Position numbers and translations under genes: made by a program | The notes under the pieces: model-generated | Told to the model about the DNA's origin: nothing | Databases searched by the model: none | What the model saw: only the letters and a program-made list of their open reading frames with translations | From: an uncultured Candidatus Micrarchaeota archaeon | GTDB taxonomy: Archaea; Micrarchaeota; Micrarchaeia; Norongarragalinales; CAINOH01 | Direction of reading: 5' to 3' | Length of the DNA stretch: 64,000 nt | Assembly: GCA_903851445.1 (NCBI GenBank) | Contig: CAINOH010000012.1 | Span: 8,353 to 72,352, forward strand | Part shown: positions 1 to 64,000 of the stretch, in pieces | How the letters are laid out: each line of letters starts with the position of its first letter | Position numbering within the stretch: position 1 is the stretch's first letter

Positions 1-500
1 TCGTACACGTCAGCCTTGTTGTTCAGGTATTTTCGCCCCCGTTTTTCGAGGTTCTTCTGAAAGGCGACTGCGGGGCGAACGTCGATTATGAAAGTAACGT
101 CAGGCTGTGGCAGGAGCGCCTCGAGCCTGAGCACCCACTCGATGAACGCATCCTTTTGCGCGGCGGTGCCCTTGATTCTTGCGGATTGGTAGGCGCAGTT
201 TGATGCGGTGTAGCGGTCCACCACCACGTTGAATCCCGAGGAGAGGAGCTTGCGTATTTCCGGCGCGCCCTCGTACTTGTCCTTTGCGTAGAGCACGGCC
301 ATCCGCGCAGGCGAGGCCTTATCCTCACCGCGAAGGTGTTTTGCAATCTGCCTTCCGGTTGGTGAAGTGTAGTTTGGAAAGTGTATGAGCCGAGCTGGTC
401 TTCCTGCCTTTCCGAAGAATTCCACCAGCATCTCTGCCTGCGTGGATTTTCCGCAGCCGTCTATTCCCTCGAACACTATGAAAAGCGGTTTTCTTGCCAT
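1..500 (-). CDS. tmk: thymidylate kinase (C-terminal end lies beyond the left window edge)
   Basis: Not in the ORF track because it runs off the window. Reverse translation from the ATG at 500..498 gives MARKPLFIVFEGIDGCGKSTQAEML... with a P-loop and the VVDRYTASNCAYQ motif typical of dTMP kinase. Confidence 0.85.
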   Translation of the reverse strand, partial: MARKPLFIVFEGIDGCGKSTQAEMLVEFFGKAGRPARLIHFPNYTSPTGRQIAKHLRGEDKASPARMAVLYAKDKYEGAPEIRKLLSSGFNVVVDRYTASNCAYQSARIKGTAAQKDAFIEWVLRLEALLPQPDVTFIIDVRPAVAFQKNLEKRGRKYLNNKADVY

Positions 501-548
501 AATGTAATTCACTGGATTGGAAAATAATAACCTCTGGTAGCCCGCCAC

Positions 549-1232
549 TCAGTCGGAGAGCGTAAGGTCAACCGCCCTTTTTGCGACGTTGGAGACCTGG
601 CGCGAGGAGAACACCCGCCGCACCGGAATCCACGAAAAGCTGTCGTGCTCGGAGTCAGTCGGCCGCAGGTTGGCGTGAGCCAGGTGCTGTGCTTGCACGG
701 TCTTCTCCGGGTCGGAAAGGAGGAACCCGGAGAAGCAGTGGACTTTGAAATTTGTTGCGCGGTCAAAGAAGGACGAGCAGTAGGAGGAGGCGTAATCGGA
801 TGGCGAAAGCCCGGCTTCCTCGGAAGCCTCGCGTGCAAGCGCGTTGCGGTAGACGTCCAGGCCAGAGTCCGCGTTTGCCATGTCGGCCTTTTCGACGATT
901 CCACCAACCAGCGCAAACTGCCCTGAAAGGAACTTCGAGCCGGGCTTTTTCTTTGCAAGGAGCACGAAGTCTTCGCTGCATGGCACAACAGAGGACGCTA
1001 TCGGGCTGGAGGCGGACTTCTTGTATAGCGTCAGCACAACTGCCTCGGGCGCTCCTGTGGAATGGAACCTTTGCGAGAAGGGGATTATCCCATCGGAAAC
1101 ATTAGCCCGGATTGCGGGTCGAAAGAACGCGGAGCGGATGCGGAAGAGTGTGCGGTCCAAAAAAATCTCCAAAAAACTATAGTAGGTAGGATAGGGCGGC
1201 GCCTGCAAGAGTGATGGTGAAGTTGTCGTCAA
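549..1232 (-). CDS. Nudix hydrolase
   Basis: 227-aa ORF with Nudix-box core REASEEAGL preceded by GGIVEK. The longest ORF overlaps the upstream gene by 56 nt. An in-frame TTG at 1172, just after the upstream stop at 1177, is an alternative start. Confidence 0.7.
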   Translation of the reverse strand: MTTTSPSLLQAPPYPTYYSFLEIFLDRTLFRIRSAFFRPAIRANVSDGIIPFSQRFHSTGAPEAVVLTLYKKSASSPIASSVVPCSEDFVLLAKKKPGSKFLSGQFALVGGIVEKADMANADSGLDVYRNALAREASEEAGLSPSDYASSYCSSFFDRATNFKVHCFSGFLLSDPEKTVQAQHLAHANLRPTDSEHDSFSWIPVRRVFSSRQVSNVAKRAVDLTLSD

Positions 1233-1728
1233 AGGGGATTGGAAGGGACTCGACTATTGCAAGGATGAAGCACAGGAGGAGCGCGACCGGGCCGAGGAAG
1301 AACACGGACACTATTGACGCGGTGAAGAAGAACGCGAGCGAGCCTTCCCAGGTCTTCCTCTTGTTGTAGAATATGCGGTGGCTGCCCTTCATCCCAATAA
1401 GCGTGGACGCGCCGTCGCCGAATGCGAACACCAGAAGCACGACTACTGCAAAAGAGGCGGTCTTGGAAAACGAGAGCGCAAGTATTGCGCCGATGAGGAA
1501 CATCAAAGCGCCGATTCCTGGGATGGTGACCTTGCGTTCCATCTTGGAAAGGAAAAAGTCGATGATTTTTTGCTCAAACCCCGAAAGCTTCCATTGGATT
1601 AGAACCAATCCTGCGATTAGCATCACGAAAAGCGCTGCCAGGCCGTCATCTCGACCAAGAACGTATATCCCTGCGGCTATGATTGCGCCAAAAGTGATGT
1701 GGAACAGCTTGCGGTAAAGTTCCCTCAT
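1177..1728 (-). CDS. polytopic membrane protein, CTP-dependent polyprenol/dolichol kinase-like (cytidylyltransferase family)
   Basis: 183 aa and mostly hydrophobic helices. FGDGASTLIGMKG...KRKTWEGSLAFF resembles the CDS/dolichol-kinase family signature. ATGA start/stop overlap with the upstream PAP2 gene. Confidence 0.5.
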   Translation of the reverse strand: MRELYRKLFHITFGAIIAAGIYVLGRDDGLAALFVMLIAGLVLIQWKLSGFEQKIIDFFLSKMERKVTIPGIGALMFLIGAILALSFSKTASFAVVVLLVFAFGDGASTLIGMKGSHRIFYNKRKTWEGSLAFFFTASIVSVFFLGPVALLLCFILAIVESLPIPFDDNFTITLAGAALSYLL

Positions 1729-2309
1729 CTGCGTCTCACCGAATATGCTTTTCTGCCTTTCCCTTGACCCTGCTTTGCCTGTGGACGGCCCCTTCGCAGC
1801 GCAAGCGCCCGCTTTCGCACGAAGCGCTTTATTCGCCAGTGCGTGCGCCGCTTGCTAGCGCCGAAGAATATGAGGAGCTCCTCGGATATGAAGAACAGCG
1901 CAACCCCAAGACCCGCGCCTGACGCTACTTGCGCCATCGAGTGCGCGCCCCAGTACTCACGCGAGAAGCCCACAATCAAGGCGGCTGGGAAGAAGAACCA
2001 GAATGCGGGCGAGCCGAGCGAGCCTGCTGCGAAGATGAACGCGAAAGTCGCGTGGCCTGACGGCATCCCCGAGTCTCCGGGGCACGAAAGCAGGCCAACG
2101 CACGGCCGGTCCTCGTTTATCGCGTTCTTGAGCAGGGGGACGGAAACCGTCGCAAGCAAAAGCGCAAGGAATATGGCCTTGCGGTTGTGGCAGAAGAGGA
2201 TGGCGGCAAACCCCAGGCAGACAAGCACCACATAAAGGTCCGCGCTCGAGGCGCCTGCGGCAATTGACATCAAAAAGCACCGGATGTAAGGCTTAAACGC
2301 CGCTAGCAA
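1725..2309 (-). CDS. PAP2-family (polyprenyl-diphosphate) phosphatase
   Basis: PAP2 motifs are visible: KNAINEDRP, PSGH and SREYWGAHSMAQV. Multi-pass membrane protein with a basic C-terminal tail. Confidence 0.75.
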   Translation of the reverse strand: MLAAFKPYIRCFLMSIAAGASSADLYVVLVCLGFAAILFCHNRKAIFLALLLATVSVPLLKNAINEDRPCVGLLSCPGDSGMPSGHATFAFIFAAGSLGSPAFWFFFPAALIVGFSREYWGAHSMAQVASGAGLGVALFFISEELLIFFGASKRRTHWRIKRFVRKRALALRRGRPQAKQGQGKGRKAYSVRRR

Positions 2310-2400
2310 TTACTAATCGAGCGGTTTTAATCCCTTGGCAGGCAAAATAAATACCTGCAAAGGCCGGATGGATAATTCGCCTGCTGATGCAGATTTTGTT

Positions 2401-2590
2401 GCCGGGGTAGCTCAGCCTGGTTAGAGCGCCAGACTCATAATGCCCTGCGCCGCACGCAAGCCCATGATACGAGGCGCGGCTACGGGAAATGAAGAGACTT
2501 ATGGGTGCTTACAGGCATCGATGGCGCATGATGAGACTCTATGAGTTTTGAGCCATCTGGAGGTCGGGAGTTCAAATCGCCCCCTCGGCA
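2401..2590 (+). tRNA. tRNA with CAU anticodon (elongator Met or Ile2), interrupted by an intron of about 115 nt at position 37/38
   Basis: Exon 1 is GCCGGGG-TA-GCTC-AGCCTGGTTA-GAGC-G-CCAGA-CTCATA. Exon 2 is A-TCTGG-AGGTC-GGGAG-TTCAAAT-CGCCC-CCTCGGC-A. The acceptor pairs with one G-U and the T stem has one A-G mismatch. The anticodon stem is not the GGG/CCC initiator type. Confidence 0.85.
2440..2554 (+). other. tRNA intron with bulge-helix-bulge boundaries and box C/D-like elements
   Basis: CUCA (nt 32-35) pairs with UGAG at 2549..2552, flanked by the 3-nt bulges UAA and CCA, as expected for a BHB with cuts at 37/38. The intron also contains AUGAUGA (2528..2534), UAUGAGU (2540..2546) and UUGA (2548..2551). 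Confidence 0.6.
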
Positions 2591-2638
2591 CTACTTTTTT
2601 ATTTCAACAAGAAGGTCACTGAGTGCAGTTTCTTCTTT

Positions 2639-2896
2639 TCAGCGCTTACAACAAGTTTGTGGGTCTTTAGCGGGTCGTAGGGCAAGTCCGGATGGGATGC
2701 AACGTGCGCCGGTAACCCAGTCCTCCGCATGGGCAATGTTGCGGATGGCGCGCACGCTTGCGTCCGGGAGCCGGCCTTCGGGCGACAGGGAATTGACTCT
2801 TACCTCGCTTAGTATCGCACGGGCGACCAGCGGGTGAATGTGGTCGCCGGGAAGAACATACTCCGGCCGTTCTTCGAATGGGATTTTCTTGGGCAT
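2639..2896 (-). CDS. hypothetical small protein
   Basis: 85-aa ORF next to the tRNA 3' end. I recognise no motif. It is co-oriented with the small gene at 2976..3233. Confidence 0.35.
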   Translation of the reverse strand: MPKKIPFEERPEYVLPGDHIHPLVARAILSEVRVNSLSPEGRLPDASVRAIRNIAHAEDWVTGARCIPSGLALRPAKDPQTCCKR

Positions 2897-2975
2897 TCAT
2901 TCACCGTTGTTAAAATCAATTCTTAATGCTATATAAATGAGCTAGGGCTCAAATCACCCTCGAAGGGCAAGCGCG

Positions 2976-3233
2976 TCAGGCCTCGCAGATTTTACGCAGC
3001 TCGGCAAGGCTTGTTGCTTTGAACCCGTGCCTGACTATATGATAGTCGCAGGACTTTATGACCTGCCGCACGACATCATCCTTTACCTCGGCATCCACGA
3101 ACTCGCTGCCGTAAAGCTCAGCGAACTTATCCAAGGCCTCGGCCTTGTCGCGCAGGCCGTACTTTTCCTTGAGCACGCCGAGCACGCGGTTGGTGTAGTC
3201 CTTGATGCACAGGTTGACGGTGACGTTTTTCAT
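2976..3233 (-). CDS. hypothetical small protein, possibly antitoxin-like
   Basis: 85-aa ORF MKNVTVNLCIKDYTNRVLGVLKEKYGL... The N-terminal beta-strand followed by a helix resembles ribbon-helix-helix antitoxins. The call rests on this resemblance only. Confidence 0.4.
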   Translation of the reverse strand: MKNVTVNLCIKDYTNRVLGVLKEKYGLRDKAEALDKFAELYGSEFVDAEVKDDVVRQVIKSCDYHIVRHGFKATSLAELRKICEA

Positions 3234-3343
3234 AATATAGCCTAATATGGACTTAGTCGGACTAATTCAAATCTATTTCGCTGCGACTAGGCAGCCGGCG
3301 CTCGTGCTTGCAGATTATCGAGTCGGCGGAGCTGGACCTTCGC

Positions 3344-3538
3344 TCAGTCCAGCCCTAGCCTCTGCAGGGCGCGCCATATCGCCATTCGCGAGCAGGAGAA
3401 CTCGGACTCGAGCTGCCTGCACGAGTAGCCGGCCTGCCGGAATTGCACCAGGCGGCCGATGTCCTCGCCCTCAAGCTTCGGGTACCTGCCCCTGTGCTTT
3501 GAGTCTGCTGACACGCTACAAACTGATGACATTGCCAA
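3344..3538 (-). CDS. small helix-turn-helix protein (resolvase/transposase-type HTH)
   Basis: 64 aa. GRLVQFRQAGYSCRQLESEFSCSRMAIWRALQ looks like a stand-alone HTH. No catalytic domain follows. Confidence 0.4.
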   Translation of the reverse strand: MAMSSVCSVSADSKHRGRYPKLEGEDIGRLVQFRQAGYSCRQLESEFSCSRMAIWRALQRLGLD

Positions 3539-3802
3539 CTTTCACCACCGAACAAATCACTCCCCTAATCTACGAACAAGGCGGCCTTCAACCGATTTGG
3601 GTTCTATTTTCTTATTGAAGGCCGCAGGCGGGGATGGTGGTTGCCATTGCGCGGGCTACGGAAACCGAAAACGGAAGGTTACCGAAATGAGCCAACGCCA
3701 TTTGTATCGAATAATTAGAATTCATCCCGCAATATAAAAAGCCGCGTCACGGAATGCACGCGAATTATAAAGGATTTAAAAGGAAAAGCCGGCTGCGGAC
3801 GG

Positions 3803-3829
3803 AACAGCCCCCTCTCCGGGCTGTTTTTT
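3803..3829 (+). terminator. terminator-like hairpin plus T-tract in front of the TPR gene
   Basis: AACAGCCC (3803..3810), loop CCTCTCC, GGGCTGTT (3818..3825), then TTTT. It lies 45 nt upstream of the ATG at 3874 and downstream of the TATA-like TTATAAAG (3766..3773). Confidence 0.35.
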
Positions 3830-3873
3830 CACTATGGTTATATTCCGGCACAAAGTGTATTGTTCGGAACGAA

Positions 3874-4632
3874 ATGACGAAAGAAGAGCAACAGCAGGAG
3901 GCAAAAATAGCGCCAGTTGCAAAGCCGACTGCAGCAGGACTGCTGGCAAAGGCAGCCGGCCTTGAAAAGGAAGGCCGCAAGGAGGAGGCGCTTGCTACCT
4001 ACAATGCTGTGCTTGAAGCCGAACCGCGCAACAACGTCGCACTCGAAGCCTGCGGCGCAATACTGCTCGGACAAAAGCAGTACCAGGATGCAGTGCACTA
4101 CTTTTACCGCGCGCTCGATGTGGACCCGGAAAGCGTCTTTTCCCTAAACGGCCTCGGGCTGTGCTTTTTGAAGATGGAGAGGCTCAGTGACGCTATGGGG
4201 TGCTTTTCACGGATACTCGAAATGGAGCCGGACAACGCCAACGCGCTCATCAACAAGGGCATAGTGTTCAAGGAGCAGGACCGCACCGGGGACGCGGTGC
4301 TCTTCTTTGACAAGGTGCTGAAAAGGAACCCGTTCGACGGGTTCGCCCTGATGAGCAAGGGCAACGCCCTTGCCGAGGCAAGGCACTTTGATGACGCGGT
4401 AAAATGCTTTGACCAGGCACTTTCGGTGAACCCCGAAAACGCGCTTGCCATCTACAACAAAGCACAGGTTTTCAAGAGCCTTGGGAGGCAGAAGGAAGCT
4501 GCGGAGCTTGAGGCGAGTGCAATCAGGATGGACCCGAAAATCAAGGACGAGATTGGAAGGAAAAGGGAAGACTTGGGCGCCGCACTCACATCGGACATCA
4601 GAGGATTGGCCAAGGCGCTCTGGCCAAAATAA
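3874..4632 (+). CDS. TPR-repeat protein
   Basis: Repeated 34-aa TPR-like units (A..Y..AL..P.N). The ATG at 3874 (MTKEEQQQ) is preferred over the track start at 3754, which would read through the hairpin and promoter region. Confidence 0.85.
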   Translation: MTKEEQQQEAKIAPVAKPTAAGLLAKAAGLEKEGRKEEALATYNAVLEAEPRNNVALEACGAILLGQKQYQDAVHYFYRALDVDPESVFSLNGLGLCFLKMERLSDAMGCFSRILEMEPDNANALINKGIVFKEQDRTGDAVLFFDKVLKRNPFDGFALMSKGNALAEARHFDDAVKCFDQALSVNPENALAIYNKAQVFKSLGRQKEAAELEASAIRMDPKIKDEIGRKREDLGAALTSDIRGLAKALWPK

Positions 4633-4635
4633 GCC

Positions 4636-5307
4636 CTAGCCGGTGACCTGCGACACGCACAGGTCCATCTGGCCCGCGCCACCCACGTTGCTGCCTGATG
4701 TCGCCGATTTTGTTATCTTTATCTTGAACGCCAGGTTCCCATCAGAAATGCGCTCGAATGTTGCGAACATTGCGTTGTCGTACGCGCCCGAACTTGCATA
4801 GGACGCCTGGCTGCAGTCCTGCACCTTGGAAGGACACAAACTATTCGAGACTTTGCCGTTGCAGGACGCAGAAGAGTCTATGTTTAGCCAGAGGGATTCG
4901 GAAAGCTCGACGCACACGCTCGCGTCATCGAGCGACGTGAGTATTCCCGTCCCTGAATCATAAGTCAGCGGCTCGATAATCCAGCACCCGCCGCCGTAGT
5001 TTCCAGAACAACGAGAGCAATACAGGGGTTTGGTGTAGTGGATTACGCGCACAGCCTCAACCGAGCGGCCGGTGCAGCGCTCCATGGTGTAGTCGACGAG
5101 CTTGGAGGTGCCCCACGAGCCCATCGCAACCTCCTGCATGGCCTCCTGGAGCCGCTCGTTCTGGGTCTTGAGCCGGTACTCGCACTGCGTGTCGTTTATG
5201 TTGTTGTATATGAAAAAGACAAGGCTCATGCTCAAAGCCATTATGATTACTGCTATGAAAAGCTCTATTGGCGCGGACATCTGCGCCCGCTTGCGGCCGT
5301 ATTGCAT
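4636..5307 (-). CDS. archaeal type IV pilin-like protein (class III signal peptide), Cys-rich
   Basis: The N-terminus MQYGRKRAQMSAPIELFIAVIIMALSMSLVFF has a basic stretch followed by a hydrophobic helix, as in prepilins. The rest is a secreted-type domain with many Cys. Confidence 0.6.
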   Translation of the reverse strand: MQYGRKRAQMSAPIELFIAVIIMALSMSLVFFIYNNINDTQCEYRLKTQNERLQEAMQEVAMGSWGTSKLVDYTMERCTGRSVEAVRVIHYTKPLYCSRCSGNYGGGCWIIEPLTYDSGTGILTSLDDASVCVELSESLWLNIDSSASCNGKVSNSLCPSKVQDCSQASYASSGAYDNAMFATFERISDGNLAFKIKITKSATSGSNVGGAGQMDLCVSQVTG

Positions 5308-5324
5308 ATTCCCAGCACGCTCCC

Positions 5325-5492
5325 CTAGAAGAGCCCCAAGGCGGCCCGGACGTAATCCGTCCCGTATCCGAGGTTTGTCTGCGAGGTTTCGGCAGCCTGT
5401 GCGAACAGCGGCTTGACAAGGGTGATGACGAGGACGGCGGCGATGATGACCACTATGATCATGTAGATGCCGCTCCAGTCACCGCGTCTCAT
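5325..5492 (-). CDS. small pilin-like protein (class III signal peptide-like)
   Basis: From the ATG at 5492: MRRGDWSGIYMIIVVIIAAVLVITLV... (55 aa). The track start at 5555 would overlap the upstream gene by 44 nt. Confidence 0.5.
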   Translation of the reverse strand: MRRGDWSGIYMIIVVIIAAVLVITLVKPLFAQAAETSQTNLGYGTDYVRAALGLF

Positions 5493-5511
5493 CTTGGTAA
5501 GCACCTTGGAA

Positions 5512-5994
5512 TTAGCCGCTAAGTCCGCATTCGGTTTCCGCTTTTGAGGCTGCACTGTCTGATGCTGTGGAACCGCCTATCACGATGCGATACAGATTGT
5601 CGTGATTGCCATTGTAGCATACCGCTACAGTTACAGAAATCTTGCGGTTACAGACAATTTTGGTATCAGTCACAGTTAGGGGGGTGTCTGTACCGTCTGA
5701 ACAGATGCTATCACTTGCACAGACGAAAAGGATGTTCTTCTCATCAACAGAAGAGGTGCCTATTGCATCTTGCTGGTAGATTCGGTCATCTTTATTGAAC
5801 TCCACGCTATCCTTGTTCTCAAGTCCGAACCCCTTCTGCTGAATCTTCTTTACAAGATCCGGTATGACGTCCTTTGCCTTAGCGCCAAACCCACCAATGT
5901 TTCCTAGGAATCCCAAAAGCATTCCCAATATTGCAACTGCGACTATGACGCTGATGACGAGCATCATCGTGTCGAAAGCCTGACCGCGCTTCAT
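5512..5994 (-). CDS. archaeal type IV pilin-like protein (class III signal peptide)
   Basis: MKRGQAFDTMMLVISVIVAVAILGMLLG is a textbook KRGQ-type prepilin N-terminus. Confidence 0.65.
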   Translation of the reverse strand: MKRGQAFDTMMLVISVIVAVAILGMLLGFLGNIGGFGAKAKDVIPDLVKKIQQKGFGLENKDSVEFNKDDRIYQQDAIGTSSVDEKNILFVCASDSICSDGTDTPLTVTDTKIVCNRKISVTVAVCYNGNHDNLYRIVIGGSTASDSAASKAETECGLSG

Positions 5995-6081
5995 TTTTCA
6001 TCCCTCGCAAAAATTACGTATAATGGAACCAATCAGATTACCCAGAAGCGGTTTAAAAACGTCACTTCCTACCACATTCCT

Positions 6082-7095
6082 ATGGTCTTGGAGTTCCGCA
6101 GGGACCCGCTCAAGGGCACCATCGTGGTAGTCGCAAACGAGCGCGCGCTGCGGCCGCTCGACCCTTCGGTGACCTGCCCGTTCTGCAAGGGAGCGGAAAA
6201 AGTGACCCCTCCGACAAAGCTCGCCCTGCCGTCCGAGAAGAACTGGACTGTAAGGTGCTTTGACAACGCCTTTGCCATAGTCAAGCCAAGGGGGAAGTTC
6301 AGGCCCGAAAAGAAGGACGACTTCTTTTACACCTCTCCCGCGTACGGCGAGCATGAGGTCATAGTCGAGACGCCTGACCATCACCAGTTCTTTTCCGACA
6401 TCAAGGACCCTAAGCACCTATCGATGATTTTTCGCGCGTACAGGGAAAGGTACGTGGCGCTTTCGAAACTAAAGGGCACGAAGTACGTGCACCTGTTCAA
6501 GAACCACGGCAGGCTCAGCGGCGCGAGCATCGAGCACGAGCACTCGCAGGTGATATCGCTGCCTTTCATCCCCGCGCTCATCCAGTCCGAGATAAGCAAT
6601 GAGCGCGAGTACAAGAAAAGGACTGGAAAGTGCCTCATCTGCGAGCTTTTGGAGCGGGAAAAGGCGAACATAATACTGCAGGACGAGCGCTTTGCGGTCC
6701 TCTGCCCCTCGTTTGCGCGGTTCCCGTTCGAGACGTGGATAATAAGCCTGGAGCACAAGAAGAGCATCGCCCAGTTCTCGGACTTCGAGGCAGACCAGTT
6801 CATGCAGGCTCTGCGGACAATAGTGGAGGCGGTGTTCCGCGTGTCGCGCGACTACAATGTGGTCTACCACAACGGCGTCGAAGGCGAGGACTCGCACTTC
6901 CACGTGGAAATCTACCCGCGGCCCAACGTCTGGGCCGGCCTGGAGCTTGGCACGGGGATAATCGTAAACACCAAGACCGAAAAGGAGGCAATCGCAGCCC
7001 TTGCCTGCTCGCCATCGGGAACGTGCTGGGTAAGGCCTTCGGCGGAGAACAAGGCGAAAACAAAGACTGTTGGGACAAAAAAGAAAAGGAAGTAA
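6082..7095 (+). CDS. galactose-1-phosphate uridylyltransferase family (HIT superfamily) nucleotidyltransferase
   Basis: A CxxC near the N-terminus (VTCPFCKG) and the HxHxQ active-site motif (EHEHSQV). Lys-rich C-terminal tail. Confidence 0.8.
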   Translation: MVLEFRRDPLKGTIVVVANERALRPLDPSVTCPFCKGAEKVTPPTKLALPSEKNWTVRCFDNAFAIVKPRGKFRPEKKDDFFYTSPAYGEHEVIVETPDHHQFFSDIKDPKHLSMIFRAYRERYVALSKLKGTKYVHLFKNHGRLSGASIEHEHSQVISLPFIPALIQSEISNEREYKKRTGKCLICELLEREKANIILQDERFAVLCPSFARFPFETWIISLEHKKSIAQFSDFEADQFMQALRTIVEAVFRVSRDYNVVYHNGVEGEDSHFHVEIYPRPNVWAGLELGTGIIVNTKTEKEAIAALACSPSGTCWVRPSAENKAKTKTVGTKKKRK

Positions 7096-7132
7096 TCGGC
7101 AACAGAAAAAAAAACGGCGCCTCATCCAAACC

Positions 7133-7291
7133 CTAGCTTATCCCCATCATCGTGAGCGTGCCCCGGCCGACCAGGAATAGCCCGATGAGCGAAGCGGAGC
7201 CGCCGATTGCGGCTGCATTGAGCAAAAAGACGAGGCCGAACACTATGTCGCCACCGCCGTAGAACCACTTCCCGCCTTCAGAGTGCGCCAT
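7133..7291 (-). CDS. 52-aa membrane micro-protein (paralog 2)
   Basis: Below the ORF-track size cutoff. Reverse translation gives MAHSEGGKWFYGGGDIVFGLVFLLNAAAIGGSASLIGLFLVGRGTLTMMGIS. It shares the YGG.DI.FG..LL.AA motif with its upstream neighbour. Confidence 0.5.
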   Translation of the reverse strand: MAHSEGGKWFYGGGDIVFGLVFLLNAAAIGGSASLIGLFLVGRGTLTMMGIS

Positions 7292-7455
7292 CAGCCCATC
7301 ACTGCGATGCGCGCAAGCGTCATCACTCCGCGCACTATCTCTATTGTCGCCAGTATGTCGGCGTAGCCGCCGGGTATGGAGCCTGCTGCTGCAAGCAGGA
7401 TGAACCCGAAGGCAATGTCGGTGCCGCCGTAATAGATGCGACTTATGAAGCTCAT
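7291..7455 (-). CDS. 54-aa membrane micro-protein (paralog 1)
   Basis: MSFISRIYYGGTDIAFGFILLAAAGSIPGGYADILATIEIVRGVMTLARIAVMG. Its TGA overlaps the next gene's ATG (TGATG), suggesting translational coupling. Confidence 0.5.
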   Translation of the reverse strand: MSFISRIYYGGTDIAFGFILLAAAGSIPGGYADILATIEIVRGVMTLARIAVMG

Positions 7456-7469
7456 TGAAAATTACCTTT

Positions 7470-7502
7470 GCAAGGAAAAAGAAAAATCCGCCCGAAGCGG
7501 GC
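7470..7502 (-). terminator. hairpin plus T-tract downstream of alaS
   Basis: Minus strand reads GCCCG-CTT-CGGGC-GG-ATTTTTCTTTTTCC, about 75 nt after the alaS stop. Confidence 0.45.
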
Positions 7503-7576
7503 TCTCAGGTTGAAAAAGAAAAAATGATATCGGGTTTGGAAATAATAAAGGCGACCGGCGACGACGGGTGACGAAC

Positions 7577-10279
7577 TCAGGCGGCCTTGGTTTTTCCGCG
7601 TGCAAACTTTTCGTTGCCGCCGCCTAATCCGCGCTCCTTGAGCATCTCGGATGCGTTCTTGCCGCTTTCTGCATCAGCTGCGCATACCAGATAGCCGTCC
7701 TTGTTTGAAAGCGCAGCAGCCCAGCCCTTGTTGCCTGCAATGGCACCAGCGACCTTCTCAAGCACCCTAGCGTCGTAATCAAGGCCAGTTGCTTCCACAA
7801 AGCGGAATAAATCCACGCCTATTGGCGCCTTCTTCTGCGCCGCAATCATAAGCGACACCGCTTCGGAGTATGCAAAGCGGTCGATGAGAGCATCAAGCGC
7901 CTTGCTCCTTGCTTTCCATTCGTCAAAGAGCTTGGCCGCAGCAGTTGGTATTGCCTCGTTGCTTGTTGCTGAGAACACCTTGTTCGTGTCCGAAAGTATG
8001 CACTCAAGGCTCTCGACGTATTCAAGGGCGCGCTGTCCCGCCTTGTAGTGCAGCCGCACCACCCCGTCCTGGATTTGCTCGGCCTTGGTTATCTTGACTA
8101 GTCCGAGCTGGGCTGTGTTTGAAAGGTGCGTCCCTCCACAGGCCTCGTAGTCAAGGCCCTCGGCAGCTACAACGCGGATGGTCTTTCCGATTGCGCCGCC
8201 GCCCTGATAGAGCCTAAAGCCGTGCTGTTCCTCTGCCTTTCCGCGGTCAAGGAATTCACAGGTCACCGGGATTGCCTGGCGTACTGCCTCGTTGGCGTAT
8301 TTTTCTATGAGGGCAAGCTGCTCAGGGTTGGGCTTCTCGTAATGAGTCATGTCCACGTGCGCGCCGTGCTCGTCCTTGAAGCTTCCGGACTGCCAGATGT
8401 GCTTTCCAAGAGCCTTGCGGCAGGATGCGATGATTACGTGGGTGGCGGTGTGGTGCGCCGAGATTTCGTTGCGGCGCTTGCGGTCAAGGATAACCCGCAC
8501 AATCTGGCCTTGCGAGAACTTCGAGGCATCTGCCTTGTTTGCAAGTATGTGCAGCACCACTCCGAAGAGCTTCTGGCTGTCAGCAATCCTTGCAGAAACA
8601 GCGCCTGCAACAAGAGTGCCGCGGTCTGCGCTCTGGCCCCCGCCTTCGGGGTAGATTATGGTACGGTCAAGCACTATGATGCCCTTTGCGGTGTCAACAG
8701 CAAGTATTTTTGCGGTGAGCTCATCACGCTCGGGATGGTTGTAGTATTCAAGCTCGGTCTTTACGATTGTGGAGACATCAAGCGTGGTGAGGTCCTTCTT
8801 TGAAGCGTGTGCCTCCATCTGGTGCCTGCTGGTCACGGCCTTGTAAAAGTCAGCAGGGATGCTGACTTGCGCGTTCTTCTCGGCAGCAGCCTTCTCCAAA
8901 AGCTCGGGCGTAATCCCCTGGCTCTCGTAAAGGTTGAGCATCTTCTCGGTGCTGATGGGCTTGCCTTGGGCGACGATGTCCTGGCTTGCCTTCCAAGCCT
9001 TGGCCTTGGAGTCGCCGAACTTCCTGCGCTCGACTTCGAGGATTTCGTGGATTTCGACAAGGTTCTCGGACAGTTCGGGAAAGAGCGGCTTGAGGTCCTC
9101 TGCGTGCATCTCGCAGACGTCAATCAGGTCAAAGTCGAAGTTGTATTCCGAGATGAACGAGAGTGCGCGGCGCAAGACCACGCGCAGGTTGTACCCGCCT
9201 GCGGTATTGGAGGGGATTGCACCGTCCGAGAGCGCGAAAAGGAGCGTGCGCGAGTGGTCGGCAATCGCGTATATTCCCTGCATCGGAAGTATCGACTTCT
9301 CAAGCTCGGCTGCTGACACGCCAAGCATCTTTGAAATGCGCTCCTTTTCTGCTGCCATGTTGAGCATCGTCTCAACGTCAAGCGATGACGACAGGGAAGC
9401 GTATTTTTCAAATAGAGCGGAATCGACGGAAAGGCCCGCCTTGGATTTCATGAAATCAATTTCCCTTGGAAATACCGAGTCGTACGCCGTGAGGGTGCCG
9501 TTGTAGAACCACAGCAGCCGCTCGAAGCCCCAGCCCACGTCGATGACCTTGCTTGGAAGGTCAACCACCTTGTTGTCAAAGTAAGTGTATTCGGTGAACA
9601 CGCTGTTCACCAGCTCGGCTCCGTGCGAGAAGGACTCGATGCAGGGGCCGAGGGTGGAAAGGTCGGGCATGGCCCACAGGTCCTCGCCGTAGACAATCTC
9701 CTCCTTGGGGATTTCAAGGCATTGCGTGAGGTAATCGTAGTTGTACTGGATGCAATCATCCTTCCAGTAGGCGCGCTTGTCGTTCGGGTAGTCGAACGAG
9801 TGCTGGCCAGCCATCATGAACGATGAGAAGTGCCTGCCGGTCACGCCGATGTTCGCAATGTCAGGAAAGCGCAGGCAAACTTGGGGGACTATGAGCGGGT
9901 TTGCCGGGTACTCGAAGGTCATCTTTCCCGCTTCGAGCCGCTGGAAGTCCACTATTGAGGCGATGTTGAAGTAGAGGTCGTCCCGCCACCTGCAGATTAC
10001 AGGATAGCGCGGCACTATTTCGTGGCCTTTCTTCTTCCAGAAATCGGCGAACTTGTTCCAGAAATTCACATAAGTTTCCTTGCGCGGGTTCTTCCTGAAG
10101 AACGAGTACGGCTCGTGCGACGAGTCGCCACAGTCTTCCTTGCCCACGCTCCAGTAGCCCTTCCCGCACTTGGGACACACACGGCGCTGGAAGCCCTCCT
10201 GCGCAAACAGCGGGACTTCATAGTACTTCTTGTAATCCTGAGCAAACTGCTTCTTGAGGTCTTCCTTGGTGACTGCCAT
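7577..10279 (-). CDS. alaS: alanyl-tRNA synthetase (archaeal type)
   Basis: 900 aa from the ATG at 10279 (MAVTKEDLKKQF...). Contains the archaeal AlaRS N-terminal Zn-like CPKCG, the editing-domain HHTATH and CGGTH motifs, and a C-terminal DHHA1-like region. The track start at 10411 adds 44 non-conserved residues. Confidence 0.95.
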   Translation of the reverse strand: MAVTKEDLKKQFAQDYKKYYEVPLFAQEGFQRRVCPKCGKGYWSVGKEDCGDSSHEPYSFFRKNPRKETYVNFWNKFADFWKKKGHEIVPRYPVICRWRDDLYFNIASIVDFQRLEAGKMTFEYPANPLIVPQVCLRFPDIANIGVTGRHFSSFMMAGQHSFDYPNDKRAYWKDDCIQYNYDYLTQCLEIPKEEIVYGEDLWAMPDLSTLGPCIESFSHGAELVNSVFTEYTYFDNKVVDLPSKVIDVGWGFERLLWFYNGTLTAYDSVFPREIDFMKSKAGLSVDSALFEKYASLSSSLDVETMLNMAAEKERISKMLGVSAAELEKSILPMQGIYAIADHSRTLLFALSDGAIPSNTAGGYNLRVVLRRALSFISEYNFDFDLIDVCEMHAEDLKPLFPELSENLVEIHEILEVERRKFGDSKAKAWKASQDIVAQGKPISTEKMLNLYESQGITPELLEKAAAEKNAQVSIPADFYKAVTSRHQMEAHASKKDLTTLDVSTIVKTELEYYNHPERDELTAKILAVDTAKGIIVLDRTIIYPEGGGQSADRGTLVAGAVSARIADSQKLFGVVLHILANKADASKFSQGQIVRVILDRKRRNEISAHHTATHVIIASCRKALGKHIWQSGSFKDEHGAHVDMTHYEKPNPEQLALIEKYANEAVRQAIPVTCEFLDRGKAEEQHGFRLYQGGGAIGKTIRVVAAEGLDYEACGGTHLSNTAQLGLVKITKAEQIQDGVVRLHYKAGQRALEYVESLECILSDTNKVFSATSNEAIPTAAAKLFDEWKARSKALDALIDRFAYSEAVSLMIAAQKKAPIGVDLFRFVEATGLDYDARVLEKVAGAIAGNKGWAAALSNKDGYLVCAADAESGKNASEMLKERGLGGGNEKFARGKTKAA

Positions 10280-10379
10280 CTTAATCAAACCCGGATAAGT
10301 GAAAAACGCCTGAAAATATACTAAGGAATTGAACCGCCAAAGACTAAAAAGGCGACGAAGGCGGAAATTTCCCAAAGAA

Positions 10380-10799
10380 TCATAAACCAGTTTTCTTGCG
10401 CACCAATTCAAGGAACCCGCTTGCCGCGGTTATGGCAGACCGGACGTCCTGCTGGCTTATAGTCCCGGGCTCGTCGTAAACAGCGCGGTGCCTTTTCCTG
10501 CGCATCGAGTCGAAAAGGGCGATGTTGCCGCGTTCGCGTCCTAATGTCGCCTCGACGAAACGCACAACTGCCACGTGGCCTGTCTCGCCAGTTGGCCTGT
10601 ATCCTTTCGAAAGCATCCACGCGCGGCCAGCCTGCAGCAGGGCGTTGTAGGCGATGTTGAACGCCCAGTCCGTGTCAGAAGTCTCCTTGGCAACGCACAG
10701 GTCGCGCTCTGCAAGCCTAATGCTATTTCCTATTTCCTGGCTTGTCGCGTCGAACGGGGTTATGAGCCCCTGCTGCAGCAAGTCTTCCACTCCAGTCAT
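10380..10799 (-). CDS. HEPN domain protein (partner of the upstream nucleotidyltransferase)
   Basis: All-helical 139 aa from the ATG at 10799. Shows HEPN-like AYNALLQAGRAWMLSKGYRP...HVAVV...RRKRHRAVYD. Confidence 0.7.
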   Translation of the reverse strand: MTGVEDLLQQGLITPFDATSQEIGNSIRLAERDLCVAKETSDTDWAFNIAYNALLQAGRAWMLSKGYRPTGETGHVAVVRFVEATLGRERGNIALFDSMRRKRHRAVYDEPGTISQQDVRSAITAASGFLELVRKKTGL

Positions 10800-11349
10800 C
10801 TTCGCCAATCACCATCAGCTTCGGCTCGGCCATCACGCGGGAAATGAAGGTGTTGCCTTCCGCAAGTTTTTCAGCAAACTCCTTTTGTGAGAATGCAGAA
10901 AAGCTCACTTGTCTTCCCAAAAGCCGTTCTGCCTCGGAAAAGGCCTTTGCGAGCGCCTCTGCCGGCGGCGTGCCGACTACCATCACGTCTATGTCGCTTC
11001 TTGCGGAGTCGGTGCCTTTGGCCACCGAGCCGTACACGAAGCACGCGGTTATTTTCGGGACGCCTTTCAACGCTTCCTGCAAAAGCCCGGGGACTGCGTC
11101 CTTTCGCACGAGCGCAAGGAGCTCAGCAGAAAATGAATTTGCCGCTGCGGGATAGAAAAACCTTTGGCAACCCTCTTTCCGCGATTCGAGGATGCCCGCA
11201 CGCACCAGCATGTCAAGCTCGCGCTTTGCAAGTATGGGCGCAACGCCCGCAAGCCGCGCTGCCTGCCGCAGATAGACGCCTTTCGGGTGCATTGAAAGCA
11301 CGCGAAGAACCGAAAGCCGCGACTTGGAGCCAAACAGGGATTCTAGCAT
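10723..11349 (-). CDS. wHTH plus minimal nucleotidyltransferase (MNT) domain protein
   Basis: The N-terminus is winged-helix-like (SRLSVLRVLS...LRQAARLAG). The MNT motif YGSVAKGTDSARSDIDVMVV is present. The 3' end overlaps the HEPN gene. Confidence 0.8.
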   Translation of the reverse strand: MLESLFGSKSRLSVLRVLSMHPKGVYLRQAARLAGVAPILAKRELDMLVRAGILESRKEGCQRFFYPAAANSFSAELLALVRKDAVPGLLQEALKGVPKITACFVYGSVAKGTDSARSDIDVMVVGTPPAEALAKAFSEAERLLGRQVSFSAFSQKEFAEKLAEGNTFISRVMAEPKLMVIGEDDWSGRLAAAGAHNPVRRDKPGNRK

Positions 11350-11428
11350 ATAATAAAAGTATACGAGAGTAAATATAAATTATACGCTTTGGAATGTTTG
11401 ACCGCTGCCTTTGCGGAAAACCCGGGTT

Positions 11429-11923
11429 TCAGGCTGAAAGGTCGAAGAACGCCGCGCCGTACGCTTCGAATGCGCGCTTGAGGTCGGATGCATTAATCCT
11501 TATTGAGATGGTGTTCAACCCGGCTGCGAACTCAAGCTCCTTGGACTCTTCCACAAAGAGCGACTTGTCAGCAAGGACCGAAATCCTCGGAGTGTGACCA
11601 AAAGGAGGAACGCCGCCTGGCGCACAGCCTGTAAGCGACTCAATCTTGTCAAGCGCAGCAAGCCTTGCATCATCGGCCTGCAAAATTGCTTTCAGCTTTT
11701 TCAAGTCAAGCGTCCTGTCCGCGCGTATTGCGGCGCATACCAGGAACGTCTTGTCGGCCCTGCGGAATTCGACTATTAGGGACTTTACAGCATCGGAAAT
11801 GGCGATTTTGCGAACGCGGGCAGTATCCTGCGCGGAGAGCACGGGCTCGTGTGCAATCAGCTCGTAGGGAATGAAATTAGAGTCCAGAAGGGATTTGATA
11901 TTCTCAAGTTCCTTCTGCGACAA
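11429..11923 (-). CDS. YbaK/ProX-type aminoacyl-tRNA deacylase
   Basis: 164 aa with features typical of the YbaK/EbsC editing domain: KSLIV...LVCAAIRADRTLDLKKL...GGVPPFGH. Confidence 0.8.
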   Translation of the reverse strand: MSQKELENIKSLLDSNFIPYELIAHEPVLSAQDTARVRKIAISDAVKSLIVEFRRADKTFLVCAAIRADRTLDLKKLKAILQADDARLAALDKIESLTGCAPGGVPPFGHTPRISVLADKSLFVEESKELEFAAGLNTISIRINASDLKRAFEAYGAAFFDLSA

Positions 11924-11975
11924 ACTATAAGCCCCCTATAAAAAATTGAAAAAAAGAAAATCAAAAAGGCAGAAA

Positions 11976-12428
11976 CTACTTCTTGCCCTTGCCCTTTGCG
12001 GCCTTGGCTGCTGCCTTCTTTTCCTCTTTCTTCTTCTTGCGCTCCTCTTCGGATGCTGGCACGAAGCCGCAGTCTGCAAGGGGCTTTGCGCCTTCCTTTG
12101 TTATCTTTGCGTTGACCTGCGCTATTGACTCTGAAATCGTGTTGCCTACGACGTTGCGCTTCTCGCGCGAACCCTTCTTGACCTTGCGGATGCCAGTGCC
12201 GCCCGAGAGGAACGCCAGGAGCTTGTGAACCCCGACTATGTCCCTGCGCATCGGAAAGCCCGACTTGTCAGTGCCGCCGGTTATTGTGAGCTCGTAGCCT
12301 TCAAGCCCGATTATGGAGCCTTCAAACTTTTCGCCAATCTTCTTTCCCAGAAGCTGGCCTTCCTTTGAGGCCTCGACTTGCTTTTGGAACACGAACTTGG
12401 ACTTCGGGTCGCCGAATACTATTTTCAT
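11976..12428 (-). CDS. rps6e: 30S ribosomal protein S6e
   Basis: MKIVFGDPKSKFVFQKQV...GYELTITGGTDKSGFPMRRD...REKRNVVGNTIS is the conserved S6e core. Lys-rich tail. Confidence 0.95.
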   Translation of the reverse strand: MKIVFGDPKSKFVFQKQVEASKEGQLLGKKIGEKFEGSIIGLEGYELTITGGTDKSGFPMRRDIVGVHKLLAFLSGGTGIRKVKKGSREKRNVVGNTISESIAQVNAKITKEGAKPLADCGFVPASEEERKKKKEEKKAAAKAAKGKGKK

Positions 12429-12587
12429 TGAATACCTACACCCCTAAACGCGAATGTAAATTCTAAGTGCTAAATTCGCCAAAAATCAGCTTACAAATAG
12501 TCCATTTGCAGACTATTAATTGTTTCGGGGGCCGGGAGGCTGCCCAATAAACCAAACCCGGAGGCCGCGTTGCCTGCGATACCGCCG

Positions 12588-13175
12588 TCATTTTGCAAGT
12601 ACCTGCTTTACGCGCCGTCTTGCCTGTGACGGGGTCCGGCCCAGGTACTTGTTGAGTTTTTTCCCGTCGATTTTTTTCCTGAGTTCGACCAGCGCCTCCT
12701 TCGAAAGCGGAGCCTTGAAGTAGGCAAAGTCAATGAGCGTCTTTTCCGGATCCGAGACGTTCACCCAAAAACCACCGTACTTGATGGCGTGGAAGCCGAA
12801 GAACATCCGCCGGCTTATCCTACGTACCAAGTAGTTGTTGCCAAGGAAAGTCCGCACTCCCGGCCGAATTTTACGCGGGGTTATGACAATTGGGTTGGTT
12901 TCCTGCTCCCAAAAACCGTGCAGGGAAAGGGCGTCCTGCAGGCCGTAATAGTAGGGGGCGTAGGCCAGCCCGACTGCCTGTATCTCCTCGTGGAAGGAAT
13001 AGGCGCCTTTCGTGATGCGGTGAAGCTTCCCGGCTGCAACCAGGTTGTGCAGGAACAGCCGGCAGTACTGTCCGCTTGCGCCCTTGCTTTGGAGGAAAAG
13101 CCGGGCGTCCCGAGCTGAAAACACGGTGGTTTTGGAAAAGTGCTGGCGAAACTCGTCGGAGTATTTCATTTCCAC
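12588..13175 (-). CDS. AbiEi-family antitoxin/transcriptional regulator
   Basis: N-terminal wHTH (FSARDARLFL...LHNLVAAGKLHRITKGAYSF) plus a C-terminal AbiEi-like domain. 10-nt overlap with the upstream AbiEii gene. Confidence 0.65.
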   Translation of the reverse strand: MEMKYSDEFRQHFSKTTVFSARDARLFLQSKGASGQYCRLFLHNLVAAGKLHRITKGAYSFHEEIQAVGLAYAPYYYGLQDALSLHGFWEQETNPIVITPRKIRPGVRTFLGNNYLVRRISRRMFFGFHAIKYGGFWVNVSDPEKTLIDFAYFKAPLSKEALVELRKKIDGKKLNKYLGRTPSQARRRVKQVLAK

Positions 13176-13807
13176 CGCCTCTTCAGCGCCTGCTCAAGCT
13201 GGGAAAAGGAGGGTATTGCACCGGCGTACACTATTGCCCGGAGGTTTTCCTCGTCAACGGGCTCAGGCAGGTTTTCTAGGAGCTGCGCAACCTCTTTTGC
13301 CACCTTTTGCTCTTCCTTGACGAGCCCGCTAAGGTGGAAGATGTCGTACAGGTCGCGTATCAGGCGCCTTGACTTGTATGCGGCAACCTTCTCAAGGATG
13401 AGCTGTTCCGGCGTGAGCGTCAGAACCTGCATCGCAGAGCCGTCCACTTTCTCAAAAGGGGCTACCACCCCGCGCAATTTGGACGCGAAGTTCGCCTCAA
13501 GCCGCACGGTCACCTCTCCGTTTGAAAACTTGGAGTAGAGGAGGCTGTTGGTCTTCTTGAACTTCAAAACTTCGATGCCCCGTTCCTTGGCCTTTGGGGG
13601 CAGGTCGTCCAGCGAATTTTGCCGTGGGGCGTAGAAGTCGAGGTCTTCCGAAAACCTGTTGCCTGAGTAGCAGCGCCAGATTGCCGTGCCGCCGTGGAGC
13701 ACCGCCTTTTCCTCGATGGAGTACACCAAGTCCGCAAGCTCGTCTTGTAAAAGCGCCACCTGTACGTGCGCCCGCTTTTTCAGGCGGTTTTCCAGGGGAA
13801 GGTTCAT
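13166..13807 (-). CDS. AbiEii/AbiGii-family nucleotidyltransferase toxin
   Basis: LHGGTAIWRCYSGNRFSEDLDFY matches the family signature (GGTAL...RfSeDlDf). Confidence 0.8.
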   Translation of the reverse strand: MNLPLENRLKKRAHVQVALLQDELADLVYSIEEKAVLHGGTAIWRCYSGNRFSEDLDFYAPRQNSLDDLPPKAKERGIEVLKFKKTNSLLYSKFSNGEVTVRLEANFASKLRGVVAPFEKVDGSAMQVLTLTPEQLILEKVAAYKSRRLIRDLYDIFHLSGLVKEEQKVAKEVAQLLENLPEPVDEENLRAIVYAGAIPSFSQLEQALKRRWK

Positions 13808-13842
13808 AAGTATAAATTAACCAAAGTTATATAAAAATATAA

Positions 13843-14316
13843 CTATTGGCGATTCTGACATACTAGCCCGCCGGAGTAATGTCCGGCGTAAACCTTGCGG
13901 CCATTCTGGTAGATGGATTCCTTGCCGGAAAAGCCAAAGATGTCTCCTGACCAGCGGTTTTTGTAAGCGAGGTTACCAAGCCTGAAGACTTTCGGTCCGC
14001 GGTACGGGTCGCTTTTTGGGCTCGCACAAAGCGCCTTGCGCAGGAAACTGTAGACATCTTCGAGGCCTACTTCGCGGGAAACTGTCGCGCCATAATAGGC
14101 CATAAGAAACAGGGGCTTTCCTTTGAAGAAGACAGCCTCCCTTCCGCCGAAAGGTTCGCCGCCAAAATAATTGTCCTGATAGACCCAGTTGCCTTGCGAA
14201 TAAGCGATGGTCCGGGAGCCGTCCTTTTGGAGGGTTCCGCGGTTTCCAGAAGCATAACCATAACGGTGGGCACAAAAAAGGAAATTTCGCAGTTGCGATT
14301 TGGATGGCCGCATCAT
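13843..14316 (-). CDS. conserved hypothetical protein (DUF5680-like by memory)
   Basis: 157 aa. YQDNYFGGEPFGGREAVFFKGKPLFLMAYYG resembles the DUF5680 core. The start codon lies 1 nt after the infB stop. Confidence 0.45.
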   Translation of the reverse strand: MMRPSKSQLRNFLFCAHRYGYASGNRGTLQKDGSRTIAYSQGNWVYQDNYFGGEPFGGREAVFFKGKPLFLMAYYGATVSREVGLEDVYSFLRKALCASPKSDPYRGPKVFRLGNLAYKNRWSGDIFGFSGKESIYQNGRKVYAGHYSGGLVCQNRQ

Positions 14317-14317
14317 T

Positions 14318-16105
14318 TTAGCTCTGACCCAGCGCCTTCAATGCCTTTATCTGCGCAAGGACCTCGCGCTCGTCCTCGCTAAGCGCCTGCTTGTACTTTC
14401 CCTCCAGCGTAGCCATGTCGTCTGCTGACGGGTTGGTGTAGAGCTTCATCTTTTCCTTTACCTGGCGGCCATAATAGACGCCCGATATGCTGATTGCCAC
14501 CTGCTCGCCCTTCTTTGCGGACTCGACCGGTTCATTGTCCTTCTGGATTCCGCGAACGTTTCCGATGACAACGCCCTGCTCGTTCATAAGCGGCGCGTCC
14601 TTCTTGAGCAGGCCGGACTCAATCTCAACGCCGAACACAGCCGGGTTGGACTCGCGGAAGCAGCACCCGGGCATCAGGAATATGCGTGCCGGCATCACGA
14701 GGCTTGCGAAGGCCTCGCGCTTTGCGGCTGCCTTCTTCTCCTCAATCCAGCGCCAGTAGTCGTCCACAAGGGTGTAGATGATGCCGCTTGAGAAAATCTT
14801 GACCTGCTCGGAGTTTGCAAGGGCAAGGACATCTGGGTCTTGCGGCACGTTGAATGCGAATATTACGCCCAGGTCCTCGTTCTTCTTGCGCACACTCGCA
14901 GCCTCAAGCACCTCCTTCTTGGATACCGGGCCGATGCCTGTTGCGCGGATGGTGATTTTTTCGCCTGAGAGGAGCTTTTCAATGGCTTCCAGGCTTCCGA
15001 ATGCGTCCGCCTTGATTATGATGCCGTCGTTCTGGGTTGCTGTTACGAGTTCCTTGATTTCCGACTCGATTGCCTGCTTTGCAGCAGCCACCTTGGAGTC
15101 GTGTTCCGGGTCGGCCGGATTGATTATCGTGATTGACGAGCCTGCGACGGCAATGTCCGCGCCCTCGCAGGCAATCTTCAGGCCAACTGCAGCAGAGGCA
15201 GTTGGAATCGAGGAGAACTTTTCGCGCGGGTCACGCATCTCGTCAAGCGGCTTTGGCTTGAGTATCGCCTTGACCTTGCTCTGAATCGCGCCTTCTGCGC
15301 TTGCAAAAACCAGGGTGTCGCCTTCTGATATCGTGCCGTCGAAAAGGATTATATCAAGGGTTTTTCCAAGGCCGCGCTCCTCGCGCACTTCCAGAATGTT
15401 CGCCTTGCCGCCAACGCCCTCGAGTATGGTCAGCCGCTTTTCAAGGAACTTTTGCGCAAGCCCGGAAACGTAGAGCAGGAGTTCTGGAATTCCCTCGCGG
15501 GTTTTTGCGCTGACGGGAATCAGGAGCACCTGTTTTGTGAAGTCGCTTACGCGGTCAAAGCGCTCTGCCGAGATGTTGTGGGAGTAGAGCTGTCCGACTA
15601 TTTCGTAGAGCCGCTGGTCAAGAAGCGCCTTGGTGCGCTCCTGCTGGACCTTCTCGGTCTCGATGAAGGCGGCGCCGGGCTGTGCGTTCCACCCTGAAAT
15701 CGCATCCATCTTGTTTAATGCAACAACGAAGGGGGTCTTGAACTCGCGGAGGATGTCAAGCGCCTCCTCGGTCTGGCGCTCAACTCCCTTGGTCACGTCG
15801 ATTACGAGTATCGCGATGTCCGCAATGCTCCCGCCGCGCCTTCGCAGGTTGGTGAACGCCTCGTGCCCAGGGGTATCAACTGTGAGGATTCCGGGTATGG
15901 TGAACTGGATTGCAAGCCGCGAAAGCACGGGCCTGCACACGTCCTGCACCACGCCAATCGGGATTTCGGATGCGCCGATGCTTTGCGTGATTGCACCCGC
16001 CTCCCTGCTCTGCACCTTGGTGTGCCTGATTGCATCGAGCAGGCTGGTCTTGCCGTGGTCGACGTGGCCAAGCACGCACACGATGGGCTGCCGAAGGGCG
16101 GGCAT
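14318..16105 (-). CDS. infB: translation initiation factor aIF5B
   Basis: GTPase motifs GHVDHGKTS, DTPGHEAF and NKMD, followed by the IF2/IF5B beta-barrel and C-terminal domains. 595 aa. Confidence 0.95.
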   Translation of the reverse strand: MPALRQPIVCVLGHVDHGKTSLLDAIRHTKVQSREAGAITQSIGASEIPIGVVQDVCRPVLSRLAIQFTIPGILTVDTPGHEAFTNLRRRGGSIADIAILVIDVTKGVERQTEEALDILREFKTPFVVALNKMDAISGWNAQPGAAFIETEKVQQERTKALLDQRLYEIVGQLYSHNISAERFDRVSDFTKQVLLIPVSAKTREGIPELLLYVSGLAQKFLEKRLTILEGVGGKANILEVREERGLGKTLDIILFDGTISEGDTLVFASAEGAIQSKVKAILKPKPLDEMRDPREKFSSIPTASAAVGLKIACEGADIAVAGSSITIINPADPEHDSKVAAAKQAIESEIKELVTATQNDGIIIKADAFGSLEAIEKLLSGEKITIRATGIGPVSKKEVLEAASVRKKNEDLGVIFAFNVPQDPDVLALANSEQVKIFSSGIIYTLVDDYWRWIEEKKAAAKREAFASLVMPARIFLMPGCCFRESNPAVFGVEIESGLLKKDAPLMNEQGVVIGNVRGIQKDNEPVESAKKGEQVAISISGVYYGRQVKEKMKLYTNPSADDMATLEGKYKQALSEDEREVLAQIKALKALGQS

Positions 16106-16160
16106 ATTTCATCACGAAAAAAGCATATGACTTCGATTGCTGGTTATACCTCGTTCCAAT

Positions 16161-16739
16161 CTACCCGTTGATTATCGCGTCATCCGCCCTCTTGTACTCG
16201 TAGATTTCCTTTGCGGAAAACCACAGGCCTATTTCGAACTTCGCCTCCTCAAGCGAGCCTGACGCGTGGATGAGGTTGCGGATGGGCCTCTTCTTTGCGT
16301 TCGCCAGGTCGGGCGAGTCAACGGCATAGTCGCCTCTCACCGTCCCGGGAAGCGCGACAAGCGGGAGCGTCGAACCCACTATCTTTCGCACGTTCTCAAC
16401 AGCGTGGTTTCCCTCAAGAACGAATGCGATTACCGGAGAGCCGGAGATGAAGTCAACGAGCCAGCCCTTTACCATCTTGCCGATTTCAACAGGGTCGGCT
16501 GTGCCGAGCTCCTTCTTCGGGTCGATTCCGAACTTCTGGTAGCTCTCCAAGGTCTTTTGCCCTACGATGGAAAGCCACTTGTCGTCTGACGGGTAGTGCT
16601 TTGCCACCAGCTCCTTTCCGGGCTTTGTCATCTTCATTGCGACAATCTTCAGGCCGGCCTTCTCAAAGCGCGAGAGCACTTCCCCGCAAAGCGCTCGCTG
16701 CACGCAGTCGGGCTTGAGCATCACGAAAGTCCTTTCCAT
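16161..16739 (-). CDS. ndk: nucleoside diphosphate kinase (with internal insertions)
   Basis: From the ATG at 16739: MERTFVMLKPDCVQR...GTVRGDYA...NLIHASGSLEEAKFEIGLWF. About 40 aa longer than the usual ~150-aa NDK, due to an insert after KHYPSDD. Confidence 0.9.
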   Translation of the reverse strand: MERTFVMLKPDCVQRALCGEVLSRFEKAGLKIVAMKMTKPGKELVAKHYPSDDKWLSIVGQKTLESYQKFGIDPKKELGTADPVEIGKMVKGWLVDFISGSPVIAFVLEGNHAVENVRKIVGSTLPLVALPGTVRGDYAVDSPDLANAKKRPIRNLIHASGSLEEAKFEIGLWFSAKEIYEYKRADDAIING

Positions 16740-16855
16740 TCCAACCCACCTTTGACAACAACCCCAAATTACTGGGGTTGGTAAAACATCGAGTCCTGCT
16801 TTTGACAAAACAGCTTTCGAAGTAACAGTATTAGAATTAGGGATGCTGAGGGTTT

Positions 16856-18283
16856 TTAGTCCTTAGTTTCGCCCGAGTAAAGCTTGATTTTGGAACCCTT
16901 CCACTCGATGTCCATATGGTCCTTGGAACCTGAAGCGGCTTCCTTCTTCGTGCCTGCCTGCGCCTTCGGCTCGGCAGCTGGGGCAACCGCCTTTTGCGGT
17001 TCCTTTAGCACGAGCTCAACGCGGTTGGCTGCTTTCGGCGCCTTGCGCGCCTTCTTTGCAGCAGCCTTCCTTGCAACAGGCTTTGCATTCTTGACAACCA
17101 GCTCTATCTTGTTGGTTGCTGGCTTGGCCTTCTTTCTTTTCCTGGGCGCGGCTTTCTTTTGCCTTGCATCGCGTACAACAAGCTCAACGCGGTTCGTCCT
17201 CTTTACGGCCTTGCGCCTCTTCCTTGCAGGCGCAGCGCGGGCGTTCTTGACAACCAACTCGACACGGTTGGATGCGCGGCGCGCCTTGCGCTTCTTCTTT
17301 GCAGCGGCCTTCTTTCTGGCGGGCCTTGCTGCATTCTTGACAACAAGCTCAACGCGGTTAGATGCACGAGTGGCCTTGCGGCGCCTCTTTTTCTGCTTCC
17401 TTGCAACGGGGTTCTTGAGCACGAGTTCAACGCGGTTGGTTTTCCTTGCCGCCTTTCGCCTCTTCCTTGCAGGCGCAGCGCGGGCGTTCTTGACAACCAG
17501 CTCAACGCGGTTGGTTGTGCGAACGGCCTTGCGGCGCTTGCGGGCGTGGCTGCGCAGGGCCTTCCTGGCATTCTTCTTGACTGGCGCTTTCCTGTACACT
17601 ATTTTCTTGCGCACGACCTTCTTGACTACAGCTTTCCGTGCTTTCTTCCTTGAAGCCTTCCTTGTAACTTTCTTGACTTTCCTTTTCTTGCGGCGCCTTG
17701 CGGGAGCCGCCTTCCTTTCGACCACAACGGGCTGGACGAAGACGGGCTTGAGCGGAATGTCTATCTGCTCGGACTTCTGCGGCTGCGCAGCCTTCTCTAC
17801 GCCAAGCATGCGCTCGACTGCGGCGATGCGGTATTCCAGGACTGCGAACTCGGAGCTTAGGTCCTGCATCCGGTTATCGTGCGACTTTATGCTGTCAGAA
17901 AGCGAGTCAACCTTCTCGTCGAGCGGCGACGCTGCCTCTATAATCATCCCTGAATCGGCCCCTGCTTCCTCGGGGCTTTCCTCGAGCCGGGCTGCATCTG
18001 CAAGCGAGCTTGACGGCAGAGCCCCAAGCTCGTAGGGGAGCACCTCGTCTGCGAACTTGGTCTCGCCAACAGCGGTCTTGATTGCAGCGAGCCGGTCCGA
18101 AAGGAGCACGGAGTCGCCTGTAGGGGCAACCGTGGTGCTGCTAGTTGTTTCAACTGACCTGCTGGTGCTTTGGTAGGAGGACGTTGTCCGCCCGGCTGCC
18201 TGCTGCCTTGAATTCAGGTAAGCGTTGAACAGGCACGCGTCCAATCCTGCAATGCCCAGAAGGGCAACTTGTTCCAAGACCAT
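16856..18283 (-). CDS. N-terminally membrane-anchored coiled-coil protein with seven polybasic NRVELVVKN repeats
   Basis: 475 aa. It has an N-terminal hydrophobic helix, an acidic/coiled-coil segment, then 7 repeats of about 25-29 aa, each a K/R-rich stretch followed by NRVELV(V/L)KN. The frame persists through the repeats. Confidence 0.7.
   Translation of the reverse strand: MVLEQVALLGIAGLDACLFNAYLNSRQQAAGRTTSSYQSTSRSVETTSSTTVAPTGDSVLLSDRLAAIKTAVGETKFADEVLPYELGALPSSSLADAARLEESPEEAGADSGMIIEAASPLDEKVDSLSDSIKSHDNRMQDLSSEFAVLEYRIAAVERMLGVEKAAQPQKSEQIDIPLKPVFVQPVVVERKAAPARRRKKRKVKKVTRKASRKKARKAVVKKVVRKKIVYRKAPVKKNARKALRSHARKRRKAVRTTNRVELVVKNARAAPARKRRKAARKTNRVELVLKNPVARKQKKRRRKATRASNRVELVVKNAARPARKKAAAKKKRKARRASNRVELVVKNARAAPARKRRKAVKRTNRVELVVRDARQKKAAPRKRKKAKPATNKIELVVKNAKPVARKAAAKKARKAPKAANRVELVLKEPQKAVAPAAEPKAQAGTKKEAASGSKDHMDIEWKGSKIKLYSGETKD
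16990..17545 (-). repeat. in-frame tandem DNA repeats (about 75-87 nt period) encoding the polybasic repeats
   Basis: CTCAACGCGGTTGG-type cores recur near 17021, 17100, 17188, 17263, 17350, 17425 and 17500. Confidence 0.8.
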
Positions 18284-18306
18284 CTTAACAAAAACCCACA
18301 GGTGAT

Positions 18307-20997
18307 TTACCGCTTCTTTGCCGGCTTCTTCTCCTCTTTTGGCTTCGCTTCTTCTTTATCCTCGTCCGCATCCTCGTCAGAATCCTCGTCGTCGGGTTGC
18401 TTGCGTGCAAAGTAGAAGAGCACGAGTATGACGCCGACGGCGACTACTGCAAGCGAGAACATCGACACGAGGCCGCCCGAGAACAACCCGGTTGAGGCCG
18501 ACGGCGACACTGCGCGAAGGGACACGGGCAGGGAATATACCTCGCCGGTCTTCGAGGACGCGACGATGGTGGCGTTGTAGTCCTTGTCCTTTGGAAGCTG
18601 CGTTGAAAGCGATATTTCCACGTACGAGTTTGCCGGGATTGTGGCTGCGGCAGGCGTGACACTGATTGCGGGCTCGCGGACGGAAAGCGTCACGTTGGCA
18701 GCCGCGTTCGCATAATTGTAGAGGCGCACGGTCGTGTTGACGCGCTCAACGGAGCCGTTGGTCCCGTTCACTGCTGACGCGGATGACTTGAAAGTCATTG
18801 CCGCGACCATTCCCGTAGTTGCGTTGACAAGGAACAGCGTCTCGCCCGAGCCCTGTTCGCCAACTGCGCGCACGGTTGCGTTGAATGGCTTTGACAGACC
18901 GGTTGACACCACAAGGTCAACGTTGACGCTTTTTCCCGCTGGAATCAGGGGAATGATGGCGTCGGACACGGTCATGTTCGAAATCAGCACGCGCACCGAG
19001 CTGACGTCGTAGTCCGCCGCGTTGCGGATGGTCACTGTGACGGGCTTTTGCAATCCCGACTCGAACATGAGGCCCTGCGGCAATATCGCCCACAGCACGC
19101 CAGCCGGCTTATTGGTCACGTTCGTGGCGTTTGAGGATGCGTTTGCAACAGGAGTTGCAGCCGCGGTCGGCACAGCTGAAGGATACACTATCGGGAGCGT
19201 CTCGTTTCCTGAAAGCACGTTCACAAGGGTGAGGTTGGAGGCGAAGCACTCGTCCACCTGAAGCTGCGAGGCCACGGAGCCCGAAGTCTTGCCGTTTCCT
19301 GCAATCAGAACGATTGGGTAGGAGCCTAGCGCGACATCGGTCGTGTTCACTGTGTAGTACACGTTCTCGGATGACTTGTTCGGCACCGAAAGCGAGTTGA
19401 CCGAGAGGGTGCCCTTGAGCGGGCTGCTCGCGGTAATGTTGAACACCACCGCAACATTCTCGGGGTTGTACACGCCGAACTTGAAGCGGGCGACCTCGCC
19501 CTTGCAGGCGCGGATTGCGGAAAGGAACATCGAGGGGTTGAATGCCGATGCACACGAGGCAACCGGCGTGAGGTCCACGCTAAGCTGCGTGCTTGCAACC
19601 GAGTTCGCCGTGGAGTAGATTGTGACAACGCGCGCCTCGCCGGAGGAGTTGTACTGCACCGGCGCGGTGACCATCACAAGGGCAGTGCGTTCCTCGCCTG
19701 CGGGAACGAGAAGCGCTTCGGGCGAGAACTCTACAGCAAGGTCGGGAGCGGCCTTTGCGCTGAGCAGGAATATGTCGGATTCAGCGCCGCTGTTGCGCAC
19801 GGTCAGGGTGCGCGCCATCACCTGCGTGGGGCAGAGCGCCATCTTCGCAGTTGCGAGGCTGACTGTACTTGCGTAACAGTCGCGCACGCGCAGGCCGCTG
19901 GTTGCGGTGACCTGGTTGTCAACCGCCTTTGCGGTGACGTTGAAGTAGTACGTGCCGGGGTTGACCTGTGCGGTGTCAACAGTGACTACGAAGGCCACGG
20001 TCTTGTTTGAATCCACGACCATTGAGGATGAGGGCGAAACAGCTGCGGCAACGCCGGATACTGCGATTGAATAATTCTGCGCAGTGGCTGCGGGGTTGGT
20101 GATCGAGTAGTCATATGCTACGCTCTCTCCGCGGCACACGTCGTACTGGATTGAGCTTGTGATTACTGCAGCGGGAACCTTTGGTATCTCGGCGCACGAA
20201 TTTGACGTGCTGTTGCAAGCAAATCCCGAACCGCATCCGGGGTTGTTGTACTTGCACCCGGGGGGCAGAACGCAGGCGTTGTTCTGGCACACCTTTGGCG
20301 AAGTGCAGGCCGGGTTCGAGTACGCGCAACCTGTTGGCGTCGGCGTGGGAACCGGCGCGGTCACCTGGACGGTGACTGTTGCCGACTGCTTTGAGCGGCC
20401 GGACGAAGTGATTTGGATGGTGTGCGCGCCCGTTGTTGCCGAGCAGGGGACGGAAATCATCGCATCAGATGACGCCTGGCCTGACGGGTTCACGTTCAGG
20501 GCTTGTGGTGAGAAAGTCACTCCAAGGTCGCCTGTTGACGAAAGCAAATACGAGTCCTGCTTGGAACCTGAATTCTGGAGCGAGACCTTGACTTTTACTG
20601 AATTGCATTTCTCTGCAGTTGCGGCAGTGGGGCTTACTGAAAGTATGGAGTCATAACAGTTCGAGACTATGAGCAGGCCGCTTGCGCGCGACACCGAGGC
20701 CACGCCATCAGCGATTATCGTGAAGGGGTAATTGCCCGGCGCCTTGCCAGAAGTGGGAACAGTGAATGTGAAGTTGACCTTCTCGCCGCTGCCAAGGGAG
20801 ACTGTGGTCAGGGAAAGCGTGCCGGCGATTCCCGACGGGCTGATTGCATAAGTGAGGGGCTCAGCCTGGTTGTAAAGCTCGAACTCGAACACGGCATTCT
20901 CGGCCTTGCACACGGTGACGCTTCCGGAAGCGTCCGCAAGCGCAAACGGCACAGCAAGCATTAGCAGGAACAGACCGAATATGAGCGAATACTTCAT
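18307..20997 (-). CDS. large cell-surface protein (signal peptide, Ig-like/CARDB-like repeats, C-terminal TM anchor, acidic cytoplasmic tail)
   Basis: 896 aa. Signal peptide MKYSLIFGLFLLMLAVPFALA. Repeated beta-rich modules with NxS/T sequons. Cys-knot linker GCAYSNPACTSPKVCQNNACVLPPGCKYNNPGCGSGFAC. C-terminal TM helix followed by the DDEDSDEDADEDKEE tail. Confidence 0.8.
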   Translation of the reverse strand: MKYSLIFGLFLLMLAVPFALADASGSVTVCKAENAVFEFELYNQAEPLTYAISPSGIAGTLSLTTVSLGSGEKVNFTFTVPTSGKAPGNYPFTIIADGVASVSRASGLLIVSNCYDSILSVSPTAATAEKCNSVKVKVSLQNSGSKQDSYLLSSTGDLGVTFSPQALNVNPSGQASSDAMISVPCSATTGAHTIQITSSGRSKQSATVTVQVTAPVPTPTPTGCAYSNPACTSPKVCQNNACVLPPGCKYNNPGCGSGFACNSTSNSCAEIPKVPAAVITSSIQYDVCRGESVAYDYSITNPAATAQNYSIAVSGVAAAVSPSSSMVVDSNKTVAFVVTVDTAQVNPGTYYFNVTAKAVDNQVTATSGLRVRDCYASTVSLATAKMALCPTQVMARTLTVRNSGAESDIFLLSAKAAPDLAVEFSPEALLVPAGEERTALVMVTAPVQYNSSGEARVVTIYSTANSVASTQLSVDLTPVASCASAFNPSMFLSAIRACKGEVARFKFGVYNPENVAVVFNITASSPLKGTLSVNSLSVPNKSSENVYYTVNTTDVALGSYPIVLIAGNGKTSGSVASQLQVDECFASNLTLVNVLSGNETLPIVYPSAVPTAAATPVANASSNATNVTNKPAGVLWAILPQGLMFESGLQKPVTVTIRNAADYDVSSVRVLISNMTVSDAIIPLIPAGKSVNVDLVVSTGLSKPFNATVRAVGEQGSGETLFLVNATTGMVAAMTFKSSASAVNGTNGSVERVNTTVRLYNYANAAANVTLSVREPAISVTPAAATIPANSYVEISLSTQLPKDKDYNATIVASSKTGEVYSLPVSLRAVSPSASTGLFSGGLVSMFSLAVVAVGVILVLFYFARKQPDDEDSDEDADEDKEEAKPKEEKKPAKKR

Positions 20998-21007
20998 TTG
21001 ACATAAA

Positions 21008-21054
21008 CCCCCTTTTTAACACAATTTTCCTTCCCCTAAAAAATTAAAAGGGGG
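21008..21054 (-). other. intercistronic hairpin between the two surface-protein genes
   Basis: CCCCCTTTTTAA (21008..21019) and TTAAAAGGGGG (21044..21054) are inverted repeats with one bulge around a 24-nt T-rich loop. Confidence 0.5.
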
Positions 21055-21078
21055 ATGGGTGCCTCATTGCCAAAGCCG

Positions 21079-24000
21079 CTATGCCGCGGCCTCCTCGTTC
21101 ATGCGGATGCCGTAGAACAGCACCGCGCCAATTACAAGAAGTACCGCTATTGCCAGGCCGTAGCCTGAAAAGCCTGCTGCGCTAAAGAATCCGGTGAGGA
21201 TCCCTGTACCAGGCTCGACATTTGTCGCGTCTATTGAGAACGGCGCGCTGGCAGTCCTGCCAATCGGGTCGACGATTGCGATCGAGGCCTGGTAGACGCG
21301 CTTCTGGAAGTTGTCCGTGCTCATTGCAACGGTGAACTCGCGCATGTCTCCTGACCGGATGGTTGCCGCGCGCGGGTAGTACTGCGCTTGCCAGCCTTCC
21401 GGCAGGCTGACGTCAGCCTCGTAAAGCAGCGCGCGGTCCTCGTTGTTCTTGACAAGGAACGAGGCGTTGGCTATGAAGTACGTGCCGTTGTAACTATAGT
21501 CTATCTGCGGCGCGTAAATCGTCACGTCCGGAGTGTTGCTTGACTGCGACTGAGAAAGGGTTGAGCGGTTGATTGCATACAGCGAGGACGCGTACTGCGA
21601 GCTTGCGTTCTTTGCGCCGATTGTCGCAAAGCACAGCTGCTGCTGCTTGACTATTGTGCCGTCCTTGCGTATGTACAAAGTCACGTAGTTGGCCGAAAGC
21701 AAGCCTGTCGGGTTGACGGACACCGTGACGATTTGGCTTGAGTACCTTGCGAAGTTGTTGATTACTGGAGGCGAGACTATCGGGTGCAGGTAGCCGTTGT
21801 CAGTTACCTCAACCGCGTAGTTTGCGGTCTCGCCGTTGTTGTAGAGCGTTATCGGGTACTGCACGCCGATTGCGATGTTGGGGCACCCCGAGAAGCCTAT
21901 TGAGATGTCCGAGCTTGATGCGCCACTGGACAACGCCACCGTGTCGGTTGCGGTCCCGAACGGAGCGTTTGCGCGTATGACTATTGGGATTGTGTAGAAC
22001 TGTGCGTTGGGCACTGTTGCGCAGAACGAAAGGTCGTCGCGCGTCTCGTAGGATGAAAGGCGGTATTGCTGGAAGTTGAAGCTCCCGCCAACGTAATACG
22101 GCCCTGAATCGTAGGACATCGTCACCGTGCCCGAGTCCGGGCCGCGGTTCTCCACCTGCATTGCATAGCAAACGCGCTGGCCAATCGCAGCAGAGCGGAG
22201 CTTGTCAACCAGGTTGAGGTGAATGCTGCCCGAGACCGAGGCGCAAATCGGAATCTCCAGGGCCTGCGAGGACGCGGAGTTGCCGTTGTTGAAGTTGACC
22301 ACTCCAAGCGAGCCTCCTGAGAAGCCGTCGGCAAACGCAGCTGTGACCGAGATTATCTTCTCCTCGCCTGCTGAAAGCGAGACCGAGGTCGGGCCCGAGA
22401 GCGTGACCTGCGAAATCGAAGAGTAAGTAACGGTAACCGTAGTCGATGACTGCTGGCTGTTCTTGAGCTTGATCTGGTAAGTGCCGGAAGTCGTGCCGCA
22501 CGAGGGCGAGGAATAAAGCGAGACGGTAAAGTCGCCGCCGAGCGAGAGCTTGTCAGTTGAAGCGCACGACCCGCTCTGCGACTTGACGGTTACGTCGTAG
22601 TCTCCTGCGGGAACGTTCGCTATTGATGCGCTGATGTCGCCCGAGCTTGTGGATACGCCGCTGGCTGAGCCGACTGTTGCGCCTGCCTTGTCGCGCACCT
22701 CAATTGTATAAGTGCCGGACACGCGCGTGCCGTTGCCGTCAGCAAGGTATCCAGTGACCTGCACACCGGATGCTGTTGAGGAGAACTTTGCAGCGCCGTT
22801 TACGAGCCGAAGGTCGCACGTTCCTGCAAAGGTGCTTGCGCCTGTTGCGTATGAAGATACCACCGGGCAGGAAAGGTACTTGGCGTCAACCTGTGACGAG
22901 TAGGTCCCGTCGCCGAACGGCCCGGGTATGGACAAAGTGTAAGTGCCGTCAAGGAGCGAGCCGACGTAGGCCTGCTTGTAGAGGTTCCCGTCCTTGAATA
23001 TCTTCACAGTGACATTCGCAGCTGAAAGCGGGGTGCCGTGGTTGTACACGGTTCCCGAAACAGATGCCGGGCTTGCGAACCCCTTCTGCGAGAACGCGGA
23101 CGCAACGGTCACGTCGCACGAGGCCAGTGCCACGACCACGTTGGACGCGGCTTGCGGGCACGAATTGAATTGTGCAGTAGCGTTTATCCGATAAGAGCCG
23201 CTCGAAAGCGAACTTGGGACTATCCAGTTTGTCGAGAACTCGCCGCCCGAGGCGCTGACCGGGATGGTTGCCTGGGTGTTTCCAAGCAAGTCCTGGATGC
23301 GCACGTACACGGTGGTGCCTATTGGCAGGTTGTTGTTGCGGATTTTACCATTAATCGTCATCATCTCGCCGCTCGCGTACTGGTACTTGTCGGTCTCGAC
23401 GCTGATTGCGGTGTTGCAGGTATCGACGTGGAAGTTGACTGTCGCGCCAGCAGAGTCGCAGCCCGAAGTGCAGGCCACGCTGCCACTTGGAAGCTCGATG
23501 TTGCACACCACGTCCATCGAGTAGGTGCCCTGCTGCTTGAAGTACGACTGGTTGACGTGCACCACTCCGGTGTACTCAAGGTTGGGCAGCACGTCGAACG
23601 GGTACGCGCCCACGTAAGTGCGCGAAAGTCCGGGGCCGGTAAGGTACGCCTTGCAGTCAACCGGCGGGTCGTTCTTGCAGAACTGGTTTGTTTCCGCTGA
23701 AATCTGCAGGTCGTTGTGCTCAAGGTATCCGCGGACAACACACGCGTTATCCCCTCCGAGATTGTGGTTGCACGGATTTACATTGGAAACTTCGGGGTTG
23801 GTTATTCCGTAGCGGATGCAGTAGTCCTTGACCACGCCGGTGCAAGTCGAAGAGAGATAATAATACTTGTAGCAATCTATTCCGCAGATTTTCTCGCCTG
23901 CAGAGCAAGTGTAGCCGCCTGACGGGTTGGAAGGCGCCTGGTACTGGCACTGGCCGTTAGCGTTGCAATAGTAGTTGGAGCCGTAAGTGCTCTGGCAATA

Positions 24001-25101
24001 GTCATTCGTGCACGAAGTGCTTGAACCGGAGTTGCACTTTCCGTTGGAACAGCCGTTGGTGCAGGAATATCCGGGATTGTTGTACTGCCCGTTCTGGCAT
24101 ACGCCCTCCGCAAGAGTAATGCCATCGGACAAGCAAGTATCATAGTAGGTGCTTGAACCTACCTGCACGTAACCATACGTGTCTGGAGAAAGTCCCCCGT
24201 CTGAATCGTAGCACGAGCCTGTTGAGCCGGAATTGCACGCGCCGTTGGAGCATCCGTTTGTGCAGTACTCGGTGGTGGACGCGTAACCGGTCCCGCTGCA
24301 GTAGTATTCGGTGAGCGTGTTGCCGGAGCAATAATCGGAGTGAGAATAATAGCTGCCTGAATTGTAGCCCCAAACGTAACTGCCCGAATCGGAGCACGAA
24401 TCATAGTCATAATCCCAGTCGCTTACGCAAGTATTGCCGTTCCAGTGCCGAAGATAGCCGCAGTTGTGGTCGCAATACTGGTAGCGGCAGGTGTTGTCGC
24501 TGCACACTTCGTCCCCGCCGCAGTCGCCATCTGAATAGCAATAGCCTGAGAGGAGCCTGCACTGGCCATTGCGCAACTCTTCATACCACTTACAAGTTGG
24601 CTGGTTGTAGATGCAGACGTTGCGGCTGGTGTCGCAGTACTGGTTGGAGCCGCAGGACGGGTTGTTGTACTTGCATCCGGTGCAGACCATGTCGCCTGAG
24701 TTGAAGAGCAATAGATTACTGTAGGTGGTTTCCTGGCGGTATTTGACCAGGTTTGACTGCCGGACGCTGATGCGGAAGAGCGACTCCGCGCCGCTTCCTG
24801 CGAGGCTCTCGTCATTTACGGAAGTGATTTCGAGGTTCTGCATGCAAAAACAGGCAGTGTCGTAAGGGACCGTGCGCGTCTGGGACTGGTTATAGGAAGT
24901 GCAGGAAAGCGTGCTGCGACAAAGCGAGTCGGTTGGAAGGAAATAAGTGCAAGCCTGGCCTGCAGTGTCGCACGTTGCGCCCGGAGTGCAGGAAGAGTAT
25001 GCGGATGCCGACGGGAGCGCAACGAATATTGCGGCCGCGACCAGAAGAAGCCCGATTAATGGCAAGAGGAAATTTACGAAAGCCTTGCGAGAAAATGCCA
25101 T
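21079..25101 (-). CDS. very large cell-surface protein (signal peptide, Cys-rich N-terminal modules, Ig-like repeats, C-terminal TM anchor)
   Basis: 1340 aa. Signal peptide ...ALPSASAYS. The first ~500 aa are Cys-rich, with CKYNNPSCGSNQYC and the duplicated C(T/S)NGCSNG(A/K)CNSGS motif plus YDSDGG. These are followed by beta-rich repeats. C-terminal TGILTGFF, a TM helix, then RMNEEAAA. Confidence 0.8.
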   Translation of the reverse strand: MAFSRKAFVNFLLPLIGLLLVAAAIFVALPSASAYSSCTPGATCDTAGQACTYFLPTDSLCRSTLSCTSYNQSQTRTVPYDTACFCMQNLEITSVNDESLAGSGAESLFRISVRQSNLVKYRQETTYSNLLLFNSGDMVCTGCKYNNPSCGSNQYCDTSRNVCIYNQPTCKWYEELRNGQCRLLSGYCYSDGDCGGDEVCSDNTCRYQYCDHNCGYLRHWNGNTCVSDWDYDYDSCSDSGSYVWGYNSGSYYSHSDYCSGNTLTEYYCSGTGYASTTEYCTNGCSNGACNSGSTGSCYDSDGGLSPDTYGYVQVGSSTYYDTCLSDGITLAEGVCQNGQYNNPGYSCTNGCSNGKCNSGSSTSCTNDYCQSTYGSNYYCNANGQCQYQAPSNPSGGYTCSAGEKICGIDCYKYYYLSSTCTGVVKDYCIRYGITNPEVSNVNPCNHNLGGDNACVVRGYLEHNDLQISAETNQFCKNDPPVDCKAYLTGPGLSRTYVGAYPFDVLPNLEYTGVVHVNQSYFKQQGTYSMDVVCNIELPSGSVACTSGCDSAGATVNFHVDTCNTAISVETDKYQYASGEMMTINGKIRNNNLPIGTTVYVRIQDLLGNTQATIPVSASGGEFSTNWIVPSSLSSGSYRINATAQFNSCPQAASNVVVALASCDVTVASAFSQKGFASPASVSGTVYNHGTPLSAANVTVKIFKDGNLYKQAYVGSLLDGTYTLSIPGPFGDGTYSSQVDAKYLSCPVVSSYATGASTFAGTCDLRLVNGAAKFSSTASGVQVTGYLADGNGTRVSGTYTIEVRDKAGATVGSASGVSTSSGDISASIANVPAGDYDVTVKSQSGSCASTDKLSLGGDFTVSLYSSPSCGTTSGTYQIKLKNSQQSSTTVTVTYSSISQVTLSGPTSVSLSAGEEKIISVTAAFADGFSGGSLGVVNFNNGNSASSQALEIPICASVSGSIHLNLVDKLRSAAIGQRVCYAMQVENRGPDSGTVTMSYDSGPYYVGGSFNFQQYRLSSYETRDDLSFCATVPNAQFYTIPIVIRANAPFGTATDTVALSSGASSSDISIGFSGCPNIAIGVQYPITLYNNGETANYAVEVTDNGYLHPIVSPPVINNFARYSSQIVTVSVNPTGLLSANYVTLYIRKDGTIVKQQQLCFATIGAKNASSQYASSLYAINRSTLSQSQSSNTPDVTIYAPQIDYSYNGTYFIANASFLVKNNEDRALLYEADVSLPEGWQAQYYPRAATIRSGDMREFTVAMSTDNFQKRVYQASIAIVDPIGRTASAPFSIDATNVEPGTGILTGFFSAAGFSGYGLAIAVLLVIGAVLFYGIRMNEEAAA

Positions 25102-25140
25102 CTACCCACTGTCACCTATGAAATTGACCCCCTATATTAT

Positions 25141-25172
25141 GTTACTACTGTGCAGTAACTAATATTTAAAGG
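25141..25172 (-). promoter_or_regulatory. TATA-like box plus GTTACT-N7-AGTAAC palindrome upstream of the surface-protein operon
   Basis: The minus strand reads TTTAAATATT (complement of 25162..25171) followed by the palindrome at 25141..25159. It lies 40-70 nt upstream of the ATG at 25101. Confidence 0.4.
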
Positions 25173-25242
25173 AAATCCCCCAGCATACTGCTGGACCGTA
25201 AGTAATAATATAGTGGCGAAAACGCCAGGAAAGCGGAAAAAA

Positions 25243-25644
25243 CTAGCGGTAATTGTGCTTCTTGGGCACGTAGAACGCGTCGCCCTTTGTCGGGTCTGGC
25301 AGGACGACTTTTGAAGTGATGGTCTTCTTCATCACTTCCTCGAAAAGCGGGAAGTTCTCAACTACGAGTATTACCTGCTTGCGCGACATTCCCTTGCACC
25401 TGCGCAGGATGTCAAGGGCAAGCTGGCGGCGCTTGGTGGGCTTGGACATCACCAAGTCCAACTCTTCCTTCTTCTTGAGCTTGGCGTGTATCTCGCGCAG
25501 CACGCCCTTTACCTGTTTTTCGGCTGCTGCAAGCTCCTCTGACGGGAAACTGGTCTCGCGGCTTCTTAGGACGCGTTTTTCGCGGAGCACGAAAGCCAGG
25601 TACATTTCCATGTGCTCTGCGGACATTGGTTTAGGATTAGACAT
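25243..25644 (-). CDS. hypothetical protein
   Basis: 133 aa from the ATG at 25644 (MSNPKPMSAEHMEMYLAF...). Helical and K/R/E-rich, with no motif I recognise. Confidence 0.5.
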   Translation of the reverse strand: MSNPKPMSAEHMEMYLAFVLREKRVLRSRETSFPSEELAAAEKQVKGVLREIHAKLKKKEELDLVMSKPTKRRQLALDILRRCKGMSRKQVILVVENFPLFEEVMKKTITSKVVLPDPTKGDAFYVPKKHNYR

Positions 25645-25765
25645 AGATATTCTATGGACGTTGAACAATATATGCATTACTAAAGAGTAGTTACAAACCA
25701 GGAACCGCGAGTCCGAACCATAAGGCGGCGCAGCCTACGAGGTAAATGCGGCCCGCAAGAGCCCT

Positions 25766-25833
25766 GTTAACTCGATATTAACATTTATATACTTTGACGT
25801 TTCTTACAAATAAGCCGTTAAAACGGTATTAAC
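25766..25833 (+). promoter_or_regulatory. promoter of the wHTH-grpE-dnaK-dnaJ operon, with two GTTAA-N7-TTAAC palindromes bracketing a TATA box
   Basis: GTTAACTCGATATTAAC (25766..25782), TTTATATA (25784..25791) and GTTAAAACGGTATTAAC (25817..25833). The ATG is at 25839. Confidence 0.6.
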
Positions 25834-25838
25834 AGTAA

Positions 25839-26354
25839 ATGGTTGGGAAAATGATGTTTTTGGCAAGGGTTGCTCCAAGGCCGCCTGAGCGGCACGAGCA
25901 GAGGATTGTGCTGAGGCAACAGCCGACTCAAAAACAACCGCAGGCTCCTGAACAGCAAGGCCAGGCCCCGGCGACGCCGCAGGATGCCGTACAGCGGCAC
26001 CAAGCACCGGAGCAGGGTCCTGCTGATGAGTTCGAGCAGATTTGCAGGCTCTTCGGAGCGCTTAGCGAGCGCGACACCGGCCACACAGTAGTCCGAGTCT
26101 ATAAAGTGGTGATTGAGAGGGCGAACCCGAAGAACGGCATCGGCTCAAGCGAGCTTGCCGACATCGAGAGCCTCAACAGGCTTACTGCTTTGCACCACCT
26201 CAACAGGCTTGCCGAGCTCGGGATGCTTGAAAAACGCGGCCCGAGGTACTACCCACGCGACTTTGAGGAAATATTTGACGAGTTCGAAAAGCATGCGCTT
26301 GAGAACATCCGCAGGGCGCGGGTCATCGCAAGGCAGCTGGAAAGGCAGGAGTAG
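25839..26354 (+). CDS. winged-helix transcriptional regulator with a Q/P-rich N-terminal region (candidate chaperone-operon regulator)
   Basis: The C-terminal half, IGSSELADIESLNRLTALHHLNRLAELGMLEKRG, is wHTH-like. It sits 9 nt upstream of grpE. Confidence 0.6.
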   Translation: MVGKMMFLARVAPRPPERHEQRIVLRQQPTQKQPQAPEQQGQAPATPQDAVQRHQAPEQGPADEFEQICRLFGALSERDTGHTVVRVYKVVIERANPKNGIGSSELADIESLNRLTALHHLNRLAELGMLEKRGPRYYPRDFEEIFDEFEKHALENIRRARVIARQLERQE

Positions 26355-26363
26355 ATTGGTTAC

Positions 26364-26891
26364 ATGGATAAGGACGATTCGAAAGGCAAGGTTGAAGAAA
26401 AGGCCGAAGCCAACGAGGCCAAAGCCGAAGAAAACGCCGCACAAAAATGTCCCGAAGGCCGTGTTGCAGTCGAGGATTACAAGAGGCTTGCCGCTGACTT
26501 TGACAATTACCGGAAGCAGGTCCAGAACATCGGCGAGGACTCCAAGGCAAGGGGAAAGATGTTCGTTGCCTCCGACTTGCTCGCGCTCCTGGACGACCTT
26601 GACTCTGCCATCGGGCATTACAAGGAAAACCCCGAGGTAAAAGCCGGGCTTGTGGGTTTGCGGAAGAGGCTTTTTGACACGCTCAAAGTCCACGGCTTGG
26701 AAGAAATCGCGGGGTGCGAGGGCAAGAAGTTCGACCCGGAAATGCAGGAGGCAGTAAGGACTGATGACAAGGCCGAGGAAGGAATTGTCAGTTGCGAGCT
26801 GCGGAAAGGATATTCATTCTGCGGCCAGATTTTGCGCCACCCGATGGTGGTCGTTGGCAGCGGAAAAACAAAAGAGGAAAACAAGAAGTAA
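26364..26891 (+). CDS. grpE: nucleotide exchange factor GrpE
   Basis: YKRLAADFDNYRKQ... and the C-terminal beta domain (FDPEMQEAV...GYSFCGQILRHPMVVV). Confidence 0.9.
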   Translation: MDKDDSKGKVEEKAEANEAKAEENAAQKCPEGRVAVEDYKRLAADFDNYRKQVQNIGEDSKARGKMFVASDLLALLDDLDSAIGHYKENPEVKAGLVGLRKRLFDTLKVHGLEEIAGCEGKKFDPEMQEAVRTDDKAEEGIVSCELRKGYSFCGQILRHPMVVVGSGKTKEENKK

Positions 26892-27006
26892 AAAAGCAAA
26901 GAAAAAATCAAGAAAATAAAAAACGAAAAAAGGAATAAAAAAATCCAAAGAAGAACGAAAAAAACGAAAAATCAAAAAATATTATGCTAAATAAGGTGAA
27001 GGAAAT

Positions 27007-28884
27007 ATGGCAAAAATAATCGGGATTGATTTGGGAACAAGTAACTCGGCAGCTGCAGTGATGCAGGGGAACAGGCCGATAATCATACCAAGCGCGGAAG
27101 GCGCGACAGTAGGGGGAAAGACAGTGCCGTCGGTAGTGGCGTTCACAAAGGACGGCCAGGTCCTTGTTGGCGAGCCGGCACGCAGGCAGGCGGCAACCAA
27201 CCCGGATGGCACCATCACGGCTGCAAAGCGCAAGATGGGAACCCCGCAGAAGTACACGGTTAATGGCAAGGATTACACTCCGCAGGAAATCTCTGCGTTC
27301 ATACTGCAGAAAATCAAGAAGGATGCCGAGGCGTTCCTTGGCGAGCCGGTAACGCAGGCAGTCATCACCGTTCCGGCATACTTCAACGACAACCAGCGCC
27401 AGGCAACAAAGGACGCCGGTTTGATTGCGGGTCTGGAGGTCATGCGCCTTGTTCCCGAGCCAACAGCAGCGGCAGTTGCATTCGGGGTGGACAAGACAGG
27501 AGCCGACCAGAAGATTCTCGTGTTCGACCTTGGAGGCGGCACGCTCGATGTTACCTTGATGGACTTTGGCGGCGGAGTGTTCGAAGTCAAGTCAACAAGC
27601 GGCGACACCCAACTTGGCGGAACTGACATGGACAACGCCCTCATCGAATACATCGCAAAGGAGTTCAAGGCAAAGAACAGGATTGACCTTGCAGCGGACG
27701 GACAGGCGATGGTGCGGCTGCGCGAGGCAGCGGAGAAGGCAAAAATCGAGCTTTCAACAGTGCTTGAGACCGACCTTAACGTGCCGTTCATCACCCAGGA
27801 CGTGACCGGAAAACCGGTTCACCTTGCGATGAGACTCTCGCGGGCAACGCTTGAGAGCATCATCCAACCAATAGTGGAAAAATGCAGGCACCCGCTGATG
27901 CAGGCAATCGAGGACGCAAAGCTGACTCCTGAAAAGATTGACAGGATAATCATGGTGGGCGGGCCGACGCGCATGCCGATAATCCAGAGGTTTGTCGAAG
28001 GCCTGGTTGGAAAGAAAGTCGAGCGCGGCATCGACCCGATGGAGTGCGTAGCGCTAGGCGCCGCAGTGCAGGCAGGAATACTCGCAGGCGAAGTCAAGGA
28101 CTTGCTTTTGCTCGACGTGACCCCGCTTTCGCTTGGAATCGAGACCCTCGGAGGGGTGCTCACCAAGATAATCGAACGCAACACCACCATTCCGACCAAG
28201 AAGAGCCAGGTGTTCTCAACTGCTGCTGACAACCAGCCTGCAGTGGACATCTATGTCTTCCAGGGCGAGAGGCCGACTGCGCGCGACAACGTGCTTTTGG
28301 GCAACTTCCAGCTTTCAGGGATACCTCCAGCTGCCCGTGGCACGCCCCAAATCGAGGTCACTTTTGACATCGACTCGAACGGCATCCTCAACGTCAGCGC
28401 AATGGACAAGGGAACCAAGAAGGAACAGAAAATCCGCATAATGGCGCCCAACAAGCTGTCCAAGGACCAGGTGGAGAAGGCAGTCAAGGAGGCCGAGGCG
28501 CACGCTACGGAGGACCGCAGCAGGCTTGACGAGATTACCCTGCGCAACGAGGCGGACACCGCAGTGTGGGCAATCAACAAGACGCTTGCGGAATACAATG
28601 ACAAGGTCCCAGCAGAAACCAAGGCAAAGGTGGAGAAAGCAGTTGCCGACGTAAAGGACGCACTATCCAAGAACGACACCGCGCTCCTGAAGACGAAGAT
28701 GGAGGAGCTGCGCAAAGTCGAGCAGGAAATCGGCCAGGCAATCTACAAGGACACTGGCACACAAGGCGGCCAGCCCGGACAGGGTGCAGGACCGGATATG
28801 GGAGCCGGCGCAGGGTCCAACGGCCCCGAAGGCAACGCAGGCCCCGACGATGCGGTTGACGCGGAGTTCACCAAGAAATCATAG
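27007..28884 (+). CDS. dnaK: chaperone DnaK (Hsp70)
   Basis: [19 protein letters not shown] and the other Hsp70 signatures run throughout. 625 aa. Confidence 0.97.
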
Positions 28885-28892
28885 GTACTATT

Positions 28893-28965
28893 GGGAAAAG
28901 GGGGGATGGGCATGAATACCACCTGCCTTCTCCCCCACCATCCCAATCCCCTTTTATTTTTACTT
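28893..28965 (+). terminator. imperfect long hairpin followed by oligo-T after dnaK
   Basis: AAAAGGGGGGATGG pairs with CCATCCC..CCCCTTTT, followed by ATTTTTACTTT. Confidence 0.5.
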
Positions 28966-29018
28966 TGCATTTGTTTGTAATCCCGTTTTTTCAACGTTAA
29001 TTTAAGGCTACCAAAAAA

Positions 29019-30179
29019 ATGGCATCAAAGCGCGACTATTACGAAATCCTCGGCGTCTCAAAGAGCGCGAGCACCGACGAAATCAAGTCCGCTTACCGCA
29101 AGCTCGCGCTCCAGTACCATCCCGACCGCAACAAGGGGCCCGAAGCAGAGGCGAAGTTCAAGGAAATCAGCGAGGCCTACGCGGTGCTTTCAGATGCGAG
29201 CAAGCGCAAGTTGTACGACCAGTACGGTCCCGAAGGCTTCTCGCACCAGTTCTCGCAGGAGGACATCTTCCGCGGCGCTGATTTCGAAAGCATCTTCCGC
29301 AACACCGGCTTTTCCGACTCCGATGACCTGGGCACCTTCGGTGACATCTTCTCGTCGTTCTTTGGCCAGCAGTTCGCACAAGCTGCAGGCCAGTCACGCG
29401 GACGCAGCCTGCAATACGAGATTGAAATCACGCTCAAGGAAGCGTTCAGCGGCACCGAACAGGACATACCTCTCCGCCATTCGGTGCAGTGCCCGCATTG
29501 CAAGGGAACGCGGGCCGAGCCCGGCTCGCAGGTTCGAAAGTGCCTCTCGTGCAACGGAAGCGGCCAGGCAAGGCAGGTCCGCAGGGCGGGGTACACGCAG
29601 TTCGTGACCATCGGAACCTGCCGCACGTGCGGCGGGACCGGAAAAACGTACGACAAGGCGTGTGAGCACTGCGAAGGCAAAGGGAGTGTACACAAGGCCG
29701 AGACAATCACAGTAAAAATCCCCGCTGGCGCGTACAACGGCCTGACGCTTAAGCTTCGCGGCCAGGGCGAGGCGTCATCTGACGGTGCGGCAATGGGCGA
29801 CCTTTACGTCATAGTTTCAGTCCGAAACGACAGCACATTCGAAGTTGAGGGGCTTGACTTGCACCTGGATAAGAAAATCTCATTCTCACAAGCTGCAATT
29901 GGAGCCAAGGTGTCCGTGCCAACTATCGATGGCGGTGATGCCGAGCTCCGGGTTCCAGCTGGAACGCAAACACACACAAAATTCAGGCTTCGCGGCCAGG
30001 GAATGCCTTCGATGGATGGCGACGGCAGGGGCGACCAGATTGTCCGCGTGATTGTGGAGACGCCAACGCGCCTTTCCAGCCAGCAGCGCGAGTACCTGGA
30101 AGCCCTTGACTCGGGCGCAATAATTGAAAAGAAGGGAAAGAAAAGGAAGAAGGGCCTCTTTGGAAGCCTGCTCGGATGA
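29019..30179 (+). CDS. dnaJ: co-chaperone DnaJ (type I, with Zn-finger domain)
   Basis: J domain with HPD (YHPDRN), a G/F region, and four CxxCxGxG repeats ([32 protein letters not shown]). Confidence 0.95.
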
Positions 30180-30415
30180 TTTTTTCACAGAATTCCAACG
30201 CGTTGGTCTTTTTCCCCTCGCAAACCCCGCAAATACCTTATAAAATATTGGCTCATTAGCTTTTGCGAGGTAAAAACCCGTTTAGGAACCCTTCCGGAAA
30301 GCGAATTACCCAGTTTGCCACCCGGATGACGTATTTAAAAGGATTTTTTCTCTAAGTTGGTTTGCCGCAAAGCGGCGCGTAACATTTGCAAGAGGAAAAC
30401 AAGGAGGGAGTTCAG

Positions 30416-31495
30416 ATGGAAGACATCGTAAAATCTGCCATTACTTCTGGAGTAACGCAGAGGAAGGAAAAGACTAACGAGGAATTCGAGGAAATAAAGA
30501 TAAGCGTGTTCGGCGTCGGAGGCGGCGGGAACAACACGGTCAACCGCATCTCCAAGCTCGGAGTTCAGGGCGCGTACCTTTACGCCGCGAACTCGGACAG
30601 GCAGCACCTGAACATACTTTCGGACAGCATCAACAAGATACTCATCGGAAAGAGCGTCACGCGCGGCCTTGGCTGCGGCGGGTACCCCGAAGTGGGCGCA
30701 AAGTGCGCGGAGACCGACCGTGAGCAGCTTTCCAAGATGCTTGAAGGCACGCATCTGGTGTTCATTACTGCCGGCATGGGAGGCGGCACCGGGACTGGCG
30801 CTGCTCCGGTAATCGCGCAGATTGCAAAGGAGCAGGGCGCAATAGTCATCGCCATGGTCACCTACCCGTTCGCGCTTGAGCGAGCGCGCCTGCAGAAGGC
30901 AGACGAGGGAATCCAGAAGATGCGCCAGTGCTGCGACTCGGTGATTATCCTTGACAACAACAGGCTCGTGCAGCTCGTGCCGAACCTGCCGATGAACCAG
31001 GCATTCCTGGTTGCAGACGAGATTCTTGCAAAGGCAATCGGCGGACTGGTATTCACGCTGACACAGCCTTCGATGGTCAACATCGACTTTGCAGACGTCC
31101 GTGCCATCATGGGCAACGGCGACCTCGGAATGATCGCAGTCGGCTCGGGCAAGGGCAACAACAAAGTCGAGGACGCGTGCAAGGGAGTCATGGAGAACAG
31201 GCTCCTTGACGTGGACTTTGCAGGCGCAAAGGGCGCAATCATCCACGTCGCAGGCGGTGCCGACCTCACTCTGGGAGACACCATCCGCGCAGGCGAGATG
31301 ATCACCGACCAGATGGACCCGACAGCCTCAGTCAAGTGGGGTGCGCGCGTCATGGCAAACTTCGACGGCAAGATGGAAATAACCGCCATTGTCACCGGGG
31401 TGAAGTCACCGCAGATACTCGGCCGCCCGTACGAAGGCGCAAACAAGAAGGCCAAGGCAAAGGACGAGTTCGACGGCATAGAGATTGTGGGATAA
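30416..31495 (+). CDS. ftsZ: cell division protein FtsZ
   Basis: GVGGGGNN and the tubulin signature GMGGGTGTGAAPVIA. The ATG at 30416 is preceded by AAGGAGGGAG. The track start at 30386 is a TTG. Confidence 0.95.
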   Translation: MEDIVKSAITSGVTQRKEKTNEEFEEIKISVFGVGGGGNNTVNRISKLGVQGAYLYAANSDRQHLNILSDSINKILIGKSVTRGLGCGGYPEVGAKCAETDREQLSKMLEGTHLVFITAGMGGGTGTGAAPVIAQIAKEQGAIVIAMVTYPFALERARLQKADEGIQKMRQCCDSVIILDNNRLVQLVPNLPMNQAFLVADEILAKAIGGLVFTLTQPSMVNIDFADVRAIMGNGDLGMIAVGSGKGNNKVEDACKGVMENRLLDVDFAGAKGAIIHVAGGADLTLGDTIRAGEMITDQMDPTASVKWGARVMANFDGKMEITAIVTGVKSPQILGRPYEGANKKAKAKDEFDGIEIVG

Positions 31496-31502
31496 CTTCC
31501 CA

Positions 31503-31550
31503 TTTTCTTTCCTTTTTCTTATTTTTTTCTTTTAATCTTCTTTTTCTGAT
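31503..31550 (+). terminator. oligo-T rich termination region after ftsZ
   Basis: TTTTCTTTCCTTTTTCTTATTTTTTTCTTTTAATCTTCTTTTTC comes directly after the stop codon. Confidence 0.5.
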
Positions 31551-31627
31551 TCGACAAACAGCCTATTTTCCAATCCAATCGCGCCATCTTCCAAAAGCCC
31601 ATTAAACTCGCGAATGCATATTGTCCT

Positions 31628-32740
31628 GTGAAAAAGACAACTGCCAGGCTCATCTACGCGTCCGGCGAAAAGGATGCCGACATCTACTATGCAACTGGCC
31701 TTGCAACAGCCGATACCTACCCTTACCTCGAGCAGGGCAAAAAGAAAGTGATGTTTGCAAGCGCGCTTGAGCTTTCGCGCGCGAAAAGGCAGGCAAGGTG
31801 CGCTGTTGAGGCCCTTGCACAGCCGAAGACGGATGCACAGAAAAAGGTCGGCGCAATCGGCCTGGTGCTCAAGAAGAGGAAAATCCGCAAGGTTTCCGTT
31901 CCCTATGACTTTCCAACCGGACTTGCACAGAAGCTGGAGACAAACGGCATCAAAGTTCTGGCGGTGCAGTCGCCGCAGTTCTTTCCGGGCCGCGCAATCA
32001 AGACCGGGCGCGAGATTAAGTTCATCGCACATTCGCAGGAAGTCGCCCAGCAGGCAGTGGAGCGGGTTGCGGGAATAATCGAAAAGGCAAGGCCGGACGC
32101 CAAGGGGTTGCTTTTCTACGAGCAAAAGCCGCTGACCAGCGAGTTTTTGCACGAAAAGGCCGCGCTGTTCCTCGTTTCCAGGGGGTTTGAAGCAGGAGAG
32201 ACCATCATCTGCCCTGGCGCGGACTCTTCGATGCCGCACTGCCGTGGTAGCGGCCGGCTTTACAACAACAGCCAGGTGGTCATAGACATCTTCCCGAAAG
32301 ACAATGCCACGCGCTACTATGGCGACGTGACGCGCACGGTGTTCAAAGGAGAGCCAACAGGCAGGTTCGTGCGCATGTACGGGGCAGTGCAGAAGGTCCA
32401 GGGCGAGTGCCTGGAAAGGCTCCGTGCAGGAATGACTGGAGCCGAGCTTTACAGGTATGCCGCTGGCAAGTTTGAAAAAATGGGCTACAAGAAGACAACC
32501 AACAAGGCAGGAGTCTTTGGGTTCAACCACAGCCTTGGCCACGGCCTTGGGTTGGACGTGCACGAGGAACCGCGGCTCTCGCCAACCGGCGGCAAGCTGG
32601 ATGCAGGAAACGTGGTCACAATCGAACCAGGACTATACTATCCCAAAATTGGCGGGGTGCGCATAGAGGACGCGGTTGTTGTCACAAAGAAAGGCTGCCG
32701 CAACCTGACTAGGCTCCCGAAGGACCTGCAGGTAATCTGA
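31628..32740 (+). CDS. M24-family Xaa-Pro aminopeptidase/dipeptidase
   Basis: Pita-bread fold metal ligands: DIFPK..YYGDVTRT, HSLGHGLGLDVHE, EPGLY and VRIEDAV. GTG start. Confidence 0.85.
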   Translation: MKKTTARLIYASGEKDADIYYATGLATADTYPYLEQGKKKVMFASALELSRAKRQARCAVEALAQPKTDAQKKVGAIGLVLKKRKIRKVSVPYDFPTGLAQKLETNGIKVLAVQSPQFFPGRAIKTGREIKFIAHSQEVAQQAVERVAGIIEKARPDAKGLLFYEQKPLTSEFLHEKAALFLVSRGFEAGETIICPGADSSMPHCRGSGRLYNNSQVVIDIFPKDNATRYYGDVTRTVFKGEPTGRFVRMYGAVQKVQGECLERLRAGMTGAELYRYAAGKFEKMGYKKTTNKAGVFGFNHSLGHGLGLDVHEEPRLSPTGGKLDAGNVVTIEPGLYYPKIGGVRIEDAVVVTKKGCRNLTRLPKDLQVI

Positions 32741-32785
32741 TTTTGAATTTTCAGCCTCTGCCTACGCGTATTTAGCTGGTGCGGA

Positions 32786-33724
32786 CTAGCACAGCACCAA
32801 GTAGTCAAGTATGTTGTTTATCAGTCCCTTCGAGGGCGACTCCTCAAGCGGGAACGAGACGTAGACTGCGGACACGCGCGGGTTGCGCACCTCGACTATC
32901 GCGGGGTAGCTTGCCGAGCCGACCGTGAGCTTGGTCACCTCCGAGGAACCCGACGGGTTGAAGGTCACCGAGGCGAACGGGACGTCGGTCTTGAAAGTGA
33001 TTTCGTCGACCAAGTCAGCAATCATCAGGTTGTCCTTGGCAACGCGCACCATCGTGACATTGGACGTTGCATTAAACTGCGAGGAATACTTCACCCCAAG
33101 GTAGGATGTGAGCGGTCCGAACCCACCCATCGTGTTGGTGATATTTAGTTGTTGCATGAAGTCCTCGTAGTAGAAGGGCGTTGTCAAGTTTCGTGCAAGG
33201 GCATCGGCAACGTCAACATCCTGGTAGTAATACTCGGTTCCCGCATCGCCAATCCAAACCACCACGCCACCCGATGCTATGTACTCCTTCACAGCCTTTG
33301 CCTGTGCCGGCGTGATGCGCCTTGCGCGCTCGAAGAACACCACATCGAAGCCCTTGATGCTCTCGTAGGCAAAATCCTCTATGCGGATCATGTAGGGCAC
33401 GGTGTAGGGCCGGGCCTGGTCCAGCCGTTCCTGCTGGATGCGGGTGGAAAGCTTGTCAGGATCTCCAATCCCCTCGTCACCGTAAACTATCGCCATCTTT
33501 GACGCGGGGCCGTTGAGGTAAGTGCAATACACCTCGCACCAGTTTGTTGGCATGTTTATGGGCCCGACCTTGAGGACCTGCGAGCAGTGGATCCAGCGGA
33601 ACTTCGTAAGGAGCACAAGAAGGATGAGCAATAGGCCGACCAGCACGAGGATGCGCGGCACCTCGGTGCGCAAAGTCTGCACTAGCGAAGGGGTTTCCTG
33701 CGGGTGCTGATATTCTCCGGGCAT
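32786..33724 (-). CDS. membrane-anchored extracytoplasmic protein, function unknown
   Basis: From the ATG at 33724 (MPGEYQHPQ...). One N-terminal TM helix (ILVLVGLLLILLVLL), then a mixed alpha/beta domain with several NxS/T sequons. Confidence 0.55.
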   Translation of the reverse strand: MPGEYQHPQETPSLVQTLRTEVPRILVLVGLLLILLVLLTKFRWIHCSQVLKVGPINMPTNWCEVYCTYLNGPASKMAIVYGDEGIGDPDKLSTRIQQERLDQARPYTVPYMIRIEDFAYESIKGFDVVFFERARRITPAQAKAVKEYIASGGVVVWIGDAGTEYYYQDVDVADALARNLTTPFYYEDFMQQLNITNTMGGFGPLTSYLGVKYSSQFNATSNVTMVRVAKDNLMIADLVDEITFKTDVPFASVTFNPSGSSEVTKLTVGSASYPAIVEVRNPRVSAVYVSFPLEESPSKGLINNILDYLVLC

Positions 33725-33781
33725 ATAGGAATAGAGTGATTTGTGCGAATATTTAAAACAGCCGAAAGACAAAACGATTCC

Positions 33782-33940
33782 ATGGCAGAAGACAGGATTT
33801 CGGCCCCGCAGTCAAGCGCCGGGCTAATACGGTACTACGACGTCACCTCAAGCAAGGTGCGCATCACGCCCGAGATGGTGGTCGGGTTCTCAATACTGGT
33901 CATAGTCATTGAGATAGTGGTTGGCAGACTTCTCAAGTAA
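33782..33940 (+). CDS. preprotein translocase Sec61-beta/SecG subunit
   Basis: MAEDRISAPQSSAGLIRYYD... plus a C-terminal TM helix, the characteristic Sec61-beta pattern. 52 aa. Confidence 0.8.
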   Translation: MAEDRISAPQSSAGLIRYYDVTSSKVRITPEMVVGFSILVIVIEIVVGRLLK

Positions 33941-34009
33941 GCCAGCCGACTTGACAATCAGCACTAATTGCCTAGCGAAAGCAAAACAAGTTTTTTGCAG
34001 CAGGGAAAG

Positions 34010-35170
34010 TCAATCCAATACTTTGTGGCATATCTTGCGCGCCTTGTCGCGGTCCTTGCGGTCGGTTGCTACAAGCACGGTCTCGTGCGTGTTGCTTTCC
34101 GAGAGGGCGCGCGCAAGGGCGGAATACTCCACCAGGTTGCGGATTTTCCCGCGGTACTCTATCTTGAACGAAATCTGAGTCGAGGACGATTCGGGAATGG
34201 AAATGATGAAGCTCTGCTCGCCAAGAGCATCCGACAGCTTTTCGTCAAGCTCGGGAAGCGCCTTCTTTGCGTTCTGGACGCGCTCGGTCTCGAAGGAGCG
34301 CTTGAACAGCCTCCTTTCGGAAACGCGTTTTGCGAGAACGTCGCCCTTCTTGACAAGGGAAAACAGCACGTAGTCGTCAGCTCCGTTGAGAAGCTCCGAA
34401 ACCGAGAGGTTGCCGTTCCCAATAGAGGTTGAAAGCGACTTCCGGAGCATTTCCTGTGCGATGCGCACAGAGTGGTGCGTGTAGATTGACGTGCGCATAA
34501 GGTGGCGCGAGACAAGGAGGCTTTCTGCTACGGCGCTCACGTCCTTGTGCGGTATCACCAGGCCCTCGTCGGAAATCTTCATCACCTTGATGAGCCTCTG
34601 CGCGTCGATTCCGGAAAAATAGACGCCGCAAAAATACGAGTCGCGAAGCAAGTAGTCCATGCGGTCGGTTCCCAAGTCGCCCCAGATTACCGCGCCAAGC
34701 CTGTTCTTTTCTGAAAGTATGTCGCAGAGCCTGCGCACGGAATACCCCTGCCTTTCGATGATTTCGGCAAGCTTGCCGCTCCTGATGCGCTCGATGCCAA
34801 GCTCCTCGTGAGTCTTTCCCGTGTATTTCTTTACTATTGGCTCGGAAAGGTGCGAGAATGCCGAGTGGCCGACGTCGTGGAGCAGGCCCGCAAGCATCAC
34901 GTGGCGCGACTCGTCCGATTCGCCCAGTATGCGCTGGCAGATTTCCTGGGTGAGAAAATATGTTCCCAGCGAGTGCTCGTATCGTGAATGGTGCGCCGAG
35001 GGAAACGTCATATATGTAGTGCCTAACTGCCGGACGTAGCGAAGCCGTTGCATAGCCGGCGAGTCCAGCACCGCGAGCATCCCGCTTTCAAGGGTGATGT
35101 CGCCGTGGACCGCATCCCGGATGACTAGGTCTTCTGTAAGAGGCCCTGTTTTTGCCATATTTTCTTCCAC
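34010..35170 (-). CDS. HD-domain metal-dependent phosphohydrolase (dNTP triphosphohydrolase-like)
   Basis: RYEHSLGT, LLHDVGHSAFSH and DRMDYLLRDSYFCG motifs. Confidence 0.85.
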   Translation of the reverse strand: MEENMAKTGPLTEDLVIRDAVHGDITLESGMLAVLDSPAMQRLRYVRQLGTTYMTFPSAHHSRYEHSLGTYFLTQEICQRILGESDESRHVMLAGLLHDVGHSAFSHLSEPIVKKYTGKTHEELGIERIRSGKLAEIIERQGYSVRRLCDILSEKNRLGAVIWGDLGTDRMDYLLRDSYFCGVYFSGIDAQRLIKVMKISDEGLVIPHKDVSAVAESLLVSRHLMRTSIYTHHSVRIAQEMLRKSLSTSIGNGNLSVSELLNGADDYVLFSLVKKGDVLAKRVSERRLFKRSFETERVQNAKKALPELDEKLSDALGEQSFIISIPESSSTQISFKIEYRGKIRNLVEYSALARALSESNTHETVLVATDRKDRDKARKICHKVLD

Positions 35171-35727
35171 CAGCTCGACGAGTCGGACTTTAGCGCCTCG
35201 CCATACAATTTCTTTCCTGATTCAGTTAGCATTGACTTGTTCTTTGCAAGCGCCCAGTCAGCAGCCTTTGGAAAACCAGACTGGCGGTACTCGATTGCGG
35301 TAAGCACGCATTCCAGCAAGTCAGCATCGTTTGCGGCCTTGGACGCGGGTGTTTTCTTCGCCTCAAATTCGTCGATGATTTCCGAGTACCACTTTCCGCC
35401 GAACATACCGTTGGCTTCGCTTTCCTTCACGGCCTTGCGCTCAGCTGCGGGCTTGTCGTGGTAAGACGCCATCACCTTGTCAAGCTCGCCGATGCGGGCC
35501 TCTGGCAGGTCGTGGAAAACGGCAAGGGTTGCCGCCCGCTCGGCGTTGGCGCCTTCCATCCGGGCAATCACATAAGCGATTACCGCAGCGCGGTGCGAGT
35601 GGTCAGCTGTGCTCTCGGCGTTCCTTACCCCTGCAAGCCTCCAGCCCGAGCGGGGAAGGCCCTTGAGCGCGCCTGCCTCGTAGAAGAAGTTGATTGCAGC
35701 GTTAGTGTCTGATTTTTTCTGTTCCAT
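35125..35727 (-). CDS. HD-domain protein (YfbR-like 5'-nucleotidase family)
   Basis: From the ATG at 35727: LPRSGW...ESTADHSHR...FHDLPEARIGE.D. The 3' end overlaps the next HD gene. Confidence 0.75.
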   Translation of the reverse strand: MEQKKSDTNAAINFFYEAGALKGLPRSGWRLAGVRNAESTADHSHRAAVIAYVIARMEGANAERAATLAVFHDLPEARIGELDKVMASYHDKPAAERKAVKESEANGMFGGKWYSEIIDEFEAKKTPASKAANDADLLECVLTAIEYRQSGFPKAADWALAKNKSMLTESGKKLYGEALKSDSSSWWKKIWQKQGLLQKT

Positions 35728-35749
35728 GAAGGAAATCTCCCTATACGAC

Positions 35750-36415
35750 CTAATCCAATAACATGAATATTCCACGCTTCTTCTCAAGCGCGTCCCCGCG
35801 TTCCTTCAGGATCTGCAGGCAGCAGGCGACCTTGACTTGGTCCTCCTTGAGCGCCTCCGCCGCCTTTGCGGGAACTATTTCCGTCCCGCGCGTGATGCGC
35901 GAGACAATCTTTTCCGCAAGCGGCTCAAACTGCTCGCGGCTTATCACGTAGAACTTGTTGTCAAAGCCCTTGGCGCCGTAGACCTCGCCGTGCGAGAGGT
36001 AATATTCAAGCTCCCTTGACGCAATCTTGGCAGCCGCCTCGTCAAGTATCGCAAACCCGTTCCCGCCGAGGATGGCATCAATTGACTTGTTTGCAACCGG
36101 TGCGTTCTTGACAAGTTCTGCTGCACTGACAAACTGCGGAACCGGAGTTGAATTGGAAGGGGCATATGCTCTCCTTGCAATGGGCACGTCCTCCGAAGGC
36201 GAATCGGAGTCCATCGCCTTCTTCAAAAGCATCGAGGTGACCTTCTCGTTCACAGTTGATGCAAGCTTTGCCTTGCTCACCATCACAAGCACGCCCGGCT
36301 CCAGCTCGAAGAACTCGAACTCGTCGTTCTCGGCAACCTTTGAGCTTGCCCTGGCCGCCGGCGGAATCACAACTGCCAGTGCGTCGCCGTGCTTGAATAC
36401 CCTCATTTGACCCAC
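35750..36415 (-). CDS. hypothetical protein with an AbrB/SpoVT-like N-terminal domain
   Basis: MRVFKHGDALAVVIPPAA... resembles a swapped-hairpin AbrB fold. The C-terminus may be winged-helix (LQILKERGDALEKKRGIF). Confidence 0.5.
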   Translation of the reverse strand: MGQMRVFKHGDALAVVIPPAARASSKVAENDEFEFFELEPGVLVMVSKAKLASTVNEKVTSMLLKKAMDSDSPSEDVPIARRAYAPSNSTPVPQFVSAAELVKNAPVANKSIDAILGGNGFAILDEAAAKIASRELEYYLSHGEVYGAKGFDNKFYVISREQFEPLAEKIVSRITRGTEIVPAKAAEALKEDQVKVACCLQILKERGDALEKKRGIFMLLD

Positions 36416-36419
36416 ACGT

Positions 36420-36454
36420 AACCTACAAAATTGTAGGTTAAATTTAACCTACAC
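36420..36454. promoter_or_regulatory. 20-bp palindrome AACCTACAA-AA-TTGTAGGTT plus a third AACCTACA half-site
   Basis: Palindrome at 36420..36439 and a direct copy at 36447..36454, immediately upstream of the AbrB-like gene start. Confidence 0.5.
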
Positions 36455-36663
36455 AAGGATTGGGCTCCCAAGGCAATAAAACGGTTGAGTTGGGTGGGTT
36501 GCCGGTGCAGGAAAACGAAGAGTTTAGCGGATGTTTAGAGCAAGTTGTATCCTTGCAATAAAAGGCAGCAAACCCACTAGCCTGTGCTTATGGCTAATAG
36601 AACTTGGAGACCCTTGAGAAACCGCCAGACGGCTACGCAAACCAAGGAATGCCAACCAATAAA

Positions 36664-36688
36664 TAGTAAAATTACTAAAAATAGTAAT
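36664..36688. promoter_or_regulatory. interleaved TAGTAA/TTACTA inverted repeats upstream of vapB
   Basis: TAGTAAAATTACTAAAAATAGTAAT ends 10 nt before the vapB ATG at 36699. Confidence 0.45.
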
Positions 36689-36698
36689 TGGTGATTGT

Positions 36699-36959
36699 AT
36701 GAATGTTGGCATCACAAAAGTGACAAGGAACTGGCAGATTACGCTGCCGTGCAACATACGCGCGGGAATCGACCAAGGCGCGGAACTAGTCATCGTCAGG
36801 GACGATGCGGGCATCAAGATTTTGACGCCTGAAAGCCTTGAGGACGTCTTCAAGGCAGGATCAAGGATAGCAAGGAAAGAAAAAATCACGCGAAAGGAAC
36901 TTGAAAAGAGGATGGATGACGCCAAGAAAATCACTTACGCAGAGTACAAAAGAAGGTGA
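36699..36959 (+). CDS. vapB: AbrB/MazE-family antitoxin (VapB-like)
   Basis: MNVGITKVTRNWQITLPCNIRAGIDQGAELVIV is the SpoVT/AbrB signature. It lies 9 nt upstream of a PIN gene. Confidence 0.75.
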   Translation: MNVGITKVTRNWQITLPCNIRAGIDQGAELVIVRDDAGIKILTPESLEDVFKAGSRIARKEKITRKELEKRMDDAKKITYAEYKRR

Positions 36960-36968
36960 CCGCAAGTA

Positions 36969-37382
36969 TTGAGGATGCTATTGGATACCAACGTTATCAT
37001 ATCCGCGCTTTTCTTTGAAGGCAACGAACGAAAGCTTTTGAACACGCTTTCAAGGAACGGCGGGCTGGTCCTTTCCGAAGCGGTCATACACGAGACGCGG
37101 TACGTTGCCGCAGGCTGGCCGGAAGGCAAGGAAACTGCCTCAAGATTCGAAGCAACCATCTCCAAAGAAACCATGATAATAGCAAAAAGCCAGGCCCAAC
37201 CGAATATGCGTCTTGCAGAGCCGCTTGTACGTGACAGAAAAGATGCGCCAATCCTTGCGGCATTCCTCGCATCCGGTGCGGACTACCTGGTGACAGGTGA
37301 CAAGGACTTGCTTTCGATTGGGAGGAAGGACGTAATCAACGCAAGGAAAGCCCTTGAAATCCTTTCCAAGACAGCCAAATAA
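36969..37382 (+). CDS. vapC: PIN-domain ribonuclease toxin
   Basis: MLLDTNVIISALFF...E...D...LVTGDKDLL carries the PIN acidic residues. Confidence 0.8.
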   Translation: MRMLLDTNVIISALFFEGNERKLLNTLSRNGGLVLSEAVIHETRYVAAGWPEGKETASRFEATISKETMIIAKSQAQPNMRLAEPLVRDRKDAPILAAFLASGADYLVTGDKDLLSIGRKDVINARKALEILSKTAK

Positions 37383-37407
37383 ATACCCTGAAACCCAACT
37401 CATTCCT

Positions 37408-38106
37408 ATGTCAGACTTTGACCTTTCAAGGCTGCTCGAGACGCTTTCGGGCCGCAAGAAGCCGGTTGTGCACGAGCTCAAGTGGAAGATTCCCGAGAGC
37501 CGCTCCTCTGCGCCGCTTGAGGATGCCGAGACTGCTGTTGCCCAGCTACGCAAGCTCTGCGCGTTCAAGTCCGGCGGCGAGTATTACGACTCGGTTTACA
37601 CCAAGGAGTACGGCGACGGCGTGTTCGCGTACTTTCTCGTCAGGACGGACAAGCGCACCGAGAAGGAGACCCTGGTCTTTGACGGCTATATGGTGCAGGA
37701 GGAGGACGAAAAGCTCGGCTTCGACCTCGAGACGGGTTTTGAGATGATGAAGAACCTCGCCTCGATGGGCTACAAGCAGGAGTTTGCACGCGAAGTCACC
37801 GAATGGCACTTCTCGTATCACTTGCTCTCAGTCAGCGTCTTTGACATCGTGGACTTCGGCGCGTTCGTCCAGGTTTCGATGCCCGCAACCAAGATTGAAG
37901 GCACGCGCAGGCTTGCCGAGAAGTCCCTTGACGCGTTCTTTGCCAAGATGAAGGTGCAAAAGCGCGACATCATCCCGACCGACGTAATCACCCTGCAGGT
38001 GATGCTTGGCCGCCAGGCCGCCGAGGACCAGAAGCAGAAGGTCCCGAAGATCGGGATGAAGACCGAGCTGAAGAAGTCCTCGGCTGACGCGAAGTCCTTG
38101 TTCTAG
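37408..38106 (+). CDS. CYTH-like domain protein (class IV adenylate cyclase / triphosphatase fold)
   Basis: From the ATG at 37408. VSVFDIVDFGAFVQVSMP resembles the v.lD.V.gLG.FvEiE motif of CYTH proteins. Lys-rich tail. Confidence 0.5.
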   Translation: MSDFDLSRLLETLSGRKKPVVHELKWKIPESRSSAPLEDAETAVAQLRKLCAFKSGGEYYDSVYTKEYGDGVFAYFLVRTDKRTEKETLVFDGYMVQEEDEKLGFDLETGFEMMKNLASMGYKQEFAREVTEWHFSYHLLSVSVFDIVDFGAFVQVSMPATKIEGTRRLAEKSLDAFFAKMKVQKRDIIPTDVITLQVMLGRQAAEDQKQKVPKIGMKTELKKSSADAKSLF

Positions 38107-38199
38107 CGCACGCTGGCTGGAAATTAGATAAAAAAATTGAAAAAAAAGAATTAGTGGAAAAAAGGCCGCTGAAAAAAGAATTCCTAGACGAAAGAAAAA

Positions 38200-38340
38200 T
38201 TATTCCTCTTCGTCGTCCATGTCGTCCGAGTCGTCGTCTTCCCACTCCTCGTCCTCATCGTCTTCCCATTCCTCTTCCTTGAAGTCCTCGTCTTCCTTTT
38301 CCTTCTTTCTCTTTACCAATAGGATAGCTGGCACGTACAT
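38200..38340 (-). CDS. possible 46-aa protein with an extreme acidic tail
   Basis: MYVPAILLVKRKKEKEDEDFKEEEWEDDEDEEWEDDDSDDMDDEEE. Supported only by ORF integrity and low-complexity composition. Confidence 0.25.
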   Translation of the reverse strand: MYVPAILLVKRKKEKEDEDFKEEEWEDDEDEEWEDDDSDDMDDEEE

Positions 38341-38492
38341 CTGGATAACCTCTGCATTGGTTGCACAGCGCCCTTGTTTTCTCCAAGAGGCACTTAAGTG
38401 GGATATTTGCGTCCGGGATTGTTCCCCCGAAAGCATATTGTATAGCGACAACTGCTTTATAAACATTTTTGGAAAGATGGAAAAAGCGAAAA

Positions 38493-39056
38493 CTACAGCC
38501 GACCAAGGTACCCGAACTCTTTCGAGACCAAAAGCTCGGCCCAGTTCACAAAATCAGACTTCTTGGACTCGACTCGCGCAAGTATTTCCTTTGCCGAAAG
38601 GTTCTTGGAATTGTCAATCTGAACTATCTTGCTTCGAGGGTAGTTCATCTCGGATAATGCCTGACAGTAGTCAAGAAGCTCGCAAAGCAGGTTGTCGTCG
38701 GTCTTTGCCTTCGGGTACTTACGCTCGTGGTACCTGCCAACCAGAACGTGCGGGTGGCAACGCAGCACAACAACTGCGTCGCAGGGAATTTCGAACTCGC
38801 ACGCAAGGTGGCCTTCCACGACATAGCCGTCCTTGAGGCTAGCGAGGTGCTTTGAAAGTTCAACTCCGACCGTCTTTATGTCCACAGTTTTTTCCTGTTC
38901 GCCGGGTTTTACTGTAAAGTAGCCGTTTGAGACTGCGAAGTCGTTGATGCTTACAACCGGGACGCCTAGTTCTTTTGCAATCTGCGCAGCAAGAGTGGTC
39001 TTTCCCACGCAGGGAGTGCCAGTGATGACAATCCTTTTTGTTGTCAAGGCACTCAC
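38493..39056 (-). CDS. Fap7/AK6-like adenylate kinase (ribosome biogenesis NTPase)
   Basis: A GTG at 39056 lies just after the upstream stop. (M)SALTTKRIVITGTPCVGKTTLA has a P-loop. About 187 aa. The track start at 39149 would overlap aCPSF1. Confidence 0.75.
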   Translation of the reverse strand: MSALTTKRIVITGTPCVGKTTLAAQIAKELGVPVVSINDFAVSNGYFTVKPGEQEKTVDIKTVGVELSKHLASLKDGYVVEGHLACEFEIPCDAVVVLRCHPHVLVGRYHERKYPKAKTDDNLLCELLDYCQALSEMNYPRSKIVQIDNSKNLSAKEILARVESKKSDFVNWAELLVSKEFGYLGRL

Positions 39057-39061
39057 TACCC

Positions 39062-40969
39062 CTATTTGAGCCGGATGCTGTCCAGGTTCATTGGGGCACG
39101 CGTCTCGATGTGCATCATGCGGTTTACTGTGCGTGCCAGGTCGTCGCACTTGTTCTCGTCGCCGTGGCCCATGAATATGCGGCCGGGCTTTGGCCGCAGG
39201 CTGCGCACGTATGAAAGAAGCTGCGACCGGTCGGAGTGCCCCGAGAACCCGTCCACGGTGTGCACCGAGAGGTTGAGCTTGGTGATGTCGACTTTGTTTG
39301 CCGAGTTGAGCACTGGAATGTCGCGCTCGCCGTTCTGTATGCGCCGTCCAAGGGACATTGCCGCCTGGTAGCCCACGAATATGAGCGCATTCTTGGGGTC
39401 GCCACCCATCAGGCGCAGGAATTCAACTGACGGGCCGCCCGAGAGCATCCCCGAAGGCGCGAGCACGATGCAGGGCTCCTCGCTCTCGGCAATGGATTGC
39501 CGCTCGCCAGACACCACGTGGTTGAACATGTCGTGGTCAAAAGGCGAGTCGTTCTGCAGGATGCGGCGCTGGATGTTGCGGCGAAGGTACTCAGGGTAAA
39601 CCGTGTGGATTGCCGAGGCTTCCTTGCTCATCCCGTCCATGTATATCGGAGTGCTGTCGTTCCGGAAGTACTCCTCAAGCACGAGTATTATTTCCTGCGC
39701 GCGGCCGACCGAGATTACGGGGATGAGCACCTTGCCCTTGCGCTGGATGACCTCGCGGATGGTGGATGCCAGGCGCGACTCGGTCTCCTCAAGCCGGGGC
39801 TTGATGTCGTTCTTCCCGCCGTAAGTGGACTCCATTATGAGCGTCTCGATGCGCGGGAAGCGCACTTCAGCAGCGTCAAGCAGGCGGTTCTTGCCGAACT
39901 TCATGTCACCAGTGACCACCAGGTTGTGGAGCCCCTCGCCGATGTGGAGGTGCACTGTTGCCGAGCCCAGGATGTGCCCCGCGTTGTAGAAAGTGAAGCG
40001 TATGTCCGGCGTGACGTCGGTGACTTCGCCGTAGTTGCGCACAATCGTGTGGTTGAGCTGCTTTTTGATGTCCCTCTCGCCGTAGGGCGAGCCCTTTCCT
40101 TCGCTTGTAAGCACCTTGATTGAGTCCTGCTGGAGCAGCACCATCAGGTCGCGCGTTGGAGGCGTGCAATAGACCGGGCCTTCGTAGCCGTAGGCGTACA
40201 AGTATGGGATGAACCCCGAGTGGTCCAGATGGGCGTGCGTGCAGATGACCGCGTCAATCTGCTCGAGCGCCATGTTCATCGATGAAAGGTAAGGGTAGGC
40301 GCGGGCCGGGTCGGAAGTGTCCGGGTTCAGGCCGCAGTCTATGATGACGTTGCTCTTCGGAGTCTGGAGCAGCATACAGCTGCGGCCGACTTCCTTGAAC
40401 CCGCCAAGCGCGGTGACCTTGATCCAGTCAACTGGCGCTGCCGGCCCCGAGAGCGTGAGCTTCTTTCCAAGCTCGTTGAGGAACTTCTTCCGTTCCTCCG
40501 AGTTCTTTATCATCGAGGAGCGTATTGCGCGCTCGATTTCAGAGGCGGAGGTTGGCGCGCGGAGCACCTTGGGGCTCCAGCCGGTCTCGAGTATGATTTG
40601 CTTGAGGACGCACCCGCCCTTCCCGATTACCAGGCCGGGCTTGAGCGCCTCGATGTCCACTTCGTTGAACGCGGTGTCGAAGACCACGTTTGTAATCTTC
40701 GCCTCAGCAGGGATGAAGGACTTTATCATCTCAAGGGCCTTCTCCTGCGGCAGGAGGGACGTCGAGTCCGAGCGCAGCACCACTTTCTTGCGTATCTTCG
40801 CCGCGATGCGCGTAATCAGGTTGGAGTCGTTGTAGAACGCCTTGATGCTCTTGAGGTAGAGGACCACCTGGGGGCCTTCGACCTCGACTTTGGTAAGCTC
40901 GCACTCTGCGGGCAGGACTTGGAGTATGCTGTCCTGCAATTCGCGCAGGCTTGAAGAACCGGTTGACAT
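39062..40969 (-). CDS. aCPSF1-type beta-CASP ribonuclease (two KH domains plus metallo-beta-lactamase)
   Basis: KH motif VIGKGGCVLKQI, MBL motif HAHLDHSG and a beta-CASP C-terminal region. The ATG at 40969 or 40984 is preferred to 41023. Confidence 0.9.
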   Translation of the reverse strand: MSTGSSSLRELQDSILQVLPAECELTKVEVEGPQVVLYLKSIKAFYNDSNLITRIAAKIRKKVVLRSDSTSLLPQEKALEMIKSFIPAEAKITNVVFDTAFNEVDIEALKPGLVIGKGGCVLKQIILETGWSPKVLRAPTSASEIERAIRSSMIKNSEERKKFLNELGKKLTLSGPAAPVDWIKVTALGGFKEVGRSCMLLQTPKSNVIIDCGLNPDTSDPARAYPYLSSMNMALEQIDAVICTHAHLDHSGFIPYLYAYGYEGPVYCTPPTRDLMVLLQQDSIKVLTSEGKGSPYGERDIKKQLNHTIVRNYGEVTDVTPDIRFTFYNAGHILGSATVHLHIGEGLHNLVVTGDMKFGKNRLLDAAEVRFPRIETLIMESTYGGKNDIKPRLEETESRLASTIREVIQRKGKVLIPVISVGRAQEIILVLEEYFRNDSTPIYMDGMSKEASAIHTVYPEYLRRNIQRRILQNDSPFDHDMFNHVVSGERQSIAESEEPCIVLAPSGMLSGGPSVEFLRLMGGDPKNALIFVGYQAAMSLGRRIQNGERDIPVLNSANKVDITKLNLSVHTVDGFSGHSDRSQLLSYVRSLRPKPGRIFMGHGDENKCDDLARTVNRMMHIETRAPMNLDSIRLK

Positions 40970-41176
40970 TAAAAAATTCACCATCTTTGGTCTGTTGATT
41001 GAATTATAGGCAAACGACTCCAAAACACGCCGGCTTATCGCCGTGCTGCAAGAGACTATTCTGCCTATCGGGGTTTTGACTTTGGTTGTTTGAACTGATT
41101 AACTGGGGGTGCTTGTTCCCAATTACTACGCCCTTGGGGACCCAAAATCCGCAAGGGCCTAAGCCCCATTGTCTTC

Positions 41177-41794
41177 CTAGGCAATCATTGCCTTTACGTC
41201 AGCAGGCGCGTAGAACTTTGTCGAGTCCTTGGTGATGACAAGGACGTCCACGCCCTCACCTGTTGCGGAATCGCGCCTCATTGCCGCTGACACCGCCCTT
41301 GCCGCGACCCTCGCAGCCTCTTCCTGGCTCATGTCCTTCCGGAAGTCCTCGTCAAGGACGCCGTAGGCGACCACGCTTCCGGAGCCTGTTGAGACGTAAC
41401 TCTCTTCAAGCAGGCCGCCGAACGGGTCGAGGTCGTAGAGCTTGGGCTTGGTGTCAACGCCCGCGATAATCATCTGCACGTAATACGGGAAGTACTTGCT
41501 TCCCTGGAGGATGTTCGAAAGGAGTGTCGCAGCGCCCTGCACGGTCATCGGCGCGCGCCTTCCGTGGCGGTAAAGCTCGAGTTCCGCGCGAAGAAGCCTT
41601 GCAAGCTGCTGTGCATCGCCTACTCCGCCGGCCATTGTGAGCGCCATGCGGTCTGCAATCAGGTGGATCTTCTGGACTTCCTTTGCTGCGATGAAGGTGC
41701 CCATTGTGGCGCGCTTGTCAGCAGCGAGGACCACTCCCTTGTCGAAGACTATTCCAACTGTCGTAGTGCCCTTGAGGGGCTTTGGTTCGTCCAT
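41177..41794 (-). CDS. psmB: proteasome beta subunit
   Basis: Propeptide followed by GTTTVGIVFDKGVVLAADKRAT (catalytic Thr). Confidence 0.92.
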   Translation of the reverse strand: MDEPKPLKGTTTVGIVFDKGVVLAADKRATMGTFIAAKEVQKIHLIADRMALTMAGGVGDAQQLARLLRAELELYRHGRRAPMTVQGAATLLSNILQGSKYFPYYVQMIIAGVDTKPKLYDLDPFGGLLEESYVSTGSGSVVAYGVLDEDFRKDMSQEEAARVAARAVSAAMRRDSATGEGVDVLVITKDSTKFYAPADVKAMIA

Positions 41795-41952
41795 AGAAAA
41801 CTACCTTCCAGGAATTTGAACACGATACAAGACGGTACCGACCCAAGCGGTAAACTCTAAACTATAGCCTTGCGGGTATAAGGATTGCAAACAATGTAAC
41901 CCAAACAAAATTTAAAAGGGTGTTGGTAAGAGGCGCAAGCGCAATCTGGCGC

Positions 41953-42675
41953 TCAGGCCTTCTTTTCTCCTGCCGAGTCTGGTGCGTATTCCTCCTCGAC
42001 TACGAACTTCTTCACGCCATCAACGTACTGGAGCGCCATTGACACGAAAGTGACCTTGTTCATCGTGTAGGTGGAATCCTTGCGGATGTTTGTCGCCACC
42101 TTGAGCGTTGCAACGCCGGTTGCCGCATCGAATGATACTGCGCCGGTCATGCCGGTGACCCCCTCCAAAAGGAGCGGGAGCTTCTCAGCTGCTGTTGATG
42201 CGCACTTTGTGACTGTGAAGTCGTACTGCAGGTCCTCGCCTGCAAGGGGCTCGTTGAAGTCCACCTTGACGCGGCCGGCCTCAACTGTCTTGACTACTCC
42301 GCGGAGCCCGCCGTCAAGCTCAAGGGGCATTCCAGGGTACGGCTGGATTTCGCGCTTTCTGAATTCTCCTATTGGGATGAGCTTGATTCGCGAGGCGTCC
42401 CTCGGGCCGAAGGCCTTGTCCTGCGGAATCTTGATTGAAGTCTTCTTTCCGACCTCCGCGCCCACGATTGCATCGTCAAGGCCCTTGATGGTCTGGCCCT
42501 TTCCTGCTACAATCATCATTGGCTTGTACTCGTGCACGTGGCCGGGCTCGTCGTGGCCCTCGTGGAGGTGCGCCTTCTCGCCATCGGCCTTTATTGAGGT
42601 CGCAAAGACCTCGCCGCTTGACAGCTTGCCTGTGAAATCAACGAAAACCACGTCGCCTGCCTTGACTGAAACCAT
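41953..42675 (-). CDS. FKBP-type peptidyl-prolyl isomerase (long form with IF insert and C-terminal domain)
   Basis: GDVVFVDFTGKL..GEVF...GKGQTIKGLDDAIVG...FGPRD. Confidence 0.9.
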   Translation of the reverse strand: MVSVKAGDVVFVDFTGKLSSGEVFATSIKADGEKAHLHEGHDEPGHVHEYKPMMIVAGKGQTIKGLDDAIVGAEVGKKTSIKIPQDKAFGPRDASRIKLIPIGEFRKREIQPYPGMPLELDGGLRGVVKTVEAGRVKVDFNEPLAGEDLQYDFTVTKCASTAAEKLPLLLEGVTGMTGAVSFDAATGVATLKVATNIRKDSTYTMNKVTFVSMALQYVDGVKKFVVEEEYAPDSAGEKKA

Positions 42676-42899
42676 AGCAAATAGTCACCTTTATTGGATA
42701 AACCCAGTCGCGCTCCCCCCGTGCCTATGTGCTGGAGTCTTTCGGACAATTAGGCGACGGGCTGCGCTTTTTCGAGCGTTAATTATTAGGCCACAAAGGC
42801 AATAAAAACCAGTATATAGCATATAGGGTAACAGGCGCCATTGGCAGCTTAACACTTGGACGGCCAAGCGCCAAAGCGCATTTCCAAAGGTGGGGAATT

Positions 42900-44078
42900 T
42901 TGAACAAGCAGGATATCTTGCGGTATCTGACCATATTCATAATCATAGCGTTCGTTGGCGAAATATTCATCCTCGGCTTCCGAAGCGGAGGCGAAGTTGC
43001 GACGCCCACGCCCGTTGCATCAACGCGCACGTTCGCAGGAACCGGCGACGCGGCAATCAAGGTCACCAAGCTTACGAACCAGTTTCTGGTTGAATGCAAC
43101 ACTACTGACGAGACCGTCCTTGACAGGGTCAGGAACATTGCCGGAGTGGAATCCGCAACCTACGAGACCGCCGGAATCGTGTTCGCCACCACACCAGTGC
43201 TTGAAAACGAGACAGCAATAGTCACTGCCAACGTGGCGACTGTACTTGAGGACTCCTGCGAGGGTTTTGCATTCTATCGGCTTGCCTATGTGCTGCCGCA
43301 GAACAACGTCTCACTTACTGGCACGCAAAAGACCGGCAACGTCACAGTCAACACCACCGTGACAATAACCAACTACACGCTCCTGTCGTACTCCCAGCTC
43401 GTGTCCTCGCCAGGCGTGCAGGCGCTTGTGGACTACCGCACCAGCCTAAACTCAACGCCAACAGCCAAGTTCTCGGTCGAGACTTTGAATGGCATCACCC
43501 GCAAGGCGCAGGCAAAGGAAATCCTGTCCTCGCCCCAGGCGGCATTTTCGGAAGGAATCGGGATGATTAAAGGCCAGGTCACACAAATAGTCCCTCGGCT
43601 ACTGGTCAAGTGCGCTCCGGCAGAGAATTACACTTCCGAAAACATTTCGTCCGTGTTTTCTGCTCTGAACCTGATTGAAAATCAGACCGCTCCTGACATG
43701 TACGTGGTCCAATACAACCAGAGTATCGCCACTGCCAACGAGACCGCCTCCGTGATTTTGGACTCGCTGAAAATCTGCGCCACTCCGGTGCACGTCTTCC
43801 AGATTGGCCTTGTGACGCCCCAGAACGGCAGCACTTGCGCGAAAATATCCACTTACGACTATTCCGACCGCACCGAGTTTGAAGGCGCGGGACTTTCCGG
43901 AAATGAATGCAAAAACCTGACTTTCCGCAAGCTCGACTCCTACGCTTTGGAGCAGGGCGCCGAAGGCATAATCACGGCCCTTGACGTCAACTCTGCAGTG
44001 AACGAGACAGTCCAGGCGCAAATCACCGCCTCGACCCGGAACGGCTACGTCACAAGCGCAATCGCACAGGAAGGCTAG
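42900..44078 (+). CDS. N-terminally anchored extracytoplasmic protein, function unknown
   Basis: TTG start, one TM helix (LTIFIIIAFVGEIFILGF) and at least 12 NxS/T sequons. Confidence 0.55.
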   Translation: MNKQDILRYLTIFIIIAFVGEIFILGFRSGGEVATPTPVASTRTFAGTGDAAIKVTKLTNQFLVECNTTDETVLDRVRNIAGVESATYETAGIVFATTPVLENETAIVTANVATVLEDSCEGFAFYRLAYVLPQNNVSLTGTQKTGNVTVNTTVTITNYTLLSYSQLVSSPGVQALVDYRTSLNSTPTAKFSVETLNGITRKAQAKEILSSPQAAFSEGIGMIKGQVTQIVPRLLVKCAPAENYTSENISSVFSALNLIENQTAPDMYVVQYNQSIATANETASVILDSLKICATPVHVFQIGLVTPQNGSTCAKISTYDYSDRTEFEGAGLSGNECKNLTFRKLDSYALEQGAEGIITALDVNSAVNETVQAQITASTRNGYVTSAIAQEG

Positions 44079-44204
44079 CAGTCGAAAGCCACCATAGGCG
44101 GCGGCTTTACGGAAAGTACGGGAGCCGAACCTGCGGAATTCGTATTCTTGCTTAACTTTTAGTTCAACTAGCGGTTAATATGCGGTTTTTCGCGTAACCG
44201 TCTT

Positions 44205-45113
44205 ATGGAAACCGCGTTTGTCCAGGCCCCTCTTGGCTTGCAAATAAACCGGCCCAACACCCCGACTGTTCTTGGCAGGGAGAAGGCCCAGCCGTTCTTC
44301 TACTCCGAGACGCCCCTCATCAAGTCCGGCGAGCACAACCTCAAGAACATAGTCATATCCGTCCTTTCCCGGCAGTGGCCGCTTTCCGCCAGGCGCGTTT
44401 TCAGGGAAGTGTGCTCCGACAACTTCCATATCACCTACCAGGGAGTGCACAAGGCGCTCCGCCAGCTCCGCGAGCAGGGAATGGTCCGCCGGACTGATGG
44501 AGGCCACCAGCTTGATGCGCAGTGGATTGACCAGCTTGAGGCTTATTCGGGCTTCCTCCGGGCCAACTACGCGATGGGCAAGAACACCGACTTCTACAGG
44601 ATGCCGCCAGGCGAATCCGCCTGCCTGTCCTTTGACAACTACTTCCAGGCGGTTTCCGCAATACTTGAGATTATGGGCCGCGAGCACGAAAAGCCCGGCA
44701 GGGACGACGTTTACCTCCAACTGTCCCACCCGTTCCCACTCCTTGGAATCCCTGCGCGCACGCTTGAGCGGCTGAAGCGCCACGCTAGGACGCACTCGTT
44801 CCGTGCGACCTACCACTCCGACTCGGCCTGCGATTCGGCCTTGTGCAGGATGTGGGAACAGGCGGGAGTTAAGGGGAAAATCAGCCGCAAGCACCAAGGC
44901 CGCGGCAACTACAATGTCCTGACCAGGGGCATGCTCATCCAAATCATGCCCTCGCCACAGTTTGCCCGCCGCGCCAACGCAATCCTCTCCAAAGGCGGCT
45001 CCGAAAGCCTGCTCGCATACACCCAGGCCAGCCTCGACCCCTCATCCAAGACCCTGGTGACAATCACCAAGAGCCCCGGGTTGGCGGACGAGATTAGGAA
45101 GGAAAAAAGGTGA
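44205..45113 (+). CDS. winged-helix protein with an uncharacterised C-terminal domain (paralog A)
   Basis: PLIKSGEHNLKNIVISVLSRQWPLSARRVFREV...ITYQGVHKALRQLREQGMV aligns by eye with the N-terminus of 45682..46575. Confidence 0.6.
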   Translation: METAFVQAPLGLQINRPNTPTVLGREKAQPFFYSETPLIKSGEHNLKNIVISVLSRQWPLSARRVFREVCSDNFHITYQGVHKALRQLREQGMVRRTDGGHQLDAQWIDQLEAYSGFLRANYAMGKNTDFYRMPPGESACLSFDNYFQAVSAILEIMGREHEKPGRDDVYLQLSHPFPLLGIPARTLERLKRHARTHSFRATYHSDSACDSALCRMWEQAGVKGKISRKHQGRGNYNVLTRGMLIQIMPSPQFARRANAILSKGGSESLLAYTQASLDPSSKTLVTITKSPGLADEIRKEKR

Positions 45114-45122
45114 AACTGCCTA

Positions 45123-45374
45123 ATGACACAAGATTATAATCCACGAATAGGCCAAATAATATCCGGGGATTTCATGTACGTCAACGACCTGAAAAAGGAC
45201 GCGGCCACTTCAATGCGAAAGGAGGCCCTGAGGCTTCGCAAGGACTACCTGGATTACGCTGAGGATATGCGCCTCTTTGCAGACCCCGACTTTTGGAAGG
45301 CGGTTGAACAAGTCGAATCGGGAAAAAACCGCAAGATGAGCCTCGCGGAACTCAAGAAGGAAATCGGACTGTAA
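45123..45374 (+). CDS. putative antitoxin of the RelE/ParE module
   Basis: 83-aa ORF 14 nt upstream of the RelE-like gene. The C-terminus MSLAELKKEIGL is typical of antitoxin tails. Confidence 0.5.
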   Translation: MTQDYNPRIGQIISGDFMYVNDLKKDAATSMRKEALRLRKDYLDYAEDMRLFADPDFWKAVEQVESGKNRKMSLAELKKEIGL

Positions 45375-45388
45375 GGTGAAAACCTGAG

Positions 45389-45640
45389 ATGCCCGAATTC
45401 ACTGCCGCGTATTCCGACCGTTTCATAAGCGACCTGAAAAAGCTCGACCGGCGACAGAAAACGCTTGTTTTCAACAGGATAGAAAAAATCCTCTCCAACC
45501 CCGAGCTTGGAAAACCGCTTCACGCCCCGCTCAACGGGTTCAAAAGCGAGCGGCTGGAGTGCTATAGGATAATCTACAAGCAGACCGGCACAACCATAGA
45601 ATTTGCCTGGCTGCAGCACCGCGACGAAGCATACCGATAG
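45389..45640 (+). CDS. relE: RelE/ParE-family toxin
   Basis: F..DLKKLD......I.......P..G.PL.....G....R...YRIIY.....I.F......R..AY pattern. Confidence 0.8.
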   Translation: MPEFTAAYSDRFISDLKKLDRRQKTLVFNRIEKILSNPELGKPLHAPLNGFKSERLECYRIIYKQTGTTIEFAWLQHRDEAYR

Positions 45641-45681
45641 CTTGACAACCAATAAGAACCTCCTTTTGCCTAGAAACATAC

Positions 45682-46575
45682 GTGGACAAGGCAATCCAAC
45701 CACCCAAGCCCAGCGGCCGCGAACCCGCCTTTTCGGAGCTTCCGCTAATCAAGTCAGGCGAGCGAAACACCAAGAACCTAGTTATCATGGTCCTGGCGGG
45801 AGAGTGGCCGCTTTCAGTGCAGGACATCTACGACACCATACACGAAAACTACGACCCCAAAGTCACCTATCAGGGAGTACGAAAAGCAGTCCTCCAGCTT
45901 ATCGGGCAAGGAATACTTGAAAAGAATGCCAAAGGCCAGTTCAAGATTAGCCACAAGTGGGCTGAGAGCATAAACCGTTTTTCTGAAGAAATCCGCGTGA
46001 CCACAACTGCAGAAGGCGGATCGGAAATCACCAGCATGCCGCAATACTACAGCAGATCCTACGAATTTGAAGGAAAACCGGCAGAGGCGTACTATTGGGC
46101 GGCAATGCAACTAGTCAAGGCCTGGGAAGCAGACAAGTCAAGAAGAAAGCTAGTGACCTGCATACAACCCCACGCAATCCCACTGACAATTATAAAAAAC
46201 CAGGAATACTGCGCGCTAAAAAAAATCTCCAGTGACGGGGACCATTACATAGCCTGTCCCTCAAACACCGCCCTGGACAAGCTCTTTGTTGGCGTATTCA
46301 CCCAGATAGGCGCAAAAACCAAGACCGGCTGCAAAATATCCAAAAAGTGCGACTTGGCGGTAATCAACGACTACATAATAGAAATCTACTTCCCAAACGC
46401 GATCCGAAAGAAGATAGATGACGCGTTCAAAAAGAACAAAAAAATCGACGACAAAGCCATAGCCGCAATACACGACAGTCTCATAGGCTCGGATGCAAAA
46501 AGCAGAGTGGTAATAACAAGAAATAGGGAAATAGCGGAAAAGATAAGAAAAAAAATACTAGCAGAAGTACATTAA
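45682..46575 (+). CDS. winged-helix protein with an uncharacterised C-terminal domain (paralog B)
   Basis: PLIKSGERNTKNLVIMVLAGEWPLSVQDIYDTI...VTYQGVRKAVLQLIGQGIL. GTG start. Confidence 0.6.
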   Translation: MDKAIQPPKPSGREPAFSELPLIKSGERNTKNLVIMVLAGEWPLSVQDIYDTIHENYDPKVTYQGVRKAVLQLIGQGILEKNAKGQFKISHKWAESINRFSEEIRVTTTAEGGSEITSMPQYYSRSYEFEGKPAEAYYWAAMQLVKAWEADKSRRKLVTCIQPHAIPLTIIKNQEYCALKKISSDGDHYIACPSNTALDKLFVGVFTQIGAKTKTGCKISKKCDLAVINDYIIEIYFPNAIRKKIDDAFKKNKKIDDKAIAAIHDSLIGSDAKSRVVITRNREIAEKIRKKILAEVH

Positions 46576-46606
46576 AGCATCTATTTTGTTACTATTAGGT
46601 AATTTG

Positions 46607-46873
46607 ATGACACGGCAAATTCAGACAAAGACTCGGCATAACCCTGCGCTCAAAACAATGTTGACAATAGCTAATTACATCTATGAATCCGTAACGCCAA
46701 TAAGCCGAGACCAACTCCTCAAAAAAATGAAAAAACGTGTGACACGTCAGACATTGAACACAATGCTTAAGCACCTTGAAAAGTGGTGCATTGTTTGCGA
46801 GACAAAATATGGTTTTGTTTGGACGTTCAACTCAACCAAGAAAGGTTCAACAACTAGAAAAAGACGAAAATAG
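46607..46873 (+). CDS. small putative winged-helix protein
   Basis: MTRQIQTK...ISRDQLLKKMKKRVTRQTLNTMLKHLEKWCIV. AT-rich, convergent with the LuxC-like gene. Confidence 0.4.
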   Translation: MTRQIQTKTRHNPALKTMLTIANYIYESVTPISRDQLLKKMKKRVTRQTLNTMLKHLEKWCIVCETKYGFVWTFNSTKKGSTTRKRRK

Positions 46874-46909
46874 AGTTACGAGACTAACTACACAGTTGAA
46901 CAAAAAACA

Positions 46910-48310
46910 CTACCTGCTTTTTACCCACCGCACAAGTCGAGATAGAGGATATATGCCTTCGTGCGGAGCGCCTGTTGCAAAATAGCCCATTCTACCTATG
47001 ATGGTTACCCGGTCAGCACCACGTTTTGTTATGTCATCCCGTAATTCTACGATTCTTTTTTCAGGAAAAACCGCAACGGTTTGCACACTTTTGTCTATGT
47101 GATGAATTGCGTCCTTCAGGTCGGGTATTTCGAATACATATAACACCCTACCTAGGGGATGCCGTTGCGTTCGTTGCACTTTATCGGATAATATTATCGT
47201 CCACTCAGTTTTTTCTGACTCGTAGACTTTCTCGCCATAGAACTTTGCCAGTATTCTTTCGTGGCTTATTGCGGCATGCCTATCCCCGCGGGAAAATCCT
47301 TTTGGAAGCCTTTTGGATTCTTCAACCAAGCTTACTGAAAGCGAGTCGCAGAATTTTTCCGCATTACCCTTTCCTTCCACGAACGCCAATTGCGGGCTGT
47401 GGCACGCCTCTTGGTCGAACAAAACCAGGTCGTGGGCGGCCTTGTCCGTGACTGACGAAAGCACGTTCTTGCTCTCAAATGCCTCCCGGCCGATGAACTG
47501 CATGCTTCTCCTCGGGCCGAATTCCAATAGTTCGGTTCCGGGTTTGGTCTTTGCCTTTGTTGACTCGATAACTTCCTTTCCACCCCAAACGCAGATTGCA
47601 TTGGCTTCGTGAATTAACTTTTCTTCAACCAAGGACCCGTGTGGCCAATAAACAACAGAAGTGGTCTTGGTTATTGGATGATCCTGATCTACATCCAGAA
47701 AAGAGGACGCCAAGTAAACCGATGTGACTAAGTCTCCGCTGGCCATTTTTATTATGTTGCTGTTTTTCGTCAAGCTGCCGCGGAGCATGCTGATTGCACT
47801 GATTGGCGGAGCATTTCCTGCAAGGACGTGCAGAACTTTCCCGCGTGGTTGGGCGTGGACGTAGATTGAATCAACTTTTAGCCAGTCGTCAAGAAAAGCT
47901 TCGTCTTGGATTTCTGATTTTATTGTCTGGGATATGAACTGCTTGGAAAAGATTCCAGCTATATGGTCGTAGGCGTGCTCTATCATTTCCGAGCTGTAGC
48001 CCGAATTTCTTTCAGCCAACAGCACAGCGTCCTTTCTTAGGTCGTAGTTTCGGCTGCCCCAAAGCTTGCCCACCTTTACGTAGAAGTCGATGATTTCTTT
48101 TATTGAAAGCTCGTGCACGTCCGGGGTGACCGATATTTTCTTGATGTCTTCGTCAGAAATTTCAGGTAGATGGAAAGAAACTTCCCCGTCCTTGGTGTGG
48201 GACTTTGTAGTTATATCCTGGCCGAACCTTTTTTCGGAATTTATGATTAGGGGCAGTCTGAAGGTAGTCTGATGACTGCCGCTGAGTTCTACAGGATTGA
48301 CTTTTGCCAT
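46910..48310 (-). CDS. LuxC-family acyl-CoA/acyl-protein reductase (aldehyde-forming, ALDH-like)
   Basis: 466 aa. The overall pattern LHVLAGNAPPISAISMLRGSLTKNSNIIKMASGD...VWGG...FDQEACHSPQ (candidate catalytic Cys) matches LuxC-type reductases. Confidence 0.75.
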   Translation of the reverse strand: MAKVNPVELSGSHQTTFRLPLIINSEKRFGQDITTKSHTKDGEVSFHLPEISDEDIKKISVTPDVHELSIKEIIDFYVKVGKLWGSRNYDLRKDAVLLAERNSGYSSEMIEHAYDHIAGIFSKQFISQTIKSEIQDEAFLDDWLKVDSIYVHAQPRGKVLHVLAGNAPPISAISMLRGSLTKNSNIIKMASGDLVTSVYLASSFLDVDQDHPITKTTSVVYWPHGSLVEEKLIHEANAICVWGGKEVIESTKAKTKPGTELLEFGPRRSMQFIGREAFESKNVLSSVTDKAAHDLVLFDQEACHSPQLAFVEGKGNAEKFCDSLSVSLVEESKRLPKGFSRGDRHAAISHERILAKFYGEKVYESEKTEWTIILSDKVQRTQRHPLGRVLYVFEIPDLKDAIHHIDKSVQTVAVFPEKRIVELRDDITKRGADRVTIIGRMGYFATGAPHEGIYPLSRLVRWVKSR

Positions 48311-48330
48311 TCAATCACTAGAATACATAA

Positions 48331-49440
48331 TCATTTTTGGATCTTACTCATGAACTCTTCGAGCCTTATGGCGCAGCCTCTTGCCCCGGCACCTTGGGCT
48401 CTGCCCATGTGCTGGATTATCTGACCGGTCCTGCCGCATTCGCAGGTGCCTTCTGTTACTTTCCCCATGTCGCCAGTCATGCAGAATGCTGGATAGGATT
48501 GGATTATTGAGCTCATGTACACAAGAAGACCCGTTTCGCCTTCGGCTACGTCCTCACTTGTTTTTTCAGGGTTTCTTACCGAAATGTAGAACCACGGTGG
48601 CACGTGCTTCTTGTGATACTCACATTCTGGAAGCATGGTAAATATGTCAGTCAGCCCCAAGTTGTCCCTAATCTGCGAGCCGTCAACTCCAAATACCTTT
48701 GACACGCGTTCGATAAAGTTTTCACGCGGAACTTCGCCTTGGACGCGTTTCCAACCGCCAGTAGTCATCAACCTTGACTCTGGATCCAGCTTGATTTGCT
48801 TGTTGTTTGCTTCCAAGTATTCCACTATGCGCATGAATACGAATGGCGGGCCGTAAATGTGTCGGGGCCGCGTCTTGCAATTGGATATTTTCTGTATTAC
48901 CTGCTCTACATCAAACTCGCCACCGGCTACTAGATAGTCAACGTTTTCAGGCGGAAGACCAATGGTTCTCAATGTCGCCTGCATGCCCTTGACAAGGCCG
49001 GTGTCCGAGTCTTTTGGGGTCAAGAAAAACACGAACCCATCCTTTAGCCCCAGTATTTCGGTAAACGAACGCCTGTTTGCGAAATTTGTACGATCCATGC
49101 TAATCTTGTCCATGCTGAACCATACTGGCTTGGGGGAGGTGGTGCTGGAAGTGGTGCTTTTGAAAACTATGTTCGCTGCTGGCACGCTGATTATGGGCGC
49201 GTCCATATCCCTAAACGCATCTGATGGTACGGGCTGAATCTTGTTTAAATCGGAATAACTCCGAATATCGTCCGGGGCGACATGGTAGAGATCGCAATAA
49301 CGAGTATACAAGGGGCAGTGCTTATAATGGAACTCGAATATTTGCTTGAAGACCTTGAAACGCCATTCCTTTACTTGCTCCAAAGGCATGCTAAATGGAG
49401 CTTTGTTTCGCAATAGCTTGTCACATTCCCAGTCTACCAT
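48331..49440 (-). CDS. LuxE-family acyl-protein synthetase (ANL-type adenylating enzyme)
   Basis: FKSTTSSTTSPKP (P-loop-like T/S-rich motif), TTGGWKR and a C-terminal CECGRTG. The ATG at 49440 lies 2 nt after the FIST gene stop. The track start at 49446 is a TTG. Confidence 0.75.
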   Translation of the reverse strand: MVDWECDKLLRNKAPFSMPLEQVKEWRFKVFKQIFEFHYKHCPLYTRYCDLYHVAPDDIRSYSDLNKIQPVPSDAFRDMDAPIISVPAANIVFKSTTSSTTSPKPVWFSMDKISMDRTNFANRRSFTEILGLKDGFVFFLTPKDSDTGLVKGMQATLRTIGLPPENVDYLVAGGEFDVEQVIQKISNCKTRPRHIYGPPFVFMRIVEYLEANNKQIKLDPESRLMTTGGWKRVQGEVPRENFIERVSKVFGVDGSQIRDNLGLTDIFTMLPECEYHKKHVPPWFYISVRNPEKTSEDVAEGETGLLVYMSSIIQSYPAFCMTGDMGKVTEGTCECGRTGQIIQHMGRAQGAGARGCAIRLEEFMSKIQK

Positions 49441-49442
49441 AT

Positions 49443-50729
49443 TCAATCACTTCCGAAAACAGCATATCCTATGGATTCATTCAGATAGCCCAGGCCAAGT
49501 TCGGGAGTATAAACCGCTTCCCCGCCGCAATAGCCCAATAAGAATGGAGTACTGTGTAAGTGCTTTAAAATTACGTCCCTTTCTAGGTATATTTCTCGTC
49601 CCAGCGCCATAAATCTTATTGCACACGAAGTGAATAAGCCGAAAATGGGCGCACCTATCTTCGACGCGGCAAGTGCGTCATCAACGGAACTGACCATGCT
49701 GCCGCCATTGATTCGGGCTATGAACGCCTTGCCTTTTTCAACTTTGGTCATCAACAGAATGGAATCCCCTAAAATCATAACAAACGGCCGGATGAAAAAC
49801 TTGCCATTGACATGCAACCCTAATGGAAAGAATGGAAACCGTTTGGTGAATAATTTTTCGTCAAAGAACCCTTCTTGCCAGTTGATGAGCCGTAGAAGCT
49901 CTTCTGCAGCGGGCTTATTGTTAATCTCGTGAATGATACGGCCATCATCACTAACTTTTGTTATTTCAAAAGAAATGCTAGGCTCCGCGCCGTGAGCGAA
50001 ATTAATAGCGGTATTAAGGTCTGACTTGACACCTAGGCAAACCACTGCGTTTGTTAGCACGGTATTATTGTAGAACTGGTAGTTTCGCAGCATTTTTACA
50101 TCATCTATTGCAGAACCGTGCAATAGCTTGCAGTTTGGAATCTCAGCTACAAGCGCGGCCAGCAAGTCATCTTCCCTGCCGGAACCCTTCTGTAGGACGT
50201 ACTGGGAAGTGGAAAAACTGGACATGATTGTCTTTGCCAGTAACTCGGAACGTACAACGGACGTTCGGCCAACAGGCGGAACGTCAAGTATTTCCGTGCC
50301 TGCTGAAAATGTAAAGATGAACTGGTTCTGAAATTTGCTGCTGCTTAAATCTGATTTGATTTTCTTGGCACATTCTTTGGCTGCTGCAGTTGGATCCCGT
50401 TTTATATTGTTTCCAACACAGACGGAAACATCCATGTTAGGGTAAGAGACAGCCATTCCAGCTGCACCGTGTGAATAGCACCCTTGTGGAATCATCAAAC
50501 CGGTAACCGTGCCGCCTATCAATGGGACGTCTTTGGGCAGAAATTCATATATCCCGTCCAATAGCTCCTTGAATCCACCGTTTTCTGCATAGTGTATCGT
50601 GGAGTAGACTATGAAAAATTTTGGTTTGCCAGCCATTTCGGCTAACGCGCGGGACGCTAATTCACGGCCTGCTTCCCGGGCAACCCATTTTTCGCTAAAC
50701 CCTACATTCACAAGAGAATCGTTAGTCAT
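49443..50729 (-). CDS. FIST N- and C-domain sensor protein
   Basis: 428 aa. PKFFIVYSTIHY...PLIGGTVTG...HGAAGMAV... and the C-terminal half (PFFPLG...GEAVYTP) fit the FIST/FIST_C architecture. Confidence 0.75.
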   Translation of the reverse strand: MTNDSLVNVGFSEKWVAREAGRELASRALAEMAGKPKFFIVYSTIHYAENGGFKELLDGIYEFLPKDVPLIGGTVTGLMIPQGCYSHGAAGMAVSYPNMDVSVCVGNNIKRDPTAAAKECAKKIKSDLSSSKFQNQFIFTFSAGTEILDVPPVGRTSVVRSELLAKTIMSSFSTSQYVLQKGSGREDDLLAALVAEIPNCKLLHGSAIDDVKMLRNYQFYNNTVLTNAVVCLGVKSDLNTAINFAHGAEPSISFEITKVSDDGRIIHEINNKPAAEELLRLINWQEGFFDEKLFTKRFPFFPLGLHVNGKFFIRPFVMILGDSILLMTKVEKGKAFIARINGGSMVSSVDDALAASKIGAPIFGLFTSCAIRFMALGREIYLERDVILKHLHSTPFLLGYCGGEAVYTPELGLGYLNESIGYAVFGSD

Positions 50730-50740
50730 TTCGAATCAAC

Positions 50741-51112
50741 TTATTCTTTGACTATTTCAATTAGTTTTCTTCTGGCATTTTCCAAAGTGACCTCGACCAA
50801 ACCTCGGTTGGCTTGCGAAGGCGAAATGGCTATTAGCGCGATTTCCGAACCGGGCAGCACATATAGATGCACCTCGAAATCCTGAAGGCGAAAAGACATT
50901 TCCTCCAGGCCATAATCAGTGTATTGCTTGATGATTTGAAATTCGTTATCTATGGTGTTTTGTAGTGTTTCAATGATGCCCAAGACTTTTGGGTTGAATT
51001 TTTTCTTGTCCGGCACTACTCCTTCCATCCCTTGTTTTGCCACCATGCAGGCATAAACATCCTCGAACTTCAGGAGGTCATCCAATACTGCTTGAATTTT
51101 TTCTATGTCCAT
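50741..51112 (-). CDS. Roadblock/LC7 (MglB-like) domain protein
   Basis: 123 aa with an alpha-beta-beta-alpha-beta pattern: DVYACMVAKQGMEGV...EVHLYVLPGSEIALIAIS is typical of Robl/LC7. Confidence 0.7.
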   Translation of the reverse strand: MDIEKIQAVLDDLLKFEDVYACMVAKQGMEGVVPDKKKFNPKVLGIIETLQNTIDNEFQIIKQYTDYGLEEMSFRLQDFEVHLYVLPGSEIALIAISPSQANRGLVEVTLENARRKLIEIVKE

Positions 51113-51114
51113 AT

Positions 51115-51963
51115 TTAATCAGTCTTTTGCATTAACTCGATTCCACTAGCGCCTATCTGGACGTTTAATTTATTCAGAGGGTGTTTCGTTTGGCGCATCT
51201 TCTCTACTCGCAAGGTTCTAGTGCCTAACATGTCGTTGATTCCAAACTTTATCAGTCCGTCTACGGCATATTCCGAAACCTCATCCAATGACTTTAAATC
51301 CCCGTTTGAATACGTTGCAATCAGGTTTGTTGTGTCGAGGTTTTTCATTTGACGTAGCAACAAGTAGGTTAAACGCTGGTGGGAAACTTGGCTACTCCAA
51401 TTTTTTGTTGAAAGGGACAGCTGGTTATCGTCCGTTCCTTCCGAGACTGGCGTTCGCTCATACTTATACTTTACGTCTTGTTTACGTTTTAGTATCTCTT
51501 CGTCAATATTTGGATCGGATAACGCTAGTCCGCCAAAAAAGGTCACGGGAATTGAAAACATATCAATGTTTGAATTGAACGCCTGTAGACTATCAAAAAC
51601 TAGGCGGGATGCATTTACGTCCTTAATGGCATCGCGTATTTGGTCAAAAAGATTCCACGAAACACGATCTAGGGGAACCTCAACAAATAGCACTTTTCCA
51701 TCGCCTAACTTATCAAAATCCATACCAAACTCCATTGCCTGGCTTTTCAACTCGGCAGAAGTAGACTCAAGAGAAATGTAAACCCCATTCTCTTTTTTCT
51801 TCGCACCTTCAAACAAGTATTGAAGCGCGAATATGGTCTTTCCAGTTCCTGGGCTGCCTAACAGCAAGGTGTTTGAACACTTGGGAAAACCCCCTTCGAT
51901 TAACTTGTCAAGACCAGGAATTCCAGAAGAAACTCTTGCTATCACCATATCCGTAATCACCAT
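51115..51963 (-). CDS. KaiC-like RecA-superfamily ATPase (single domain, with an internal insertion)
   Basis: SGIPGLDKLIEGGFPK, Walker A GSPGTGKT and Walker B RLVFDS. Start at 51963 or 51948. Confidence 0.8.
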   Translation of the reverse strand: MVITDMVIARVSSGIPGLDKLIEGGFPKCSNTLLLGSPGTGKTIFALQYLFEGAKKKENGVYISLESTSAELKSQAMEFGMDFDKLGDGKVLFVEVPLDRVSWNLFDQIRDAIKDVNASRLVFDSLQAFNSNIDMFSIPVTFFGGLALSDPNIDEEILKRKQDVKYKYERTPVSEGTDDNQLSLSTKNWSSQVSHQRLTYLLLRQMKNLDTTNLIATYSNGDLKSLDEVSEYAVDGLIKFGINDMLGTRTLRVEKMRQTKHPLNKLNVQIGASGIELMQKTD

Positions 51964-52054
51964 TTTACAAGAGAATAACATACAACCATTTAAATTACCG
52001 TACAACACAATTCCCTGAAATCAATGAACTTTACGACTGCCCGAAAAAATGACG

Positions 52055-52807
52055 TTACCAAGGCAAGGTAACACCATTATCAGATAACTCATACGCCTTT
52101 ACTCCGCCATTAATTTTGGTGTACCGCATCTTCCTAATCTCTATGGTACGGCTGAGAATATCGTCAACTGAACGCGATTTAAGAGAAATGATGCCATCGA
52201 CAAAAAATTCGCTGGCACTTTCAAATGTGCTATATTCATTATTTACAGGTGCTTCAGAAGTCAGCAGCGTTGTTGTGTTATAATTTCTAATCTCAGCTAA
52301 AAACATTGACAAAAGTTGTTTCATTATTGCTTTTTCAAATACTGGCTTTGGGATTACCGTGCTGAGCCCCTGACCAAAAGCGTGGCTTGCACCTTTCAAA
52401 ACTAGGTTTTTGGAATAGTCTGACAGGGTGGCAAAGTCTGACATGGTGCTCAGGGAGTCAATAACCAATAGGTTCGGCTTAAACTCGCGGATAACATCCC
52501 GTATCTTGTCAACAAATGAAGAGTCTTTTATGATGTCCACATACACAATCCGCAGCTGGTTACTCTTTATCAGGTCATCCATATTCCAGCCGTACAATTT
52601 GCCTTGTGTTATAAGGTCTTTTTCCTTCTGTTCCGTGCTGATGTAAAGCGAACGTAAACCCTTGTTGGAGTTGTTGACCAGGAACTGCATGCAAAGCGTG
52701 CTTTTGCCCGTGCCTGCAGACCCTGAAACCAGAACTAGGTTACCAACAGGGATACCACCAAATAATGAGTCGTCAAGACCAGGGATACCAAAACTGATTT
52801 TATCCAT
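52055..52807 (-). CDS. KaiC-like RecA-superfamily ATPase (single domain)
   Basis: FGIPGLDDSLFGGIPVG, Walker A GSAGTGKS and Walker B LLVIDS. Confidence 0.85.
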   Translation of the reverse strand: MDKISFGIPGLDDSLFGGIPVGNLVLVSGSAGTGKSTLCMQFLVNNSNKGLRSLYISTEQKEKDLITQGKLYGWNMDDLIKSNQLRIVYVDIIKDSSFVDKIRDVIREFKPNLLVIDSLSTMSDFATLSDYSKNLVLKGASHAFGQGLSTVIPKPVFEKAIMKQLLSMFLAEIRNYNTTTLLTSEAPVNNEYSTFESASEFFVDGIISLKSRSVDDILSRTIEIRKMRYTKINGGVKAYELSDNGVTLPW

Positions 52808-52870
52808 ATATTGGGAAATACGTCTAGGAATAAAAGGTTGCTTAAGCTGAAGCAGAAAGTAAACTCAAAA

Positions 52871-52920
52871 CTAGTAGAAAAAATAAAAAAGAAAGAAAAA
52901 GGTGGGGGGTTTACCCCCTA
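52871..52920 (-). terminator. strong hairpin plus long T-tract after the S-layer gene
   Basis: Minus strand reads GGGGG-TAAA-CCCCC-CACC-TTTTTCTTTCTTTTTTTATTTTTT, starting 8 nt after the stop. Confidence 0.65.
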
Positions 52921-52927
52921 ACGGAAC

Positions 52928-55321
52928 TTACCCGCGGATTGTCGCACGGTTCGTGGCGAGCCAGCTTATGAGCTCGTTTCCTGCCGCAGTTGTGTCTGCT
53001 GCAGTCCAGCCGTAGACGAAGATCTTTCCGCCCTGCACAGTCACGAATGAGTCGCCAGCCTTTGCCGGTTGACCCACTGCGAGAGTGTTGACGATCGGAC
53101 CTCCTACGACGATTACCGCCGAAGCCGAAGCCGCGCCTGAGTCGCTGTCGAGCATCACCATCGGGTTAGTGCCCGTGTTGAGCTCGTTTACGACTGCAGC
53201 CTTGGTCGGGTTCGCCGCTATCGCGTCGAGTCCAGTCAAGCCGCTGGTTCCTGCCGCGCCCGTTGTGGTTGCCGCAATCGAGCTGACAGTTGCCACGTAT
53301 CCCGAGTCGATGGTTCCCGCTTCTCCTACTCCGAGGGTCAGTGACACCGATCCTGCAGTGGCGTTTGTGCCACTAGTCTTGAGGGTGTACTTGGCCTTTA
53401 CGGGGACCTTGGGGTACTGGAGCGACGCGCTGGTGGTTCCGATTGAGAGGAACTTCACTCCGCGGTTGGTCACGAATCCAGTCTCGTACGTCGGAAGGGA
53501 TGCTGCCGTGCTGTAGCCTACCTTTGAGGTCACAGTGGAGCTTACTGCGTCCGCGAACTGTCCTGCTGTTCCCAGTGCCGGGTCGTAGAGGAAAGTCAGG
53601 TACTTTGCAGTGCCTGCCATGTTGTCCTCATCGAACTCCTTCACGCTAAGCAGGGCGAAGGTCGAGTTGCCCACTACGGTGATTCCAGATTGCTCTGAAC
53701 CGCTGTAGTAGTACTTCACCAAGCCTGATGCTACGGGGAATCCTACAGTTGCGTTGGTCTCAGTCATAGGCTTCCAGAATCCTGTGGTGTCCTGGATGAA
53801 TGCCGAACCTACTGGAGCAGCTCCAATGCTGTCTAGGTTTGCAGTAAGTGCACCGAGCGCTACGCGCACGATGTTCTTGCTGAGCGAACCGTTCTGGAAC
53901 GCGTTAGACACACCCGAGTTGATTTCAACGAACTTGCCGGTCCATTTCTGGGAGGCGCTGAACGGGATGTCCCCGTTCTGGACGTTGAAGCCGAGGTTGT
54001 CGTACCCAACAGACGCGTCGTCAAGGCCCTGGAACGTGAAGTCATATGACTCCTGTCCGCGGATCATTGACAGCTTCTCGCCTGCAACCCACTTGTCATC
54101 CGACTTGACGTACGGGTATGACGAATAGAGGGTTATGTTGGCGATTGCCTGGCTCGTGCTCGAGTTCTGGCTGAATATCGACGCATACCAGTAGTTGTGG
54201 GTGGTCGAGTCTACGAGGACGTTGTTCGTCAACGTCAGCCTGTCCGAGAATATGGACACGTCTGCGTAGTTGAAGCCGCTAACTCCCGAGAACACGTTGT
54301 TCACGCGGATAGTTATGCCTGCAACATCCTTCGTCTGGCCAGCCGCAAGGGTCTCGATGGTCACGGTTCCGGTTGGCGAAGTCACTTGGAACGCCGCCTG
54401 GGAAACCGAGCTAGTCACCTGGACCGACTTGAGCGCTACCTTTGCGCCGTTTGCCGCAGTTGCCTCGTCATCAACCTGCATGTACGGGTTGTACGCGGTC
54501 TCCTTTCCAAGGTCAATTGACTTGACATTGGTTGCGTCCGTCATGGTGTAGGCGATTACTACCCAGTCCTGGCCCAAGAGCTTTATCTTGGTGTGGGTCG
54601 AGTTGAGCTGGTCGTTCGACGGGCAGCCGAGTACGCCTTCCTTCGAAGTGTCCCAGCATAGGGGCAGCGACTCGCTGAACGCGAGGGTGTAGGCTGCGCG
54701 CATCTTGTCCGCGATTACGGTCTTGTAGGCAGTACCAGTCTCATAGTGAGTGTACGCTCCAAGGTAGATGTTCTGCGTCTGCTTCACATCCCTGTTGCGC
54801 GGGTTGTCGACCTTGCCGCTGTTGGGCAGTGCCAAGACAGAGGTCTTGTCCGGAGTCACCTTCTGTGCATACGTAAAGGTGGTGTCACCGCCGTAGAGGC
54901 CAGTAGATGCGTCGCGGACCGTGTCCACTTGGTTGTCAAGGTAGTCGTTTATGTACGTCTTCATCGTGTAGACGTTTGCCGGGCTTGCTCCAGGCACAGT
55001 TACTGACAAAGTGACCTTCTTGGTCGCTGCGTCAACTGCGCAAGTGCCTGCTCCTGCACCGCACGACACGCCGTCCTTTCCGACGACTGTGACGTCCTTG
55101 TCTGTGTATGCCAGGTTGCCGATCATGGCAGCGATGTTTGCTGCAACTACGACATCTTGGGGCTGAGCTCTTGCTCCTATTACAACTTTCACGGCTGGCT
55201 CTCCGTTGTTGAAGAACTTATAGCCGGTCAGCTGTGTGCTGTCCATGGAAACCGCTGCCACTGCAGATGCCGCCATCATGGCGCCTACCGCAAGGGTCGC
55301 GAACTTCCTCATGCTTTTCAT
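52928..55321 (-). CDS. putative S-layer / major surface (glyco)protein
   Basis: 797 aa. Signal peptide MKSMRKFATLAVGAMMAASAVAAVS. T/S/A/G/V-rich composition with no C-terminal TM. Strong AGGTGGT ribosome-binding site, long leader and strong terminator. Confidence 0.6.
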   Translation of the reverse strand: MKSMRKFATLAVGAMMAASAVAAVSMDSTQLTGYKFFNNGEPAVKVVIGARAQPQDVVVAANIAAMIGNLAYTDKDVTVVGKDGVSCGAGAGTCAVDAATKKVTLSVTVPGASPANVYTMKTYINDYLDNQVDTVRDASTGLYGGDTTFTYAQKVTPDKTSVLALPNSGKVDNPRNRDVKQTQNIYLGAYTHYETGTAYKTVIADKMRAAYTLAFSESLPLCWDTSKEGVLGCPSNDQLNSTHTKIKLLGQDWVVIAYTMTDATNVKSIDLGKETAYNPYMQVDDEATAANGAKVALKSVQVTSSVSQAAFQVTSPTGTVTIETLAAGQTKDVAGITIRVNNVFSGVSGFNYADVSIFSDRLTLTNNVLVDSTTHNYWYASIFSQNSSTSQAIANITLYSSYPYVKSDDKWVAGEKLSMIRGQESYDFTFQGLDDASVGYDNLGFNVQNGDIPFSASQKWTGKFVEINSGVSNAFQNGSLSKNIVRVALGALTANLDSIGAAPVGSAFIQDTTGFWKPMTETNATVGFPVASGLVKYYYSGSEQSGITVVGNSTFALLSVKEFDEDNMAGTAKYLTFLYDPALGTAGQFADAVSSTVTSKVGYSTAASLPTYETGFVTNRGVKFLSIGTTSASLQYPKVPVKAKYTLKTSGTNATAGSVSLTLGVGEAGTIDSGYVATVSSIAATTTGAAGTSGLTGLDAIAANPTKAAVVNELNTGTNPMVMLDSDSGAASASAVIVVGGPIVNTLAVGQPAKAGDSFVTVQGGKIFVYGWTAADTTAAGNELISWLATNRATIRG

Positions 55322-55417
55322 TTATACCACCTGTACGATGCAAAAGCCCATACGGACCCATGCATTCGTTTTGTCTTTTTCTATCAAGGCTTATGTGCAC
55401 GCGCATCTCCCATCCAA

Positions 55418-55442
55418 CCATTACGTCAAAGAACGTAATGCC
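55418..55442 (-). other. hairpin in the long 5' leader of the S-layer gene
   Basis: CATTACGT-N6-ACGTAATG is a perfect 8-bp stem. It lies between the TATA-like GCTTATAAGTG (near 55490) and the ATG at 55321. Confidence 0.45.
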
Positions 55443-55591
55443 TAACGTCAGACAAAGACGACACTCGTGTTAAGTGTTATTTTTTGGGTTCACTTATAAG
55501 CATTATGCCCAAAAACTTGGGGATTGTCGAAGATTCGTTGGAATTCAGTCGAATACCGTATTACTTGGTATGAACTTTATTATTCTCTTGA

Positions 55592-56362
55592 CTATTTGCC
55601 TTGTATTATAGATGCAAGTCTGGCAATAAAACCCCTTGTCTTGGGCGTAAAGGGCTGGCCGGATAGGTGCGCGCCAAGCCGCAGGAACTCCTGGCTTGAT
55701 GGAGCATAGTAATCATAATAGATGGTGGCCTTCTCGGCTGCCAGGCTCTTGGGCACCGCCTTGTCGTGGGGTATGGTGCATAGGACCGGCACTTCAGCCA
55801 TTGCCGCAGCCTGCGCTGCACTAAGCTGGGCCTCGCCCCTTGCAGCCATGTTCAGCACCAGTCCAAGCTCCTGCTTTCCAAGGTTGGTGACCATCTTGCG
55901 GCACCGGATTACGTCCATAAGCGATGGCACGGTTGGCGTTGCCACGTAAAGCAGCTGGTCGCCGTAGCGCATGGCAAGGAGCGCCTCGGACCCAAGGCCG
56001 GGCCCGCAGTCTATTATTACGTCATCGTGCGTTTTCTTCAGTTCCCGCAGAACAGGGCCTATCCTGCCTAGCTCCGCCATGGAGAACTTTCGGGGAGAGA
56101 TTGAACTTGCAAGCACTTTGAGCCCGGACTCGTGCTCGCTCAGGGCCTCGGCAAGGCCTGCCTTTCCCATCACCACGTCTTCAAGCACCTTTGCCTTTGC
56201 TCCGATGCCGGTCATTGCGGCCAAGTGGGGTGTGGTGAGGTTGAGGTCTACCAGTACGACTTTGCGTTTGTGGTGCCCTGCCATGGCTGCTGCTGCGTTC
56301 AGGGCTACTGTTGACTTTCCTACTCCGCCTTTTCCGGATACGACTGTGATTATCCTGCCCAT
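55592..56362 (-). CDS. MinD/ParA-family P-loop ATPase
   Basis: From the ATG at 56362: MGRIITVVSGKGGVGKST (deviant Walker A), VLVDLNL. 256 aa. The track start at 56590 lies inside the upstream gene. Confidence 0.85.
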   Translation of the reverse strand: MGRIITVVSGKGGVGKSTVALNAAAAMAGHHKRKVVLVDLNLTTPHLAAMTGIGAKAKVLEDVVMGKAGLAEALSEHESGLKVLASSISPRKFSMAELGRIGPVLRELKKTHDDVIIDCGPGLGSEALLAMRYGDQLLYVATPTVPSLMDVIRCRKMVTNLGKQELGLVLNMAARGEAQLSAAQAAAMAEVPVLCTIPHDKAVPKSLAAEKATIYYDYYAPSSQEFLRLGAHLSGQPFTPKTRGFIARLASIIQGK

Positions 56363-56423
56363 GGCCTCAAACTTCTCCTTTTTCCTTATTGTTATATGGT
56401 AAGTATGATTTTTGTTCGCCCGG

Positions 56424-57686
56424 TTAATTAGCCGATTGCGGCTTCTGTCCCTTTCCGGCTTCTGGCGCTGTGACTTCCTGACTGGTTTTCGCCGCAGCTG
56501 CCTGGCTTGTTGATGGTTGCGGCTGCGCTGGCGCTTGGGAAAGGGGTGTGGAGTTGACTTTGGATTCCAGCACAGCAAACCGCAGAGCAATGCTGGTTAG
56601 CTTTGCGCGGTCCTCCTGTTGCTTTGCGCTTATCTCGTCCAGCTCTTCGAAATTGTTGCGCGAGCTTACCAGGGTCTTGCCGAGCAGCCCTGTCACGCGC
56701 TCTATCCGGTCGACCTGTCCTCGGAGTTCCTGCACCTGCCTTGCGGAGTCTGCTGCCGCGTTCATTGCCTGCTGGAACTGGCCGACCCTGTTTGCAAGGT
56801 CTCGCATCTCCGCAAGCCTTGCTGCCGCCTGCTCTTCGGCGTTGGAAAGCCTGCTGGAAAGCTCGAGTATCCGTCCCTCGAAGTCATTTGAAAGTGCGTT
56901 CAGCCGATCCGCTTCCGAGTCCTGTTCCGCATGGTCCTGCTGGCTGGTGGCCTTTGCTTTGGCCGGCCGGTTTCCGGTGTGGGCAGTCCCAGTCTGCATG
57001 TTTGCAACCTGCGATTCGAGGCTGGAGAGCTTGGTGTAGAGCGAGTCGAGCGTGCTCGAAAACTGGGTGGCCTCGTCTCGCATTTTTTCGGAGGCTCCAG
57101 GCTCGGCCAGCCCTGCATCATCCTGCGAGGCAGCTGCCTTGGCTGCTGACAGCTCCCGCTTGATTTCCCGGGCCCGCGCGGGAAGTTCTGCTGCACTGGA
57201 TGCGGATGAGGATAGTATGATTGCAGGGGAGATGACTTCCTTGCGCTGCACCGCGACAACACGGGGCTGACCCGACGACTCGGAATCTATTTGGGACTGC
57301 ACAGTGGAAAGCCTGGCATTGCAGGTCATGAGGAGCTTTTCGTACGCAGCTTCGGTTATCTTGCCGGAGGAGACGGCGTCAGCAAGGCCTTCCGTTATGC
57401 GCACCAGGCCCGCCTTCTGCTTGTAGAGTGCTTGGACGCGCTCGCTTGCTCCCTGCGGCGCCTGAACTGGCGAAGCCGAATCCTGTGGTGAGATTTTCTT
57501 CAGCAGCTCGGCTTGCGCAAAAAAGTATTCCTGCTCGCTTATTGCCTTGGACTCATAACCGGACTGGATTTGCATTAGGAGCGGCACTGCGGCCTGGCCT
57601 TCGACTTGCAGGCTCTTGCTTGAAAGCCCGGCGACTATGGCCTTCGGGTCTGAAGGCAACATTGATGCTACAGCCTGTGGTTTCAT
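56424..57686 (-). CDS. long coiled-coil protein with a Q/A/S/P-rich tail
   Basis: About 420 aa from the ATG at 57686. Heptad-like, A/E/Q/L/S-rich throughout, with no enzymatic motif. Confidence 0.6.
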   Translation of the reverse strand: MKPQAVASMLPSDPKAIVAGLSSKSLQVEGQAAVPLLMQIQSGYESKAISEQEYFFAQAELLKKISPQDSASPVQAPQGASERVQALYKQKAGLVRITEGLADAVSSGKITEAAYEKLLMTCNARLSTVQSQIDSESSGQPRVVAVQRKEVISPAIILSSSASSAAELPARAREIKRELSAAKAAASQDDAGLAEPGASEKMRDEATQFSSTLDSLYTKLSSLESQVANMQTGTAHTGNRPAKAKATSQQDHAEQDSEADRLNALSNDFEGRILELSSRLSNAEEQAAARLAEMRDLANRVGQFQQAMNAAADSARQVQELRGQVDRIERVTGLLGKTLVSSRNNFEELDEISAKQQEDRAKLTSIALRFAVLESKVNSTPLSQAPAQPQPSTSQAAAAKTSQEVTAPEAGKGQKPQSAN

Positions 57687-57819
57687 GCGCCTTTGTTCGC
57701 TCCCCAAATGCGCAGCCTGTTGCGGCCCGCACCGTGCGAAGATAGTAATTAGGGGGTAAATAAAATGCTGCGGATGAGAAAGGAGAAGGGCCGACAAGAA
57801 TGCCACAGAACCTTTTGCC

Positions 57820-58251
57820 TCAGCCGGTCTTGCGCACCGAGGGAATCTTCAGGTAGTAGATGCCGTTCTGGGAGCGCACAACCAGCGGGTCGCCTGCCAT
57901 CAGAGAGGAGATGTCAAGCTCGTACTCCCCGCGGTCGATTACGGTGATGTTCTCAGCGGGCTGCTCCTTGCGGCTGTTGGCTGCAGGTTGCACGCCGAGG
58001 TATTCGCCCATCCTCTGCGCTTCCGCGTCATCCGGGGATACTAGCTCGACGCTCACTGGCTGCGTGCGCGCAAGCTCCTTTACCTTGCCTGACTCAATCA
58101 CTGCTGAAAGCCCGGAGTCCATCGCCTCCTTTATGGAGACGTCGTCGTTCCGCAGGTAGAGGAAGATTCGCGAGCCGCACGTGCAGCCCTTCAACAGCTC
58201 GGGCGAGCTGTTGGGGTAGACTTTGGAGCAGGATACGCACTTGTGGGGCAT
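57820..58251 (-). CDS. Zn-ribbon protein (DUF2072-like by memory)
   Basis: MPHKCVSCSKVY...GCTCGSRIF gives a CxxC...CxC N-terminal ribbon. 143 aa. Confidence 0.65.
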   Translation of the reverse strand: MPHKCVSCSKVYPNSSPELLKGCTCGSRIFLYLRNDDVSIKEAMDSGLSAVIESGKVKELARTQPVSVELVSPDDAEAQRMGEYLGVQPAANSRKEQPAENITVIDRGEYELDISSLMAGDPLVVRSQNGIYYLKIPSVRKTG

Positions 58252-58417
58252 TTCGGCAACCTTGAGATTTCAATGCAGGAACTGGTTAAAAAATCGGACT
58301 TTGAATTAACTTAGGGGGGATGATGGGAATGCGCCGGGGACACCACCAAATTATTGCAATAGTCGTCATTCTTGTGCTTGCATACCTTGCGTTCTTTTCC
58401 CAGTAGATACCACGAGG

Positions 58418-58771
58418 TCATTTTCCTGCGAACACGCTGAGCTTCCCGGGGTTGCGCTTTATCTGGCGCACTAGGCTGCTTGGCCCTACTATCGTAAGCC
58501 CTGCTGTCTTTCCGCCAAGGAGCTTGATTGCAGCTGCGCGGATGCCTTCGGAGCTTTCGCCAAGCCGGCTTATCTCGATTCCGGGAAACTTCGAACCGAT
58601 GCTTGACATTGTCGAGGAAATCAACTCGGCCTCTTCGGTTGCGGAGAGCGGCTCCTCAAGGACAACTATCTTCCCTTTCTTTACAAGGTCGAGTATTGAG
58701 GAGAGCTTCTGCTTTGGCTGCTTTCCCGAAAGGACCGACGAGGACAGGAACTCAATCTGGATTTCCGCCAT
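58418..58771 (-). CDS. conserved archaeal protein (DUF2073-like by memory)
   Basis: 117 aa. KIVVLEEPLSATEEAELISSTMSSI...FPGIEI. It lies 4 nt downstream of the GTPase gene. Confidence 0.6.
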   Translation of the reverse strand: MAEIQIEFLSSSVLSGKQPKQKLSSILDLVKKGKIVVLEEPLSATEEAELISSTMSSIGSKFPGIEISRLGESSEGIRAAAIKLLGGKTAGLTIVGPSSLVRQIKRNPGKLSVFAGK

Positions 58772-58775
58772 CTTC

Positions 58776-59402
58776 TCAACCCACGCTCTTTGCGATGGCC
58801 TCGTAGAGCTTTTCTATGTGCTCGCCTGTAAGCGCGGAAACCTCGACAACTGCGTACTGGGGGAATGCATCGCGCACCCTTTCCGGCTTGGCCGACTTGT
58901 CGTCAATCTTGTTTGCAACCAGTATTACGGGGATTTTGCGCGCCTCGAGGTTGCCGAGAACCGTGATGTTGACCTGCGTGAGCGGGTCCTGCGTCGAATC
59001 CATCACAACCAGCGCCACGTCGACTTTCTCAAGCCACTTTATTGCCTCGATGATTCCCTTGGTGGCTTCCTTTGCGCGCGCCTGCGCCGCGTCCTTGCGT
59101 ATCCCGTAGCGCAGGAAGTCCTTGTAGTCTATCTTGGTCGCGATGCCGGGCATGTCAAGCAGATTCATCTCAAGCGTCCTGCCGCCAGCCTTGACTATTA
59201 CGTGCTCCTTTTTCGTGACTGAGCGGGTCTCGTGCGGGATTTCGGAGACCTTACCCACTTCCTCGCCAAGCCAGTCGAGCGAGATGCGGTTTGCGAGCGA
59301 GGTCTTTCCCGCGTTGACCTGGCCATACAGGCCGAGTGAGAACTTGTGCTTTCGCAAAAAGACTGCTGAGAGCCAGTTGACGAACTTGGAGAGTATGCTC
59401 AT
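58776..59402 (-). CDS. small GTP-binding protein (Era/Ras-like fold)
   Basis: G1 GQVNAGKTS, G3 DMPG, G4 NKID, G5 SAL. Confidence 0.85.
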   Translation of the reverse strand: MSILSKFVNWLSAVFLRKHKFSLGLYGQVNAGKTSLANRISLDWLGEEVGKVSEIPHETRSVTKKEHVIVKAGGRTLEMNLLDMPGIATKIDYKDFLRYGIRKDAAQARAKEATKGIIEAIKWLEKVDVALVVMDSTQDPLTQVNITVLGNLEARKIPVILVANKIDDKSAKPERVRDAFPQYAVVEVSALTGEHIEKLYEAIAKSVG

Positions 59403-59538
59403 TGGAAATTACCCGGTTATCTGGTGGGCCAAAACGGTGTTTTGCACTGAAGGTTTTGAGAGATTAAGCAGTGTTGCCAATAAAAACCCTTTCAAAGATG
59501 GGAAGGGCGACGAAAACCGCAACGGTATTTGCCTTGAC

Positions 59539-59844
59539 CTAGCGCTTTGCTGTCGCGTCCTGCCGCATGACGAACTTCACAATCATGAACACTACTAGCG
59601 CCACGATGAGAAAGTCAATGAGGTTGCCGACCAGGTCGCCAATCATGAAATTGACCGGGCCGAGCGAGAGTATGGAATTTTGCCAGTCTCCTCCTGGCAC
59701 CAGCACGGCGACTATGGGCATGACCACGTCTTTTACAAGCGCGGTAACAAGCTTTGTCGCCGCCGCGCCTATGATGAACGCAACAGCAAGCCCGAGGACT
59801 TGGTAGTTCTTGAGGAATGTCTTGAACTCGTCTACGAAACCCAT
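59539..59844 (-). CDS. mscL: large-conductance mechanosensitive channel
   Basis: FKTFLKNYQVLGLAVAFIIGAAATKLVTALVKDVVMP is the conserved MscL TM1 region. 101 aa. Confidence 0.9.
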   Translation of the reverse strand: MGFVDEFKTFLKNYQVLGLAVAFIIGAAATKLVTALVKDVVMPIVAVLVPGGDWQNSILSLGPVNFMIGDLVGNLIDFLIVALVVFMIVKFVMRQDATAKR

Positions 59845-60016
59845 ACTGCAACCACCCGTTCAGATTGTGCCTTGCAAACATTATGCGAAGGGGGTATTTC
59901 AAGCAATCGCAGGCCCTGTCGGCTGGCGGGTTGGTTCCGGCACTTTTTTTAAGCGGTAAAAAGTAATGTAAACCACAGCGGTGCGATTTGCATTTGCTTT
60001 CAAGAGTGCTTTTACA

Positions 60017-60349
60017 ATGGACGTAAGCTGCCCGCAGTGCGGTAACCCAAACTTGGATGTCGACGCGCAGAACAACGTGGTGTACTGCAAGAAGTGCGGG
60101 TTTGCTGTCAGGGTCGACCCGCAGACGCAGGAGGTCACGCCGATATCGGAAGGCGGCGCAATGCAGGCTTCGCAGCCCTCGGCATCCTATTCGGGCGGTG
60201 AAAAGTCCATCCTGGGAATGGAGCCGCTGACTTTCTTTCTTATCTTCCTCGTGCTCCTTGCGATACTGATGTTTGCAGGCGTAATCGCGCTTGAGCACGT
60301 GTTCATCGGCAGCATCGTTATCTTCCTGATATACTGGTACAACCACTAG
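60017..60349 (+). CDS. Zn-ribbon membrane protein
   Basis: MDVSCPQCG...YCKKCG ribbon followed by two C-terminal TM helices. Confidence 0.55.
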   Translation: MDVSCPQCGNPNLDVDAQNNVVYCKKCGFAVRVDPQTQEVTPISEGGAMQASQPSASYSGGEKSILGMEPLTFFLIFLVLLAILMFAGVIALEHVFIGSIVIFLIYWYNH

Positions 60350-60362
60350 AGAGGAAAAAGGG

Positions 60363-61700
60363 CTAGAAATAATCAGACAGCGACTTTTGCGGGACAACGG
60401 AGTTAGGCACTACAGCAGATGATTTTCCCGCAGCCTTCCTCGAACCCAGCGACTCCACAACACCGTATTCTCCGTCAAACCCTGGCGACACCTTGAGCCG
60501 GGCCTCGCGGTTTGCGATTATTGCAAAAACGATTTTCTCATCGCTTACCGAGGCCAGACTGGCCGGCGGCACGTCGATGAGTATGGAAAGCTCGGCCTTG
60601 AACGCCGCGATTAGCTTTTCGTATTCCGCTGCCACTTTCTTTGACGCAAGGGGCGAGCCTATTGTTGCCGAGATTAGCTCGTTGAGGGGCAAAAGCGTCT
60701 TGTACGGGATTGCGCCTTTGGGCTTGAAGCCCTCGGCACGGTCCGCAAGCTCATCCACCCTGTTCTGCACTCCGATTGTGAGCGGCCTCTTGCACACGGG
60801 GCAGATTCCCTTCAGCTTCTTTGTCTGCTCCGGCGAGCTGCATACCCCGCACGCGCGGTGGCCGTCGTAGTGGTACTTGCCGTAGTTGGGGTCGACCTCG
60901 ACCGTGAACTTAAACACGCCCGCGTCCTTTTTGCGCACTGCGGCAAAGAGAGCGTCATAGGATATTTTTCCTCCTGTAAAATCGAACGCGTTGCACTCGC
61001 GGCCCAGGCGCCACGAGTATGGCGAATGCGAGTCGGAGTTGGACATTATTGCAAAGCGGTCGAGGCTGGAAACCCGCCAGTTCATCGCCGGGTCGCTTGA
61101 GAGCCCGGACTCGATTGCGAAGATGCGCCTTGCCTGGTCCTCGTATGCCTCGTCAACTGAATCGTACCCAGAGTTCGCGCCAAGCACTGAGAACCACGGA
61201 GTCCACGCGTGCGCTGGCACGATTACCGCGTCTTTGGAGGTCTCGAAAATGATTTCAGCCATCTGCGCGCTCGTGCAGCCCCCAAACATGGGCCTGCCGT
61301 CCGCTGCCAGGTTCCCCATCTTGGACAGCCGGTCGTTTATTTGCGCTGCCTGCTCAAAGTCGGGGACGTAAACGATGTGGTGGACTTTCTTTACTCCCGC
61401 AAGGCCGAGCGAGCATATTGTCGCGACTTCGGTTGATATCATGTACTTGACTGAATCGTCGCGGCCTTTGAGTTTGAACAGGCCCTCACAGTCGGAAGGC
61501 TCAAGCTTTGACTTCAGCTCTGAAAAGTATTTCGGGTGGGTGAAGTCGCCGGTTGCGACGATGCCAAGGCCCTTTTCCAGCGCGCCGGCGTAGAGGCCGT
61601 CGACGTCCATCTTTTCGGACACTGCGCGCGAGTATTTCGAGTGGAGGTGAAGGTCGGCAAAGACCAGCTTGGAAAAATCGGTTTCCCTTGCCGTATCCAT
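60363..61700 (-). CDS. endonuclease Q (PHP domain plus Zn finger)
   Basis: DLHLHSKYSRAVS, PAHAWTPW, NSDSHSP, GKYHYDGHRAC...CPVCKRPL and GFDGEYG align by eye with Pyrococcus EndoQ. Confidence 0.8.
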   Translation of the reverse strand: MDTARETDFSKLVFADLHLHSKYSRAVSEKMDVDGLYAGALEKGLGIVATGDFTHPKYFSELKSKLEPSDCEGLFKLKGRDDSVKYMISTEVATICSLGLAGVKKVHHIVYVPDFEQAAQINDRLSKMGNLAADGRPMFGGCTSAQMAEIIFETSKDAVIVPAHAWTPWFSVLGANSGYDSVDEAYEDQARRIFAIESGLSSDPAMNWRVSSLDRFAIMSNSDSHSPYSWRLGRECNAFDFTGGKISYDALFAAVRKKDAGVFKFTVEVDPNYGKYHYDGHRACGVCSSPEQTKKLKGICPVCKRPLTIGVQNRVDELADRAEGFKPKGAIPYKTLLPLNELISATIGSPLASKKVAAEYEKLIAAFKAELSILIDVPPASLASVSDEKIVFAIIANREARLKVSPGFDGEYGVVESLGSRKAAGKSSAVVPNSVVPQKSLSDYF

Positions 61701-61713
61701 ATAGTCACACCGC

Positions 61714-62544
61714 CTAGCGGATGTAGGAGAGGCTCTCGTTGCGCTTGATTATGTCCTCTGCGGGCAGCTCCCCCGCCTTGGGCTCTTCTGGCGAGGCCTG
61801 CTCGTTGAGCTTGCGGATCATTTCCTCGGCCTTCTTTGCGCGGACTTCAAGGTTTGCCGTGTCAAATTTTTCGCCAGTTGCCGAACCGAGGAGCTTGACC
61901 AGGGCGGTTGCGCCCCTGGAGTCTATCACCGAGCCGGGTGTTTCAACAAGGAGGCAGGCGCCCTTCATTCCATAGGCCTTTGCAAGGCCCGGGAACAGGC
62001 CGGCCATTCCGACTATTGGCACTGCCTTGTCGACGTTCTTGGTGCCGAGCTTCTTGAAGCTGGCGTGGAACTTCTTGCTTGTGCTGGTGCAGTAGATTGT
62101 GGGAGCCTTGCCCTGCTTTGGCGCAACCGCAAACCCGGCCATCGATACTACCTGCGTGCCGCCTACGGAGCCGAAGTATTCAAGAGCGCGCGAGCACACC
62201 TCGTACTGGCCGTCTATTGACAGGGGCTGGATGTCGCCCTTGAGGAAAATCACGTCGCGCTTCTTGAGCTTCTTGTAATAGAAGCGCATCGAGAACATCC
62301 GGAGCTTCCCGGACTTGAGCGCGATGACCTGGTTCGGAAAATAAGGGGAGTAGATGGTTGCTATGCGCTGTGCTTTGACCTGCTTTACAAGGTGGTCAAC
62401 AGCAAGCTTGCTTACAAAGCCGATTCCCGGCAGGCCCACGATAAGGAGCGGGTTCTTTGCATCGACCTGTCGGTGCACCGAAACCTGCGAGCGCGAAAAG
62501 CCCTCGGCCGTGGGCATGGTAAATACTCTCTTGCTTGATGCCAA
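61714..62544 (-). CDS. PAC2-family proteasome assembly chaperone
   Basis: LIVGLPGIGFVSKLAVDHL, an acidic C-terminal region and the tail ...LSYIR. Confidence 0.75.
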   Translation of the reverse strand: MASSKRVFTMPTAEGFSRSQVSVHRQVDAKNPLLIVGLPGIGFVSKLAVDHLVKQVKAQRIATIYSPYFPNQVIALKSGKLRMFSMRFYYKKLKKRDVIFLKGDIQPLSIDGQYEVCSRALEYFGSVGGTQVVSMAGFAVAPKQGKAPTIYCTSTSKKFHASFKKLGTKNVDKAVPIVGMAGLFPGLAKAYGMKGACLLVETPGSVIDSRGATALVKLLGSATGEKFDTANLEVRAKKAEEMIRKLNEQASPEEPKAGELPAEDIIKRNESLSYIR

Positions 62545-62684
62545 TTGGAAAACTCACCCTTGTGCTGTTAGTGATTAGGCGGCGAGGCGTTTTATTGGTT
62601 GGCAAACGCATCGGAAGCTTCAGCGGAAACACGGCCTGCAAAGCATTAAAACCATTGTTATAACATATTATAATGTGATTTTGT

Positions 62685-62906
62685 ATGCAGGTATTCGTCT
62701 CAAAAGTAAGGCCATTGGGCTCGTCGCTGGGAGTCATTATTCCGCGCGAAGTCATCAAGGAGGCAAACCTCTCTTCAGGCAGCGAGGTGCACGTAAGCAT
62801 CCTCCAGCCCGACTTTAGTGCGCTTGACAGGGCGATAGGGAGTATGCGCGGCGCAAAGCCGTTCGTGCGCGACAGGCGCGACCGCCCATTACCTGGCAGG
62901 CGCTGA
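62685..62906 (+). CDS. vapB: AbrB/MazE-family antitoxin (VapB)
   Basis: VSKVRPLGSSLGVIIPREVIKEANLSSGSEVHV. 5 nt upstream of a PIN gene. Confidence 0.7.
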   Translation: MQVFVSKVRPLGSSLGVIIPREVIKEANLSSGSEVHVSILQPDFSALDRAIGSMRGAKPFVRDRRDRPLPGRR

Positions 62907-62911
62907 CACCC

Positions 62912-63295
62912 ATGCTCCTTGACACTTGGGCTTGGGCAGAGATGTTCGGATCTTCACGAACCGGCCTGGAACTGCGCAGCCAACTTTCCGGAAAAAGCGT
63001 ATATGCAAGCTCACTCACTCTTGCCGAAATCGTCGGGTGGTGCGAAAGGAACGGAAAAAACCCAGAGATATGCCTACAGGCGATAAAAGAGACTGCAATC
63101 ATACTTGACGCGACAGCACAGCACTGTGAAGCCGCAGGCATGCAATTTGGAAGACTACGAAAAGCAGCGGCGGGTATGGGAATGATTGACGCAATCATCT
63201 ACACACAGGCTACGGCCAACGGTCTTGAACTCGTAACTGGAGACAGCCACTTCAAACAATTCCCCGGAGTAAGGTTCATAAGCAACGAAAAATGA
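62912..63295 (+). CDS. vapC: PIN-domain toxin VapC
   Basis: MLLDTWAW...E...IDAIIYTQA...LVTGDSHF. Confidence 0.85.
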   Translation: MLLDTWAWAEMFGSSRTGLELRSQLSGKSVYASSLTLAEIVGWCERNGKNPEICLQAIKETAIILDATAQHCEAAGMQFGRLRKAAAGMGMIDAIIYTQATANGLELVTGDSHFKQFPGVRFISNEK

Positions 63296-63301
63296 GTGGG
63301 A

Positions 63302-63460
63302 CTAAATAGTTTCCAAAAGCTGCGCGCGCCGAAACCTCGCGTATTTGTCCTGCGGAGAATATCTTGCAGGGTGTGGCGTGACTGTTGCTGCCTTGCACGT
63401 AGGGCATTGCTGCTGCATGGTGTATGCGCGGCATTTCCTGCAGAAAAGGAGGGCCTTCAA
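63302..63460 (-). CDS. nop10: H/ACA RNP protein Nop10
   Basis: Below the track cutoff. A TTG start gives (M)KALLFCRKCRAYTMQQQCPTCKAATVTPHPARYSPQDKYARFRRAQLLETI, the Nop10 Zn-ribbon with PARYSP.D.Y. Confidence 0.85.
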   Translation of the reverse strand: MKALLFCRKCRAYTMQQQCPTCKAATVTPHPARYSPQDKYARFRRAQLLETI

Positions 63461-63490
63461 AGAAATCGCCTTTTGACCCCTTTACAATAT

Positions 63491-64000
63491 TTAGGCCTTT
63501 GCGGCCTTCTCCATCGAGAACTCAGTAAGCTCGGGCTTGATTAGCCCGGAAACAAGCACGGTGACCTTTGCAAGCCACTTGTCCAGCGTCTTGTAGTCCC
63601 TTGCAGTTGCGTCAACATAGTAGTTGGGCGCGCCTACGTAATGCACTGACACCTTAATCCCGTCCGAGCCTGACGCTTCGACTGCCGAGAGCACCTTGCG
63701 GACTATAAAGACGCCGTCGCCGTCGTAGCATTCTATCTTGAGCGCATAGCGCTGCGATGCGACCTTGGGCTTGATTTCCTGCTTTGCTACCTCGGTGATT
63801 ACCGCAAGCCACTCGGGCTTTATCTTGGACTTTATGGGCTGGTTGTCTGAAATCGCTTCAAACGCAGAATAGAGGTCTCCAAATTCGGCTACAAGCGCGT
63901 TGCCAGCCTCGGCAACTGCCTGCGCTGGCGGGACCTTCATCTTCTTTGCGCAGTGCTCCAAAAGCTTGGTTGCGCGCTGCTCGTTGGTGAATGAGAGAAG
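63491..64000 (-). CDS. eif2a: translation initiation factor aIF2 alpha subunit (N-terminus beyond the right window edge)
   Basis: The C-terminal domain ...IKVSVHYVGAPNYYVDATARDYKTLDKWL... is typical of aIF2-alpha. The reading frame continues to the window end. aIF2alpha-nop10 adjacency is conserved in archaea. Confidence 0.85.
   Translation of the reverse strand, partial: LLSFTNEQRATKLLEHCAKKMKVPPAQAVAEAGNALVAEFGDLYSAFEAISDNQPIKSKIKPEWLAVITEVAKQEIKPKVASQRYALKIECYDGDGVFIVRKVLSAVEASGSDGIKVSVHYVGAPNYYVDATARDYKTLDKWLAKVTVLVSGLIKPELTEFSMEKAAKA

Follow-up and report, generated by a model that had tools for sequence, protein, structure and literature searches.

A KaiC-Roadblock-FIST gene set joined to LuxE- and LuxC-like enzymes in archaea: a candidate control or scaffold module for aldehyde formation

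Why should a small symbiotic archaeon (a Candidatus Micrarchaeia, DPANN) carry homologs of the bioluminescence enzymes LuxE and LuxC in one row with KaiC-like ATPases, a Roadblock-fold protein and a FIST protein? Six minus-strand genes of this kind occupy positions 46910-52807 of the window, that is, of the whole 64-kb stretch of DNA that was analysed. The relevant features are as follows.

52808-52927, minus strand: upstream intergenic region, with the S-layer gene terminator and then a TATA-like box, read from the sequence
52055-52807, minus strand: KaiC1, KaiC-like single-domain RecA-superfamily ATPase, 250 aa (PF06745, E 1.9e-45)
51964-52054, minus strand: KaiC1-KaiC2 spacer, with a T6 run at 52049-52044 and ATTTAAAT at 51995-51988, from sequence reading only
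51115-51963, minus strand: KaiC2, KaiC-like single-domain ATPase, 282 aa from ATG (PF06745, E 1.4e-44)
50741-51112, minus strand: Roadblock/LC7/MglB-fold protein, 123 aa (AF2 model and Foldseek)
49443-50729, minus strand: stand-alone FIST protein, FIST_N plus FIST_C, 428 aa (PF08495, E 2.8e-21; PF10442, E 6.7e-9)
48331-49440, minus strand: LuxE-like acyl-protein synthetase, adenylate-forming, 369 aa (PF04443, E 2.8e-40)
46910-48310, minus strand: LuxC-like acyl-thioester reductase of the ALDH superfamily, 466 aa (PF05893, E 6.9e-88)
46902-46907, minus strand: T6 run directly 3´ of the LuxC stop codon, a candidate archaeal oligo-T terminator
45123-52807, no strand: low-GC island, comprising the six genes, a ParE-type toxin pair and two convergent genes without family

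The co-oriented genes of the initial annotation and their gaps of 46, 2, 11, 2 and 20 nt were reproduced from the ORF list and the sequence, with KaiC2 starting at GTG 52008 and LuxE at ATG 49440. The KaiC2 ORF reaches this GTG (51115-52008); the database cluster representative is the 282-aa form from ATG 51963, with which the KaiC1-KaiC2 gap grows to about 91 nt. A LuxE start at TTG 49446 would replace the FIST-LuxE gap by a 4-nt overlap. Both annotated boundaries were recovered as well. Upstream lies an S-layer gene (PF05124) with its terminator (hairpin GGGGGTAAACCCCC at 52918-52905, T-runs at 52890 and 52883), and the TATA-like TTTTAT at 52835-52830, about 28 nt 5´ of the KaiC1 ATG, is a candidate KaiC1 promoter by the archaeal TATA consensus. 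The downstream limit consists of the T6 run behind LuxC and of convergent plus-strand ORFs. In the KaiC1-KaiC2 spacer, the T6 run and the TATA-like element represent a possible internal terminator and promoter, so that a 1+5 transcript structure is conceivable as against a single six-gene transcript, and KaiC1 could be uncoupled from the other five genes. The same junction is tight or overlapping in relatives (L001-L003).

Profile searches upheld the LuxE and LuxC assignments, and both sequence traits on which these had been based, the S/T-rich loop of LuxE (TTSSTTSPKP) and the QEACHSPQ cysteine of LuxC (within FDQEACHSPQ), were located. LuxE matches 7xc6_E (E 4.6e-25) with its Cys356, invariant in 16 homologs, aligned to the acyl-carrying Cys364. 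LuxC matches 7xc6_A over its full length (E 3.9e-65), DQEAC being aligned with the catalytic DQQAC; among 35 homologs Cys303 is nearly invariant and Q300 invariant. The cysteine relay between LuxC and LuxE has been described (PMC12041015). Conversion of a carboxylic acid to an aldehyde is a well supported prediction for this pair: LuxE would adenylate the acid and load it as a thioester on its own C-terminal Cys356, the acyl group would pass on to Cys303 of LuxC, and LuxC would reduce the thioester with NAD(P)H and release the aldehyde, as in the solved LuxC-LuxE reductase.

The KaiC-like assignment of both ATPases likewise holds, and each has an intact Walker A (GSAGTGKS in KaiC1, GSPGTGKT in KaiC2), Walker B (LLVIDS and LVFDS) and GIPGLD motif. 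The nearest solved relatives of KaiC1 are KaiC 8zn5 (E 1.5e-35) and the archaeal single-domain proteins PH0186 and PH0284. KaiC2 is only 26% identical to KaiC1 and, as their pairwise alignment shows, carries some 40 inserted residues behind its Walker B. The Roadblock/LC7 call failed at the level of sequence and stood at the level of fold. Neither the 123-aa protein nor any of 43 relatives has a Pfam or NCBIfam match, and a profile search gave no PDB sequence match; its AF2 model (pLDDT 92.7) shows the topology a-bb-a-bbb-a, with Foldseek TM of 0.7-0.8 to Asgard Roadblock and MglB structures, the best matches being Roadblock 7f8m_B (E 8e-7) and MglB 6hjm (TM 0.75-0.79). The model confirms the predicted Roadblock/MglB fold of this protein. 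Its family, which is associated with FIST, is small, counting only 81 representatives at the 50% identity level in a set of 1.84 billion proteins, and its Cys22 is invariant.

Is the row of six genes a peculiarity of one genome? A survey of neighbourhoods showed that it is not, since the set recurs across archaeal phyla. Related contigs (L001-L003, L093, L095, L099) share the identical six-gene order, and the order KaiC-Roadblock-FIST-LuxE-LuxC is found at 50-62% LuxC identity (L008/L096, L097). Rearranged forms comprise Roadblock-LuxE-FIST-LuxC with a convergent KaiC (L098, L100-L103), Roadblock-FIST-LuxE-LuxC, likewise with convergent KaiC, in loci of Aenigmarchaeota type (L009, L010, L105-L107), and Roadblock-FIST-LuxC devoid of LuxE, with a convergent gene of the uncharacterised family c1 (L115, L116, L118). 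Where identity to the window LuxC is 48% or more, FIST accompanies LuxC in 16/17 informative loci, against 3/10 at 39-48% and 1/16 below 39%; KaiC is present in all 21 informative loci containing both LuxC and FIST. The same order in relatives and rearranged forms in other lineages place the arrangement far beyond chance. The initial annotation knew of no account of this combination, and no description of the module paired with a reductase was found in the searchable literature, which did not include Makarova, Galperin and Koonin 2017.

Viewed from the side of FIST, the picture is wider. Roadblock is directly followed by FIST in 59/67 informative loci (Thermoplasmatota, Altiarchaeota, Micrarchaeota and Aenigmarchaeota); KaiC lies upstream of the pair in 41/75 loci from four or five phyla and is missing beside it in about 45% of non-Lux loci. 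A census of 145 downstream ORFs at 50 loci yielded 37 GGR-family, 17 AAR/PigE-N-like and 20 c1 genes. Much of this signal stems from Thermoplasmatota, in which inherited synteny swells the counts, and most of these neighbours are convergent (tail-to-tail) and not in the same operon. Radical SAM genes also adjoin the pair, and a polyprenyl synthase gene adjoins the module in seven type-C loci. An NJ tree of 75 FISTs, the only tree built and one that lacks support values, unites all FISTs linked to LuxE+LuxC in one clade, whose sister clade is AAR+c1-linked with LuxC+c1-linked members nested inside, and Micrarchaeota FISTs divide by partner enzyme, not by taxon. What is stable in evolution is a core of Roadblock+FIST, to which KaiC may or may not be added; the reductive partner is interchangeable and, depending on the lineage, is LuxE+LuxC, LuxC+c1, an AAR-like thioester reductase+c1, or GGR-family prenyl reductases. 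Coupling of the core to enzymes for lipid-type chains makes a lipid-type acid, acyl or isoprenoid, the likely substrate. The 64-kb window itself contains no isoprenoid or lipid gene.

Base composition sets the operon apart from its surroundings. GC3 is 0.42-0.57 in the six genes and in the convergent ORFs 45682-46575 and 46586-46873, 0.61-0.68 in the ParE pair at the edge of the island, and 0.64-0.81 in flanking genes; module GC lies 5-8 points under the flanks in L001, L093 and L099 and not in other lineages. The Micrarchaeia version was probably acquired by horizontal transfer. Such a compositionally foreign island, with toxin genes at its edge, would also suit a chance juxtaposition of a KaiC-Roadblock-FIST signalling cassette with an unrelated LuxE-LuxC pair on mobile DNA, as would the occurrence of LuxE-LuxC without FIST in Methanocellales (L007) and many lower-identity loci and the lack of LuxEC from all 79 species-representative Roadblock-FIST loci. 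We regard this as very unlikely. The linkage survives at least four gene orders, one of them with FIST inserted between LuxE and LuxC, and host GC from 0.31 to 0.54, FIST is nearly constant in the closest LuxC clade, and the LuxEC-linked FISTs are monophyletic.

The position directly 3´ of an S-layer gene in the window lineage raises another idea, namely that the product of LuxE-LuxC, an aldehyde or a lipid precursor, serves to modify the cell surface, for instance by adding lipid to an S-layer glycan, while the KaiC-Roadblock-FIST genes regulate surface remodelling. Flagellin glycosylation islands of Aeromonas do contain luxC and luxE homologs, and involvement of a liposugar is suspected there (PMC7874193); archaeal KaiC-like ATPases occur in surface-structure systems (ArlH/FlaH matches). 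However, the S-layer neighbour is restricted to close relatives of the window, unrelated genes flanking the module in L008, L009/L010, L097, L098 and L116; the insertion site may be incidental, given that the operon sits on a low-GC island; and no glycosyltransferase or sugar-pathway gene lies near the operon. We consider this explanation improbable. More improbable still is that the P-loop ATPases form the centre of a system for anti-phage defence or of toxin type: apart from the ParE toxin nearby, it can draw on PADLOC matches of both ATPases to mad8 (E 2.8e-6 and 3.9e-4), but at 18-25 bits these reflect generic P-loop similarity, PADLOC gave no match for FIST, Roadblock or LuxE, that of LuxC is marginal (PDC-M02B, E 8.6e-4, 16 bits), and the partner genes are metabolic reductases.

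The FIST assignment holds as well, with matches to FIST_N and FIST_C, and the AF2 model of the protein (pLDDT 93.1) best matches the FIST domain of FBXO22 (8ua6_C, E 6e-9), followed by Toblerone-fold cyclic amide hydrolases and chorismatase. Because of the resemblance to these enzymes, FIST may catalyse a reaction or carry substrate instead of acting as a sensor. FIST and the Roadblock-fold protein would then be working subunits of the reductase pathway, FIST for example binding, generating or handing over the carboxylate, and the KaiC ATPases acting as assembly or remodelling factors. FIST would thereby take the role of LuxD, the acyl-transferase of luminous bacteria, which has no equivalent here. 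Such a division of labour, possible though rather doubtful, agrees with the location of FIST between LuxE and LuxC in L098 and L100-L103, with FIST clades following the partner enzyme, with many near-invariant polar FIST residues (H46, C84, D100, K110, R185, D209, N216, Q218, C369, E404) and with the invariant Roadblock Cys22. Yet Foldseek TM to the enzymes is low (0.26-0.45), the pair also adjoins chemically different enzymes (GGR, radical SAM), which fits a general regulator better, and those FISTs that have been characterised function in sensing or as receptors that bind proteins (NosP and CdpA, PMC8846402; FBXO22).

We therefore favour, with a probability of roughly 55%, a module conserved among archaea that controls or scaffolds aldehyde formation from lipid-type acids. 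The initial annotation had already proposed that carboxylate-to-aldehyde reduction may be controlled or scaffolded by the sensor and ATPase genes; comparative genomics speaks for it, and beyond this we infer substrate, signal and mechanism. The six genes would constitute one functional unit with an enzymatic and a control half. In the latter, the stand-alone FIST would partner the dimer-forming Roadblock-fold protein, and both, joined by one or two KaiC-like ATPases of the single-domain type, would gate or scaffold the reductase. The control half, in which, as in the whole module, no DNA-binding domain is present, would act post-translationally through protein-protein contact, triggered by a small ligand or cell state detected by FIST.

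Comparison with known systems places each part. With the Photobacterium phosphoreum LuxC-LuxE fatty acid reductase (7XC6), the pair shares full-length homology, adjacent luxE-luxC order and both thioester-carrying cysteines. It scores far under the cut-offs of the NCBIfam equivalogs (288.8 vs 750 for LuxC, 135.5 vs 550 for LuxE), its host is an archaeon, LuxA, LuxB and LuxD are absent as annotated, and it is embedded among FIST, Roadblock and KaiC genes, all of which the lux operon lacks. In sister loci, the position of LuxC beside the Roadblock-FIST core is taken by another thioester-to-aldehyde reductase, a protein of about 318 aa resembling cyanobacterial AAR and the PigE N-terminal reductase (TIGR04058, E 1.7e-21; NF053554, E 2.8e-24; far under cut-offs). 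Absent from the window, its gene converges on the core and has c1 and GGR-family genes beside it, not one for an aldehyde-deformylating oxygenase.

Stand-alone FIST-FIST_C proteins such as NosP are auxiliary sensors regulating partner enzymes (PMC8846402). Like NosP of NosP-NahK-NarR, the window FIST has no output domain and is encoded next to the presumed regulated enzyme, and NosP acts by protein-protein contact (PMC8846402). The partner of NosP is a histidine kinase, whereas those of the window FIST are Roadblock, KaiC and the reductase; similarity is distant (66 bits against the NosP equivalog cut-off of 450, 23-26% identity to annotated bacterial nosP genes). A function as signal-transduction hubs has been proposed for archaeal single-domain KaiC-like ATPases (Makarova, Galperin and Koonin 2017, as cited in PMC5847659). 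With such hubs (ArlH; PH0186/PH0284), the window ATPases share the single RecA-like KaiC domain, intact Walker motifs, an archaeal host and genes for putative input and adaptor proteins alongside, but the output there is archaellum, gas-vesicle or two-component parts and here a metabolic enzyme pair. Finally, the NTPase regulators of Roadblock/LC7/MglB type (MglB-MglA, Asgard Roadblock and Ragulator/LAMTOR) have in common with the window protein the a-bb-a-bbb(-a) fold and a location beside NTPases. Their NTPases are small Ras-like GTPases, whereas here they are RecA-type KaiC-like ATPases, and the window protein belongs to a small separate family, without detectable sequence similarity to Pfam Robl_LC7, whose most constant neighbour is FIST.

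The initial annotation described six co-oriented minus-strand genes at 46910-52807, and both the ORF list and the sequence bear this out. From the first gene to the last, the operon consists of:

52055-52807, minus strand, KaiC-like ATPase (KaiC1)
51115-51963, minus strand, second KaiC-like ATPase (KaiC2)
50741-51112, minus strand, Roadblock-fold protein
49443-50729, minus strand, FIST protein
48331-49440, minus strand, LuxE-like protein
46910-48310, minus strand, LuxC-like protein

The described gaps of 46, 2, 11, 2 and 20 nt are reproduced when KaiC2 is started at GTG 52008 and LuxE at ATG 49440; with KaiC2 beginning at ATG 51963, as in the database cluster representative (282 aa), the KaiC1-KaiC2 gap is about 91 nt instead of 46. 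All quoted motifs (GIPGLD, Walker A and B, the S/T-rich loop of LuxE and QEACHSPQ of LuxC) were found as well. Co-orientation and junctions of 2-46 nt mark the genes as a probable operon, and the same order occurs in six of the other genomic or metagenomic loci compared with the window (L001-L003, L093, L095 and L099). Near-identical contigs are present in samples such as JGI 3300001866 and 3300029959. Candidate transcription signals are distributed as follows:

52918-52905, hairpin GGGGGTAAACCCCC ending the upstream S-layer gene (PF05124), followed by T-runs
28 nt 5' of the KaiC1 ATG, TATA-like TTTTAT, read from the sequence
KaiC1-KaiC2 spacer, a T6 run and ATTTAAAT
directly 3' of the LuxC stop codon, a T6 run; the next genes are convergent

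Owing to the signals in the KaiC1-KaiC2 spacer, one transcript of KaiC1 and another of the remaining five genes (1+5) are possible instead of one six-gene transcript. A sigma-70 promoter scan returned 10 sites against 11.1 expected, which is uninformative for an archaeal host. The upstream neighbour is an S-layer gene, and a role of the operon in S-layer modification is one of the less likely explanations of the module.

The host is a DPANN archaeon of the Micrarchaeota, the window's DnaK and aIF5B sharing 90%-identity clusters with Candidatus Micrarchaeia proteins. The six genes differ in composition from their surroundings, with GC3 of 0.44-0.57 versus 0.64-0.81 in flanking genes. The low-GC stretch extends over about 45.1-52.8 kb and comprises, besides the operon, a ParE-type toxin pair at the island edge and two convergent genes without known family. 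In L001, L093 and L099, loci of the same lineage, the module likewise lies 5-8 GC points below its flanks, whereas in other lineages module GC equals flank GC (0.31-0.48). Such a dip, confined to the window lineage, is consistent with horizontal acquisition of the module from a lower-GC donor. Genes near the operon include:

44205-45113, plus strand, first of two paralogs of about 300 aa, no family match
45123-45374, plus strand, 83-aa ORF, which may encode an antitoxin
45389-45640, plus strand, ParE-type toxin (PF05016, E 5e-6)
45682-46575, plus strand, second paralog, no family match

The paralogs (27% identity, E 4e-26) share an N-terminal, winged-helix-like PLIKSGExNxKNxVIxVL..WPLS; the second, convergent to LuxC, is within the island and has a conserved counterpart in L001. 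Two further features were recorded elsewhere in the window:

2401-2590, plus strand, tRNA (Rfam, 44.2 bits), all 71 model positions over 190 nt
21079-25101, minus strand, 1340-aa protein, weak MG2 (alpha-2-macroglobulin-type) match below the Pfam cut-off, singleton 90%-identity cluster

From the span of the tRNA a long intron can be deduced, a feature known from archaeal tRNAs; run in its default mode, ARAGORN called no tRNA in the whole window, this intron-containing one included.

Both ATPases match PF06745 (E 1.9e-45 and 1.4e-44; 155.5 and 152.7 bits, cut-off 26.6), with Walker A and Walker B intact. Their mutual identity is only 26%, and KaiC2 has about 40 extra residues inserted behind Walker B. 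Among solved structures, the closest to the two are KaiC and the archaeal single-domain proteins PH0186, PH0284 and SSO2452. Two KaiC copies also stand upstream of the Roadblock gene in four other loci (L011, L025, L075 and L080). KaiC-like ATPases have been proposed as archaeal hubs, a proposal cited in a passage of PMC5847659. That the module serves in defence is less likely; as a defence system it was rejected, since its PADLOC matches are to generic P-loops only.

The third protein (123 aa) had been called Roadblock/LC7. This call stands at the level of the fold and fails in the HMM test, where no sequence family was matched. Neither alone nor as a profile did the protein match any Pfam, NCBIfam or PDB sequence; neither it nor any of 43 relatives matched PF03259, even with E allowed up to 10, and its profile retrieved no Roadblock chain from PDB sequences. 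The AlphaFold2 model (56 homologs, pLDDT 92.7) has the topology a-bb-a-bbb-a, and Foldseek ranks Asgard Roadblock proteins and MglB first (E 8e-7 to 1e-5, about 15% identity); Roadblock and MglB structures, with TM 0.66-0.80, lead the 94 PDB matches that have an E-value of 0.001 or lower. A HMMER scan of 1.84 billion representatives yielded only 81 relatives without reaching canonical Roadblock proteins, and a word-indexed search gave 567 relatives. The Roadblock-like proteins are a small, discrete family. D18, A21 and C22 are invariant in it and the C-terminal helix NRGLxEVExENARR nearly so. Two 142-aa relatives (P0076 and P0080) carry a precomputed Pfam label, PF27410, not recovered in the Pfam scans run here. 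Roadblock-fold dimers are platforms that bind NTPases.

The fourth protein matches both FIST domains (FIST_N PF08495, E 2.8e-21, 76.7 bits, cut-off 23.2; FIST_C PF10442, E 6.7e-9, 36.4 bits, cut-off 28.5). Its structural model (pLDDT 93.1) is closest to the FIST domain of human FBXO22 (8ua6_C / 8ua3_C; E 6e-9, TM on target 0.53-0.58), followed at low TM by Toblerone-fold hydrolases and chorismatases. H46, C84, D100, K110, R185, D209, N216, Q218, C369 and E404 are near-invariant, and the conserved residues of FIST and of the Roadblock-like family could make an interface or a ligand pocket. Stand-alone FIST-FIST_C proteins are auxiliary sensors of partner enzymes (PMC8846402). A plasmid-borne origin found no support, the matches being only distant bacterial NosP-like proteins with 23-26% identity.

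The last two genes encode the enzymes. LuxC covers all 401 positions of PF05893 (E 6.9e-88, 295.6 bits, cut-off 21) and aligns over its full length with Photobacterium phosphoreum LuxC (7xc6_A, E 3.9e-65), its FDQEAC (Cys303) falling on the catalytic DQQAC; Cys303, the acyl-accepting position, shows a conservation of at least 90% across 35 homologs. LuxE covers positions 16-388 of 391 in PF04443 (E 2.8e-40, 138.8 bits, cut-off 24.9) and matches 7xc6_E (E 4.6e-25), with Cys356 (ARGCAIRL), invariant in 16 homologs, at the position of Cys364 (QKGCSLSM). In the described relay, LuxE adenylates a fatty acid, binds it as a thioester through Cys364, which sits in a mobile loop at the C-terminus, and hands the acyl group to the active-site cysteine of LuxC, which reduces it with NADPH (review PMC12041015). 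To judge from these alignments, both relay cysteines are present in the window pair. The equivalog models were not reached, LuxC scoring 288.8 bits against 750 for NF052251 and LuxE 135.5 against 550 for NF052244, so that LuxC is a family member and not an ortholog of the bioluminescence enzyme. None of the six operon proteins reached an NCBIfam equivalog cut-off, which marks all of them as family members rather than orthologs of characterised proteins.

Next, we examined recurrence of the module. A scan of species-representative genomes with the Roadblock-like protein confirmed 115 relatives, and 79 loci were retained; the window's own genome is absent from this set, and the best match there is 51%. 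These loci belong mostly to Thermoplasmatota, the others including Altiarchaeota, Micrarchaeota, Aenigmatarchaeota and Nanohaloarchaeota. By phmmer over all ORFs, FIST lies directly downstream of the Roadblock-like gene in 59 of the 67 loci with room for it, and LuxE or LuxC occurs in none of the 79; KaiC is found upstream in 41 of 75 loci (within 150 nt in 31). What stays constant is thus a core of Roadblock plus FIST, often with KaiC. Chance juxtaposition, with no functional tie between the genes, is less likely.

Scanning metagenomes with an alignment of LuxC proteins added 78 loci, in which four arrangements were distinguished.

Arrangements of the module in LuxC-bearing loci (L numbers denote individual loci)
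Type A: KaiC (one or two)-Roadblock-FIST-LuxE-LuxC; window lineage, L097 and L096 (which agrees with L008 in gene order and scores)
Type B: Roadblock-LuxE-FIST-LuxC with convergent KaiC; L098 and L100-L103
Type C: Roadblock-FIST-LuxE-LuxC with convergent KaiC; L105-L107 and the Aenigmarchaeota-type L009 and L010
Type D: (KaiC)-Roadblock-FIST-LuxC without LuxE, then convergent c1; L115, L116, L118 and L119

Among informative loci, FIST accompanies LuxC in 16 of 17 where its identity to the window LuxC is 48% or more, in 3 of 10 at 39-48% and in 1 of 16 below; KaiC is present in all 21 informative loci with LuxC and FIST. In type B the FIST gene stands between LuxE and LuxC, and FIST has many conserved polar residues. 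Both observations favour the main rival to a regulatory role of FIST and the Roadblock-like protein, namely that the two are working subunits of the enzyme, which might, for instance, supply the substrate in the role of LuxD.

In a neighbour-joining tree of 75 FIST proteins, all those linked to LuxE plus LuxC form one clade. Its sister consists of FISTs linked to an acyl-ACP reductase-like protein (AAR-like) and c1, an uncharacterised protein family, with those linked to LuxC and c1 nested inside; FISTs linked only to geranylgeranyl reductases (GGR) or radical SAM proteins are more basal. Micrarchaeota are split, the window falling into the LuxE-LuxC clade and L080 and L084 among GGR-linked sequences. 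In this tree, which carries no support values, such a split by partner is suggestive of FIST grouping by enzyme rather than by taxon. Two loci (L062:10372-14393 and L086:7626-11614) have three tandem FIST paralogs after a single Roadblock-like gene, and copies from one locus are spread over different clades.

The alternative partners were counted in 50 loci, among 145 ORFs located up to about 4.5 kb downstream of FIST.

Recurrent gene families downstream of FIST
GGR: 37 ORFs; TIGR02032 up to 9e-61, PF22578
c1: 20 ORFs of about 415 aa; soluble, without known family
AAR-like: 17 ORFs of about 318 aa; resembling TIGR04058 (long-chain acyl-ACP reductase) and NF053554 (N-terminal reductase domain of PigE)
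c3: 9 ORFs of about 200 aa; membrane protein with 5-7 TM helices and two invariant Asp-rich motifs (KxxDxxxD, DExxND)
B12 radical-SAM C-methyltransferases: 5 ORFs; TIGR03975
Double Lrp/AsnC regulators: 5 ORFs; HTH_AsnC-type and HTH_24

Relative to Roadblock-FIST, most of them are in convergent orientation, and GGR, AAR-like, c1 and c3 proteins are not encoded in the window. In seven type C loci the convergent KaiC is followed by a polyprenyl synthase, and about ten Thermoplasmatota loci have a more distant homolog a few kilobases upstream of the module. c1 (L020:12850-14103 and 19 further loci, often as two tandem copies) always stands beside an AAR-like reductase, or beside LuxC where LuxE is absent. 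That c1 is a hidden LuxE/ANL homolog was rejected (hhalign probability 0.1%). c3 is found at L008:10376-10933, directly after LuxC on the opposite strand, and in 8 further loci. Neither family matched Pfam or NCBIfam, nor did their profiles match PDB sequences; the strand-like KxY/RxY motifs of c1 are reminiscent of ABBA prenyltransferases, and the Asp-rich motifs of c3 of a prenyltransferase.

How might these parts work together? The initial annotation had proposed sensor and ATPase genes acting on carboxylate-to-aldehyde enzymes. The module contains no DNA-binding domain, and FIST and the Roadblock-like protein, together with the KaiC ATPases, would gate or scaffold the LuxE-LuxC reductase post-translationally. 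Because GGR, polyprenyl synthase and AAR-like genes are neighbours in the sister systems, we infer, more weakly, that the substrate is a lipid-type acid, possibly an isoprenoid. Every function beyond the LuxE/LuxC chemistry is one that we infer. In its broadest form, to which we give a probability of roughly 0.3, our reading is that Roadblock-FIST, usually with KaiC-like ATPases, constitutes an unrecognised, widespread archaeal system for post-translational control of reductive lipid-chain tailoring with interchangeable outputs. Such a system would range over Thermoplasmatota, Altiarchaeota and several DPANN phyla, and its output enzymes would swap among LuxE plus LuxC, LuxC plus c1, AAR-like plus c1 and GGR-family reductases, c1 being perhaps a new acyl-activating or acyl-carrier partner in place of LuxE. 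DPANN are generally regarded as devoid of full lipid biosynthesis. In lipid-auxotrophic DPANN cells, of which this Micrarchaeon would be one, LuxE-LuxC might turn lipid acids scavenged from the host into aldehydes under control of the sensor.

Apart from two-component systems, signalling in archaea has for the most part not been characterised, and the KaiC-hub proposal has few concrete, testable input-output pairs. The module, conserved in several phyla and directly testable, supplies such a pair: a candidate sensor (FIST), a Roadblock-fold adaptor, an ATPase and an output with assayable chemistry. FIST and Roadblock-fold proteins thereby gain a recurring metabolic partner in archaea, and c1 and c3 are flagged as families travelling with aldehyde-forming and prenyl reductases. 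It also raises the question what use a genome-reduced DPANN symbiont has for a regulated acid-to-aldehyde reductase. In the full-text literature, no paper was found that joins LuxC/LuxE with FIST, FIST with KaiC (in a relevant way), FIST with geranylgeranyl reductase, or Micrarchaeota with LuxC; the neighbourhood tables of the 2017 KaiC-hub paper may overlap.

Each part of the operon has a counterpart in a known system and departs from it. The bacterial lux operon has the luciferase genes luxA and luxB and the acyl-transferase gene luxD beside luxC and luxE, whereas the operon described here has none of these; its flanks in the window encode an S-layer protein, a ParA-like protein, the ParE toxin and proteins without family, with no luciferase or LuxD among them. 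A LuxE-LuxC pair without FIST, Roadblock or KaiC occurs in a Methanocellales MAG (L007, GCA_028715985.1, 5585-12233) between genes for an aldehyde:ferredoxin oxidoreductase (AFOR) and a B12 radical-SAM protein; this context differs from the module and also points to aldehyde metabolism. The KaiC of the circadian clock is a double-domain protein (CI+CII, about 500 aa), whereas the window ATPases are single-domain (250 and 282 aa), score 99-107 bits against the cut-off of 408 of clock-KaiC model NF006799 and have no KaiA or KaiB near the operon in the window ORF list. In MglB-type systems the partner is a small Ras-like GTPase (MglA-type); the operon lacks one, its NTPases being KaiC-like, and a GTPase about 6 kb from the module in L001 is part of an Oap cluster and unlinked. 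The NosP model NF041558 is matched by the window FIST only partially (residues 183-376, 66.1 bits against a cut-off of 450). The domain families are all known; what appears new is their assembly into a KaiC-centred archaeal signalling neighbourhood in which FIST and a Roadblock-fold family of a new kind are joined to enzymes as the output.
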